Shown: in pieces, positions 1-60,000 of the stretch
Position numbering within the stretch: the stretch's first letter is position 1
Layout of the letters: the number at the start of each line of letters is the position of its first letter
Assembly (NCBI RefSeq): GCF_963921235.1
Contig: NC_086107.1
Location: 103,108,001 to 103,168,000 of the forward strand
DNA length: 60,000 nt
Direction: 5' to 3'
Source: Mobula hypostoma
Lineage: Eukaryota
Made by a program: the position numbers and the translations under genes
The notes under the pieces: generated by a model
Seen by the model: the letters and a program-made list of their open reading frames with translations, nothing else
Told to the model about the DNA's origin: nothing
The model's database searches: none

Positions 1-300
1 TAAGGCATGCTCCCCAATCCAGGCAACATCCTTGTAAATTTCCTCTGCACCCTTTGTGTAGTTTCCACATCCTTCCTGTAGTGAGGCGACCAAAACTGAG
101 CACAGTACTCCAAGTGGGGTCTGACCAGGGTCCTATATAGCTGCAACATTACCTCTTGGCTCCTAAACTCAATCCCATGATTGATGCACTGTATGCCTTC
201 TTAAACCACAGAGTCAAGCTGCAGAACAGCTTTGAGTGTCCTAGGGACTCGGACTCTAAGATCTCTCTGACCCTCCACACTGCTAAGAGTCTTACCGTTA
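1..300 (-). mobile_element. CR1-type LINE fragment (ORF2 3' region)
   Basis: The reverse complement resembles the plus-strand CR1 copy at 52.7-53.3 kb (e.g. GGGTGCAGAGGAAATTTACAAGGATGTTGCCTGGATTGGGGAGCATGCCTTA). Confidence 0.75.
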
Positions 301-429
301 AAGCACAGTAGTACACATAATACACAATAATTTATGAAGGTAAGGATAACATCTACAAATGAATCACACTAAAGTGCATTAATATTAAATATGGTAAGAT
401 ACAGAACAGATTAACCAGTGGCACTTCAA

Positions 430-949
430 ATATGATGTGTCCAGGGGTTCAGAAGCCTAATGGCCTGGGGGAAGAAACTTTCTCATTCTAACCGTCAATG
501 TAGCGCTCCGGATAAATGCCTCTATGGATGGATGGTGGGGAGACCCTTATGATCCTCTTAGCTGTTCTCACAGTCCTTTGTAGGGGCTTCTGGTCCAATG
601 CTCAACTGCTCCCATACCAGATAGAGATGCAACTTGTCAGGATGCTCTCAATGGTGCTCCTGAAGATTTTGATTTTGGGGTGGGGGGGGGGCCTTACTTG
701 CTTCAATCTTCTTAAGAATTGGAGGCACTGCTGTGCCTTCTTCAGGGAGGAGATGCTAAGGAACCAGTTGAAGTCATCCATGATGTGAACTCCCAGGAAC
801 TTGGTGCACTTAACTCTGTGTATGGGGGAGCCATGTAATCGCAGAGGGGGATAGTTCATCTGCACCTTCCTTAAGTCCGCAATGATTTCCTTTGTCTTCT
901 CCACGTTCGGGCTTAGGTTGTTCTTTTCACACCAGTCCACCAGTGGCAA
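430..949 (-). mobile_element. Rex1/Babar-type LINE reverse transcriptase C-terminal fragment
   Basis: ORF 602..949 reads WCEKNNLSPNVEKTKEII..KFLGVHI..KKAQQCLQFLRRLK..IESILTSCISIWYG, typical of the Rex/Babar RT tail. Degenerate. Confidence 0.7.
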
Positions 950-2031
950 AACTGAACTGAATTCGTATTCAAATGTTCCCTCTGCTGTGTGTACAGCCTG
1001 AGCAGTTTCTTCACTTGCTAGTTCCTAGTTGGTGAGAAATGTTTTTGGATTTCAAGGATACATGTCCTGTTGATTTACAGACCAGATGAAGGGTCTTGAC
1101 CCAAAACATCAACTGTCCATTTCCTTCCATGTTACCTCAAAGTTCAAAGTAAATTTATTATCAAGATATGTATATGTTGCTATATACATACAGTACTGTG
1201 CAGAAGTCTTAGGCAAGGTAAATGTGATTCCAAACAATTGATCATTACAGAAAGTCTCTCCAGTGCTGCCTCTCCTCTTCCCCCTGCCCCACCTTCCCCA
1301 TCCGAGATTCCACTCTCAGTCCACAACAGAGACCCATATCAGAATCAGGTTTATCATCACTCGCATATGTCATGATTTTTTTTTTTGCTGCAATAGCAGC
1401 AGTATAGTGCAATAGATAAAATTACTACTGTACAGTCCAAAAGTCTGAGGCACTCCAGATATATACATATACACACCACACACACACACACACACACACT
1501 TTTTGACCAGTACTGTACCTTGAGATTAATTTCCTTGCATTCACAGTAAAGCAAAGAAATACAATAAAATCAATGAAAAACGACACACAGAGACTGACAA
1601 ACATACTGAGAATGTCAGTTCCTCTAGCATCGCGTGTGCTGCTCCGGATTCTAGCATCTGCAGTCTCTTGTGTCTCCATGGATACACGCTGTCTGATTTG
1701 GGTTTTGTTGGTACGTAGCTTTTACCTAACAAGGTCTAACTACTGGTGGTTGTGATACCTGAGCAATGATCCCCCTTTCTCACTGTCACTGGCAAACAAG
1801 CTGTCCTCCCAGTTAAGTTCAGAAATAATAAGTGTTACAGGCTACCAGATATCCTGCTGTCTGTCAAAGGAAATCCTGGTCCAGAAGAGGGATTGTACAG
1901 TACCCATTTTTCACTTAATCCATGCATATTAATATTAGACTTAAAAGTCCACCTCTTTGTTTTCACTTGGGAATCATTTCAGCATATATTTCTTATAAAT
2001 TGAGAAACATAGCCTGAAGGTACAAGATCTG

Positions 2032-2113
2032 CAGAGGTTCCCCACTTGGGATCCATGGATCCCTCGATTAATAGTAGGGGTCCATGGCATAAAAAAAAGG
2101 TTGGTAACCCCTG
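2032..2113. mobile_element. ~80-bp hAT-type MITE (related copies 22767-22846, ~46341-46400, ~55050-55130)
   Basis: Termini CAGAGGTTCCCC..GGTAACCCCTG. The 22767-22846 copy has a near-perfect 8-bp TSD (TCCTTAAA/TCCTAAAA). Confidence 0.6.
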
Positions 2114-2756
2114 ATCTAGAGGTTGGATTTAAACCCTGGGAAAGGGTATCATTAATTATACCTCTGAAATGGACCACATGGCTTAAATGGTCAATCCCTA
2201 TCATGAAATCTTCCATACCTAATAATCAGCATAAAATGGAGGTTTCAGCATGGTCCACTCTCTGGTCCTCCTTCTGTCCTTTACCTTTACCACCTGTCAC
2301 CTCCCAGCTTCTCGCTTCATTTCCACCCACCCACCCACCTTCCCCCTCACCTGGCTTCACCTATTACCTGTCAGCTTTTACTCCTTCCCCACACCCCCCC
2401 ACCACCTTATCCAGGCTTCTTCCCCCTTCCTTTCCAGTCCTGATGAAGGGTCCCAGCCCAACTATTTATTCCCCTCCATAAATGCTCCCTGACCTGCCGA
2501 GCTCCCCCAGCACTTAGTGAGTGTGTTACTCTGGCTTTCCAGCATCTGCAGAATCTCTTGTCGTGATATTGTTGTGTTTCATGAGGATATAGGATATAGG
2601 AGGGAGGGGAAAATGAGTGAAGCACGATGATCTTAGGGTACCAATATGTACATTAGCTCCAGTACATGGATCAGATGTTTGATTCTTTTCCTCTGAATTT
2701 ATTTTCAGTCGTTGGTTCTCATTTCCTTTTTATTCCTTCTCCCTGTGTTCTTTCAG

Positions 2757-2891
2757 CCTCTCACTTGCATCCTTAAGCATAAGGATGGCAGCCAGGATAC
2801 GATTCTACTCAACCACAGCTTCAACGAGGGACAGATTGAATGGTTCCAAGCCGGCAGTGCCCTCAACAGAATGAAGCAACTACAAAAATAA
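2757..2891 (+). CDS. ACO2: Terminal coding exon of mitochondrial aconitate hydratase (ACO2 or an ACO2-like paralog); upstream exons are outside the window
   Basis: A long polypyrimidine tract and TTTCAG acceptor (AG 2755-2756) precede [44 protein letters not shown] (TAA 2889-2891). This matches the vertebrate ACO2 C-terminus as I recall it ([44 protein letters not shown]). Confidence 0.92.
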
Positions 2892-3346
2892 GGCGACCGG
2901 CTGCAGTGAGGGAAACGGACTGTGTCCAGCACAATTGTACAAACGGAGTCATCCCGCTGCCTCGCCCACTCACTGCTCGTCCTTCAATAACCGTCACTGT
3001 GACGCCCAGTAGTGTGCACGCTCCCTTCCGACAATCAACATTTGTCCTGCGCTTGCCATTTGATTTTTTAAAAAAAATAATTTGTTCACTGTCTCCTACC
3101 TCGGCATGGTGAATGGAGCCCAATCTCCGTCAGCCTGTTGGTAATAATTTATTTTTTATTTCTGTAAGTTTTGTTTTGTCACCCCTCCACCCCACCCCCA
3201 ACTCGCCAGTGGAACCAAACCAACCGGATTTGGTTTATTTCGATCTGTGACGTTTCTGTGATGATTCATTTCGATCTGATCTGTCAAGGTGCCGCAAATC
3301 AAGTAAAATGTGGTTTTTTGAGGAAAAAAGGCAAGAACAATGCCCC

Positions 3347-3352
3347 AATAAA
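3347..3352 (+). terminator. Probable polyadenylation signal of the ACO2-like gene
   Basis: AATAAA about 455 nt after the stop codon, at the end of a non-repetitive UTR-like stretch. Confidence 0.6.
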
Positions 3353-4129
3353 ATCCAAAAGCTGAAACCTTTACTTGCAAGAGCTTGGTGAATGTCTGCC
3401 AGTGCCTGGACCCTGTAACTATGTCTGGTGAATGATTGCCAGTACCTGAGGACCATCAGTTCCAGGAGCATGAGGCCTGATTAAGGATTGGGAATAGCTA
3501 CTGAAGTTGCTTTATAACACTTAGTAGTCTGTGAGAGTTGGTAAATATTTACCTACCCTAGCAGTCCAGGAGCCTAACACTGGCAAACAGTTATTTGTCT
3601 CTATGTCACAAGTTCTCGTTCATTACCAGTTTTAGATACCAGGTGCCAGTTCTACTCGAGGCATTTGTGATGGCCTTAGCCTATTTGGTAACAAAACTCC
3701 CGCAGTACTGATGGAAAGGCACTTGTATTTTTGCTCAGCGAGGAAGGAATAGGAATGCACCAACAGCTTGGCTCAAGGAGAGTTGCCCATGGATTCTTGT
3801 GATCAATATCTGCCCAGCAACACTTGGCATTGACCTTGCTAGCCAGTCGTGTTCTTCATTTGCTAGATGTGCCAATGTTACGTTTGTACCAAGGGCAGCA
3901 ACAGTCCATCACTGACCTGCCGAGTTATTGGCGGTCTATGGGGAGAGCCCTTCTAACCCACCCAGCTAGCTGTGGTAATAACCTTGCTAGCCAGTTGTGT
4001 GCTCCGGTTGCTTGATGTTGGCTGGTTTGGCTTCGTCTTTGAAACTGAAGGAGAGGTTGTCAGGACCTGCTTTGAAGATGAGTATAATTTATTGCTTTGT
4101 TAGGATAGTTTAGCTGTAAACATACTTCA

Positions 4130-4560
4130 GTGGCTGGTTGGTAAGTTGATGGAGTAGATCCTGAGAGTCAGGATTTATGGACATTTGGAGGGGCAAAATA
4201 TGATAAGGAATAGTCAGCATGGCTTTGTGAAAGGCAGGTCATGCCTTACGAACCTGATTGAATTTTTTGAGGATGTGACTAAACACATTGATGAAGGAAG
4301 AGCAGTAGATGTACTGTATATGGATTTCATCAAGGCATTTGACAAGGTACTCCATGCAAGGTTATTGAGAAAGTAAAGAGGCATGGGATCCAAGGGGACA
4401 TTACTTTGTGGATCCAGAACTGGCTTGCCCACAGAAGGCAAAGAGTGGTTGTAGACGGGTCATATTCTGCATGGAGGTCAATCACCAGTGGTGTGCCTCA
4501 GGGATCTGTTCTGGGACCCCTACTCTTTGTGATTTTTATAAATGACCTGGATGAAGAAGT
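4130..4560 (+). mobile_element. CR1 LINE RT fragment
   Basis: [39 protein letters not shown], then [21 protein letters not shown] in another frame. Confidence 0.85.
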
Positions 4561-6959
4561 ATCCATTGCATTGAGTTGATGGGCTGAATGGCCTGGTGAG
4601 AATTATATGAAAAGTGGCTGCTGGAATAACATGGTCATGTTTGGCAATGTGCAATCTAGTTGGAAGTTTAAGCAGTTTTGAATTTTAATCTTACACCAGT
4701 CATTTCTTGAAACAACAGCAGTCTTGGCACTTGTACTCTGTGTTCTGCTTTTAAGCCAACTTTTGCTATTGGCCCTCAAAGGTTATGGTGAGAAGGCGGG
4801 GCAGTGGGACTAAATAGGATAAAATGGCGGAGCAGACTCGATGGGCCGAATGGCCTACTTCTGCTCCTTTGTCTCATGGTCTTAAATTCAATGAGCCACC
4901 GTTCTGCTTGGCAACCTTTTGTGCAGTTCTTTGTATGGATTTTGGGAATATGCTTGATCAGCTCCCAACTGCTGCATCCCCTTCACCAGCCTTCCGTGTG
5001 CCCTCATCAAAATCATAACTCTCTTTGCCCTAGCTCTATCCCTGACTTCTGAATCCAAAATATCCTTGCTTAATGAAATGCCATGCAATGTTGAGTCTTC
5101 AGTTGACCACTGCCTTGCTCACTTTTATGGACAGAGTTCCAGGTTTGCTACCCATTAAAATGAAGCAATTCCTGCCAACAACTCTAAACAGTTTATATTG
5201 ACTGGGTTGGGGTTGGCAACTCCAGGACTTTGCTGTTCCTCAGCCACAGAATGTTTATACATCTCATGTCCCTGTCTCCTCTCATAACTTTCTACTGGTC
5301 ACTAGTATGTCAGTGAAACAAACTAGCTTAATCTCTGCAATCTGCAGAAAAGGTAGGTCCTATAAAAACATGTACAAATGTCATGAAAACGCTTGTTAAC
5401 CAGCCATTCTGCAGTTGGCTAACTTACACTGAGGATTACATAAAAAACCAGGAACAGGAGTAGGCCACTCGGCCCTTTCAGTCCATCCTGCCATTCATAT
5501 AATCATTATTGTGCCCAGACCTCATCTCTAATGGAGTCATTAGTAAGCTTTCATTGTGGATTCTCCAAACCAGTATGAAGATCTCATTATCTTTAATTAT
5601 GCAGTCTAGGAAAGAACCTAGACTGGTGTAGATCTAGCTTCTCACTGCGTTAGGGTCAGAGGAATATCAAGCCAGTGTTCTATGTCTGATAATTACTCCT
5701 CAAATTACAGTATTTCTTAGGGTCACCAACTCCATTTGGAGATTTCATCAGGTTTTTATAGGACCTTTGTACCTCTTAGTCAAACACTTTTCCACTTCAC
5801 CCAGCATTAATTGACAGACGTTCAAGATAAAGCAGCTACTTTTTTTCTCCCGGATGTTGATAGATCTGACCAGAGTGTTCATTTTTAGTTCCTTAAATCT
5901 CTGAGGCTCTGATGCTAACCAACATCAGGGATGGACAGAAGGGCCAGTTACTTGGTTCTTCCAACATACAACAGTGCTTTCAATAATACTAACACCCAAG
6001 ACCAGAACACAGACAATATCTTTGAATACCTCTAATAACCCTGCCTCCACAACCCTATCGGGTATCGACTGGCCACCATTGCATGTTGGATTTAAATCAC
6101 CGACCAATGTGTCCTCTTGTTTAAGTTTCTCTCACTCTTGGAAGCATCTTGACATACGTTCAATCCTACTCTCTCAGGATCACCTACATTTCAAAACAAA
6201 AATTACCCTTTTCTTCTACAGTGTTAATTAGAATATAGTGTTAATTCTTTTAGTTGCTTGTGATAGGACAACCTTCTCACTCCTCATGAATCTGTTTTGG
6301 ACGGCCTCCAATATTAGTAAATCCTTTCCTAAATAAGGTGATGAAAACTCTGCACTGTTCTCTGGTTGTGGCCTCACCAATACCCTGTACAATTGTAACA
6401 TACTTCCCTATTACTAACACTACCATCTTGCATGAAGAGGGATTTATTACGTTGCAGTGTTTGTGTTTATTTTTGGTATAGAGCATTTATTACTTTCAAT
6501 AGCTCTGAGGTGGTATGTATATAAAACATTGTGGATCACTAAAACTTCATTGTTCTTGCTCTTCCTTATTGCCTGTTAAATAACGCTTGTGTTACTATTG
6601 TGTGTAGCAAGCCAAACTGTGATCAAAGAGTCAACGCTCTTGCCTTGTTCAGTAGTATCCCTGTTAACTGACTGGGAAGGTCTGGCCCAAGTCTAGAGCA
6701 GATAAACCAGGCTACTGTGGAGCAACAACTTCCAAGAAATAACTCGGGCTGTTCCCTGGCCAGGGATACAGAAGTTCCTGTGTCAATAGTCTGAATACAA
6801 ATTATTTCTCTGGTATTCTGACTTGCATCCTTCCTATCATCTCAAACACTATCACTTGTTTCTACTTTTTTTAAAGCAAAACCTTTCAAGTAACTCATAA
6901 CAATCTTGTCAGTGATGTCTCATCAACATGCTGCATTATAAAGTAATACAGCACAGAAT

Positions 6960-7370
6960 CAGGCACCAAGATGCCCGTTTGCCCATATCTCTAAATCTTT
7001 CTTATCTAGGTACCCGTCCAAGTGTGCCCTCTAGTTTTTGATTCCCTTTCACTAGGAAAAAGACTGTGTGCATTAAACCTACCTATGCCCCTCATGGTTT
7101 TATATTCCTCTATAAGATCATCTTAGGTTCCAATGCTTAAAGTTGTAAAGTCAGAGTCTGCCCAACCTCTGTAACTTGGGCCGTCAAGTCCTGGCAACAA
7201 TCCTCGTAAATCTTTGCACACTTTGCAGCTCAACTATAACAAGGTACCAAAACTATACCAGATTTGGCCTTGCCAACATCTTGTACAACTGCAACATAAT
7301 GTGCTAGCTCTTGCACTCAGGGCCCTGACTGATTAAGGCCAATGTGCTGAACACTGCCCTCACTACACTA
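6960..7370 (-). mobile_element. Degenerate CR1 LINE 3' fragment, interrupted by a mariner MITE
   Basis: Resembles the reverse complement of the CR1 3' region and appears to resume after 7716. Confidence 0.6.
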
Positions 7371-7372
7371 TA

Positions 7373-7714
7373 CAAGGAGTGATTGATAAGTTCGTGGCCT
7401 AAGGTAGAAAGAGTCAATTTGGAAAACCTAGCACATTTATTTTTCAGCATAGTCCCCTCCTACATTTACACACTTAGTCCAGTGGTCATGGAGCATATGG
7501 ATCCCTTCTTTGTAGAAGTCAGCGTCTCGGACCTCCAGAAAGTGGTCTACAGCAGGGCTGATTGATAAGTTTGTAGCCTAAAGTAAAAGGAAATTAGTTA
7601 TTAACTTCAAACTTTCTGCATAATCACTCAGAGTTGAACTGCACGGGCAGGTAAAGAGAGCTGTATAACTCATCTCCTTCTACCTTAGGCCACAAACTTA
7701 TCAATCGCCTCTCG
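7373..7714. mobile_element. Mariner-type non-autonomous DNA transposon (MITE)
   Basis: TIRs CAAGGAGTGATTGATAAGTTCGTGGCCTAAGGTAGAA / TTCTACCTTAGGCCACAAACTTATCAATCGCCTCTCG, with TA on both sides (7371-72, 7715-16). Confidence 0.8.
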
Positions 7715-9539
7715 TATATCTGTGACACTGCTCATTACTATAAGCTCTGCTCCATGACACAGTCTGAGCAGGTAGGTTGAGTTTGATACTTGGTGGTACG
7801 CGAGGGGGATGGTGGCGAATCAAATATATTCTTGTGTCCAGGGTTGGATCTTTGTAAATAAATGTTAATGTCATTATTACTCTCCCATTTATTGTTGGCT
7901 GGCAGACCAGACCTGGAGCTTGGCCACTGGGAATACCCAGAGTCAGTGCTGGACTGGCTGAGGTTTGAACAAGCCTGTCGCTCTTGTGCTGGCAAGCTGA
8001 CTACATGGTTCAGGTTTGAGTTGAGTCATCTGTCAAAATACTGAGAACCCACTGAGCTCAAGAACTTTTTATACCCTAATGCTGTGCTGGGTAGGAAACC
8101 CATTCCCTACGGTACAAAAGGCTGCAAGCTGACCAGAAATCATAGTCATACAACATGGAAGCAGACCCTTCAGCCCATCAAGTCCATGATGTCCACCAGT
8201 GCCACACTCATTCCATTCTATTCTTCCCACATTTCCATCAGCTCTGACCCAGATTCTCCTATTTACCTTCATGCTGGGGGAATTCACAGCAGCGAATTAA
8301 CCAATCATCCCTCAGCATTGAAGGTTAAGTTTGAACCCATCTGGTGCTGAGGCAGTAGCTCCGTTAGCTGTGTCACTGAGTCATCCCAGGGTATAGAATT
8401 GTCAAAATATTTATCATTCAAAGCTTTTACAGATTAGGTCTTCCCTTTGCAGTTTCAAATACTATTAAGGAGACATAAATAATATGGTTTAATATTAGTA
8501 AGTTATTTCGGTGAGGTTTCAGTTCCCTCCCATTGATTCCTTTGCCCATGTTGAGGACAATTCAGAACTTCTCCAGAACTTTGTCTGTGCTCTGGTCTGG
8601 AATGTTAATATTATTGCAAGCAGATGCTGGAAGAACTAAGTGAATGTCCCTACTGTCCATCCCTGATATTGGTTAACAACCTCAGAGATTTGAAGAACTA
8701 AAACTGAACCTCCTGGCCAGGTCCATAGGCGAGGTCTGGGAGAGAAAGTAAATCTTGAACATCTGTCAATAAATTAAATAAAATGGAATTGGAAATGTTG
8801 GTGGATGGGAGAGTGTGAAACTAAGAGGTAGAAAGGTCTCCTGATGAAATCTCCCACAGGAGTTTGTGAACCTAAGGAATGATTACCTGACCCTACGGCA
8901 GTGAGAGGCTAGATCTACAGCAGTCTAGGTTCTTCCCTGTACAGTTAAAGATAATGGGATCATCATACTGGTTTGGAGAATCCACAGTGAAAGCTCTAAT
9001 GGCTCCATCAGAGATGAAGTCAGGGCAGATTAGTCATGAATATATTGACTAGCAGGATGAACTTAAAAGGCTGAGTGGCCTGCTCCTGCTCCAAGTTTCT
9101 TATGTAATCCTCAGTTTAAGACAGTCAGTTGCAGAATGGCTGGTATTACAGATATCTTACCTGTCAATCTAAATCCACAAAATCCAGACATGTTCTAGTG
9201 CAGTGTGGCAGATGTTGTCTTCTCGATGCGTGGTAATGATTCCGAGACACCAGAGCTGAGTTGTTGTTCTTGGTGCCCCACTCACTACTACTCTCCAAAT
9301 TCACTGAAATCTGTCGTCAGACTTTCCTAAGCTTGCTGAGCAGTGTGCTTCTCAATGTTCCAATTAAGAGTAATTAAACCCGATCCACCTCCCCACCATC
9401 TCCTGAAAATTACATCCTTTCAGTTATTTACCCAGCTCCCTTTTGAATGCTACACACAAACCTGCCTCCATAGCACATTCCAGATCTTATGCATTTGCCA
9501 TTTCAAAACTGTTTCCCCTCCCATTACTCTTGGCTATTT

Positions 9540-10440
9540 TGTCAGAGTCATACAGCAGGGATTCAGGCCCTTTGGCCCAATAAAATGCCAACTACATGAC
9601 CACCTAGCTAATGGTAATTTCCTTCATTTGGCCAATATCCCTCCAAGCCCTGCCTCTCTATGCAAATACTTCTTAAATGTACCTGCCTCAACCACTTCCT
9701 CTGGGAGCTCATTCCACGTACCCACCACCCTCTGAGTGAAAAAATAAATCCCTTCAGGTCCCTTTTAAATGACTACCTTCTCACCCTATATCTGTGCCCA
9801 TAGTTTGTACCCTGCCACTGGGGAAAAGATTGTTACCACCTACATTATCCATGCTCTCACAATTTTAAACATTTCCCTAAAGTTGCACCTCATGCTCCTA
9901 CGTTCCAATCTCTCCCTACAACTCAGGCCCTCTCTCCTGTCAACATCTTGGTAAATCCTTTTTATACTCTTTCCAGTTTAACCACATCCTTCTCATAACA
10001 GGGTGACTAAAACAGTAGCTAGTACACCAAATGCAGTCAATGATTTATACAACTGCAACCTAATGTCCCAAATCCTATACTTAATGCCTGGCATAATGAA
10101 GACCAGTGTGCTAAACACCTTTTTCATCACCCTGTCCATCTGTGATGCCGCTTTTAAAGAACTACGTGTTTGTACTCTTCCCATCCCTCTGTTTCATTAC
10201 ACTCCCACCCTTAGTGCCCTACCATCCACAGTACAGGCCCCGTTGTTGGTTTGATCACCTCACACTTATCTGTATTGAAATTCATTTGCCACTTCTCAGC
10301 TCACTTCATTAACTGATCAAGAATTCCCTGTAGTCTATGATAACCTTCTTTGCTATCAACACCACCACCTAATTCCGTGACATCTGCAAACTTACTGATC
10401 AAACCTTGTGCATTCACATCCAGATCATTTTCAAAAAACT
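9540..10440 (-). mobile_element. Degenerate CR1 LINE 3' portion
   Basis: ORF 9993..10184 (SLKAASQMDRVMKKVFSTLVFI..GIKYRIWDIRLQLYKSL) is a decayed CR1 ORF2 C-terminus. Confidence 0.7.
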
Positions 10441-10533
10441 GAATAACAATATACCATCAATAACAGGTATATTGCTTTGGATACTATCAGGGCGTTACCT
10501 AGTAGAGGAAAGTCACAGCAGACATGGAACCCT

Positions 10534-10744
10534 AACAACAGGAATTCTGCAGATGCTGGAAATTCAAGCAACACACATCAAAGTTGCTGGTGAATGCAGC
10601 AGGCCAGGCAGCATCTCTAGGAAGAGGTGCAGTCGACGTTTCAGGCCGAGACCCTTCGTCAGGATGAAGGGTCTCGGCCTGAAACGTCGACTGCACCTCT
10701 TCCTAGAGATGCTGCCTGGCCTGCTGCGTTCACCAGCAACTTTG
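10534..10744. mobile_element. Palindromic non-autonomous Penelope-terminus element with hammerhead motif
   Basis: 83-bp inverted arms (10578-10660 / 10663-10745), flanked by the direct repeat AGACATGGAACCCT (10520-10533 and 10745-10758). The arm sequence matches the 3' terminus of the Penelope element at 49.7-49.85 kb. Confidence 0.85.
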
Positions 10745-10758
10745 AGACATGGAACCCT

Positions 10759-11735
10759 GTTCTGTGGCTCAGAAGGGAAGGGGAAGAAGAGGCAAACCAT
10801 AGTGATAAGGGATTCAGTGGTGAGGGGAACAGATAGGAGGTTATGTGGACAACAACAAGATTCCCAGATGGTACGTTGCCTCCCAGATGCCAGGGTTGGG
10901 GCCATCGCAGATCAAGTCTACAGCATTCTTAAGTGGGAAAGTCAGCAGCCATAAATCGTGGTCCACGTGAGTACCAATGACACGGGTAAGAAGAGTGACA
11001 AAGTCCTGCAAAAAGAGTTCGGGAGTTAGGTGCCCAGTCAAAGGACAGGAACTCCAGGGACAATTTAAAACAAATCAGAGGTGCAAGGAGACTCTGTAGT
11101 CTTCGTGCGGGACTCCCTGAAGTTTAACCCGCAGGTTGAGTCGGTGGTAAGAAAGGCAAATGTAATGTTAGCATTCATTTCAAGAGGACTAGAATATAAA
11201 AGCAGGGGTGTAATGCTGCGGCTTCATGAGGCATTGGTCAGACCAAGTTTGGAGTATTGTGAGAAATTTTGGGCCCTTTATCTAAGAAAAGACGTGCTGG
11301 CAATGGAGAGTCCAGAGGTTGTTCATGTGAATGATCTGGAATGAAAGATAACATGACAAGTGTTTGATGGCTCTAGGTCTGTATTTGCTGGAGTTCAGAA
11401 GAATGAGAGGAAATCTCATTGAAATATCAAATATTGAAAGGTCTACCTAGAGTGGATGTGGAGAGGAGAGGATGTTTCCTATAGTGGGAGAGTCTATCTA
11501 GACTAGAGCACGGCTTTAGAATAGAGGGGTGTCCATTTAGAAGAGATGAGGAGGAGTTTCTTTAACCAGAGTGGTGAATCTGTGGAATGCGTTGCCACAG
11601 GTGGCTGTAGAGGCCAAGTCATTATGTATATTTAAAGCAGACGTTGATAGGGTTAATAAATCAGCCATGATGATGGAATGGTGAAAGACCCAATGGGCCG
11701 AATGGCCTAATTCTGCTTCTATATCTTATGGTCTC
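10759..11735 (+). mobile_element. CR1 LINE remnants: ORF1 esterase-like fragment joined to ORF2 3' end
   Basis: IVIRDSVVRGTDRRLCG..VRCLPDARV (SGNH-like ORF1), then VVRKANVMLAFISRGLEYKSRGVMLRLHEALVRPSLEYC and a CR1 3' tail (GGGCCGAATGGCCTAATTCTGCT). Confidence 0.75.
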
Positions 11736-12109
11736 ACTACCACATTTGCTTTTATTTCACCAATGTTCTTCCCTTTCTGCCTCGGCCCCTTTAAACCATT
11801 GGGCTTCAGTCTTGATGACAAAACTAAAGAGTGGCACTTTATGAAACACTTTTAAGAATTCTATATATATTACATCGACCGTGTTCCCCTTATTGACCCT
11901 GTTACTGAATTCATCAGACTTGATTTGTCTCATTGATGTTGACCTTCTCTAGTCAATCTAAGTTTGTCAAAGTAACTACTAATTTTGTTTCTGATTTTTT
12001 CTGGAACTTTTCCTGCCACTGTGATAAAAGTGACTGGTTTGTAGTTGGGTTTAATCTTTCATCCTCTCTGAACAAAGATATGCCACATGCTTGGTTGTGC
12101 CGGATGATG

Positions 12110-12890
12110 ACGTTCACAAGTTCAGAGTTCATTTATTATCAGTGTATGTATAAATTATACAACCTTGAGATTCGTCTGCTTACAGGCAGGCACAAAACAA
12201 ACAAATCCGAAAGAACCCAATTTGAATAAAGACTAATACCCAATGCGCAAAGACAGGGGCAGAAAAATGAAATCGTGCAAACAATAAAAGCAAGTAGCAG
12301 CATTCAGAATGAAATTCAGCCCATAGACCCGAAGCCCAGAGCAACCAGAGTAGGCCCATAGCCTCAGCCTCAATTTATCACACAGCAGGGCAAATCGCCA
12401 CAAAGCTCAGATACCGAGCCTGGAGCAGTTGCACAGAATCAGCCTGACCCTCGCCTCCAGTCCTAATACCCTGCCTTTTCAGTCTATCTGGGCCGATGTC
12501 CAAGCACCAGGTCATCCCCTGCTCTCCACCACATCAGTGCACTCTGGCCTAGACCCTGCCACCACGTTCCAGCCCATACTCAACGTTTTCAGATCGGCTC
12601 AGTGATCAGAGCAATCCAACCTCGCTCCCGGTTTAGGTGGATGGGCTCCGAAACTCCACCTTGACCTTGCTCCGACCACTTCTCCTCGAACATGCCACGC
12701 CCCGACTTGACTCCGCACCCACACGCCTCGACCCTCGGGTCTGCCTTGCCTTCGCTCACCTCTTCGTTTGCGGTGATAATTTACCACAAAGTGTTATTAA
12801 ATTAATAAAGTATTTAATTGTATTTTTTTTTGCTTTATGAACCACCAGTAAGCTGGCCCCATCTTCAGTACTGCCACCTTAAACCAGAAG
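12110..12890 (-). mobile_element. Non-autonomous retroposon-like repeat with LINE-type 3' tail
   Basis: Minus-strand tail ending in AATAAA plus a short repeat, a GC-rich interior, and AAGATGG near the 5' end. Same architecture as 44250-44890. Confidence 0.4.
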
Positions 12891-13397
12891 GAACCTTCAT
12901 TGTCTTTTCAACTGGCACCATTGTGATCCTTGCCTACTGGCCCAGGGAGGCTGTGAATTCCTCTCATGGCATTGCAACTCAAAATTGCTGCTGTGTTTAA
13001 TGGTAGGCAGTGTGCTTTAAATGACTAATGCTTAACTTAAAGGCAAAATGTCATAATGATTGAAACAAGGCCTTGAGGTGAACACCATGTCAGTCCACGG
13101 GACTATCTTCATATAACCACTTCACGTAAACCCAGGTATTGTCTCGGTTCCATTTAAAGGAAAGGCAGATGCCTTGGACTCTCTCCCCAGCACCACACAA
13201 AGTGTTTAGAAGCCAAGTTTCCCTGCCTCTGTATTACTCAGTAACTGAGAGCAATTGACAAGAGTTCGCTGCCTAACGCTGACATTTGATGGTGATTCTC
13301 CGGCTTGTTCTCCTTAGCAAAAGGAACTTCCGTCTGTCTGACTTTACCAGTTTGCACAGAATACGATTATTGTGTTAATGTTATTTTACGTGCTACA

Positions 13398-13805
13398 CAG
13401 TACTGTGCAAAACTCTTAGCAACATGTAAAAAAAATTCTGTAAAGCAAAGATGCTTTCAAAAATAATGAACTGAAAAGTTTCTAAATATCAAAACATTTA
13501 ATATAAAGAGCAGTAAACAGATTAAAAACTAAATCAAATCAATATTTGGTATGACCACCATTGCCTTTAAAACTGCATCAATTTCTGTAGGTACACTGAT
13601 GTACAGTTTTATGAGAAAATGAGCTGGTAGGTTGTTCCAGACATCTTGGAGAACTTGCCAAGTTCTTCTGCAGACTTTGGCTGTCTCGTTTGCTTCTGTC
13701 TCTCCAGGTAATCCCAGACAGCCTCAACAATGTTGAGATCAGGGCTCTGTGAAGGCCATACCATCTGAAACCATATAAAAACTCTAAGGCTTTTGCACCG
13801 TACTG
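13398..13805 (-). mobile_element. Tc1-type transposon deletion derivative
   Basis: TIRs CAGTACTGTGCAAAA / TTTTGCACCGTACTG followed by TA. Internal WPSQSPDLNIVEAVWDYLER is the Tc1 SPDLNxIE motif. Confidence 0.85.
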
Positions 13806-14830
13806 TAGGTGATATATGTACTGTGATTTGCACCTTGTTCCCAGAGGAACATTAGTCCATTTGGCAGTATACACGTCAGGCTGAAAGACAATAAACTTGA
13901 AGTTGTTCTCTCTGATGCAGATCTGTTGGCTGCAGGAGATATTCATTTGAGTCTTTTTTAACTTCAGGTGGCAAACTGGATGTTATAGGTTTAATTTTCT
14001 GGACCGGGTTTTGCATAAGCAACCAGACAAACTCCTGCTACTGCCACTCATCCCAGACTGAACTGTTACATCAGTCAAAAGATTAGCAAAATGAATCCAG
14101 TCAACACACCTACTCATCCAGGGCCATCGCTCCACCAGAGGCAACATCCTCCCTGTTAGATTGTCCAAGGGCTGATGGTTAAGATCAGCAGACAGTCAGG
14201 ATTTTGCTGTATCAATCCGCCCTCACTCCCTCCCCCCATACACCCACACAACCCAGTCATCATGATCCCACTGTAGAAAACTGTCCAGGAAACACTCTAG
14301 ATTCCTCCTTCAACTTCTCCGAGATTTGTGTTCCGCGGCTAGCGTCCAAGTGAGGGTGGGTCTGCCTCTCCTGGATGAGGAGGTGCAAATCTTCAGGATT
14401 ATGTCAAAACTACTCACGAGTGGAATGGCATAATCTTACTTAAAATGAGCTTTTCGTCCTGGACCTCCATCCCCAGCAGGAGTCCATCCACTGGTTGCAG
14501 GGCGGGTTATAGAGTGTGGTGGGTGAGTGGGGCTAATTCATCCCAGCCCACAGTGATTAAAACCCATTGCTCTCTGGTGCCCAGAATATGTCACATGTTC
14601 TGCATTCTCTCTGAAGATCCACCATATTGCAATAAACTTCCCCACTTCAATAGCTCAGTCTCACCCCTTATAAAGAGCACGGTGCAGTCCCATTCCGGCG
14701 GTGTCCTTCCTGGGTCCATGTCCACTCTAAACGTCCACGTTCCATTGGGCCGTGCCCCTGATTTCCGGCCGGTTTGGGGCACCCCTGTCCCAGGGTCTCT
14801 GTGGCTTCCCGCAAAGTGGCCGGAGAGAGC

Positions 14831-14999
14831 TTAAACGTATTCGCAGATGTGTCCGCATCCCGTCGGGCAGTGGGTGTGGAGTCGGAACCACTCCATGACG
14901 TGCTGGAGATGTCCTCCATGGGTGCATCCCTGGCACCAGACAAACAAGCCCTTCACCGCGTGGTGACACACTGCGCACTTGCTCGCTCCCCGGCGGCAC
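14831..14999 (-). CDS. WDR24: WDR24 coding exon 8 (last; C-terminal zinc/RING region)
   Basis: Acceptor CCTGCCAG; (R)[55 protein letters not shown]; 169 nt. Confidence 0.96.
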
Positions 15000-16296
15000 C
15001 TGGCAGGACAGATGATAAAGGCCATTAACTTCGGAGGGTTGGGGTGAAAGCCCAGCCCACAAAGCAAACCATTTGAGAGGGTAAATAAGGTGATTCCAAC
15101 CACCAGTGAATAAGCGAGAGGAAAGATTAAACATTTCTGCGAGCACTCCAGTAATCCGGTGCACACAGACTTTGGTGCTGCTGGTCTGGTGGATATTCCT
15201 GACTAAGGATTGATATTTTAAAAATTTAATAGCACAACACATTGTTAATTCGTGGATTTTTTGGGATGTTTTACTGAAATATTTTCCAATGAGCTTTGGA
15301 AGATTAAAGAGAGCCAGACAAACAGAAGCAGGTGAAATTTCAGGGAACTGGAACCCCATGAATGAGAGGGGGCCCTTGTGAGCTTCGGGGGGAAACCGAG
15401 ATCCCATCAGCGAGAGGGAGTGGGACCCTTATGAGTTTCACAGAACATAGAGAAAAGTACCATAAAGGAATAGGCCATTCAGCCCACAATGTTGTGCTGA
15501 ACCAGCTAAAAAAGCGAATCAAAAACACCCAAACACTAATCCCTCCTACCTACGCCCTCCATATCCCTCCATCCTCCTCACATTTCAAGGAAACGCCAGA
15601 AGCAGGGCACTGTGAGTGAGATGGAATGGAGCCCTCGTGAGTTTCGAGGGAACATGGGAACCGGAAATTCATGAGCGAGAAGGGACATGGTGACTGGGGC
15701 CAGCTGCCGTATCACTGGGACGGTGATATTTACTGTGCTGGGAATAGTGGTGGGAAGACGATCAACACTGAAAAAGAGAACTATATGGAGCCATGGGACT
15801 CACTGGAGAGGGAGGGAACGTCGACTCAGACCATGAGGAGCCTGCGTCGGGCACTTTCATGCCTTACAAGGCACAGATTGGAAGTCTGTGTGGGGCACCA
15901 CTCCTCGCACAGATACTAGAGCGATCTGTGGTTAAGTGCCTTGCTCAAGGACACAAGGACAGCTGAGGCTCGAACTACAGATCTTGTAAAAGACTAGTAC
16001 CAGGCAGGATGGATCAACTCTGCTTGGATGATACCAAGGAATGGGATTTTTTTCCCCATCAGAGGATTGAAACCATGAGGAATTTGGATGGGAAGGGTAT
16101 GGAGGACTATGGTCCGGGTGCAGGCAATGGGACTAGATAGTCCAAAGGGTCTCTCTCCATGCTGTAGTGTTCTATCATGCTACAAGGCACAGTTGCAGAG
16201 CACCAACCACAGGGTAACTGTGTCAGCAAACGAACTGCCTCCTCATCGCAGAGAGCCATCAGCGGCAGAGGAGACCCGCCCAGCCACGCCACTCAC

Positions 16297-16481
16297 CTCT
16301 CGCACATCCAGCCGTGGGTGTTCATCGGCCGCTTGCAGTTGTTACAGTTGACGTGCAGGGTGGTCGAGGCCTGGTTCAGACAATTGATGGACCTGCACGT
16401 GCTCAGCTTGATCACCTCGTTGGCCACGTTCCAAAGTCGGAATCGCTGCAGGAGGTCGATGTAGGACATGTACCAGTGCTC
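16297..16481 (-). CDS. WDR24: WDR24 coding exon 7
   Basis: [72 protein letters not shown]; 185 nt. Confidence 0.96.
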
Positions 16482-16630
16482 CTGTTGGGTTTAAAGACAC
16501 TTCAGTGACGCCACTAGAACATGAAAACAGAGCACTTGGCCCTCCAGCCATTCTGTTAGGTCCAACTTATTTCATTGAAGACAAGGTGATACTGAGGCTG
16601 CTACAATTTAAAAAAACAAGGGACATTGAA

Positions 16631-17142
16631 TCAGTGGCCACTTTATTAGGTACAGGAGTGGAACCCAGTGAGGTCTTCTGCTGCTGCAGCCCATCTACTT
16701 CAAGGTTGGACTTGCTGTGCATTCAGAGATGCTCTTCTGCGTGCCACTGTTGTAAGCGTGGTTATTTGAGTTTCTGTCGCCTTTCTGTCAGCCTGAACAA
16801 GTCTGACCATTCTCCCTGATCTCTCATTAACAAGACATTTTCATCCACAGAACTTGATGCGATTTGTCTTTCACGCATTCTCTGTAAACTATAGACTATC
16901 GTGCATGAAAAATCATAGATCAGCAGTTTCTAATTTACTCAGACCACCCCATCTAGCACCAACAATAGTCACTTAGATCACACTTCTTCCCCCATTCTGA
17001 TGTTTGGTCTGAACAACAACTGAGCCTCTTGACCACGTCTGCATGCTTTTATGCCTTGAGTTGCTGCCACCTGATTGGCTGACTAGATATTTGCATTAAT
17101 AAGCAGGTGTACAGGTATAGCTAATAAAGTGGCCACTGAGTG
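16631..17142 (-). mobile_element. Tc1-type non-autonomous element
   Basis: TIRs TCAGTGGCCACTTTATTAGG / CTAATAAAGTGGCCACTGAGTG followed by TA. It is an inverted relative of 18224-18779. Confidence 0.75.
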
Positions 17143-18223
17143 TATTTTTGCTCCTTATCCTTATTCAAATCAGCTGCCCTCAGGAAGCCAAGTGTAGCTC
17201 TCTCCACTGCCTGAATATCTGGGAAAATTACCTATCAACACTAATGTAGCTTTTAATCTAATGAAATGAGGCAGGACAAACACTTTAAAATGAGAAAAGG
17301 AATAGAAGGACCTGCAGGAAATCTCTGTAGGTTATAGGTGGTAAAGTTGAGAAAGCTGTTTAATAAAAAAAATAGGAATTTATTCACAAACAAGAGAAAA
17401 TCTGCAGATGCTGGAAATCCAAATAACACAGACAAAATGCTGGAGGAACTCAGCAGGCCAGGCAGCATCTATGGAAAAGAGTAAGCAGTCAACGTTTCAG
17501 GCCGAGACCCTCCAGAAGGAATCTAGTGCTGATTACCAGGTGCATGAAGATAAAGCAAAAAGGTTATCGCTGTAATTACTCTGCTGTTTTCAGATGATCT
17601 CAAGGCCTTGACCAGAATGGTGAGGGCTCTTAGCTATTCGGAAAAAAGATGAGCGCAGAGGAACTTACAAGGAGATCTCACAGAAAGGTGTGGAATTGTG
17701 AAGGGTTTCAACTTCAGTTTTGTTTCAGATTGTTAAAAACCTAAAAACAAAATAGAAATGAGTGGTTCTGTGGGCAAAATCACCTTGTTAGTGAGACGAG
17801 TCGGAGGAGCATGGCCAGACTGGTTCAAGCTGACATGAGACTTTCCTTTTACAAAGGTGGGAGGACACTGATCTCAGGTGGGAAAAGATTCACAAGTACT
17901 TTGGAAGTGGGTAATTACTTGGAAAAGGAAGTTTTGCCTGGATCTGAGGATAAAGAGATACATGGAAAAATGTGACTGCTGCTTCAAAAAATTGCTCTCT
18001 TCCAACCACTTCCACCTTCTAACTGGAAGCCATTTAAACTCGCCCGTGACTCATGTAAGGTTGGGGAACTCGCCTCTTGTAGACATCAATTAGTTTGAAT
18101 GGTGGACGAAGGAAAAGAGGGACAAGGGCTTTGTAATTTGCTCATCTGTAGTGTAGGCATAACTAGAGTGTGGCTGGGCTATAGAGGATATTCCCTCCCG
18201 TAATTGCAGTATGCTGTGATATA

Positions 18224-18779
18224 CACACAGTGGCCAATTTATTAGGTACACCTGCTCATCAATGCAAATATCTAATCAGCCAATCACTTGGCAGCAACTC
18301 AATACATAAAAGCACGCAGACATGGTCAAGAGGTTCAGTTGTTGTTCAGACCAAAATCAAAATGGGGAAGAAATGACAAACTCACCAAGTGACTTTGACT
18401 GTGGAATGATTGTTGGTGCCAGATGGGGTGGTTTGAGTATCTCAGGAACTGCTGATCTCCTGGGATTTTCAAACACAACAGTATCTAGAGTTTACAGAGA
18501 ATAGTGCAAAAAACAAAAAAAAAAACACCCAGTGAGTGGCAGTTTTGGGGGGGAAAATGTCCTGTTAATAAGAGGGGTCAGAGGAGAATGGCCAGAGTGG
18601 ATCAAGCTGACAGGAAGATGACAGTAACTCCAATAATCATGCATTACAACAGTGGTGTGCAGAACACACACCCCTCAAGCCTTGAAGTGGATGGTCTATA
18701 GCAGCAGAAGACCATAAACACACACCCAGTGGCCTCTTCGTTAGGTATAGGAGGTTCCCAATACAGTGGTCACCGAGTC
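18224..18779 (+). mobile_element. Tc1-type element with transposase N-terminal remnant (partial copy also at ~29780-29900)
   Basis: TA-flanked CACACAGTGGCCAATTTATTAGGTAC terminus. SDFDCGMIVGARWGGLSISGTADLLGFSNTTVSRVYRE resembles the Tc1 paired-like HTH. Confidence 0.8.
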
Positions 18780-19134
18780 TATGACTCGACAGGTCAGAAC
18801 CCATTTCAGGTGATTTTGGGCACAGGGCAGTGTGTTCAGTTTGCCTTAGGCATACAGTTCTGGGTTTACCATATGGAGCATGGGCTTTACTCTGAATATT
18901 ATAGAACGGATCGGGCCTCAAATTCAGTTCAGTTCTGGGTTGTCGCGTTATAGGAAGGATGTGAAGGCTTTAGGGGAGTCCAGAAAAGGTTTATGGAGAC
19001 AGTTCCTGGGAATTAGGGACTGTGGAACACACTGCCTGCAGAAATGGTGGAGGCAGCCTCCACCGCGAACAGAAAACGTAAAGTGAAGTCGATTTCACGA
19101 GGCTACGGAGAAAGGACCAAGCAATGGATTTACT

Positions 19135-19735
19135 GAGCAACACACACACAAAATGCTGGGGGAGCTTGCAAGTCAGGCGATGATGGTGGGAATTAAACAG
19201 TCAATGAGACCTTACATCGGGACTGGAGAGGAAGGCGGAAGAGGTCAGAATAAGGTGAGGGAGGGGGAAGGAGTAAAAGCTGGCAGGTGATAGGTGAGCA
19301 GGGGGGAAGTAAGAAGCTGGGAGGTGATAGGTGAGACAGGTGAGGGGGAAGGTGGGTTGGAGGGGTAAAGGGTGGGGTGGGTGGTGATAGGTGGACAAGG
19401 TAAAGGGCTGAAGAAGGAGGAAACTGACAAGAAAGGACAGTGGACTCTGGGATAAAGGGAAGGGGGTGGGAAACCAGAGGGAGGTGATGGGCACGTCATG
19501 AGGTCAGGGGAAGAGAAGGAGTGAGAAGGGCCACCTTCACCCATCACCTGTCATTCTCCTCTCTCCTCACCTTCTTATTCTGGTTTCTGCCCATTTCCTT
19601 CTCAGTCCGAGGGGTCTCGGCCCGAAACGCTAACTGTTTATTCCCCTCCATAGATGCTGCCTGACTTGCCGAGCTCCTCCAGCATTTTGTGTGGATTGCT
19701 CAGGATTTCCAGCATCTGTAGCGTCTCTTGTATCT
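19135..19735. mobile_element. Penelope-like 3' termini in inverted arrangement
   Basis: Left terminus on the minus strand, a purine-rich tail, then a right terminus on the plus strand with a degenerate GGGTCTCGGCCCGAAAC motif. Confidence 0.65.
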
Positions 19736-19876
19736 CTGACAGAGTGAGTGAGTTGCTCTGGTGGAGAGCTGCTATCGATGGAATGCACCGACAAAGGCTA
19801 ACTTTGGCATCCAGTCAACACGTTCACTAAAGATGAGCAACCCAAGGAAACACATCCCCTTTTTACGTAGCCGTAC

Positions 19877-20214
19877 CTGCGTCTGCTCATCGATCTCCTT
19901 CCTGATCCTGTCCCCAAGCACAATCAGCACTGATATCGCCATCTGCACATCTCCCTGCTCGGCGTACAAGCGCATCATGTCCCGCACGATGGGGTTGAAG
20001 TAGTCGGTGGGGAAACTGTGGTCAAAGGGCGGCTGCGAGACAGAGACGAGGGAAATGCCCTCGGTTGGCGTCAGGGAGACCGAATCCGCCTCATTGCCGC
20101 TGATGTGGGGGGAGTCGGTCTTGTCCTGGAAGTGGTCCAGGCTGGTCGGGTGGTCCAGGATCTCGTGGCGCAGAGGGAAGCCCTCCTGCGGGAGAATGAA
20201 CTCGTTCTCTTCTG
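19877..20214 (-). CDS. WDR24: WDR24 coding exon 6
   Basis: [29 protein letters not shown]...[36 protein letters not shown]; 338 nt. An alternative tandem acceptor would start at 20211. Confidence 0.95.
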
Positions 20215-20812
20215 CTGAGGAAAGCAAAGAGAGGGTCCTGACCGGCTGCATCGGGGTGTTGTACCGCAGTTCCAAAGCACAAGATCGCGAGAGGCTGCAG
20301 AGGGCAGTGGACCCAGCCCGGTCCATCACAGGCACAGCCCCCCTCACCACCTCAAGTGGGCAGCATCTGCCATCAAGGATGCCCACCATGTGGGTCACAT
20401 CCTCACTGCTGCCATCAGACAGAAACCTGAAATGCCCGGACCAAGTACTTCCTTACCTGCATGGCCCTAAGAACAGAACACTTCCTGCCCTACCATGGGC
20501 TTGTCTGCCCGTGTCTTGTCTGTTGTACCAAGCTCTTTTTCACAGTCTTTTTTTCTCTTTTCACTGTGATAGATCTCAGAAACTGCCCTTCGGCATCTCT
20601 AATCTGGGCCAACATGGTACTCTGCTGAGTCCCATCGATCTGCACCTGTACCACACCCCTCCAATCCATGCACTTCTCTTGTTGAGTACAAGTTATGTAT
20701 ACTTTCTGTTCTGTGTGATTTATCTGTGTTTGTGACGCTGCTGCAAGTTTGATTTTCATTTTACCAACACCTCTCCGTTTATGTACACACGACAATAAAC
20801 TTGATGTAATTA

Positions 20813-21141
20813 CACTAGACAACAAAGATTTTGCTTCCTGAATACTTCTGGGTGTACCTTATGGATTTTGTGCTGCTGATCATGAAAATCACCACGAAAT
20901 TTCCCATTTTTAAAAAATTGCTCATATGTGTAATTTCAATTCATAATTAAAGCAACTGATGCCAAGATTAATAAGGAAGGCATTTTTGTTGGTCCATAAA
21001 TCAAACAGGTCATCAATGACTGGTAATTCGAAGAACTTCTAGTGGGATCGGAGAAAATCACATGGAAGGCACTCAAGGATGTTGCTGAAAATTTTCTTGG
21101 CAACTACAGAGCACCAAACTACGTGCAACTGGTTGACAATG
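20813..21141 (+). mobile_element. Truncated Chapaev3-like (CMC) DNA transposon
   Basis: Left end TTA|CACTAGACAACAAAGATTTTGCTTCCTG and internal sequence shared with 41406-42623. Confidence 0.6.
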
Positions 21142-21661
21142 GAGAACGTCATCTTTGAAGAAGCAGTGGTGGGACACAGGTGCGCTGGGCTCACATTTAA
21201 GTGTGGATTAGGAAAGAAAAAGAGGACGCTCGGTATCTCACAACTTCTTTTCAGGACGAAGAGCAATCAGCATGTGACCAGCCTCCCTCCTCATATAACT
21301 GGCTTGGGACCCGGTCTGACTTCCCCGTCTTCTATCCCAAAGACTTTTTATCCTCCAACCGGATAGCTAAGGCTTGATCCTGGGTGTGGAGCCAGGTCTT
21401 CAACTCTCTTTACCTCAACCTGTAAACAATCTCTCTCCATGTCCTCGTCCATTCACCTCAACTCTCCAGGTGTTCCACATTTTTAACCAACCCAGGGCAA
21501 AGAAGTTTCTGCTATTTCCCCATGGAATGCTTTTGTCTTTAGTTTAGTTAAATGTCTCCCCTAGCCTTGGGGAACCGGAAAGCTCCGAAATGAATGACCC
21601 CTTTCTGACCTGCCTAGGCTTCTGGGAACAACTGAAACCCAGCAGCTCCCCGACCACTCAC

Positions 21662-21766
21662 CTGGGGCATTCTCGTGATCAACAATGAAGAAATCGTCCT
21701 CATCGACTTCACCGTCACCGAACAGGTAATCCGCTGGTGCGTCACTGCCCTCTGTCTCCTCGTTAT
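21662..21766 (-). CDS. WDR24: WDR24 coding exon 5
   Basis: CCCCTCAG|DNEETEGSDAPADYLFGDGEVDEDDFFIVDHENAP|GTGAGT; 105 nt. Confidence 0.95.
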
Positions 21767-21917
21767 CTGAGGGGATGCGAAAGGCACTGCAGAGCTCTGT
21801 TACTCGAACTAAACAATAATCCATTACCTCGAATTCAACATTTTAGGAACAGATTCTCCCCCTTCCACCATCAGATTCCTGAACAGTCAGTGAACCCTAT
21901 CTCATTATTCCACTTTA

Positions 21918-22140
21918 GGGGCGACATGGTAGTGTAGTGGTTAGTGCAACACTTCACAGTACAGGTGATCCGGGTTCAATTCCCGCCACTGACTGTAAGG
22001 AGTTTGTACGTTCTCCCCGTGATTGCGTCGGTTTGCTCCCGGTGCTCTGGTTTCCTCCCACAGCGTAAGACGTACCGTTTGGGAGGTTAGTTGGTCATTG
22101 TAAGTTGTCCCACGATTAGGCTAGGATTAAACTGGGGTAT
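21918..22140 (+). mobile_element. tRNA-derived V-domain (HE1-like) SINE; further copies ~30680-30830(+), 38140-38280(-), 39120-39275(-), 45070-45285(-), 46555-46700(+)
   Basis: A-box-like TAGTGTAGTGG and B-box GGTTCAATTCC, then GGAGTTTGTACGTTCTCCCCGTG..GGTTTCCTCCCAC. Confidence 0.75.
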
Positions 22141-24102
22141 TGGAATCTATCGGAATTTATTCCTTACTCTGACCTTTCATTTTGTCTCACCTGCCTATTA
22201 CAAGCTGGACACTACAGCTAGAAGAGCCTATTCTACACTGCGTCTCAATAAACAAATAAATATTTAAAAAATCGTAACTTATAGTATTTTTTTTAATGGA
22301 TTGAATTGTACTGCTGCCACAAAACAACAAATTTCATTAACATAAGACCGTGATAATAAACCCAATTCTGACATGTTTGGGGAAAACACACACAGTGCTG
22401 GGAGGACTCCGCAGGTCAGGCGGCAACTATGGAGAGGAATAAACAGTCCACAGGTCGGGCTGGGACCCTGCATCAGGACTGTTTGATGGAGTAACTGGAG
22501 AGAAACCTCACAGGAACCAGAATCGGAGCTCAGACTTTCTGTGAGACGGGGAATGCCTGGCTGTTGGATATGTAATTAACCCCTCCCAAATGGCTGGAGG
22601 TGCTACATCAATGGACCCTCTCAAGCTTGTATAGATCTTTAGTGGTTGGAGTACCCAGGGATGGGCCTGGGTGGGTTTGAGCTGGAGATCAGTCGGAGGA
22701 AATGCATTTGAACGATGACTGCTCTGCTCTCTGATCCTATATGAAAATCTCTGGGAGATCCTTAAACAGACTTTCCCAACCTTTTTTATACCAAGGACCA
22801 ATACAATTAAACAAGGGGTCCGTGGACCCCAGATTGGGAACCCCTGTCCTAAAACGTCTCTCTGTGTCACCTGAGTTGTACACACAGGATCAGGCCATTC
22901 TTCCCACCACGCTCATACTGTTCCAGCCACTTGCACTGATCCTATTAGCCCACATTGGGACTGTATCCTTCAGTGCCTTGCCTTTTACATGCCCATCTGA
23001 ACGTCTCTTAAATATGATAACTGTAATTGATTCCACCACCTCATCTGGCACCTCAGATCTCCTTTGAAACTTCTCCCTCTCACCAATGCCAATGAAGGAA
23101 TGACATCCATTGGAATCCAATCCCCACTCTGACCTTTCACTTCCTTTCACCTGCCTACCACTTCCCCCTGGGTCCCTTCCTCCTTCCCTTTCTCCTATGA
23201 GATTCCTTCCTCTCCAGCCCTTGACCTTTCCCACCCACCTGGCCTCTTTCCTCTCTCCCCTCTCTTTTTATTCTGGCATCTTCCCCCTTCCTTTCCAGTC
23301 CCAAAACACTGACTGTTTATTCATTTCCATTGATGTTGCCTGCAGCATTTTGTGTGTATCGCTGTTGCTTTGGATTTTCTGCAGACTTACTCATGAAGAG
23401 AGAGAAATTGCCTTTCAATTTCACGAGGGAGTATAGGCCATCAACTTTTTGCTGCTAATGTTACTGTATTGCTAGCTCGACGCTCAACCCAGCACGGATG
23501 GAAAGCGTGCACGGGAGCCGGCTGGATTCGAACTCGGGACTTTCCGCCCCAAAGTCCAGCGCTGATGCCGCTACTACACCAACTGGCTGTAGAGTATTGG
23601 ACTGTTGTTTTACTTAGAACAAATAAAGAGACACGTTAGCATGAGCAAGGACAAAGAAGCAAACTTCCCTGTCCTCCATGCAACCTGAAGCCAACATGAC
23701 CTACTGTGTATGGCTGCTTTAAAACTAGTGTCCTACCAGTTTCCTCCTTTTACCAGGTCCTCACAGCCTCTAACCTCTGATCTTTCAAAAATATATCTAC
23801 CCCACACCCAACTTTAAATCCTTCTTCTGATCCTACCTTCACGACTCTGGGATGGCACATGAGGATTCCCCAGATTCACCCACCCTTAGCAAGAACATAT
23901 TTCTAGACACTCCAGTTTTAAATGACTGGCTCCTTGTAATTATGTTCCCTCGTTTAAAACTCACAATCTCCAACTCGGAATCCTAGGTCTAAAGGTCCAA
24001 TTCAATGTCAGAGAAATGAATACAATATACATCCTGAAATCTTTTTTCTTCGCAAACATCCACAAAAAACAGAGGAGTGCCCCAAAGAATGAATGACAGT
24101 TA

Positions 24103-25060
24103 GGCTACGTCTACACTACGCTGGATAATTTTGAAAACGCTGGTTTCAAGTAAAAACGACAGGTGTCCACACTAAGCGTTTTTCAAAATATCTCTGTCCA
24201 CATTAGACGGATATTTGGGCGAATCTCCTCCTACTGGGCACGCGCAGGACACACGGAAAACAAGCGAAGAGGAAACGGTATACTTGGTGAGCGTTTGTCC
24301 AGTTACAGAGTAGAAAAACTTAAAAGAAATTGCTCTTGGCTCTCGCTCAGGAGGACTTAAAACTAAAAAAAACAAATACTGGAGCGTATGGAGGCAACCG
24401 ACAGGGCAGTATGACCCAGCTGACAACAAGCACTGAAAAACTGACTAACTCTGTTACATTAATAAAGCACCTTGTTAAATGTATAAAACGTCTGCATCAG
24501 TGTTATCTTGTATTTCCATACAATGTCACATTAGTCTGTTACACATCTATTGTCAGAGAAGTACTTGCTTCAATAGGTGAACCACCTTCATACAAGCAAG
24601 GACAGAAAACAGGGCAAAGTGAGTATACTTATTTATTCAGTAAGCTAAGGGTCATTTGGTGAGTACATTTCTAATTCTTTTGGCTTCAGTCTCGTTGCCG
24701 TCCGTTCTGAAATTGTTAGGTTCTGCGAAGCGCAGAATCAAATTTCGCTCTGATGATTGTACACTCTAGTATCAATTGTTTGGTGACAATAAAGTAGTAA
24801 TAATAATAATAAGAAAACAATGAAATGCCGCGCTGTTGCCATCTGTTCCGGCACATCATGACAGCGGTTTTAAAAAGCTCCGGTTACCCCTTACACACTG
24901 CAACGGATATTAGGCGTTTTCAGATTTATTCACTCTGGAGACCGTTTCTGAAAATCTCTGTTTTCAGGGGATGAAAACACCATTTCAGTGTGCACGGAAG
25001 GTTAAAACAAAGAGAAAAAGCTTCATTTTCAAAATTATCCAGCGTAATGTGGACGTAGCC
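24103..25060 (+). mobile_element. PIF/Harbinger non-autonomous transposon, copy 1
   Basis: ~35-bp TIRs GGCTACGTCTACACTACGCTGGATAATTTTGAAAA / TTTTCAAAATTATCCAGCGTAATGTGGACGTAGCC, with a perfect TTA TSD (24100-02, 25061-63). Confidence 0.88.
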
Positions 25061-25845
25061 TTAAATGTTAAAACCCCAAAGTGCCCCTCAGCTCCCCTCC
25101 CTCCCGTGCATACCTCTCATTCTTCTCAACTCCAAGGAATACAGGCCCATCCCTTTACTCTCTCTTGATAAGACAACCATTTCATCCCAAGAAATCATCA
25201 TTCTCTTAAGAAATGCCTATCAGGGTATATTCTGGAATTAGGGTATGAAGCAAATATTAACGTCAACAGCAACCAAACTTCAAATCTGAATATGGATCAT
25301 AGATTGAATTTAGAGTGCAGCTCAGAACAAGTAAACTTCAGACCAGGAAACACCAATTGACTGCTACATGTTTGCATATGCATGAATGCAATCAGCACCC
25401 CATTACATGAATATGACTCAGAGACCACAGCATTTAGAGTCAATTGCAGAGCAGGAGACATCCAACTGACTGAGATGTCTGCATATGCATGAATGCAATC
25501 AACACACAATTGCATGAATACAACTCAGAGACCATTTTGGATGCGTTGGTGGGAAGACCCAGGAATTTAAAAATCAATCTCCCTCCCCTCCCCTCTCCTC
25601 CCCCCCAAAAAAGGTATCAGCTTCTGTGTGTCTCAAATAAAGACTTTTATATCTACAGGCTGCATCCCTCGCTGACTTTGTTCACAATTACAACAGCTCC
25701 AATGCTACTGAATCCATTGCTGGGGGAGGACGACCAACACTACATACAGTGCTCCAGATGTGGCTTCACCCACACCCTGTAATAGACATTTTCCTAGGGA
25801 TTATTTGGAGTGAGAGTCACAGAGATGAAGTGGGCAACCTGGTAC

Positions 25846-25970
25846 CTTCGTTAGTCTGCAGCGAAATAACAGTCAAGTCCAGGGGTAGGCTGTCCTGACG
25901 ATTTTCCAGTCGGACTCTCTCAAGCTTGGCTTCACTTCCTAATGCTGCGTTGCCGTCTTTCATAGTAAAG
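25846..25970 (-). CDS. WDR24: WDR24 coding exon 4
   Basis: TTTCTGCAG|(S)FTMKDGNAALGSEAKLERVRLENRQDSLPLDLTVISLQTNE|GTACCA; 125 nt. Phases fit both neighbours, and it aligns to recalled human FNLKDMAPGLGSETRLDR..LITNE. Not in the ORF track. Confidence 0.9.
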
Positions 25971-26494
25971 CTGCAGAAACAGGGTCAGGGAGGTGGGGAG
26001 GGGAATCCTTTACACATTAGACAATGCACTACCCAGCAGGCTGCAGCTAAAAGCGAGGTCGGGTACAGGTCAGATCCCGGAGCCCCTCATCACAATGAAC
26101 CCCTTGTTGAACAATATGCAGGAGATCTTTGGGGATGTAACAGGCAGGGTGGATAAGGGGGTACAAGTAGATGTAGAGTATTGGGAGTTAGATGAAACAC
26201 AGAACATTAGCATTCACTGAGGCGTACTGTGCAAGAGTTGGGGTAATAAATTCCGTGGCAGACCAGTATAAATCAGTTTCGGTGAACAAAAGCGTGCAGA
26301 GGTGGGAGTTTGAAGCAATCAGCAACCTGCTGGCAGAACTCAGCAGGTCGAGCAGCATCTGGAGGGGGAAAAAGGAATCGTCAGCATTTCAGGTCAAAAT
26401 CCTACATCAGAGAGCTGGAATAAATGGGTCACTGGCAGATTAATGGTCACTAATAAGTGGAATTCACAGCGATCAACAGTGAGACCACACCTTG

Positions 26495-27040
26495 TGTCCG
26501 GTTTTGGTCTCCAAATTTGAGGAAGGACATTCTAGCTATTGAGGGAGTGCAGCGTAGGTTCATGAGGTTAATTCCCGGGATGGCGGGACTGTCATAAATT
26601 GAAAGATTGGAGCGACTGGGCTTGTATACACTGGAATTTAGAAGGCTGAGAGGGGATCTGATTGAAACATACAAGATTATTAAGGGATTGGACACACTAG
26701 AGGCAGGAAACATGTTCCGGATGTTGGGGGGGGGTCCAGAACCAGAGGCCACAGTTTAAGAATGAGGGGTAGGCCATTTAGAACAGAGTTGAGAAAAAAC
26801 TTTTTCACCCAGAGAGTTGTGGATCTGTGGAATGCTCTGCCTCAGAAGGCAGTGGAGGCCAATTCTCTGGATGCTTTCAAAAAAGAGTTAGATAGAGCTC
26901 TAAAAGATAGTGGAGTCAAGGGATACGGGGAGAAGGCAGGAATGGGGTACTGATTGTGGATGATCAGCCATGATCACTGTGAATGGTGGTGTTGGCTCGA
27001 AGGGCCGAATGGCCTATTCCTGCACCTATTGTCTATTGGT
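26495..27040 (+). mobile_element. CR1 LINE 3' end, same subfamily as 43030-43690
   Basis: RGRPFRTELRKNFFTQRVVDLWNALPQKAVEA..GYGEKAG, followed by the CR1 tail. Confidence 0.85.
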
Positions 27041-27511
27041 ACCTCCACTATTCACAGTTTGTATTAGAGACTTGGATGAAGGAATGAAGGGTCCTGGAGC
27101 CAAAATCTCTGATAATACGAGGGGCGGTCTGGGGATTCTAAGAGCTCAAAGATCTCACAAATCAGACTAGATTGGTGAAGAAATGAGAGAGGAGCTGGCT
27201 GAAGGAGCATCATGCTGGGAAGTGGGAGGTAATCCACTCTGGAAAAAAGGACAAAAAAACAACTTATTGTTTACACAGAGGGCATCCTCAAAATCATAAG
27301 GTACAGAAAGGAGTCCAAAGACAAACATAAAATGTTAACATTGAAGTAGAACATCAAGCTTTAGGAAGGAGAATGGAATGTTAGTGTTTACTGCAAAGGG
27401 GGCTTCAGTTTAATATTTTATTCGTAGTATACCTTCTGTAGCAACCACAACTTCAGCTCAGAGTCACTGCTCCAATGCCTGGACGTATAGTCATCTGACT
27501 TAGGGAAGTAA

Positions 27512-28013
27512 AGGCTGATTTATACTTCTGCGTCAACTCGACACCTTAACCTACATAAGTGGCCTACGTGCGTTGTGAGCATTTATACTTGTGCGTTAGT
27601 GTGTCTGCATTGCTCTGCAATTCCGGCACGTCGCGCATGCGCACACACCTGCCCGTGCAAGGCTTCATGGTCATGGTAGTCTTTCTCCGGATAAACAAGT
27701 TTAAAGCAAGCGTCTTTTTTTGTAAAAGCAAAATGTGTCCTCCATAATTTTGGAGGTCTGTAAAGCTTTATGGAAAGCATTGCAGCCAGAGTTCCTTCCC
27801 TGTCCTTCAGTCGCCCAGTGGGAAGCTATTGCAGCGTAGGAGGAAATGCAATGCTACCAAGCGGCTGTTGCGTTCTGCGTTGCCGCGACACAGTTACATT
27901 TTGGGAGAGGTGTGCGTCAGGCTCTGGCGTAGGGATTCGCGTTGGCTCTGCGTAGGGTTTACAATGACGCCGTACTTACGGCGTCACGTTGACACAGAAG
28001 TATAAATCAGGCT
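27512..28013. mobile_element. PIF/Harbinger-like MITE, second family
   Basis: TIRs AGGCTGATTTATACTTCTGCGTCAAC / GTTGACACAGAAGTATAAATCAGGCT; flanks TAA / TCA. Confidence 0.7.
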
Positions 28014-28360
28014 TCAGTGTGGAGGTGAGTGACAAACGGTGGTGACGGAATCAATCTGTGTGTTTGACTATAACATGCAGTACTTTTCCTTCTATCGTTA
28101 GACGTAGGTGCTGAAACCCTACGGGGGGGAGGAGTGAGGGGGAGACGGGGACAAGTGTTTAGATTGATGTGTGTGAGAGGGAGCGCGCAAGAGAGAGTGT
28201 GAAAGAGAGCACATGAGAGAGAACATGTCAGAGAAAGACAGAGCGAAAGCACGCGAATAAACGTTTACGCGTGTTTGTTCGTTCATGTGCGTGCATGCGC
28301 GTACAGGTGTGTTCTGACAGGCTCAGGCCATGTCTGACCGTGTGCGGGGACATGCGGTAC

Positions 28361-29149
28361 CTGCTGAGGGGATGTGCCGTCTTGCCAGGTCCCTGCCCAC
28401 CTCCGCCCGGGGTCCCGGCGGCGCAGACCCCTGCGCCAGCGTAGATGATCTTCAGCATGGTCCAGATCTGAGCCACCTGGTAACGCCTGAGCTGCCGGGC
28501 CACGGCGGCGTTGCGGTCGCAGAGCTCGGGGAGGGGGCCGCCGCTCAGGCAGTACTGGCAGGCCGTCTGCGAGAACCAGTCCACGGGGGCCGCGGCGCCT
28601 GGCCGCGACTCGAAGACACTCAGGGCGCTCAACACGCTGGTGAACTGCTCGGCGGGGTCCTGGCGCCGCACGAAGAAGAAGGGGTAGCGGCGGTCGGGGC
28701 CGTAGGGCTTGCGGGCCCCCTCGGCCGAGCACAGGCTCTCCTTGACGGCGAACGCCACGTCGCCGAAGAGGCTGACGGACAGCCCCTCTGGGACGGCCCG
28801 GCTGGCCGGGCGCTGGGCGTCCCTGAAGAAGTGGTGGTACAGCGTACTGTCCTTGGATCCAGAGAGCAGGAAGTGCGGGTCGTGGGCGTGGCGCCAGGCG
28901 ATGCCCGTGGTGACATCCTTGTGCTCCTCGAACATGGCGAAGGGGACGTAGGGCCGCCGCACGTCCCACACGTAGATGTTGTGGTCCACCATCATGGAGC
29001 AGGTGGCGATGTGGTACCGGCGCTCGGGCCGCCACAGCACGCGGGCCACGGACGCAATCGTCTGCACGCAGTAGCTCTCCCGCGCTTTGTAGCTGGTCAG
29101 GTCCCATACCTTCACCATCTTGTCTCGGCCCCCCGTCACCAGGCAGCCT
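28361..29149 (-). CDS. WDR24: WDR24 coding exon 3 (WD40 repeats and downstream region)
   Basis: TTCTCCCGCAG|(R)[16 protein letters not shown]...[22 protein letters not shown]...[12 protein letters not shown]...KTAHPLS|GTACCG; 789 nt. Confidence 0.95.
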
Positions 29150-31617
29150 CTGCGGGAGAAACACCGAGATGTCAGAGGTGTCCGGCAAGAACAGACCAGG
29201 GAATCTTATCAACACACCCATTGGGCAGAACGTCCTCAGCGAGAATTAGAACATAGCACAGACTTTCAGCCCAAAATTCTGTGCTGATCAAGATCAATCT
29301 AACCCTTTTCTCCTGTGCAGCTCATAACCCAATATTTCTCTTTCATCCATGCACCCATCTATGAATCTCTTAAATGCCCCTAATGTAACAACCTCTCCCA
29401 CCGCTCCCAGCTGTGCTTCCCAGCTACCCACCTTTCTCTGTGTAAGGTAATGTATCTCCGACATCTTCCCAAAACTTCCCTTCACTCACCTAAAAACAGG
29501 GGTCCCCAAATATTTTATGCCATTAACCGAGGGGCCCCTGCCTCTGGTATTAGTCATATACACCCTGGGAAAATGCTGTCTACTCTTATCTATGTCTCTT
29601 ATCATCCTATACATCTCTTATCAAATCACCTCTCACTCCAAAGAGAAAAGCCCTAGCTCGGCTCAACCTTTCCTCAGCAGACATGCTCTCCAATCCAGGC
29701 AGCATCCTGGTTAAGTCTCCTCTCTCCCCTCCCTAAAGCTTCCACATCCTTCCTATAATGAGCTGACCAGAACTGAACTCACATTCAGTGGCTACTGTAT
29801 TAGGCACACCTGTACACCTACACGTTAATGAGAATATCTAATCAGCCAATCGTGGGGCAGCAACTCAATGAGTAAGAGCATGCTGACACGGTCAAGAGGT
29901 CATTAAGTAGAGGATACAGCTCGGGCAAACATAGCACCGGGCTCAAGGGTAGCTTCTACCTGATGGCAGCAGCCAGAAAAGAGCATGGCCTGGGTGGTGA
30001 GGATCTCTGATGATGGATAAACAAATATAAACTGTGTCCTGCTTAAGGGTCTCGGCCCGAAACGCCAACTGTACTCTTTTCCATAGAAGCTGCCTGACCT
30101 GCTGAGTTCGTCCGGCATTTTGGGTGTGTGTTGCTCGTATTTCCAGCATCTGCAGGTTTTCTCTTGTTTGAAGATTGCTGATGCTTTTCTATGGCAACGT
30201 TTCACGTAGATGTGCTCGATGGTTGGGAGGGTTTATCCATGATGTACTGGGCCAAATTGACTACCTTTTGTAGGATTGTCCGTTCAAAGGCGTATCTAAT
30301 TCTGATGTGGGGAAAAGTTGACTGTTGTTTACCCTACCTATAGTCTTCATTACTTTATATACTTCAATCAAGTCTCTTCTGAACCTCAGCGTGTGTGCAC
30401 ACTAGTGCATCCACCTGAGCACTCGTTTATCACTGTGCACGTTTGCGCAGATGTTCACGCGCACTCAGTTGTGCAAGTACAATTAAAGGTCAGCTGCCCG
30501 ATACTTCATCCGGAGAAGGCTCCAGTAACCAGCACCTTGCAGGGAGGGCACGCAGGTCCACGCTGGGGTAGCTCCCAAGCCGCCATCACAGGTCACCCAG
30601 CACGCCTGATTACCTGACGCGTACCAGGCGATGGTGCTTTTAGTGTACTTGTGCGCTCCTGTACCGGTATACTCAGGTGATCAGGCACGCGGCTGTCAGC
30701 GCCACATGGCCAGAGACCTGGGTTCAATCCGGACTGCCGGTGCTGTCTTTGTGGAGTTCGCATGTTCTCCCTGTGACCTCCAAGTTCCCACCACATCCCA
30801 AAGACAAGCAGGTTGGGAGGTTAATTACTGACTTAGTTAAACAGCACTACACCTACTGGGCAGAGTTGCTCTGTCCTGGGCCATTCTGTCAAGTTGTCTC
30901 GAGAAGACAACCATCCTCTTGATGGGCTACACCAACGAGAAGTAACCCATCGTCCTGGAGTATCCCTCCTCTCCCAGGGATGAGGTCTCTGGAGCTTCAG
31001 TCGTTTCTGGAGCTCTGGCTTCCTACGGGACAGACTGCCAGCTCCGTGCCCAACCCTCTTCCTTTCACAGCCAGGCTCGGGACCGTCCGAGGCCGAGCTG
31101 GGGAGGTTAACTGGCCACTGTGAATTGTCCCCAGGTGAGCTGCAGACGGCTGTAGACTCGCTCCCATCGTGGGCACCAGCCTCCCCACCATCGAGGACAT
31201 CTTCAAAAAGCAAGTACCCCAGGAAGGCGGCATCCACCATGAAAGACCCCTACCATCCAGCACGTGCCCTCTCTCATCAGGAAGGAGGTACGGGAGTCTG
31301 AGGACACACACTTAACATTTTAGGAACAGCTTCTTCCCCTCCGCCATCAGATTTCCAAACGACCCATGAACACTACTTCTATTTGCTCTTTTTATACTAT
31401 TTATTTATATAGATCTTTTAAATAACTTACAGTAATTTTTTTTGGACTACTACCTCAAAACAACAAATTTCACAACATGTATCAGTGACAATAAACCTGA
31501 TTCTGACAGATGACTGGGGATAAGTGTAGGATTAGTGTAAATGGGTGTTTGATGGTCAGCACAAACCTGATGGGCTGAAGGGCCTGTTTACATGCTGCAT
31601 GTCAGAGTGTATTCTTT

Positions 31618-31921
31618 TAAGGCATCCGTTAGTCTTGCGAGACCATGGATCTGCGCCTGCCTTCACTCTCCAGGGCGCAGGCCTGGGCAAGGCTGTATGG
31701 AAGACCAGCAGTTTCCCATGCTGCAAGTCTCCCCTCTCCACGACACCAATGTTGTCCAAGGGAAGGGCATTAGGACCCATAGAGCTTGGCACCAGTGTCG
31801 TCGCACAGCAATGTGTGATTAAGTGCCTTGCTCAAGGACACAACACGTTCCCTCAGCTGGGGCTCGAACTCATGACCTTCAGGTTGCTAGTCCAATGCCT
31901 TAACCACTTGGCCACGTGCCC
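31618..31921 (-). mobile_element. tRNA-derived SINE with CORE-like central domain (second copy 35596-35903; partial ~15840-15975)
   Basis: Minus strand has GGGCACGTGGCCAAGTGGTTAAGG (A box), GAGTTCGAGCC (B box), then GTGTCCTTGAGCAAGGCACTTAA. The two full copies are very similar. Confidence 0.8.
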
Positions 31922-32436
31922 ACGAGTGTATTCTAGAGTTACGGTATATAGCAAAGTTAGGGTATATATAATTTCAACAATCTTTAGACCAGAACACAGA
32001 CTGTAGATTGAATTTAAAATGCAGCTCTGAACAATGATCTTCCTGGAGCTGCATTCTGGGGTTGATTGCAAACAAAGAAACACTCCATAAACCTCAGGCG
32101 CCTGCATTTGCGTGAATGTGGCCCACAGTCAGTGGAATTAATATTCAATTTGGGTGTCTGGAGTGTGGATGTGAAGCTAGAGGTGTTTGAAAACTGTATG
32201 TAATTCAAAGGAAGCATTGTAGATACACTATAACTATAGAATTGACCGTATATTACCTTTGATCTTAAGCATATAAAAACGTCATGTAATATTCAATCAG
32301 GCAGGCCTCCTCTCTGCACAAGACTCATGAGGAATGTTTACTAACGTAGTGATAAGCACGCTTATTGGCATGCACATTCTTATGTATGTGCGCGCGCAAT
32401 TCCATGGGGAGGCGTGTGTACCTGCCTGGGTGCACC

Positions 32437-32439
<3 letters not shown>

Positions 32440-32483
<44 letters not shown>
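32440..32483. repeat. (CA)22 microsatellite
   Basis: Read directly. Other short repeats: ~1478-1499 (CA), ~37531-37550 and ~50075-50102 (GA). Confidence 0.95.
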
Positions 32484-32485
<2 letters not shown>

Positions 32486-32500
32486 ACCCTCTAGTCCCAC

Positions 32501-32678
32501 CTGTCGTCTGGGTGCCAGTCACAGGAGAAGACCGGCCCGTTATGAGCCGTAAACATCCTCTCGCACCGGTCCGGCCTCCGCATGTCCCACAGTTGCACGT
32601 TGCCATTCTCGAAGGTGGCGGCAAAGGTGAAAAAGTCTCGGGCGCTGAAGTGGACGTCGCGCACGCTCTCCGACTGAC
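32501..32678 (-). CDS. WDR24: WDR24 coding exon 2
   Basis: CCTGCAG|(G)[64 protein letters not shown]; 178 nt. Confidence 0.96.
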
Positions 32679-32844
32679 CTGCAGGCGGAAGACCATCACA
32701 GTCAGGATACCTGGGGGTTTAGGTAGGGATTTTATCCTCTGTGCAACTGGGTTAGCACTTGGCTGGAGACAGAACACTTCTATACAGTATTGTCACTGTG
32801 ATGAGAGAACAACTACTAACCTGCGCTCAGGAGCGAGACATACC

Positions 32845-33630
32845 AGTTAGCTGAGCGCTGTCACAGCAACAACCTTGTACTCAACATCAGCAAGACCAGA
32901 GCTGATTGTGGATTTCAGAAAGGGTAAAACGAGGGAACACAAACCAACCCTTATAGGGGGATCAGAAGTGCAGAGTGAGCAATTTCAAGTTCCTGGGTGT
33001 CGATATCTCTGAGGACCTAACCTTGTCCCAATATATCGATGCAGCTATAAAGGCGGCAAGACAGCGGCTATATTTCATGAGGAGTTTGAGGAGATTTGGC
33101 TTGTCAACTAATACACTCAAAAACTTCTACAAATGTACCATGGAGAGCATTCTGACTGGCTGCATCACTGTCTGGTATGGGAGGGGGTCTACTGCAGTAG
33201 ATCAAAATAAGTTGCAGAAATTTGTAAAAATTATTCAGCTCCACCATAAGTACAAAGACATCTTCAAGGAGCGGTGCCTTAGGAAGGCGGCGTAAATCAT
33301 TAAGGACCCCCACCACCCAGGACATGCCCTCTTCTCATTGCTACCATCAGGAAGCAAGTACAGGAACCTGAAGTGTAGCAATCCAGGAACAGCTTCTTCC
33401 CCTCTGCCGTCCGATTTCCAAATGGACACTGACCCCATGAACACCACCTCACTACTGTTATTATTTCTGTTCTTTTACGTTTATTTTAACCTGACTATTT
33501 AATAGATGTATATATACTTAATGTAACTCGGTTTTCTTTCTCTATATTTATCTGTCATGTATTTCATTGTACTGCTGCCATAAAGTTAACAAGTTTCACG
33601 ACATATGGTGATAATATTAAATCTGATTCT
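32845..33630 (+). mobile_element. Rex1/Babar LINE 3' portion
   Basis: FKFLGVDISEDLT..AARQRLYFMRSLRRFGLSTNTLKNFYKCTMESILTGCITVWYG, then an AT-rich tail. Confidence 0.8.
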
Positions 33631-33749
33631 GAAAGGCATAGCAAAGGCCCACTGCTTTGCAGAATCAATCTGAATTGGGCTGTTACCGCTGACATTTGTC
33701 GTGAAATTTGTGGTTCTGCAGTGGAAGACGTCAAAATGTCTGTAACATA

Positions 33750-34480
33750 GAACAGTACAGCACAGTAGACTCGGCCCACAATGTTGTGATCTTTTAACCT
33801 ACTCCATAATGGATCTAACCCACATAGCCTCCACTTTCCACATGCCTGCCTGAGTGTCTTTAATACCCCTGATGTACATTCTTCTACCACCAGCCCTGGC
33901 AGTGTATTCCAGGCACTCTTCACCGTCTGTGTTGAAAAACCTAACTCTGTACTTGCCTCCACTCACTGTAAAAGCATATCCTCTCGTATTAAGCATTGCC
34001 GCCCTGGGAAAAAGGCACAGCTGTTCATACCGTAGAAACCTCTTACAAACATCCTACATCCCTATCAAGTCGTCTCTCACCCTCCTTTGCTTCGACCTTT
34101 CCACACAAGACACGTTCTCTTATCCAGGAAACCTCTTGGTAAATCTCCTCTGCACCCTCCCTATAGTTTCCTAGAGTGAGGCAACCAGAACCGAACACAA
34201 TACTCCAAGTGTGGTCTAACCAGAGTTTTATAGGGCTGCAACGTTACCTCGCAGCTCATGAAACGAGTCCCCCAACTAACGAAGGCCAACACACTATACA
34301 TCTTCTTAACCACCCAATCAACTAGCACGACAATTTAAGGGTTCTATGGATGTGGACCCCAAGATTCCCATTTCTTCACCTGCTAAAAATGTGGCCATTA
34401 ACTGTGTGCACTGTCTTCAAATTGACCATTTCACACTTTTCCAGACTGAACTCCATCTGCCACTTCTCAGCCCAGCTAGC
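33750..34480 (-). mobile_element. CR1 LINE 3' fragment (another at ~29250-29780)
   Basis: Reverse complement of the CR1 3' tail and ORF2 end. Confidence 0.65.
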
Positions 34481-35569
34481 TCTGCATCCAAATAAATAAA
34501 TAGTTTAAAAGATGAATAACGGGGTTATTTGCTGAGGGGTCTTGAGGAAAACTCGACTGATACCCACCGGAGAAGTTGATGTCTTATCTGCAAGTGACAA
34601 CAAAATCGGTGATATCACAGACAGCCAAAAAAAAGTAAACTTGGACTGCACTTACACAGTAAATGATAGGGCAATGGATGCAGCGAAATCTCCAGGCCCA
34701 GAGCGATTGGCTGCGGCAGGGCCCGGGCCCACTGTTTGGGCAATTTAAATGCCAGCCCAGATAGACTGGATGGACAGGGTGTCAAGGGTCGGGCCGATTT
34801 AGCTCGCTCTCTGGTGAAGTTTACTCCTTTGCAATGCAGAGGCTACGAGACTACCCCCCGGCTGCTGAGCTTTGTGTCTGCAAACTTTGCGGTGACTTGT
34901 CCCGCTAATATGATGAATTGACGCCAAGGCTTTGTGCCTATTCCAGGGATTTGGATTTAAGGACTCAATCTGGTTCGGAATGCTGTGCTCACTTCTGTTG
35001 TTTGCATGATTTGTTTTTTTTTTCTATTTCTATGCGCATTGGGGGGGGTTGGTCTCTTTTGGAAAAAATGGTTTCTTTTGGGTTCCTTGCTGTGTGGCTA
35101 GCTGTAAGCAGATAAATCTCAAGGTTGAGTAATTTATACAGACTTTGATAATAAGTGTACTTTGTTGAAGAGAGACCTAGGGATACTGGTTCATAGTCCC
35201 CAAAGTGGTGACACAGGGAGACAAGGTGGTAAAGAAGGCGTTAGGCTCGGTCCGAGCACTGAGTAGGGTTGGGATGTCATGTGACATCTATACAAATCAT
35301 TGCATTTCTGGTCACAATACTACAGTGAGGACATCATTCAACTGGAAAGGGTGCAGGAAAGATTCACAAGGATGTTACTGGGGGGGGGGGCTTGAAAGCT
35401 AAAGAGAGTCTGAGTAGATTAGGACTTCTCCCCGTGGATCACAGGAGTTTGAGGAGTGACCCTTACAGAGATTTATTTATACCCCTCATAAGGGGGATGG
35501 TCATAGTCTTCTTCCCACGAGCAAGGTGTTCAGTGCATGGATGAACTGATGGATACCGTTCAGCTTCAA

Positions 35570-37025
35570 CACTGATGTTGTTTATAGACTAAGTAAAGGC
35601 ATCCGTTAGTCTTGCGAGACCATGGATCCGCACCTGGGAAGTCTTCACTCTCCAGGGCGCAGGCCTGGGCAAGGTTGTATGGAAGACCGGCAGTTTCCCA
35701 TGCTGCAAGTCTCCCCTCTCCACGACATCAATGTTGTCCAAGGGAAGGACATTAGGACCCATACAGCTTGGCACCAGTGTCGTCGCACAGCAATGTGTGA
35801 TTAAGTGCCTTGCTCAAGGACACAACACGTTGCCTCGGCTGGGGATCGAACTCACAACCTTCAGGTCGCTAGTCCAATGCCTTAACCACTTGGCCACGTG
35901 CCCACTTTTATAGATTACAGCTCAGCGTTTAACACCAGCGTGCCTACAGTCCTGATTGAAAAGCTCCAGAACCTGGGACTCTGTCTCTCCCTCTGCAACT
36001 GGATGCTCGACTGGCTAATCGGAAGACCACAATCTGTGCGGATTGGAAATAACATCAACACTGGCTCACCTCAGGGATCTGTGCTTAGCTCACTGCTCTA
36101 CTCTCTACACCCTCGACTGTGTGGCTAGACACACCTCAACTGCCATCTATAAATCCACAGCTGTTGTTGGCAGAATCTCAGATGGTGACGAGAGGGCGTA
36201 CAGGAGTGTGATACACCAGCTGGTTGAGTGGTGTCGCACAATCTTGCACTCTATGTCAGTAAGACCAAAAAACTGATTGTGGACTTCAGAAAGGGGTAAG
36301 ACGAGGGAACACACACCAGTCCTCATAGACGGATCAGACGTGGGATGAGTGAGCGATTCCAAGATCCTGGGTGTCAACGTCTCTGAGGATCTAACCTGGT
36401 CCCAACATATCGATGCAGCTACAAAGAAGGCAGGACAGCAGCTACATTTCATTAGGAGTTTGAGGAGGTTTGGTACGTCCCCAAAAACACTTGTAAATTT
36501 CTACAGAGGTACTGTGGCGAGCATTCTAACTGGCTGCATCACCGTCTGGTATGTGGGGGGGGGGAGGGGGCTACTGCACAGGATCAAAGTCAGCTGCAGA
36601 GAGTTGTAAACTTAGTCAGCTCCATCATGGGCACTAGCCTCTGTAGAATCCAGGACATCCTCAAGGAATGAAGTCTCAGAAAGGCGGCATCCATTATTAA
36701 GGACACCCCCCCACCCCATCACCCAGGTCATGCCTTGTTCTCATTGCTATCATCAGGAGCCCGAAGGCACACACTCGGAGACTCGGGAACAGCTTCTTCC
36801 CCTCTGCCATCTAATTTCCAAATGGACATTGAACCCATGAGCACTACCCCACTACTTTTTTTTAATTCTATTTTTTGTACTACTTCTATGATTTAACTAA
36901 TATACATTTACTGTATTTTCTGTTTCTCTCTTTTATCATGTACTACATTGTACTGCTGATGCAAGATGATCACATTTCACAATAGATGCTGGTGATATTA
37001 AACCTGGGCTCCGATTCGGATTCTG
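35570..37025 (+). mobile_element. Rex1/Babar LINE fragment interrupted by a SINE (35596-35903)
   Basis: [28 protein letters not shown] and ILGVNVSEDLTWSQHID..HFIRSLRRFG. TTTATAGAYT is repeated on both sides of the SINE. Confidence 0.8.
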
Positions 37026-38463
37026 ATTTAAGAGCAGTTAGGATAGGTACACGGTTGGGAGGGGTATGGAGGAATATGGTCCAGGTACAGGTTGATCGGT
37101 CTAGGCTGATCAATGGTGCGGCAAGGACAAATTGAACCGTAGGGCCTGTTCTGTGCTGCAGTGCTCCACAGCCAAATGGAGACCTGGGGGAGACGAGAGA
37201 AATAAAAAGGGGTTTGGAAAAAGAACTTTAAGAACATTGTGGGATGGGAGTGAGAGTAATACAAGGGGTTGAAGGGGATGAAAGGGCACCGGGGGGTCAC
37301 GGGACTTTAGATGTGCTCTTTACTGAGGGTGGGAGACCAATCACGAGAGAGTTGAAGTCCCGAGGAAAGAAATGCCTTGGGGTTAAACGGAGGGTCGGAG
37401 TCAGGCTAGGTTTGAGTGTGGGAGATGGAGAGGAAGGGGTGGGTGGTGAGAGGATGGATACGGCCTTGTCGAAGGAGTGAGTGTAGGTTTGGAGACCCAG
37501 GCAGGGGATGCAAGTACAGAATGAAAAAAAAGAGAGAGAGAGAGAGAGAGAAAACGAGAGAACGAGAACTGGCCCTTCGGCCCATCGAGGCCGCACCGAC
37601 CATCAACCACCCGGTTACACTAACCTAACTTTAAACCCATTTACTCTCCCCTACAATGTCATCAACTTCCCCCAGGTCCCACCACTCCCCTACACAGTGG
37701 GGGCAATTTACACTGGGCAATTAACCCACTGCGGGTATTTGGGATGTGTAGGAGAATTGGAGACTGGTCGGAGGGCACAGCCACAGAATAAAGGGATGTC
37801 CTTTAGAACTGAGGAGAGCTGTGGTGAATCTACATAGAACATAGAATAGTACAGCACAGTACAGGCCCTTCGGCCCACAATGTTGTACCGACCCTCAAAC
37901 TCTGCCTCCCATATAAGCCCCCACCTTAAATTCCTCCATATACCTGTCTAGCAGTCTCTTAAACTACACTAGTGTATCTGACTCACTGAATCTGTGAAAG
38001 TAATTGCCACAGAAGGTTGTGGGGGACAGGTCACTGGGTGTTGACAGTTTCCTGATTCGCAAGGGGGTTGTAATTTTTTTAAAAAGCACCATGGTTGAAT
38101 GGTGGAGCAGAGTCAATGGACCAAACGGCCTAACGTTGCTCCTGATGTGGGAGGAAAGCGGAGCGTTGGTAGGAAACCCACGGGGCAGCAGGGAGAACGT
38201 GCAAACTCCACACAGACAGTGCCCAGCGCCAGAATTGGACTCGCGTCTCTGGAGCTGAGAGGCAGCTGCTCCACCGAGCGATACACACAAAATGCTGGAG
38301 GACGGGCAGCACCTCCGGAGGAGAGCAAAGAGGCGATGCTTTGGGCCGAGACCCAGAACCTCTTGTGTCTGTGCTCCGTTGTGCAGTCGGGTTCGGGGGA
38401 GGGAGGATGGATTCAGGGGAGGGAGGGTTTCCAGGCACAGTGGGGTGGGGTTTCAGCCCGTAC

Positions 38464-38935
38464 CTGAGAAGGTGCAGATAGACTCCTTCCTCCGCAGGTC
38501 GAAGCACTTCATGCAGCCGTCCTGGGAGCCGCTCAGCAGGATGTTCAGCTCCAGCGGGTGGAAGCAGACCTTGTTGACAGTGCGCTTGTGCTCCATGAAG
38601 AGCTGGTCCTGCTTGTTGCGGCTCGGCCTGCCCAGGTTCCAGGTCACCACGGCACCGTTGGTGGCCGCCGTGGCCAGCAGGTTCTCGTCCATCTGGTGCC
38701 AGGCCACGTCGGCGCAGCTGAAGTTGAGCGAGGGCTTGCGTCCCACCCGCAGGTTCGCCTTCTCCGTGAACTGCTCCTCCTCGATGCCGTAGATCTTGAA
38801 GATGTTGCGGCCGGCAACCGCGACCTGGGCGCCGTCGCGGCAGACGCTGATGGCGTTGGCAGGGGCGTCCAGGCTGCAGGACATGGTCTTGGCACTGACA
38901 GCACTGCCACCCAACGCCATGGGCATCCGCGCCAT
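38464..38935 (-). CDS. WDR24: WDR24 first coding exon (GATOR2 complex protein WDR24)
   Basis: Strong Kozak context GCCATGG at 38935; [72 protein letters not shown]; donor CAG|GTACGG; 472 nt. The eight exons sum to 2361 nt (786 aa plus stop). Confidence 0.96.
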
Positions 38936-40074
38936 GGCAGGTGTTGGATTAGAGTCCAAGTTTGCCTATGTATTTATGTAATCTGTAATAGTTCAGAGAA
39001 TGTTCAGTATAGCTAGTTCTGGATTTCTGCGTGGCTTCTCTGCAGCCTGTGTCTCGCCATTGAACCTGTCTCATTGGCAGTCTCTTCTCTGCCTCAGTTG
39101 ATCCGAGTTTTTAGTATAAGACGACCGTGATATTTTACAATGACCAGCTAACAGGTAAGTCTTTGGACTGTGGGAGGAAATAGGAGCCTGGGTGTACAGG
39201 CAGCAGCGGGAATTGAACCCGGGTCACCTGTACTGTAAACTGTTGTGCTAACCACTATGTTACCAGGCCGCCCTGGCATGACTCTTTGTTTTTTTTTGTC
39301 TTCTTCTTTTCCTGCTGTTCTCTTCCTAATCTTTCTTTCTTCATGACAACAGAGTTAGTTACTGTTATTCCTTTGTTACGAACACCTAATAAGATAGCTC
39401 TAACTGCAAGGGTTCTTGACTTCCGAAGAACCAACTGGGTCACGTCGCCGCCAGATCCAATGCCGGCAAGCCCTCGAGCAGGAGGGTCCGCGGCACCTCG
39501 ACAGCCAATCGGGCTTCAGGAGAGTCGGCAGGCAGCTGTCAATCATCGAGTGGCTGGTCCAAAGTCACAGCATCTGGAGAATAAATTGGAAAGCAGTCAG
39601 CAGAGTTCAGAGGGACAGACCTCTCCCGTGATCAGTGAAATGCAGAAATTCATTCTTTCTTTACATTTTGTCAACACAGGAGCTGATACTTACTCCAGGA
39701 ATGGGGTGGTGAGCACATTTCTGTTTACCTTAGTGATACGGGGGTTGAGACAGTCCAAAACGTAAAGTTCCGAGTAGTGAACATATACACAATGTGGCCA
39801 AGAGAGCTCACCATTTTCACAGGAGGCTGAAGAAATTAGATGTGTCCCCACTGACCTTCACCGAATGTTTAGCAGGCCAAGGCCCTTCATCAGGACAGGA
39901 AAGAAAGAGAAGAAGACAGCACCCGTCTTCTAGTTTGAAGCCGGGTCACTGGGACTATGCTGCTGTGCTTTTATGAGCTGTGTCATCGTGCTGGCCCTTG
40001 ATAAGTCACTGCTACCTTATTGTAAAGGGAGTGGTGAAAGTGCATTCACTGCAAAGGTTTTAAAAAAAAAAGAC

Positions 40075-40850
40075 CCTGATGGGAGTTTTATACAAACCCC
40101 CAAATAGTAGCAATGATGTGGTCTACAGATTATACCGGGAGATAGAAAATGCGTGCCAAAAAGACAACGTTACAATAGTCATGCGGGATTCGATATGTAG
40201 CTAGATTGGGAAAATCAGGTTGTTGCTAGATCCCAAGAGGGGGGATTTCTCAAATGCCTAAGAGGTGGTTTTCTAGGGGATTGGCTATTCTGGGTTGGGT
40301 GTTGTGCAATGAACCTGAATTGATTAGAGAGCTTAAGGTAAAAGAACCCTTAGGGACAAATGATCATAATGTGATCGGATTCACCTTGAAATCTAAGGAG
40401 AAGCTAAAGTCAGTTGTATCAGTATTACAGAGGAGTAAAGGGAATTACAGAGACATGAGAGAGGAGTTGGCCAGACTTGATTGGAAAAGAACACTGGCAG
40501 GGATGATGGCAGAGCAGCAATGGCTGAAATTTCTGGAAACAATTCAGAAGGTACAGGATACATACATCCCAAAGAGGAAGAAAGGCAAGATGACACAACC
40601 GTGGCTAACAAGAGGAGTCAAAACCAACATAAAAACCAAAAGGGCATAAAATAGAACAAAAATTAATTGGAAGTTAGAAGATTGGGAAGCTTTTAAATAC
40701 CAACAGAAGGCAACTATAAAGTCATTAAGAAGGTAAAGGAGGAATAGGAAAGTAAGCTAGCCAATAATATTGAAGAGGATACAAAAACTTTCTTCAGATA
40801 CATGAATGGGCCAAATGGCCTAATTCTGCTCCTATATCTTATGGTCTTAC
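40075..40850 (+). mobile_element. CR1 LINE ORF2 endonuclease-region fragment fused to a CR1 3' tail
   Basis: GVLYKPPN.. and KEPLGTNDHNVI..KGNYRDMREELARLDW..QPWLTR. Confidence 0.75.
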
Positions 40851-41405
40851 AGGGGTGAGGACTTAGAATCCTAGAATGGGCAGTGGAGATGTCCAATCTG
40901 TCCATTTTATCTATGCTGACCTTCTGAGATAATCGCCCAATTAGGCACACTTTCTGCTCGATCAGCAGAATTTCTGAGAGGGTCTATCACTTTTTTGGAA
41001 GTGGTTATTGAATCTTCAGCCCACCCACCCCCCCCCCAAACAGTTCATTTCTGATGATACCTCTGTAACTAATTCAAGTCACAGGGTTACAAGTAGTCTG
41101 AAATTACAGAATTACCAGGAAGAATTTGACCACACCACATGGGGCATAAAGATTTCATTTCATCTTAAAGGATAGTGAGAGCCAGGAGGGGATTCCGGAG
41201 CTTGGGGCTGCCGCTCAGGAAAACTGGCAAGAATTAAGTGAACACTAAAATCTCACATGGCTGGAGGAAGTTATGGAGCCCAGGAGGGGAAAGGCCACTG
41301 AGAGACTTGAAAAGAAGGGTGAGACATCGAGGCTGGAAGTCAGTGCAGGTCAGAGGCAAATAGAAAGGTGCAAACAGACAATATTAATGACTGACAGTAA
41401 GATAA

Positions 41406-42623
41406 CACTGGACAGAAAGATTTTGCTTCCTGAATACTGTGTGTATCTTATGGATTTTGGTCTGCTGATCACGTAAAATCACCATGAAACCTCTCTATCA
41501 TTTTTTAAATCGCCTATTATTTGTTATTTCATAATTCAAGTCAATTAAAATGTTGCCCACATGGCAAGCTGAAAAGTTTTCTACCTTGTCCAAGCACGTC
41601 TGGCCATGCTTAGGTAGGACGGATACAGCATGGCAGGATAGATTTTAGAAAGGCTATTAATTTCCGCGAAGGCTTTCAAAGTTTGAGACAGATGTTTCCC
41701 AGAATGACTGATGCCAAGATTAAGGAAGCCATTTTTGTTGGTCCACAAATCAAACAGGTCATCAATGACAGACAATTCGAAGAACTTCTAGTGAGACCGG
41801 AGAAAATCACATGGAAGGCATTCAAGGAAGTTGTTGAAAATTTTCTTTGCAACTACAGAACACAAACTTCATGCAGCTAGTCAACAACATGCTTCAAGCA
41901 TACAAATCCATGAAATGCAACATGTCACTAAAGATTCATTTCCTGCATTCCCATTTAGACTTCGTCCCTGCAAATCTTGGCGCTGTCAGTAATGAGCATG
42001 GTGAAAGGTTTCACCAGGACATTGCGGTCATGGAGAAACTGTATCAGGGCAACTGGAATCCATCAATACTGGGTGATTATTGTTGGACACATAAGCGAGA
42101 AGCCACAGACACTGAGTACAAACTAAAATCATCAACAAAACATTTTTAACTGAGCTGAACTATTGCAAAGCATCAGCACCATTACGCAAATAAACGCATT
42201 ATACTCAATAAAAGTTAATTTTTTTTTTCTTCAAATTCCAATGTGATAGTCATAGTCATACTTTATTGATCCCAGGGGAAATTGGTTTTCGTTACAGTTG
42301 CACCATAAATATTTAAATAATAATAAAACCATAAATAGTTAAATAGTAATATGTAAATTATGCCAGGAAATAAGTCCAGGACCAGCCTATTGGCTCAGGG
42401 TGTCTGACCCTCCAAGGGAGGAGTTGTAAAGTTTGATGGCCACAGGCAGGAATGACTTCCTATGACGCTCTGTGTTGCATCTCGGTGGAATGAGTCTCTG
42501 GCTGAATGTACTCCTGTGCCCAACCAGTACAGTCTGAAATTACATTTGCATTCAGCTTCAGTCTATCATAAACAACAAAAAAAATTCTGAAGCAACACTT
42601 TCCAAAAAATTTGTGGTCCAGTA
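41406..42623 (+). mobile_element. Chapaev3-like (CMC superfamily) DNA transposon with transposase C-terminal remnant, interrupted by a LINE tail at ~42248-42530
   Basis: Termini TAA|CACTGGACAGAAA..TTTGTGGTCCAGTA. Frameshifted KIKEAIFVGPQIK..WKAFKEVVENFL / MSLKIHFLHSHLDFVPANLGAVSNEHGERFHQDI..YQGNWNPSILGDYCW. The family name is from recalled motifs. Confidence 0.65.
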
Positions 42624-43029
42624 CAAATGAATGAAACCTGGGCAGTCTTGCACTTCACTCACTGCCCTGTGCAATGTACAATTCATAGGCACACAAACAA
42701 AATGCTGGAGAAACCGGTTTACGTTTGATATTTTTCTTTGAACAGGTTGGTTCCCTGGTTCTTCATTGTTTCGTGACTGTCTGTGGGGAAGACGAATTTC
42801 AGGGTTGAAAACCGCATACATATTTTGATAATAAATGTGCTGTGAATCTTTTCTCTTCCCACTTAGTCTTAACCTACACCCTCCACAGCTCAACAACACA
42901 CGGCAAAAACAAGAGCATCCTACACAAATGGTGTTTCGCCTGCTGAGTTTCTCCAGCAATGTAGTTTTTTTCCCTATTATTGTTGGCTCTGGGAGAGATG
43001 TTATCTAGAACTTGTTAATATTTACTGGA

Positions 43030-43690
43030 ACAGCAGGCAGTGAAGAAAGCTAATGGCGTGCTGGCCTTCATAACAAGGGGAATTGAGTATAAGAGCAAAG
43101 AGGTCCTTCTGCAGCTGTACGGGGCCCTGGTGAGACCACACCTGGAATACTGTGTACAGTTTTGGTCTCCAAATTTGAGGAAGGACATTCTAGCTATTGA
43201 GGGAGTGCAGCGTAGGTTCACAAGGTTAATTCCCGGGATGGCGGGACTGTCATATGTCGAAAGATTGGAGCGACTGGGCTTGTATACCCTGGAATTTAGA
43301 AGGCTGAGAGGGGATCTTATTGAAGCATATAAGATTATTAAGGGATTGGACACGCTGCAGGCAGGAAGCATGTTCCCGCTGATGGGTGAGTCCAGAACCA
43401 GAGGCCACAGTTTAAGAATAAGGGGTAGACCATTTAGAACCGAGTTGAGGAAAAACTTTTTCACCCAGAGAGTGGTGGATATATGGAATGCTCTGCCCCA
43501 GAAGGCTGTGGAGGCCAAGTCTCTGGATGCTTTCAAGAAAGAGATGGATAGAGCGCTTAAAGATAGCGGAATCAAAGGTTATGGGGATAAGGCAGGAACT
43601 GGATACTGATTGTGGATGATCAGCCATGATCACAGTGAATGGCGGTGCTGGCTCAAAGGGCCGAATGGCCTACTCCTGCACCTATTGTCT
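43030..43690 (+). mobile_element. Young 5'-truncated CR1 LINE
   Basis: Uninterrupted 189-aa ORF2 C-terminus (43040-43609; LVRPHLEYCVQFWSP..FFTQRVVDIWNALP), followed by the CR1 tail. Confidence 0.9.
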
Positions 43691-44249
43691 ACCAAAATAT
43701 ATTAAGGGTTCCAGTCTAAAGATTCAACTGAAGGAGATTTTTATGTCAAAAGAGGGCAAGCCATTTTCCATGATTTTTAATATACAAGTTACAGTTGATG
43801 ACAAAATGTACAAGAAACTAATTTTAACCAGGTTAAAATTCAGAAGAGCATCTAGGAGCCCATAATAACCTATGATTTTCATTCATGGTCCTTGACTTCC
43901 TTAAGTACCGGATTCTGTACCTGACGAGCCAGGATACATCAACATCCCAAACCTCGGTCCTGTTGTAGTTGCCTCATGTCTGCCTTTTGGTGATCACTGC
44001 ACTACAATCCCTGCACTCTCAAATTCCAGAGGACAAGGAAGCACTTTGTAATGAGATGAAATACCACAGGCAAGATAAGGCAGTCTTCTTGGATACAGAC
44101 AGTTCTTTTGATGCACAATTTGCTGCCTAAAAGAGTGTTGAAAGCAAGTTTACTAACAACAAAGGAATTGGATAAATAGTGAAACAGCAGGAATTGGATT
44201 ATTATTTAGAGATACAGTGAGGAATAGTCCCTTTCAGCCTGTAGGGTAA

Positions 44250-44890
44250 TACAACAGGTGGCGGGAGGAGAAGATGGCGGTGCGACGCAGCGCATGTGTG
44301 CAGTTCTCCAGTGACAAATGATCGTATCTGTTAAATATTCTGATGCACAATTCTGATTTGATGGAGACAGACGTGAGAAGCAGAGGGACATCTGGAGAAA
44401 TTTCTGAAATGCCCGGTTCGCCGCCGCTGCTACTGTGCGATCGAGAATCTCTGGAGGGAAGGCCCCAAAATCCCCGGCTTTGCCTGCTGCTGGCAACTGA
44501 GGCTGAGGTCGAAGCGTTCAGTGGAGATGGCGCTCGGTACTCAGTGCCAGAGGGCTGATCGGAGCTCCAAGTTTTCGGACTCAGAGTCAGACTGTGGTCG
44601 GGCATGGCAGGGAGAGTTTTCTTCCTTCTCCCGTCTGCGTAAGATGTGGGACTTTTGAGAGACTTTGAACTTTTTTTTACTGTGCCATGTCCTGTTCTTC
44701 ATCAAGTTATGGTATTGTTGCACTGTTGTAACTATATGTTATAATTATGTGGTTTTTGCTAATTTTTCATTCTCGGTCTGTCCTGTGTTTCTGTGATATC
44801 ACACCGGAGGAATATTGTATCATTTCTTAATGCATGCATTACTAAATGACAATAAAAGAGGACTGCGTGTCCTCATAATTTAATCTAATG
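44250..44890 (+). mobile_element. Non-autonomous retroposon-like repeat
   Basis: Starts GGAGAAGATGGCG, has a CpG-rich body, and ends in an AT-rich LINE-like tail with AATAAA. Confidence 0.45.
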
Positions 44891-45989
44891 TTCATGATAG
44901 AAACTGTTCTACATAATTCACAAACACTGCCATTGAGTTGTTGTGTTCACTTTAAGAGACGGTGCCTGACATACCGAGGTCAGGTGACTGCTTTTGGCTT
45001 GTTTGTAATGGAAGTAAAGAGCTGAAGCTTTTGTTATTCACAGAATTCAACAGGACCTTTGGGCCACACAGCCAGCAACACCCAATTGAATCCTAGCCTA
45101 ATCACAGGTCGACTTACAATGACCAATTAACCTACTAACCAGTATGGCTTTGGACTGTGGGAGGAAACCGGAGCACTTGGAGGAGACCTACACATTTCCT
45201 TACAGAGGATGCTGGGATTGAACTCTGAACTCTGACGTCCCAAGCTGTAATAGCGCTGCTCTAACCGCTACATTACCGTGGCACCTCAAGGGCTGTGGAG
45301 ATAGAGGGGGAGAGTGGTACTACTGGAAATGCTTTGTCTTTCCAGACAGTGAGGCGATGTACAGGCAGGATGAGTTAGAATAACCCTCCCTCTGTTGTTT
45401 TGCTCGCTCCAGGAATCCTTCTCTTTCCTCGTGTTTGGGTAACTCTTTACAGTGCCCGCTGTAAGATCAGAGCTCAACTCCTGTATGGAGTTTGTATGTC
45501 CTGTCCGAGAACACGTGGATCTCCTCCCACATCCCAAAGATTCACGACTTAGCGATAGCAAGACGTGAGTATGCCACGCTGGCACCGGAAGCACGGCGAC
45601 ATTTGCGGGCTGCCCCCCAGCCTATCCTCAGACTATGATGATCGTTGACACAAACACATCTCACACTACGTTTTGGCGTTCCGAAGTACGTGTGACAAAT
45701 AAAGCTAGTCTTTCACCTTTAATCAGAGAGGAATTGTTGAGATTAGCGCTGTGTCTTTCTTTTTCTCCAGACACCTCAGCACTAAATCGGATTGGAGGAT
45801 GAGCCTAACCTCAGCCCGTCAAAAGTCCTAATTATGGAAGTGTAAACTGAGCCACTGAAGTAGTGAGGAGAGTGACAAAAATAGACAAGAGTATTCATGG
45901 ACACCCAGTCCAGCTGCCGCTCAGAGCCCCAAACCCAGAAATCCACCCTACAGAAATCAGCCCCTTGCTTAAGGACAAAACACGAGAAG

Positions 45990-46300
45990 ATCTGCAGACA
46001 CAAGAGGGACTGCAGATGCTGGAAATCTAGAGCAATACACACAATGTGCTGGAGGAACTCAGCAGGTCAGGCAGCATCTACGGAGGGGAATAAACAGTCG
46101 ACGTTTCGGGCCGAGACCCTTCATCGGGGCTGGAAAGGAAGGGGGAAGAAGTCCGAATAAGAAGGTGGGAAGAGGGGATGGGGAAGTACAAGGCAGCAGG
46201 GGAAAGCTGAAACAGGGAGAGGGCCCGAAACATCGACTGTTTACTTTTTTCCATGGATGCTGCCTAACCTGCTGAGTTCCTCCAGCATTTTGTGTGCCTT
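45990..46300. mobile_element. Penelope-like termini in inverted arrangement
   Basis: Minus-strand terminus with CCGATGAAGGGTCTCGGCCCGAAACGTCGACTG, then a plus-strand terminus GCCCGAAACATCGACTG..CCTCCAGCATTTTGTGTG. Confidence 0.7.
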
Positions 46301-47101
46301 GCTAAATGAATAGTCCTATATAAGCTTTGAGAGTCTAGACCAGGAACTCGAAACCTGGTGTCCACAGACCCCTCGGTTAATGGCATAAAAAAGGTTGGGT
46401 ATAGCACCAATCTGGTAAGACATTCCAAGGGTTTAGGAGCCTCATCAGACCTCCCATAATATTGTGAGCAGGAGCTGGCCACGTACAAATTCAAATCTGC
46501 TCCTCTATTCAGTAGCCTGACCCCAGGCGCACATCTACTGCGTAACCCTTGGTTCGCACAAGATCGTAACGCAGTTGCTATGGCCATGGCCTTCCAGAAC
46601 CGGGTTCAACCTTGACCTGGGGCGCCATCGGTGACTGCATGATCTTGCGGAGACCAGGCTGGTTCTCCTCTGGGTGCTCTGGTTTCCCCTCATACCACAA
46701 ACTGTAGTTTGTCCCTCGTGGCGTAGGTGAGGGGTAGAACATGAGGAAGGTTGTTGGCAATTAAACAAAATGGTTTATGTAGGATGAGATTAAATGGGCA
46801 CTTAATAAGACCATTATAAGAGGAAGATTAGGCCATTTGGCCCATCAAGTCTACTCCACCAATCATGCCTGATTTACTTTCCCTCAAACCCCATTCTCCC
46901 GTTTTTTTCCCCCATTAACTTTTGACATCCTTGCTAATCGAGAACCTATCAACCTCCACTTACTCTATATGCAACGACCTGGCCTCCGCAGCCGACTGCA
47001 GCAATGAATTCCACAAATTCCACATACCCTCAGGCTAAAGAACTTACACTTCAACTCTTCTACAGCGGTCTCTTTTTCTAAAGCTGTGTCCTTTGGTCTT
47101 G

Positions 47102-48131
47102 GGGTATGTCCACACTACGCCGGATAATTTTGAAAACAAAGTTTTTTCTCTTCGTTTTGACCTTCTGTCCACACTGAGACGGTGTTTTCATCCCCGAAAA
47201 CGGAGATTTTCAGAAACAATCTCCAGAGTGAATAAATCTGAAAACGCCTAATATCTGTTGTAGTGTATACGGGGTAGACGGAGAGATTTAAAAACACTGT
47301 CATGACAACACCACAACACAACAATGCATTTTCTGCTTCTGCTTGGTACTGCGCAAGCACTGCTGTACGGCTGTTATAACGCGCAGTCAGTGTGAACGGC
47401 GTGAGAGTTAAATTGTAACGTGAGCTTTTTTGACTATTTAAAAACGCTGTCATGATGTGCCGGAACAGATGTTCGTTGTTTTCTTGAACGCAACCATCTA
47501 ACAATTTCAGAACAGACGGCAACAAGACAGAAGCCAGAAGGTTAGAAATGTACTCACCAAATACTTTGACCCATAGCTTACTGAATAAATAAGTATTCTC
47601 ACTTTGCCCTGTTTTCTGTCCTTGCTTGTATGAAGGTGGTTCACCTATTTATGCAAGTACTTCTCTGACAATAGATGTGTAACAGCCTAATGTAACATTG
47701 TATTGAAATACAAGATAACATTGATGCAGACATGTTTTATACATTTAACAAGGTGCTTTATTAATGCAACAGAGTTAGTCAGTCTTTCAATATTTGTCGT
47801 CAGCTGGGTCATACTATCCGTGAACCCCCTGTCGGTTGCCTCCATACACTCCAGTATTTGTTTTTTTTAAGTTTCAAGTCCTCCTGAGCGAGAGCCAAGA
47901 GCAATTCCTTTTAAGTTTTTCTACTCTGTAACTGGACAAACGCGCACCAAGTATACCATTTCCTCTTCGCTTGTTTTCTGTGTGTCCTGCGCGTGCCCAG
48001 TAGGAGGAGATTCGCCCAAATATCCGTCTAATATGGACAGAGATATTTTGACAAACGCTTAGTGTGAACGCCTGTCGTTTTTACTCGAAACCGGCGTTTT
48101 CAAAATTATCCGGCGTAGTGAAGACGTAGCC
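47102..48131 (-). mobile_element. PIF/Harbinger non-autonomous transposon, copy 2 (inverted relative to 24103-25060)
   Basis: Same TIRs; flanks TTG / TTA; the interior is largely the reverse complement of copy 1. Confidence 0.85.
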
Positions 48132-48459
48132 TTAGACCCGCCCACTATAAGAAACATCCTCTCCACGTTCACACTGTCTAGGTCTTTCAGTATTCGTTAG
48201 GTTTCAATAAAATGCCTCTCATTCTTCTAAATTCCAGTGAGTACAGGCCCAGAGCCATCAAATGCATCCCGTACGTAAACTCTTTCATTCCTGGGATCAT
48301 TCTCATGAGCCTCTGGACCTCTCCAATGCCAGCACATCCAACTGAAAGAACAGTCAGTTAGTCCTGACGAAGGGTCTCGGCCCAAAACGTCGACTGTACC
48401 TCTTCCTAGAGATGCTGCCTGGCTTGCTGCGTTCACCAGCATTTTTTATGTGTGTTAAC

Positions 48460-49245
48460 TGATTGCAGACTTCAGGAGAGGGAAACCAGAGATTCATCAG
48501 CCAGTTCTCGTCGGAGGATCAGAGATGGAGAGAGTCAGTAACTTTAAATTCCTGCCTGTCGTTATGTCGGAGGACCCGTCCTGGACCCATCATATAATTA
48601 TAGCAAAGAAAGCACGACAGTGCCTCTACTTCCTCAGGAGTCTGCGGAGATTTGGCACGACATCAAAAACCTTGACAAACTTCTTTAGATGTGTTATGGA
48701 AAGTGTGCTGATTGGCTGCGTTACAGCCTGGTCTGGGAACACCAATGCTTTTGAGTGGAAAGTCCTACAAAACATAGTGGACTCGGCCCAGTACATCACG
48801 GGTAAAGCCCTCCCAACCGTTGAGCACATCTACATGAAACATTGCCGTAGAAAAGCAGCAACCATCGTCAAAGATCCTCTGCTCTTTTCTCGCTGCTGCC
48901 ATCAAGTAGAAGGTATAAGTACCTCATGACTCACACCACCAGGTTCAAGAACGGTTACAGCCCCTCAACCATCAGCTTCTTGAACAAAAGGCGATAACTA
49001 CACTCATTCTATTTCTGGTGTTCCCACAACCGATGGTCTCACTTATAGAACTCTCTCCATTTTGTTATTTTATGCTCTTATTTATTGCTATTTATTTATA
49101 TCTGCATTTGCATAGTTTGTTGTCTATCAATCCTGTTTACTGTTACTATTCCGTAAGATTTGCTAAGTATGCCTGCAGGAAAAAAAATCTTAGGGTTGTA
49201 TGTAGTGACGTGTACATACTCTGATAATAAATATTACTTTGATCT
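48460..49245 (+). mobile_element. Rex1/Babar LINE 3' portion
   Basis: ERVSNFKFL..SEDPSWTHH..KKARQCLYFLRSLRRFG..MESVLIGCVTAW, plus a tail with AATAAA. Confidence 0.8.
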
Positions 49246-49711
49246 TTGAAACACGGTCTAACCAATGTCTTATAAAGTCTCAGCATTACATCCTTGATTT
49301 TATATTCCAATCATCTTGAAATGACATTGCATTTGCCTCACTACCAACTCAACCTGCAAGTTAACTTTAGGAAATCCTGCACTAGGATCTTACACCTCCA
49401 ATTTCTGAATTCACTCCTCACTGAGAAAATAGTCTCCAGCTTACTCCTTCCAACAACGTGCGAGACAATACTCTCCCTGACATCGTATTCTATCTGCTAC
49501 TTCTTTGCCCATTCTCCGAATCTGTCCAAGTCCTTTTGCAGTCTCCCTGGTTCCTCAGCACTACCTGCCCCACCACCAGTCTTTCTGCTGTCCACAAGCT
49601 TAGCCACAAAGCCATTGATTCTATCTTCCAAGTCATTATCATATAATGTGAAGAGAACACAGACCCCCGTGGAACACCACTAGTCACCGGGCAGCCAACC
49701 AGGAAAGGCTG

Positions 49712-50071
49712 CAGATACAAGGAAATCTGCAGATGCTGCAATTTCAAGCAACACACAGAAAAATTGATGGTGAACGCAGCAGGCCAGGCAGCATCTCTAG
49801 GAAGAGGTACAGTTGACGTTTCGGGCCGAGACCCTTCGTCAGGACTAACTGAAAGAAGAGCTAGTAAGAGATTTGAAAGTGGGAGGGGGAGGGGGAGATC
49901 CAAAATGATAGAGGAAGACAGGAGGGGGAGGGATGGAGCCAAGAGCTGGACGGGTGATTGGCAAAGGGGATATGAGAGGATCATGGGACAGGAGGCCCGG
50001 GAAGAAAGACAAGGGGGGGGGGGACACAGAGGATGGGCAAGGGGTATAGTGAGAGGGACAGAGGGAGAAAA

Positions 50072-50112
<41 letters not shown>

Positions 50113-51460
50113 AATAAGTAGATAGACAGATAAATAAATAACGGATGGGGTACGAAGGGGAGGTGGGGTATTAACAGAAGTTAGAGAAGTCAATGTTCAT
50201 GCCATCAGGTTGGAGGCTACCCAGACAGAATATAAGGTGTTGTTCCTCCAACCTGAGTGTGGCTTCATCTTTACAGTAGAGGAGGCTGTGGATAGACATA
50301 TCAGAATGGGAATGGGACATGGAATTAAAATGTGTGGCCACTGGGAGATCCTGCTTTCTCTGGCGGACAGAGCGTAGGTATTCAGCGAAACGGTCTCCCA
50401 GCCTGCTCTGGGTCTCACCAATATATAGAAGGCCGCATCGGGAGCACTGGACGCAGTACATCACCCCAGCCGACTCACAGGTGAAGTGTCGCCTCACCTG
50501 GAAGGACTGTCTGGGGCCCTGAATGGTGGTAAAGGAGGAGGTGTAAGGGCATGTGTAGCACTTGTTCCGCTTACAAGGATAAGTGCCGGGAGGGAGATCA
50601 GTGGGGAGGGATGGTGGGGACGAATGGACAAGGGAGTCGCGTAGGGAGCGATCCCTGTGGAAAGCAGAGGGGGAGGGAGAGAAAGATGTGCTTAGTTGTG
50701 GGATCCCGTTGGAGGTGGCAGAAGTTACGGAGAATAATATGTTGGACCCGGAGGCTGGTGGGGTGGTAGGTGAGGACAAGGGGAACCCTATTCCTAGTGG
50801 GGTGGCGGGAGGATGGGGTGAGGGCAGATGTGCGTGAAATGGGAGAGACGTGTTTGAGAGCAGAGCTGATGGTGGAGGAAGGGAAGCCCCTTTCTTTAAA
50901 AAAGGAGGACATCTCCCTCGTCCTGGAATGAAAAGCCTCATCCTGAGAGCAGATGTGGCAGAGACGGAGGAATTGCGAGAAGGGGATGGCATTTTTGCAA
51001 GAGACAGGGTGAGAAGAGGAATAGTCCAGATAGCTGTGGGAGTCAGTAGGCTTATAGTAGACATCAGTAGATAAGCTGTCTCCAGAGATAGAGACAGAAA
51101 GATCTAGAAAGGGGAGGGAGGTGTCAGAAATGGACCAGGTAAACTTGAGGGCAGGGTGAAAGTTGGAGGCAAAGTTAATGAAGTCAGCGAGCTCAGCATG
51201 CATGCAGGAAGCAGCGCCAATGCAGTCATCGATGTAGCGAAGGAAAAGTGGGGGACAGATACCAGTACAGGCTTGGAACATGGATTGTTCCACAAAGCCA
51301 ACAAAAAGGCAGGCATAGCTAGGACCCATACGGGTGCCTATTGCTACACCTTTAGCTTGGAGGAAATGGGAGGAGCCAAAGGAGAAATTATTAAGAGTAA
51401 GGACTAATTCCACTAGACGGAGCAGAGTGGTGGTAGAGGGGAACTGGTTAGGTCTGCAAT
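49712..51460 (-). mobile_element. 5'-truncated Penelope-like retroelement (RT + GIY-YIG endonuclease) with one frameshift
   Basis: ORF 50598..51413: GVAIGTRMGPSYACLF, FLRYIDD, LPFLD, VYYKPTD. ORF 50171..51064: CKRNKCYTC linker, VMYCVQCSRCGLLYIGETQSRLGDRFAE, VATHFN, RLEEQHLIFCLGSLQPDGMN. Frameshift near 50650-50690. Confidence 0.92.
49810..49847 (-). ncRNA. Minimal type I hammerhead ribozyme motif in the Penelope terminus
   Basis: RNA UAGUC-CUGACGA-A-GGGU(CUCG)GCCC-GAAA-CG-UC-AACUG: CUGANGA/GAAA/UH core, stem II, palindromic ACGU stem III. Stem I has one mismatch here but is perfect (CAGUC/GACUG) in the consensus across copies. Confidence 0.7.
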
Positions 51461-51886
51461 TCCACTCCTGGGGTGTAGTCCATCCGGTCCAGGTGACTTA
51501 ACTACCATCAGACCTTTCAGCTTCTCAAGCGCCTCTCCCTTAGTAATAGCAACTACACTCACTTCTACCCCGCAACCTTCTCAAACTTCTGGCATGCTGC
51601 TGGTGTCTTCCTCAGTGAAGACCGAAGCAAAATACTTACTCAGTTCAATACTATTTCTTTGTTCCCTCTAGTTCGGCATGGACTAGAAGGGCCAAGATGG
51701 CCTGTTTCCATGCTGTAATTGTTATATGGTTATAATTCCATCTCCCTTATTATTTTCCAGCGGTCCAGTGTCCAGTCTTACCTCTTTTACTCTTTTTTTT
51801 TGAAAAATCGTTTGGCTTTTGGTATTCTCTTTTATATTATTGGCTGGCTTACTTCCTTAACTCTAATGTTATCTCCTTATTGCTTT

Positions 51887-52012
51887 GTCCTGACAAAGGG
51901 TCTCAGCCCGAAACATCGACTCTTCCTAGAGATGCCGCCTGGCCTGCTGCGTTCACCAGCAACTTTTATGTGTGTTGCTTAAAATTCCAGCATCTGCAGA
52001 TTTCCTCGTGTT
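51887..52012 (+). mobile_element. 126-bp Penelope terminus insertion
   Basis: 13-bp TSD TCCTTATTGCTTT (51874-51886, 52013-52025). The insert begins at a degenerate hammerhead motif. Confidence 0.8.
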
Positions 52013-52649
52013 TCCTTATTGCTTTATTAGTTGCCTTCTGTTAGCTTTTAAAAGCTCCCCAACCCTCTAACTTCTCACTAATTTTTGCTGTACCGTATGC
52101 CCTTGCTTTTGTTTTTATGCTGTCCTTGAGTTCCCTTGTCTGCCAAGGTAGTGGCCAGTACAGACTCAGTGGGCCGAAGGGCCTGTTTCAGTTCTATGAC
52201 CCCCGCCCCCCCCAAAACCTCCAAGAGATCAAAGATCTCTCTCTGTCTCAGCTTTAGTGACTCACCCTCTGCACAGGGAAGATGAGCACAAGCCTGGTAG
52301 GAGAAGAGCTTTGAACATGGTATTCAGCCCACAGTGACCAAGCCAGCAGCCACGAAGCCCACCTAGACCAATCTCTTCTGCTAGCACATGGGTCTTATCC
52401 CTCATCTTAAAAAGGGTGAGAGGTTAGGGAAGGAATTCCAGGAACTGGAATCCAGGTCCCTGGGGACCAATAACAGAACAATTACTACAGGGGGGGCTAG
52501 AAGTGGAGTTGATCAAAGATCGTAGAGGGCTGATGGGCTGGGCAAGGTTACAACGAGGCCACGAATTTGGATGGAAATCACAAAATCAATTAGATGGGAT
52601 TAGTTGGATTGGCATCATGGTTAGTTCAGACATGATGGGCCAAACCCTG

Positions 52650-53312
52650 GGTGATGAGTTGACTCTGTGTTTCAGAAGGCATACGGTGCATTGGCGTTTA
52701 TCAATCGTGGGATTGAGTTTAGGAGCCGAGAGGTAATGTTGCAGCTATTTAGGACCCTGGTCAGACCCTACTTGGAGTACTGTGCTCAGTTCTGGTTGCC
52801 TCACTACAGGAAGAATGTGGAAACCACAGAAAGGGTGCAGAGGAGATTTACAAGGATGTTGCCTGGATTGGAGAGCATGCCTTATGAGAATAAGTTGAGT
52901 GAACTCGGCCTTTTCTCCTTGGAGTGACGGAGAATGAGAGGTGACCTGATAGAGGTGTATAAGATGATGAGAGGCATTGATCGTGTGGATAGTCAGAGGC
53001 TTTTTCCCAGGGCTGAAATGGCTAGCACGAGAGGGCATGTTTTAAGGTGCTTGGGGGTAGGTACAGAGGAGATGTCAAGGGTAAGTTTTTTTACGCAGAG
53101 AGTGGTGAGTGTGGGGAATGGGCTGCCTGCGACGGTGGTGGAGGCGGATACGGATACGATAGGGTCTTTTAAGAGACTCCTGGACCAGTACATGGAGCTT
53201 AGAAAAATAGAGGGCTATGGGTAGAGTCAAGGTAATTTCTAAGGTAAGGAAATGTTTGGCACAGCTTTGTGGGCCAAAGGGCCTGTATTGTGCTGTAGGT
53301 TTTCTATGTTTC
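52650..53312 (+). mobile_element. CR1 LINE 3' end
   Basis: KAYGALAFINRGIEFRSREVMLQLFRTLVRPYLEYCAQFW..RGDLIEVYKMMRGIDRVD. Confidence 0.88.
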
Positions 53313-54019
53313 TAAAGGGCACATTCCAGTGCGAGACTGATAAATTAAGTTGTACTGTATGTAGATTGAAAGGGAAAATGAATCTCACCTACCACACGCG
53401 AGACTAAGGACTGAGGGGGTAGACGTACAGAGGAACTGAGCTTTATAGATCTGGACGCCCTTGTTCCTCAATCTATACAGAATGAAATGAAGCTCAGCGA
53501 AGATAACGGCTGGAAGCCCACTACTGGCTCTGTTTTCCATGGGCTGTCAGAACATTACCAAGGGCTCCTGCCTTATCACCTGGAGCTCCTTCTGCTCTAC
53601 TTCCTGGTCCTGACCTCTGGACAGACACCCCATGCCTCCAGCGCAAACCACGGTGGCAAGCCACTTTGATCTCTGACAACACAAGACTGAAATTGCCAAG
53701 ACCACAAGAATCAGAGAGAGAGAGAGGGGAAGTTACCGTGTAAGCTGAAAAGGTCAACAATTTCCACTTGTATCTAGCTGATGCAGTGAGATCAGCAAAC
53801 CAGAGAGCAGCATCCAGGCTTGTTTTCCAAACTGCATAATTAAACTCCACAATAACCCATTTTAGAGAAGTCTTTAAAAATAAAAGTGCAACTGAACCAT
53901 TTTCCAAAAGATCCCTTTACATCACCCTCCACCTGTTTAAAGGTGAGAAATGGTGGTCGGTCCTTGGTCCCTCATAACTAAGGGATTCTTTCTCTTCTCA
54001 CCCTCCCTTGCTCTCCATT

Positions 54020-54135
54020 CTTCTCTTACCGCTTTCTCCCCTTTCGCCCCGTCGTGCGCGCGGTCACCAGACCAGGCCCACAAAGGCGTGCAGGTTGGTA
54101 CCGCCCGCTGTTCGCCGGTGAGTCGGCGGGGGACA
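54020..54135. promoter_or_regulatory. Candidate bidirectional promoter / paired first non-coding exons
   Basis: Non-repetitive CpG-dense patch with a minus-strand donor GCG|GTAAGA (exon end 54030) and a plus-strand donor CCG|GTGAGT (exon end 54117). Confidence 0.45.
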
Positions 54136-55318
54136 GAGTCCAGGGTTGGGTTGAGGGGGGACGTGGAGGGAATGAAGTGGGTTTTTAGTATAATTGGGTG
54201 CTTGGGAATCATTTTGAACGCTGTGATTTGGGATTGCAAGGCCGTGCTCGTGCAGGTCAGTGAGAGGGCGGTCAAGAATATCAGCACAGTGCAGGGAATC
54301 GTCAGCTGCAACCCTGACCCCAGCCGAGATCCAGGAGAGCTCAAATTGGGGAGAATCGCGGATGATGGGTGATCTACATCTCAAAGCCTCCGTGTCTGAA
54401 AGCCACATACTTCCTTTTGAACTCAAACCACTGTAGGTTCCCCTTTCTCCGGGAAGGGTAACGTGGCCAGTTCTGCTCACTTGCACCAGCCTGCCCGCTA
54501 TCGAGGACATATAAATAGAAATGGTCCAGTAACATCATGAAGGACCACACCCACCCGGCTCATGGACTGTTTGTCCCACTCCCATCAGGGAGGAGGCTAC
54601 GTAGCATCCACATCAGGGCCACCAGACTCAAAACCAGTTACTTTCCCCAAACAGTGAGGCTGATCAACACCTCCACCCACTAACTCCACCGCTACTTTAT
54701 TATTTCATGTCAGCCATACAATCAATGGATATACAATCAATCTACGTATTCATATTTATCGTGTGTTTTATTGTGTTCTTTATCTCGTTTTTTTTGTGCT
54801 GCATCGGATCTGGAGTAACAATTATTTTGTTCTTCTTACACCTGTGTACAGGGATTGACATTAAACAATCTTGAATACTCCACAGGAATATCCCTCCCAT
54901 ACTTATCACGGGGACTTGCACGTGATCTGGTGAAGTGAGGCCGCGCAGGAAACAAAGACATTTCAATTTCAATAGGTACATTTAATGTCAGAGAAATGTA
55001 CACAATATACATCCTGTAATTCTTTTTCTTCGCAAACATCCACATACAGCAGTGGTTCCCAACCTGTCTTCGTGCCATGGGCCAATACCATTAAGCAAGG
55101 GGTCCGTGGACCCCAGGTTGGAAACTTCTGATTTAGAGCATTAAACAACCTGCTGAAGGAACTCAGCAAGTCCAGCAGCATCTTTGGAGGGAAAAGAATT
55201 GTTGATGTTTCCGGTTGAAACCTGAAACACTGACCCATTCAGGCATCGGGAGCTTTGGGGTCCAGGTGTCCATTCTGCTGTCTGCTTGTTGAACATGAGT
55301 GGGTGTACCTGATCCCAG

Positions 55319-57631
55319 CTCATTGGTCAGCTCCCTACCCCATCTCCTCATTGGTCAGCTCCCTACCCCGTCTCCTCATTGGTCAGCTCCCTACCCCATC
55401 TCCTCATTGGTCAGCTCCCTACCCCGTCTCCTCATTGGCCAGGCCCCTACCACGTCTCCTCATTGGCCAGGTCCCTACCCCGTCTCCTCGTTGGTCACGT
55501 CCCTGCCCCGTCTCCTCATTGGTCAGGCCCCTACCCCGTCTCCTCATTGGTCAGCTCCCTACCCCATCTCCTCGTTGGTCATGACTGTACCCCATCTCCT
55601 CATTGGTCAGCTCCCTACCCCGTCTCCTCATTGGTCAGCTCCCTACCCCGTCTCCTCATTGGTCAGGCCCCTACCCCGTCTCCTCATTGGTCAGCTCCCT
55701 ACCCCGTCTCCTCGTTGGTCATGACCGTACCCCGTCTCCTCATTGGTCAGCTCCGTGCCCCATCTCCTCATTGGTCAGGCCCCTACCCCTTCTCCTTATT
55801 GGTCAGCACCCTACCCCGTCACCTCATTGGTCAGGCCCCTACCCCGTCTCCTCGTTGGTCACGACCGCACCCCGTCTCCTCGTTGGTCATGACCGTACCC
55901 GGTCTCCTCATTGGTCAGCTCCGTGCCCCGTCTCCTCATTGGTCAGCTCCGTGCCCCGTCTCCCCATTGGTCAGGCCCCTACCCCATCTCCTCGTTAGTC
56001 ACGACCGCACCCCGTCTCCTCATTGGTCACGACCGTACCCCGTCTCCTCATTGGTCAGCCCTGTGCCCCGTCTCCTCATTGGCCAGCTCCGTACCCTGTC
56101 TCCTCGTTGGTCAGGCCCCTACCCCGTCTCCTCGTTGGTCACGTCCCTGCCCCGTCTCCTCATTGGTCAGCTCCCCATCCCATCTCCTCATTGGTCACAT
56201 CCCTAATCCATCTCCTCATTGGTCAGGCCCCTACCCCATCTCCTCGTTGGTCACGTCCCTGCCCCGTCTCCTCGTTGGTCAGGCCCCTACCCCGCCTCCT
56301 CATTGGTCAGGCCCCTACCCCGCCTCCTCATTGGTCAGGCCCCTACCCCGTCTCCTCGTTGGTCACGACCGCACCCTGTCTCCTCGTTGGTCATGACCGT
56401 ACCCGGTCTCCTCATTGGTCAGCTCCGTGCCCCGTCTCCTCATTAGTCAGCTCCGTGCCCCGTCTCCCCATTGGTCAGGCCCCTACCCCTTCTCCTTATT
56501 GGTCAGCACCCTACCCCGTCTCCTCATTGGTCAGGCCCCTACCCCATCTCCTCGTTAGTCACGACCGCACCCCGTCTCCTCATTGGTCACGACCGTACCC
56601 CGTCTCCTCATTGGTCAGCCCTGTGCCCCGTCTCCTCATTGGCCAGCTCCGTACCCTGTCTCCTCGTTGGTCAGGCCCCTACCCCGTCTCCTCGTTGGTC
56701 ACGTCCCTGCCCCGTCTCCTCATTGGTCAGCTCCCCATCCCATCTCCTCATTGGTCACATCCCTAATCCATCTCCTCATTGGTCAGGCCCCTACCCCATC
56801 TCCTCGTTGGTCACGTCCCTGCCCCGTCTCCTCGTTGGTCAGGCCCCTACCCCGCCTCCTCATTGGTCAGGCCCCTACCCCGCCTCCTCATTGGTCAGGC
56901 CCCTACCCCGTCTCCTCATTGGTCACATCCATACCCTATCTCCTCATTGGTCAGGCCTCTACCCTGTCTCCTCATTGGTCACGTCCCTATCTCGTCTCCT
57001 CATTGGTCACGTCCCTACCCCGTCTCCTCATTGGTCAGGCCCATACCCCGTCTCCTCATTGGTCAGGCCCATACCCTGTCTCCTCATTGGTCACGACCGT
57101 ATCCCGTCTCCTCATTGGTCACATCCCTACCCCGTCTCCTCACTGGTCACATCCGTACCCTATCTCCTCGTTGGTCAGGCCCCTACCCTGTCTCCTCATT
57201 GATCATGTCTCTACCCCGTCTCCTCATTGTTCAGGTCCCTACCCCGTCTCCTCATTGGTCATGACCGTACCCCATCTCCTCATTGGTCATCTCCCTACCC
57301 TGTCTCCTCATTGGTCACGTCTGTACCCCATTTCCTCATTGGCCAGGCCCCTACCCCGTCTCCTCATTGGTCAGCTCCCTACCCGGTCTCCTCATTGGTC
57401 AGCTCCCTACCCGGTCCCCTCATTGGTCAGGTCTCTACCCCGTCTCCTCATTGGGCATCTCCCTACCCTGTCTCCTCATTGGTCACGTCTGTACCCCATT
57501 TCCTCATTGGCCAGGCCCCTACCCCGTCTCCTCATTGGTCAGGTCCCTACCCGGTCCCCTCATTGGTCAGGTCCCTACCCCGTCTCCTCATTGGTCAGCT
57601 CCCTACCCGGTCTCCTCATTGGTCAGGTCCC
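55319..57631. repeat. Minisatellite, 28-bp unit, ~83 copies, consensus CTCATTGGTCAGCTCCCTACCCCGTCTC
   Basis: The first (55319) and last (57615) unit starts are exactly 82 x 28 bp apart. There is an internal duplication at a 560-bp offset. Confidence 0.97.
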
Positions 57632-58462
57632 CTCCCTGTTGGTCCTGCCACCTATCACTGCCACAGTTTGGAGATAAGCAGTCATTGGAAGCAGTTCCTT
57701 CCCTTGTCCTCTGTGCACATCAGAAACCAGAAGAGCTTCACAACACCCTGTGACTCAAGTTCAGCATCCTGGCCATACTTGGGGCCCAAGTTTAAACACA
57801 AGAGATTCTACAGATAGTGAAAATCTTAAAACAATACACACAAAATGCTGTTGGGGGGGGGGGGAGAGGAGAACTCAGTACTCGGCCTGAAACGCCGACT
57901 GTTTATTCCCTTCCATAGAAACTGCCCGACTTGCTGAGTGGGGTCCTCCAGCATTTTGTATCTGAGGCTCAAAATTTAAAAAAGCTGTTGCCTCTCAGAT
58001 TGACTACACAGTGATACTGCAGGAAGGACAAAGAAACCCGTTAACACACACACACACAGCTCAGCTACTTATATACTGTAATTTAAAATAGACCAGTTAG
58101 TCAAAAAAGAAGTCGTACCTTATGATATTAAGGAGTCGAGTGCTGTTGTTTGTCAGCACCTTGTCCTAGCTGGTTTCGTTACGCAAAAAGGCTGCAGGCT
58201 CAGACGGTCTCACCTCTCCCACGCCAGCCCTGCCTTCTGCAGGCACCCGGCGCCGCTGCGCTCGGAGCCGGCGGCATGCCCCTCGCTTGCAGCCCACTGC
58301 GGCTTCCCTGCGGGGCCGGACAGGAAGAGGGAAGACGTCCTGCTGCAGGGCCGTCGCAGGGCCATCTAGAGGCCGGAGAGGGCAGTGCAACCCCCGCCTT
58401 TCTTCAAGCCCGGAGCCTGTCGCCGTATTTTTAGGGTTTTGTAACGAGACCCAAGACAACAC

Positions 58463-58537
58463 ATGGCAAACGGCATCAACACAGAGCAGGAGAGCGCAGC
58501 TCAGAGCTTGGGTCTCTCTGGCGGCTGCATTGCAGGC
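58463..58537 (+). CDS. Candidate first coding segment (MANGINTEQESAAQSLGLSGGCIAG) of an unidentified gene, within a putative exon 58243-58537
   Basis: Acceptor CCCTGCCTTCTGCAG (AG 58241-42), ATGG at 58463, donor GGC|GTAAGA at 58538. Non-repetitive and GC-rich. I do not recognise the peptide. Confidence 0.3.
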
Positions 58538-58819
58538 GTAAGATCGGTCTTCCAAGGGGGGGGGGTGTGAACCCACCTTTCCCCAATGCGCGACCGGTTA
58601 ATGGCCAGGTTTTTGTCAGAGGTAGCTTTATTTTACACAGCGTGGTGAGTGCATGGAACACACTGCCAGGAGTGGTGGTAGAGGTACATTTAAGAGTCTC
58701 TTAGAGAGGCATGTGGATGAAAGTAAAACGTTGGTGGCAGGGTTATGTGGAGGAATTGGTTAAATAGATCTAGGAGGAGGTTAGAAGACCATGGGCCAAA
58801 GGGGCTGTAATGTTCTATG

Positions 58820-59330
58820 TTCTGAAGCATCAGGCCTGGATGGTGTCCCTGGCAGCATCCTTAGATCCTGCACGTATCAGCTGGTGGGTTGTTTGCAGAC
58901 CTCTCCCTATTTCAATCAGAGATTTCTACCTGCTTTAGGAAGACCACCGTCATCCCCCATACCAAGGGAAAAAAAGATGACGTGCCTTAATGACGACCTC
59001 CCTGGTGTCTCTGACCATCATGAAATGCTGCAAGAGGCTGTTCATAGCATGCATTAACTCCAGTCTCCATTAACTCACTGCAATTTGCCCATTGGAGGAA
59101 CAGGTACGTGGCGGACTCCATCGCCCTAGGCCTATGCTATTGTTCATTAGACAATTGTGTACTGACCACCACCTTATGTAGATAGGTTGTGAGTCTTCCA
59201 ACAGGTGGCAATTCGGTACCATGCTTGTTCTACCTCAAAGCACTGTGTAATGATTTGATCTGTATGAACAGTATGCAAGACGTTTTTCACTGTATCTCGG
59301 TGTACGTGACAATAATAAACCAATTCCAAT
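58820..59330 (+). mobile_element. Degenerate Rex1/Babar LINE fragments
   Basis: EASGLDGVPGSILRSCTYQLVG..TCLND RT-entry motifs, plus a LINE tail with AATAAA. Confidence 0.6.
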
Positions 59331-60000
59331 ATGATCTTTCCTCCATGAATCCACACGACCTGCTCTATTACAAGTGTCCTCTGCCAGAGTTATCTCCGAA
59401 AACCAACCTCGGGTTTACCTGCTCGCACTTCCCTGTCTTCTCCTTCTCAAACAGCATCATCAGAGTTACTACCTCTCCATCTGCTTTACAATCCAATGAA
59501 AGATCTCCGTGAGTGCGTTCACAACCATTTGCAGGACGTCAGCTTCATAGCACAGCTAACTGTAGACCCCTTAGTTAATCTTATGCTTTTTCTATAACAG
59601 CAAATGACCATAAGACACAAGAACAGGATTGGGCCATTCGGCCCATCGAGTCTGCTCTGCCATTCCATCATGGCTGATTTATCATCTCCTTAAACCCCAT
59701 TCTCTCCCCCTCATTCATTTGACTCCCCACTATCCAATATATTTACTGTGAAGAGTGACACAAATTATTTGTTTATTGCCTCATCCCTGTCCTGTCTCTA
59801 CAAAACACACACCTTTTCTACTCTTTTCAGTTTCTGTATGGTTCTGGTTTTGAGATTTTCTTCCATACTCCCTGCTTGTTCACTCTCATGTATTATCTTT
59901 CCCCTCTGGATAGTCATTCCTAAACCTTACCAATCACTGAGCATACTACTCTCCATGGAAACATTACAAGTCAATATTTCCTCTGCCAACAGCCATTTTT

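What the first reader, a model, noticed from the sequence alone, without database searches (positions are those of the whole stretch)
10520..10758. 211-bp palindromic hammerhead-bearing retro-unit with a perfect 14-bp target-site duplication
Seen: insert 10534-10744 is flanked by AGACATGGAACCCT on both sides. It forms an 83-bp hairpin (10578-10660 / 10663-10745) with only two G-T mismatches and a 2-nt loop. The fold-back point sits at the start of a hammerhead motif: the minus strand has CUGACGA-A-GGGUCUCGGCCU-GAAACGUC-GACUG, while the plus arm lacks the initial CU. Known: Penelope-like elements carry minimal hammerheads in their terminal repeats and often insert with inverted termini. Inference: either a tiny non-coding ribozyme-containing Penelope parasite (retrozyme- or SINE-like) or a snapshot of template switching at the ribozyme. 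A transcript in either direction would give a long dsRNA hairpin.
Basis: partly seen in the sequence, partly recalled or inferred. Interest (0 to 1): 0.72.

Follow-up and report, generated by a model that had tools for sequence, protein, structure and literature searches.

The report
Head-to-head stump of Penelope retrotransposon
This 211-base hairpin is a real insertion made of two back-to-back copies of the ribozyme-bearing end of a very common Penelope-type jumping gene, likely built once as it landed and predicted to fold so that its ribozyme cannot cut, so it is an ordinary example of a published insertion pattern and likely not a new mobile RNA.

Summary
Observation confirmed: 14-bp TSD, 83-bp arms, two mismatches, both CpG-to-TpG changes. 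The arms are the 3' end of an abundant Penelope-like element (PLE); a copy at 49714-51470 continues into RT, a CX4CxxC linker and GIY-YIG. Head-to-head arms, palindromic junction, one-sided tail and TSD are published PLE features (PMC3846280, PMC8557442). Three other inverted copies in the window have other junctions. The turn lies 27 nt upstream of the predicted cut, on a GTC-AG-GAC micro-palindrome of the element. Contigs from other loci turn at or within 3 nt of this point, at low depth and with 1-5 differences; none listed is exact. So the turn is a recurrent hot spot, not shown to be one mobile unit. The hammerhead keeps 2 of 5 stem I pairs and needs about 54 kcal/mol to form. No whole genome was held, so copies could not be counted. 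Best reading: dead-end insertion product (about 0.9), likely two primed cDNAs joined by microhomology (0.55) or cDNA fold-back (0.3). The scan has noted this pattern many times, in this genome and others.

The parts
10520..10533 (.). left copy of the 14-bp target-site duplication
   Evidence: identical to 10745-10758; one change (10522 A>G) in organism B
10534..10577 (-). one-sided extension (44 nt) of the long arm, holding the PLE 'tail' between the outer end (about 10534) and an inner end (about 10567)
   Evidence: unpaired in the hairpin; loose contig ends pile up before 10534/10540 and 10567-10569 in all 4 runs; tail described in PMC8557442, PMC3846280, PMC11167929
10578..10660 (-). long (left) arm of the hairpin: PLE 3' end, element sense on the minus strand
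   Evidence: 91% identical to the end of the protein-coding copy at 49720-49844
10630..10664 (-). minimal type I hammerhead motif: core 10662-10656, stem II 10654-10643, GAAA 10642-10639, predicted cut 10635/10634; stem I reduced to 2 pairs
   Evidence: motif search, pair count and constrained fold; numbering by the min-HHR description in PMC4209133
10658..10665 (.). junction: GTC-AG-GA(C>T), a 3-bp micro-palindrome native to the element
   Evidence: sequence, alignment with continuing copies
10663..10745 (+). short (right) arm: inverted copy in element sense, lacks the core's CU and the last 44 nt
   Evidence: 81 of 83 complementary to the left arm
10745..10758 (.). right copy of the target-site duplication
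49714..51470 (-). 5'-truncated, frameshifted coding copy of the parent family (RT with YIDD, CX4CxxC linker, GIY-YIG, same 3' end); not part of the insert, identifies the family
   Evidence: translation; Pfam RVT_1 E 0.094 and GIY-YIG E 0.006, both below cut-off; 249 relatives at E<=1e-10 among 1939 candidates, many with PF00078 and some with PF01541

Best explanation
The insert is two head-to-head copies of the 3' end of an endonuclease-bearing Penelope-like retrotransposon inside a 14-bp target duplication, likely built during one insertion event when two cDNAs, each primed from one of two staggered nicks, stopped near the hammerhead's 5' edge and were joined through a 3-base microhomology, leaving a copy predicted to be dead. 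Shown: family identity, arm orientation, TSD, one-sided tail, junction on GTC-AG-GAC, CpG nature of the mismatches, weak stem I. Inferred: (1) the GIY-YIG endonuclease nicks both strands 14 nt apart; (2) the top-strand nick primes from the outer start (10534) and the bottom-strand nick from a site 11 nt inside the usual inner start; (3) both cDNAs stop just 5' of the CUGA core, probably because the RNA begins there; (4) GAC at the end of one cDNA anneals to GTC of the other, flaps are trimmed, gaps filled; (5) two CpGs decayed later. About 0.9 that it is an insertion by-product and not a mobile unit; about 0.55 for this two-primer route.
For: Family and domains. Published pattern: inverted pLTR, palindrome at the junction, tail on one arm, 8-10-bp TSDs (PMC3846280; PMC8557442). 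A purified PLE protein cuts and extends both strands, starts at two internal sites and does not need hammerhead cleavage (PMC11167929). Three other head-to-head copies in the window (19135-19733, 46000-46303, 57796-57977) have different junctions; in the first two the short-tailed arm ends at the inner start, and their arms are unequal in length. In the 46-kb copy the arms are 84% alike and differ in a block that looks subfamily-specific, which fold-back cannot give. 7 of the 11 long-arm copies aligned begin 2-11 nt upstream of the core, 4 continue upstream, 0 begin at the cut. Contigs show many different inverted joints (13 of 15 listed joints lie inside the insert, all at different coordinates, 1-2 contigs per run each; 160 not shown). 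The empty target is partly symmetric: 6 of the 8 positions around the TSD edges mirror each other (window chosen after the fact). Hairpin about -177 to -181 kcal/mol; hammerhead fold costs 53.9 more.
Against: At this locus the sequence cannot tell two primers from fold-back: both give the same junction. The short arm ends 11 nt inside the inner start, with only 1 base of microhomology to the target, unlike the 19-kb and 46-kb copies. None of the three other inverted copies has a TSD that my search found, so they may be nested or decayed insertions. The solo copy at 51887-52013 has a 13-bp TSD but no symmetric target (3 of 16). 10664 is also where my reference stops matching the family, which inflates joints listed there. 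The same register recurs in 4 of 8 listed X5 contigs, which a small old mobile family would also give. The RNA start was not measured. The 11 aligned copies were picked from about 18 BLAST loci for covering the hammerhead; at least 2 unaligned short arms start inside stem II.
Confidence: 0.55

Rival explanations
1. Same by-product, made by self-priming: one cDNA stops at ...GTCAGGAC, folds back on GTC with a 2-nt loop, is extended on itself for about 80 nt and is then joined to the other target end.
For: The junction is exactly what such a fold-back would write; arms identical but for two CpG changes; short arm ends away from the usual inner start with 1 base of microhomology; self-priming on an antisense template was proposed for PLE palindromes in PMC3846280.
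Against: A 3-bp stem with a 2-nt loop is not predicted to form in the DNA folds of the cDNA end (other weak folds, -0.8 and -1.1 kcal/mol); other inverted copies have long unequal arms, inner-start ends and, in one case, arms of apparently different subfamilies; turns also occur 2-3 nt off this register.
Confidence: 0.3
2. A small non-autonomous palindromic element that is transcribed and re-inserted as a 211-nt unit.
For: Own TSD; 4 of 8 listed X5 contigs cross the turn in the same register; one joint contig of organism B has depth about 1000 against 20-28 for the flanks (10563 to 10663, letters between unknown); cis-acting pLTRs can be mobilised in trans (PMC3846280).
Against: No second copy in 60 kb among about 18 family loci; crossing contigs have depth 2-11 against about 5 for this locus's flanks and differ at 4-5 of 48-57 letters; no exact or deep junction contig listed in 4 runs; 10744/10745 is not among the six listed loose-end sites of any run (845 not shown); no tRNA, A or B box; not tandem; ribozyme predicted locked.
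Confidence: 0.07
3. The turn is caused by hammerhead self-cleavage of the template RNA.
Against: The turn is 27 nt upstream of the predicted cut and both arms keep the uncut site; 0 of 11 aligned copies begin at the cut; cleavage was dispensable and no RNA ends mapped to the cut for the anole element (PMC11167929).
Confidence: 0.03
4. The centre of the hairpin is mis-assembled or a read fold-back artefact.
For: No listed contig carries the exact junction; the best runs lack 3-4% of the sampled words.
Against: Both outer junctions with outward-facing element ends are in contigs of organisms A and B; the arm differences are both CpG transitions; hairpin links of low depth between very deep repeats can be dropped from contigs (own knowledge; the tool says a hole proves nothing).
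Confidence: 0.03

Closest known systems
Complex insertions of endonuclease-bearing Penelope-like elements: inverted 5'-truncated pLTR, palindromic head-to-head junction, one-sided 30-40-bp tail, TSD (Adineta Pen2a, PMC3846280; overview in PMC8557442; passages read)
   Same: Head-to-head arms of the 3' end, palindrome at the junction, extension on one arm only, TSD, hammerhead in the terminal repeat.
   Different: No ORF between the arms (both cDNAs short); TSD 14 bp against 8-10 bp in the passages read; extension 44 nt; a pile-up of turns at the hammerhead's 5' edge is not in the passages read.
Neptune/Nematis-type EN+ PLEs (CX2-5CxxC linker; PMC8557442)
   Same: Parent copy has RT, CX4CxxC linker, then GIY-YIG.
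   Different: No tree was built, so Neptune against Nematis is not decided; the paper calls Neptune paraphyletic.
Minimal hammerheads (min-HHR) of metazoan PLEs (PMC4209133, first two of four parts read)
   Same: CUGANGA core, extra base before stem II, GAAA, palindromic ACGU at stem III, type I layout; reported to be inactive as monomers and weak as dimers.
   Different: Here stem I has 2 pairs, 10.1-11.1 is G-U, and the motif is paired throughout with the other arm.
Non-LTR retrozymes of animals (bioRxiv 10.64898/2026.07.22.740005; first part and passages read)
   Same: Non-coding, PLE-derived, type I hammerhead.
   Different: Retrozymes are head-to-tail tandem units with a complete ribozyme in at least two consecutive units; this is head-to-head with one damaged motif.
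PAc (Poseidon of Anolis) in vitro mechanism (PMC11167929, first two of four parts read)
   Same: Two element ends about 34 nt apart, next to an AC-rich stretch; both-strand cutting would explain two arms.
   Different: PAc prefers AT-rich targets; this target is not AT-rich; the parts read do not treat inverted junctions.

Membership tests
EN+ PLE insertion unit | sequence is the 3' terminal repeat of an element encoding RT then GIY-YIG | tested here: met
   91% identity to the end of 49714-51470; RT YIDD and GIY-YIG in translation; Pfam hits below cut-off; homologues with PF00078 and PF01541
EN+ PLE insertion unit | inverted 5'-truncated copy joined head to head | tested here: met
EN+ PLE insertion unit | tail on one end only | tested here: met
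   44-nt unpaired extension; two family ends about 34 nt apart
EN+ PLE insertion unit | target-site duplication proven by an empty site | tested here: inconclusive
   perfect 14-bp repeat; organism B carries the insert; organism C's contig stops aligning at 10748 but no clean empty-site joint was listed
Neptune/Nematis-type PLE (parent) | CX2-5CxxC linker upstream of GIY-YIG | tested here: met
   CX4CxxC; definition
Neptune/Nematis-type PLE (parent) | RT phylogeny with named clade members | not tested
   no named reference set fetched
min-HHR | catalytic core CUGANGA ... GAAA, NUH cut site | tested here: met
   minus strand only; plus arm lacks CU
min-HHR | stem I of 4-5 pairs and G10.1-C11.1 | tested here: not met
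   2 pairs; G-U
min-HHR | self-cleavage | not testable with these tools
   predicted penalty 53.9 kcal/mol in the full insert; no assay
Non-LTR retrozyme | head-to-tail tandem units, complete type I HHR in two or more consecutive units | tested here: not met
   head-to-head, one core; definition
LTR retrozyme | type III HHR in direct LTRs, 4-bp TSD | tested here: not met
   type I layout, inverted arms, 14-bp TSD; definition
SINE | tRNA-, 7SL- or 5S-derived head with pol III boxes (definition recalled) | tested here: not met
   0 tRNA genes in 9500-11800, no A/B box pattern, no such Rfam hit
SINE or other mobile unit | many dispersed copies with the same two ends and junction | tested here: inconclusive
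   none in the window; low-depth same-register contigs elsewhere, outer ends unseen; no whole genome held

The most novel reading that the evidence does not exclude
These stumps record how endonuclease-bearing PLEs insert: a dimeric enzyme nicks a partly symmetric target on both strands, primes two cDNAs, both run off a short capped RNA that starts at the A just in front of the hammerhead core, and the ribozyme's own GUC-CU-GAC palindrome supplies the microhomology that joins them. The hammerhead would then mark the RNA start and shape the junction without cutting. This was not found in the papers returned; the scan's own earlier notes propose most of it.
Probability: 0.3. Interest if true: 0.55.

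Novelty: new member of a known kind. Interest (0 to 1): 0.17.

Why it matters
As one locus it matters little: it is a clean example of a published PLE insertion pattern and a warning that such stumps mimic MITEs, microRNA precursors (sub-threshold Rfam hits) and retrozymes. The family matters more: how PLEs finish integration and what their hammerheads do are open questions (PMC11167929, PMC8557442), and the pile-up of 5' ends and turns at the hammerhead's foot gives a direct test with capped-RNA mapping and the existing in vitro system.

Tried and rejected
Whole genome: none held, so no copy count. Scan look-up by sequence and by place: nothing. Metagenome scan with a 28-base family motif: 0 matches. 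Rfam: only sub-threshold microRNA and PrrB matches that reflect the hairpin; rejected. Expression: no RNA holder listed on record (X1-X4 and X6-X9 are guessed RNA), so nothing is claimed. First Pfam scan of 12 ORFs at E<=0.01 missed the PLE domains; trimmed pieces gave weak hits. Right flank: its translation looks like a LINE ORF1 esterase of the CR1 kind (recalled); Pfam gave only a chance hit and PDB 0 hits, so the label is untested. Empty site: BLAST of the joined flanks against the window found no paralogue; in organism C not resolved. TSD search on 12 candidate intervals: found for 2 (this insert; 13 bp at 51.9 kb), a 7-mer of doubtful value for 1, none for 9. The constrained-fold control on the 49.8-kb copy is weak because that copy has lost its first stem I pair (penalty 6.0 with stem II only). 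An initiator-like YYANWYY (motif recalled) lies at the hammerhead's foot in 3 of 4 continuing copies but is common by chance (3 hits in 70 nt of one copy): lead only. No exact junction contig in 4 runs: not taken as absence. Literature on this family in cartilaginous fishes: searches listed 4 papers each, none on it by title or abstract start; supplements were not opened and those of the bioRxiv preprint are closed, so its one cartilaginous-fish data set may hold this family.

Full report
Observation. The insert 10534-10744 (211 bases) is flanked by a perfect 14-base direct repeat, which chance would give at about 2e-7. Arms 10578-10660 and 10663-10745 pair at 81 of 83 positions. Both mismatches are C-to-T changes at CpG (10595 and 10665); related copies carry C at both, and the rough chance of two CpG transitions is 0.0016. 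The arms were therefore most likely identical at insertion, and the differences look biological, not like read errors. Contigs of organism A with no differences reach 24 and 27 letters into the insert from the left and right flank; contigs of a relative, organism B, reach 28 letters in from each side, with 22 substitutions in 746 flank bases. These overlaps are below the tool's 31-letter rule for bridging, so they support but do not strictly prove a shared insertion. The exact centre was not in any listed contig.

What the arms are. BLAST finds about 18 loci of the same family in the window. One (49714-51470, minus strand) runs on from the same 3' end into a frameshifted ORF with RT motif YIDD, a CX4CxxC linker and GIY-YIG. 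Pfam hits are weak (RVT_1 E 0.094, GIY-YIG E 0.006), but 249 of 1939 candidate proteins match the RT piece at E<=1e-10, many with PF00078 and some with PF01541; the closest named ones (65-75% identity) are from rays and sharks, so the host is likely a cartilaginous fish. The linker marks Neptune/Nematis-type PLEs (PMC8557442 passages). Summed contig depth over the insert is in the millions against about 5 for this locus's own flank contigs in run X5; this is no copy number but shows a very abundant family. The insert is thus two copies of the element's 3' end joined 5' to 5', the left one 44 nt longer. Loose contig ends pile up at about 10534-10540 and 10567-10569 in all 4 runs: two family ends about 34 nt apart, the PLE tail.

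This layout is published. PMC3846280 (passages) describes an inverted pLTR, a 31-bp tail on one arm, 8-10-bp TSDs and an abundance of head-to-head inverted repeats with palindromes at the junction, read there as self-priming. PMC8557442 (passages) calls the adjacent inverted 5'-truncated copy and one-sided tail typical. PMC11167929 (parts 1-2 of 4) shows that a purified PLE protein cuts and extends both strands, starts at two internal sites that delimit the tail, and inserts normally with a dead hammerhead.

The junction. The element's own sequence reads GTC-AG-GAC at this point, a 3-base micro-palindrome made of the stem I 5' strand and the core. Pairing GAC with GTC and extending gives exactly the right arm. 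The turn is 27 nt upstream of the predicted cut, and both arms keep the uncut site. Of 11 long-arm copies aligned (chosen from about 18 loci for covering the motif), 7 begin 2-11 nt upstream of the core, 4 continue upstream and none begins at the cut; short arms at 46222 and 57881 begin inside stem II. Three more head-to-head copies lie in the window, each with another junction (19135-19733, 46000-46303, 57796-57977); no TSD was found for them. In one search, 13 of 15 listed joints fall inside the insert, all different, in 1-2 contigs per run (160 not shown; joints at 10663-10664 are inflated because my reference leaves the family there). In one search, 9 of 32 listed pieces (11664 not shown) cross the turn: 8 in X5 and 1 in X1, none in X6 or X17, depth 2.2-10.8, none exact and none with 31 letters on both sides. 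Four keep this register with 4-5 differences in 48-57 letters; five are shifted by 2-3 bases. So the junction is not unique in register, but there is no sign of a deep, uniform junction family. I read this as a hot spot of independent events; a small old mobile family is not excluded because outer ends of those loci were not seen.

The ribozyme. The minus strand has a complete core, but the turn replaced the upstream sequence, leaving 2 stem I pairs (5 in intact family sequence, 3 before the CpG change), and pair 10.1-11.1 is G-U. Either strand folds into the long hairpin (-180.5 and -177.2 kcal/mol) and forcing the hammerhead costs 53.9 kcal/mol. The plus arm lacks the core's CU, so no partner for the dimer that such motifs need lies in the same RNA; single min-HHRs showed no cleavage in PMC4209133 (parts 1-2 of 4; also the review PMC6765202, passages). 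Cleavage was not assayed.

Mechanism. Most likely (0.55): staggered nicks 14 nt apart each prime a cDNA, both stop at the hammerhead's foot, probably the RNA's 5' end, and they join by the 3-base microhomology. For it: both-strand activity in vitro, inner-start ends and unequal arms in two other inverted copies, apparently mixed-subfamily arms at 46 kb, and partial symmetry of this target (6 of 8 positions at the TSD edges; 7 of 17 overall). Against it: here the short arm ends 11 nt inside the inner start, the solo copy's target is not symmetric (3 of 16), and the junction is equally what fold-back self-priming would write (0.3). A mobile palindromic unit gets 0.07, cleavage-driven switching 0.03, a mis-assembled centre 0.03. 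All steps after the anatomy are inferred.

Membership. It fits EN+ PLE insertion units on every feature that could be tested, with the empty site unproven. It fails the retrozyme definitions given in bioRxiv 10.64898/2026.07.22.740005 (part 1 of 5 and passages) and shows no pol III head. PMC6155905 was seen as passages only.

Earlier notes of the scan. 24 findings in at least 10 genomes hold the words searched, and notes on this genome describe the same hairpins, the pile-up at the hammerhead's edge and two-ended priming. They are unreviewed AI notes and are not counted as support. They led me to PMC3846280 and to the symmetry test, and raised my weight on the two-primer route, which I had begun to test before reading them (search terms). 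One note on another genome reports ends at the cut site, which this window does not show.

Verdict. Real, ordinary: a new example of a known PLE insertion pattern, likely a dead-end product. Interest 0.17. The family-level question, whether 5' ends mark an RNA start at the hammerhead's foot, is worth testing but this locus adds only one clean case and the micro-palindrome reading of the junction.

Noticed in passing
window 49714-51470 (-): 1.75-kb 5'-truncated, frameshifted PLE copy with RT, CX4CxxC linker and GIY-YIG; a pyrimidine tract ending in AG lies just upstream of its hammerhead, like the intron 3' end at helix I reported for D. virilis Penelope (PMC4209133).
   Followed up: partly
window 19135-19733, 46000-46303, 57796-57977: Three older head-to-head copies of the family with different junctions; the 46-kb arms differ in a block that looks subfamily-specific; no TSD found.
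   Followed up: partly
window 51887-52013: Solo 127-nt stub with a 13-bp TSD whose 5' end is at the same place as the finding's turn.
   Followed up: partly
table 5c, run X5: Four joints from 10664 back into the arm carry CT, CT, CTCTA or CTCCTAGG between: ends at the A four bases before the core, twice followed by a C, as run-off on a capped RNA could give. Very few cases.
   Followed up: no
table 5c, joint 10738 to 10544: A tail-to-tail-like joint with nearly the same 17 letters between in organism A (depth 24.5) and B (depth 500); unexplained, could be one expressed locus or a small family.
   Followed up: no
window 10759-11060: Right flank translates to what looks like a decayed LINE ORF1 esterase (CR1 type, recalled); not confirmed by Pfam or PDB.
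   Followed up: partly
window 28228-29205 (-): Stop-free frame holding a WD40-repeat stretch (Pfam WD40 above cut-off), probably an exon of a host gene.
   Followed up: no
window 55304-57639: Tandem array about 2.3 kb long with a period near 28 bases (self-BLAST).
   Followed up: no
organism C, record 16: Contig aligns to the right flank up to 10748 and goes on for several hundred letters without entering the insert; may be the empty site.
   Followed up: no
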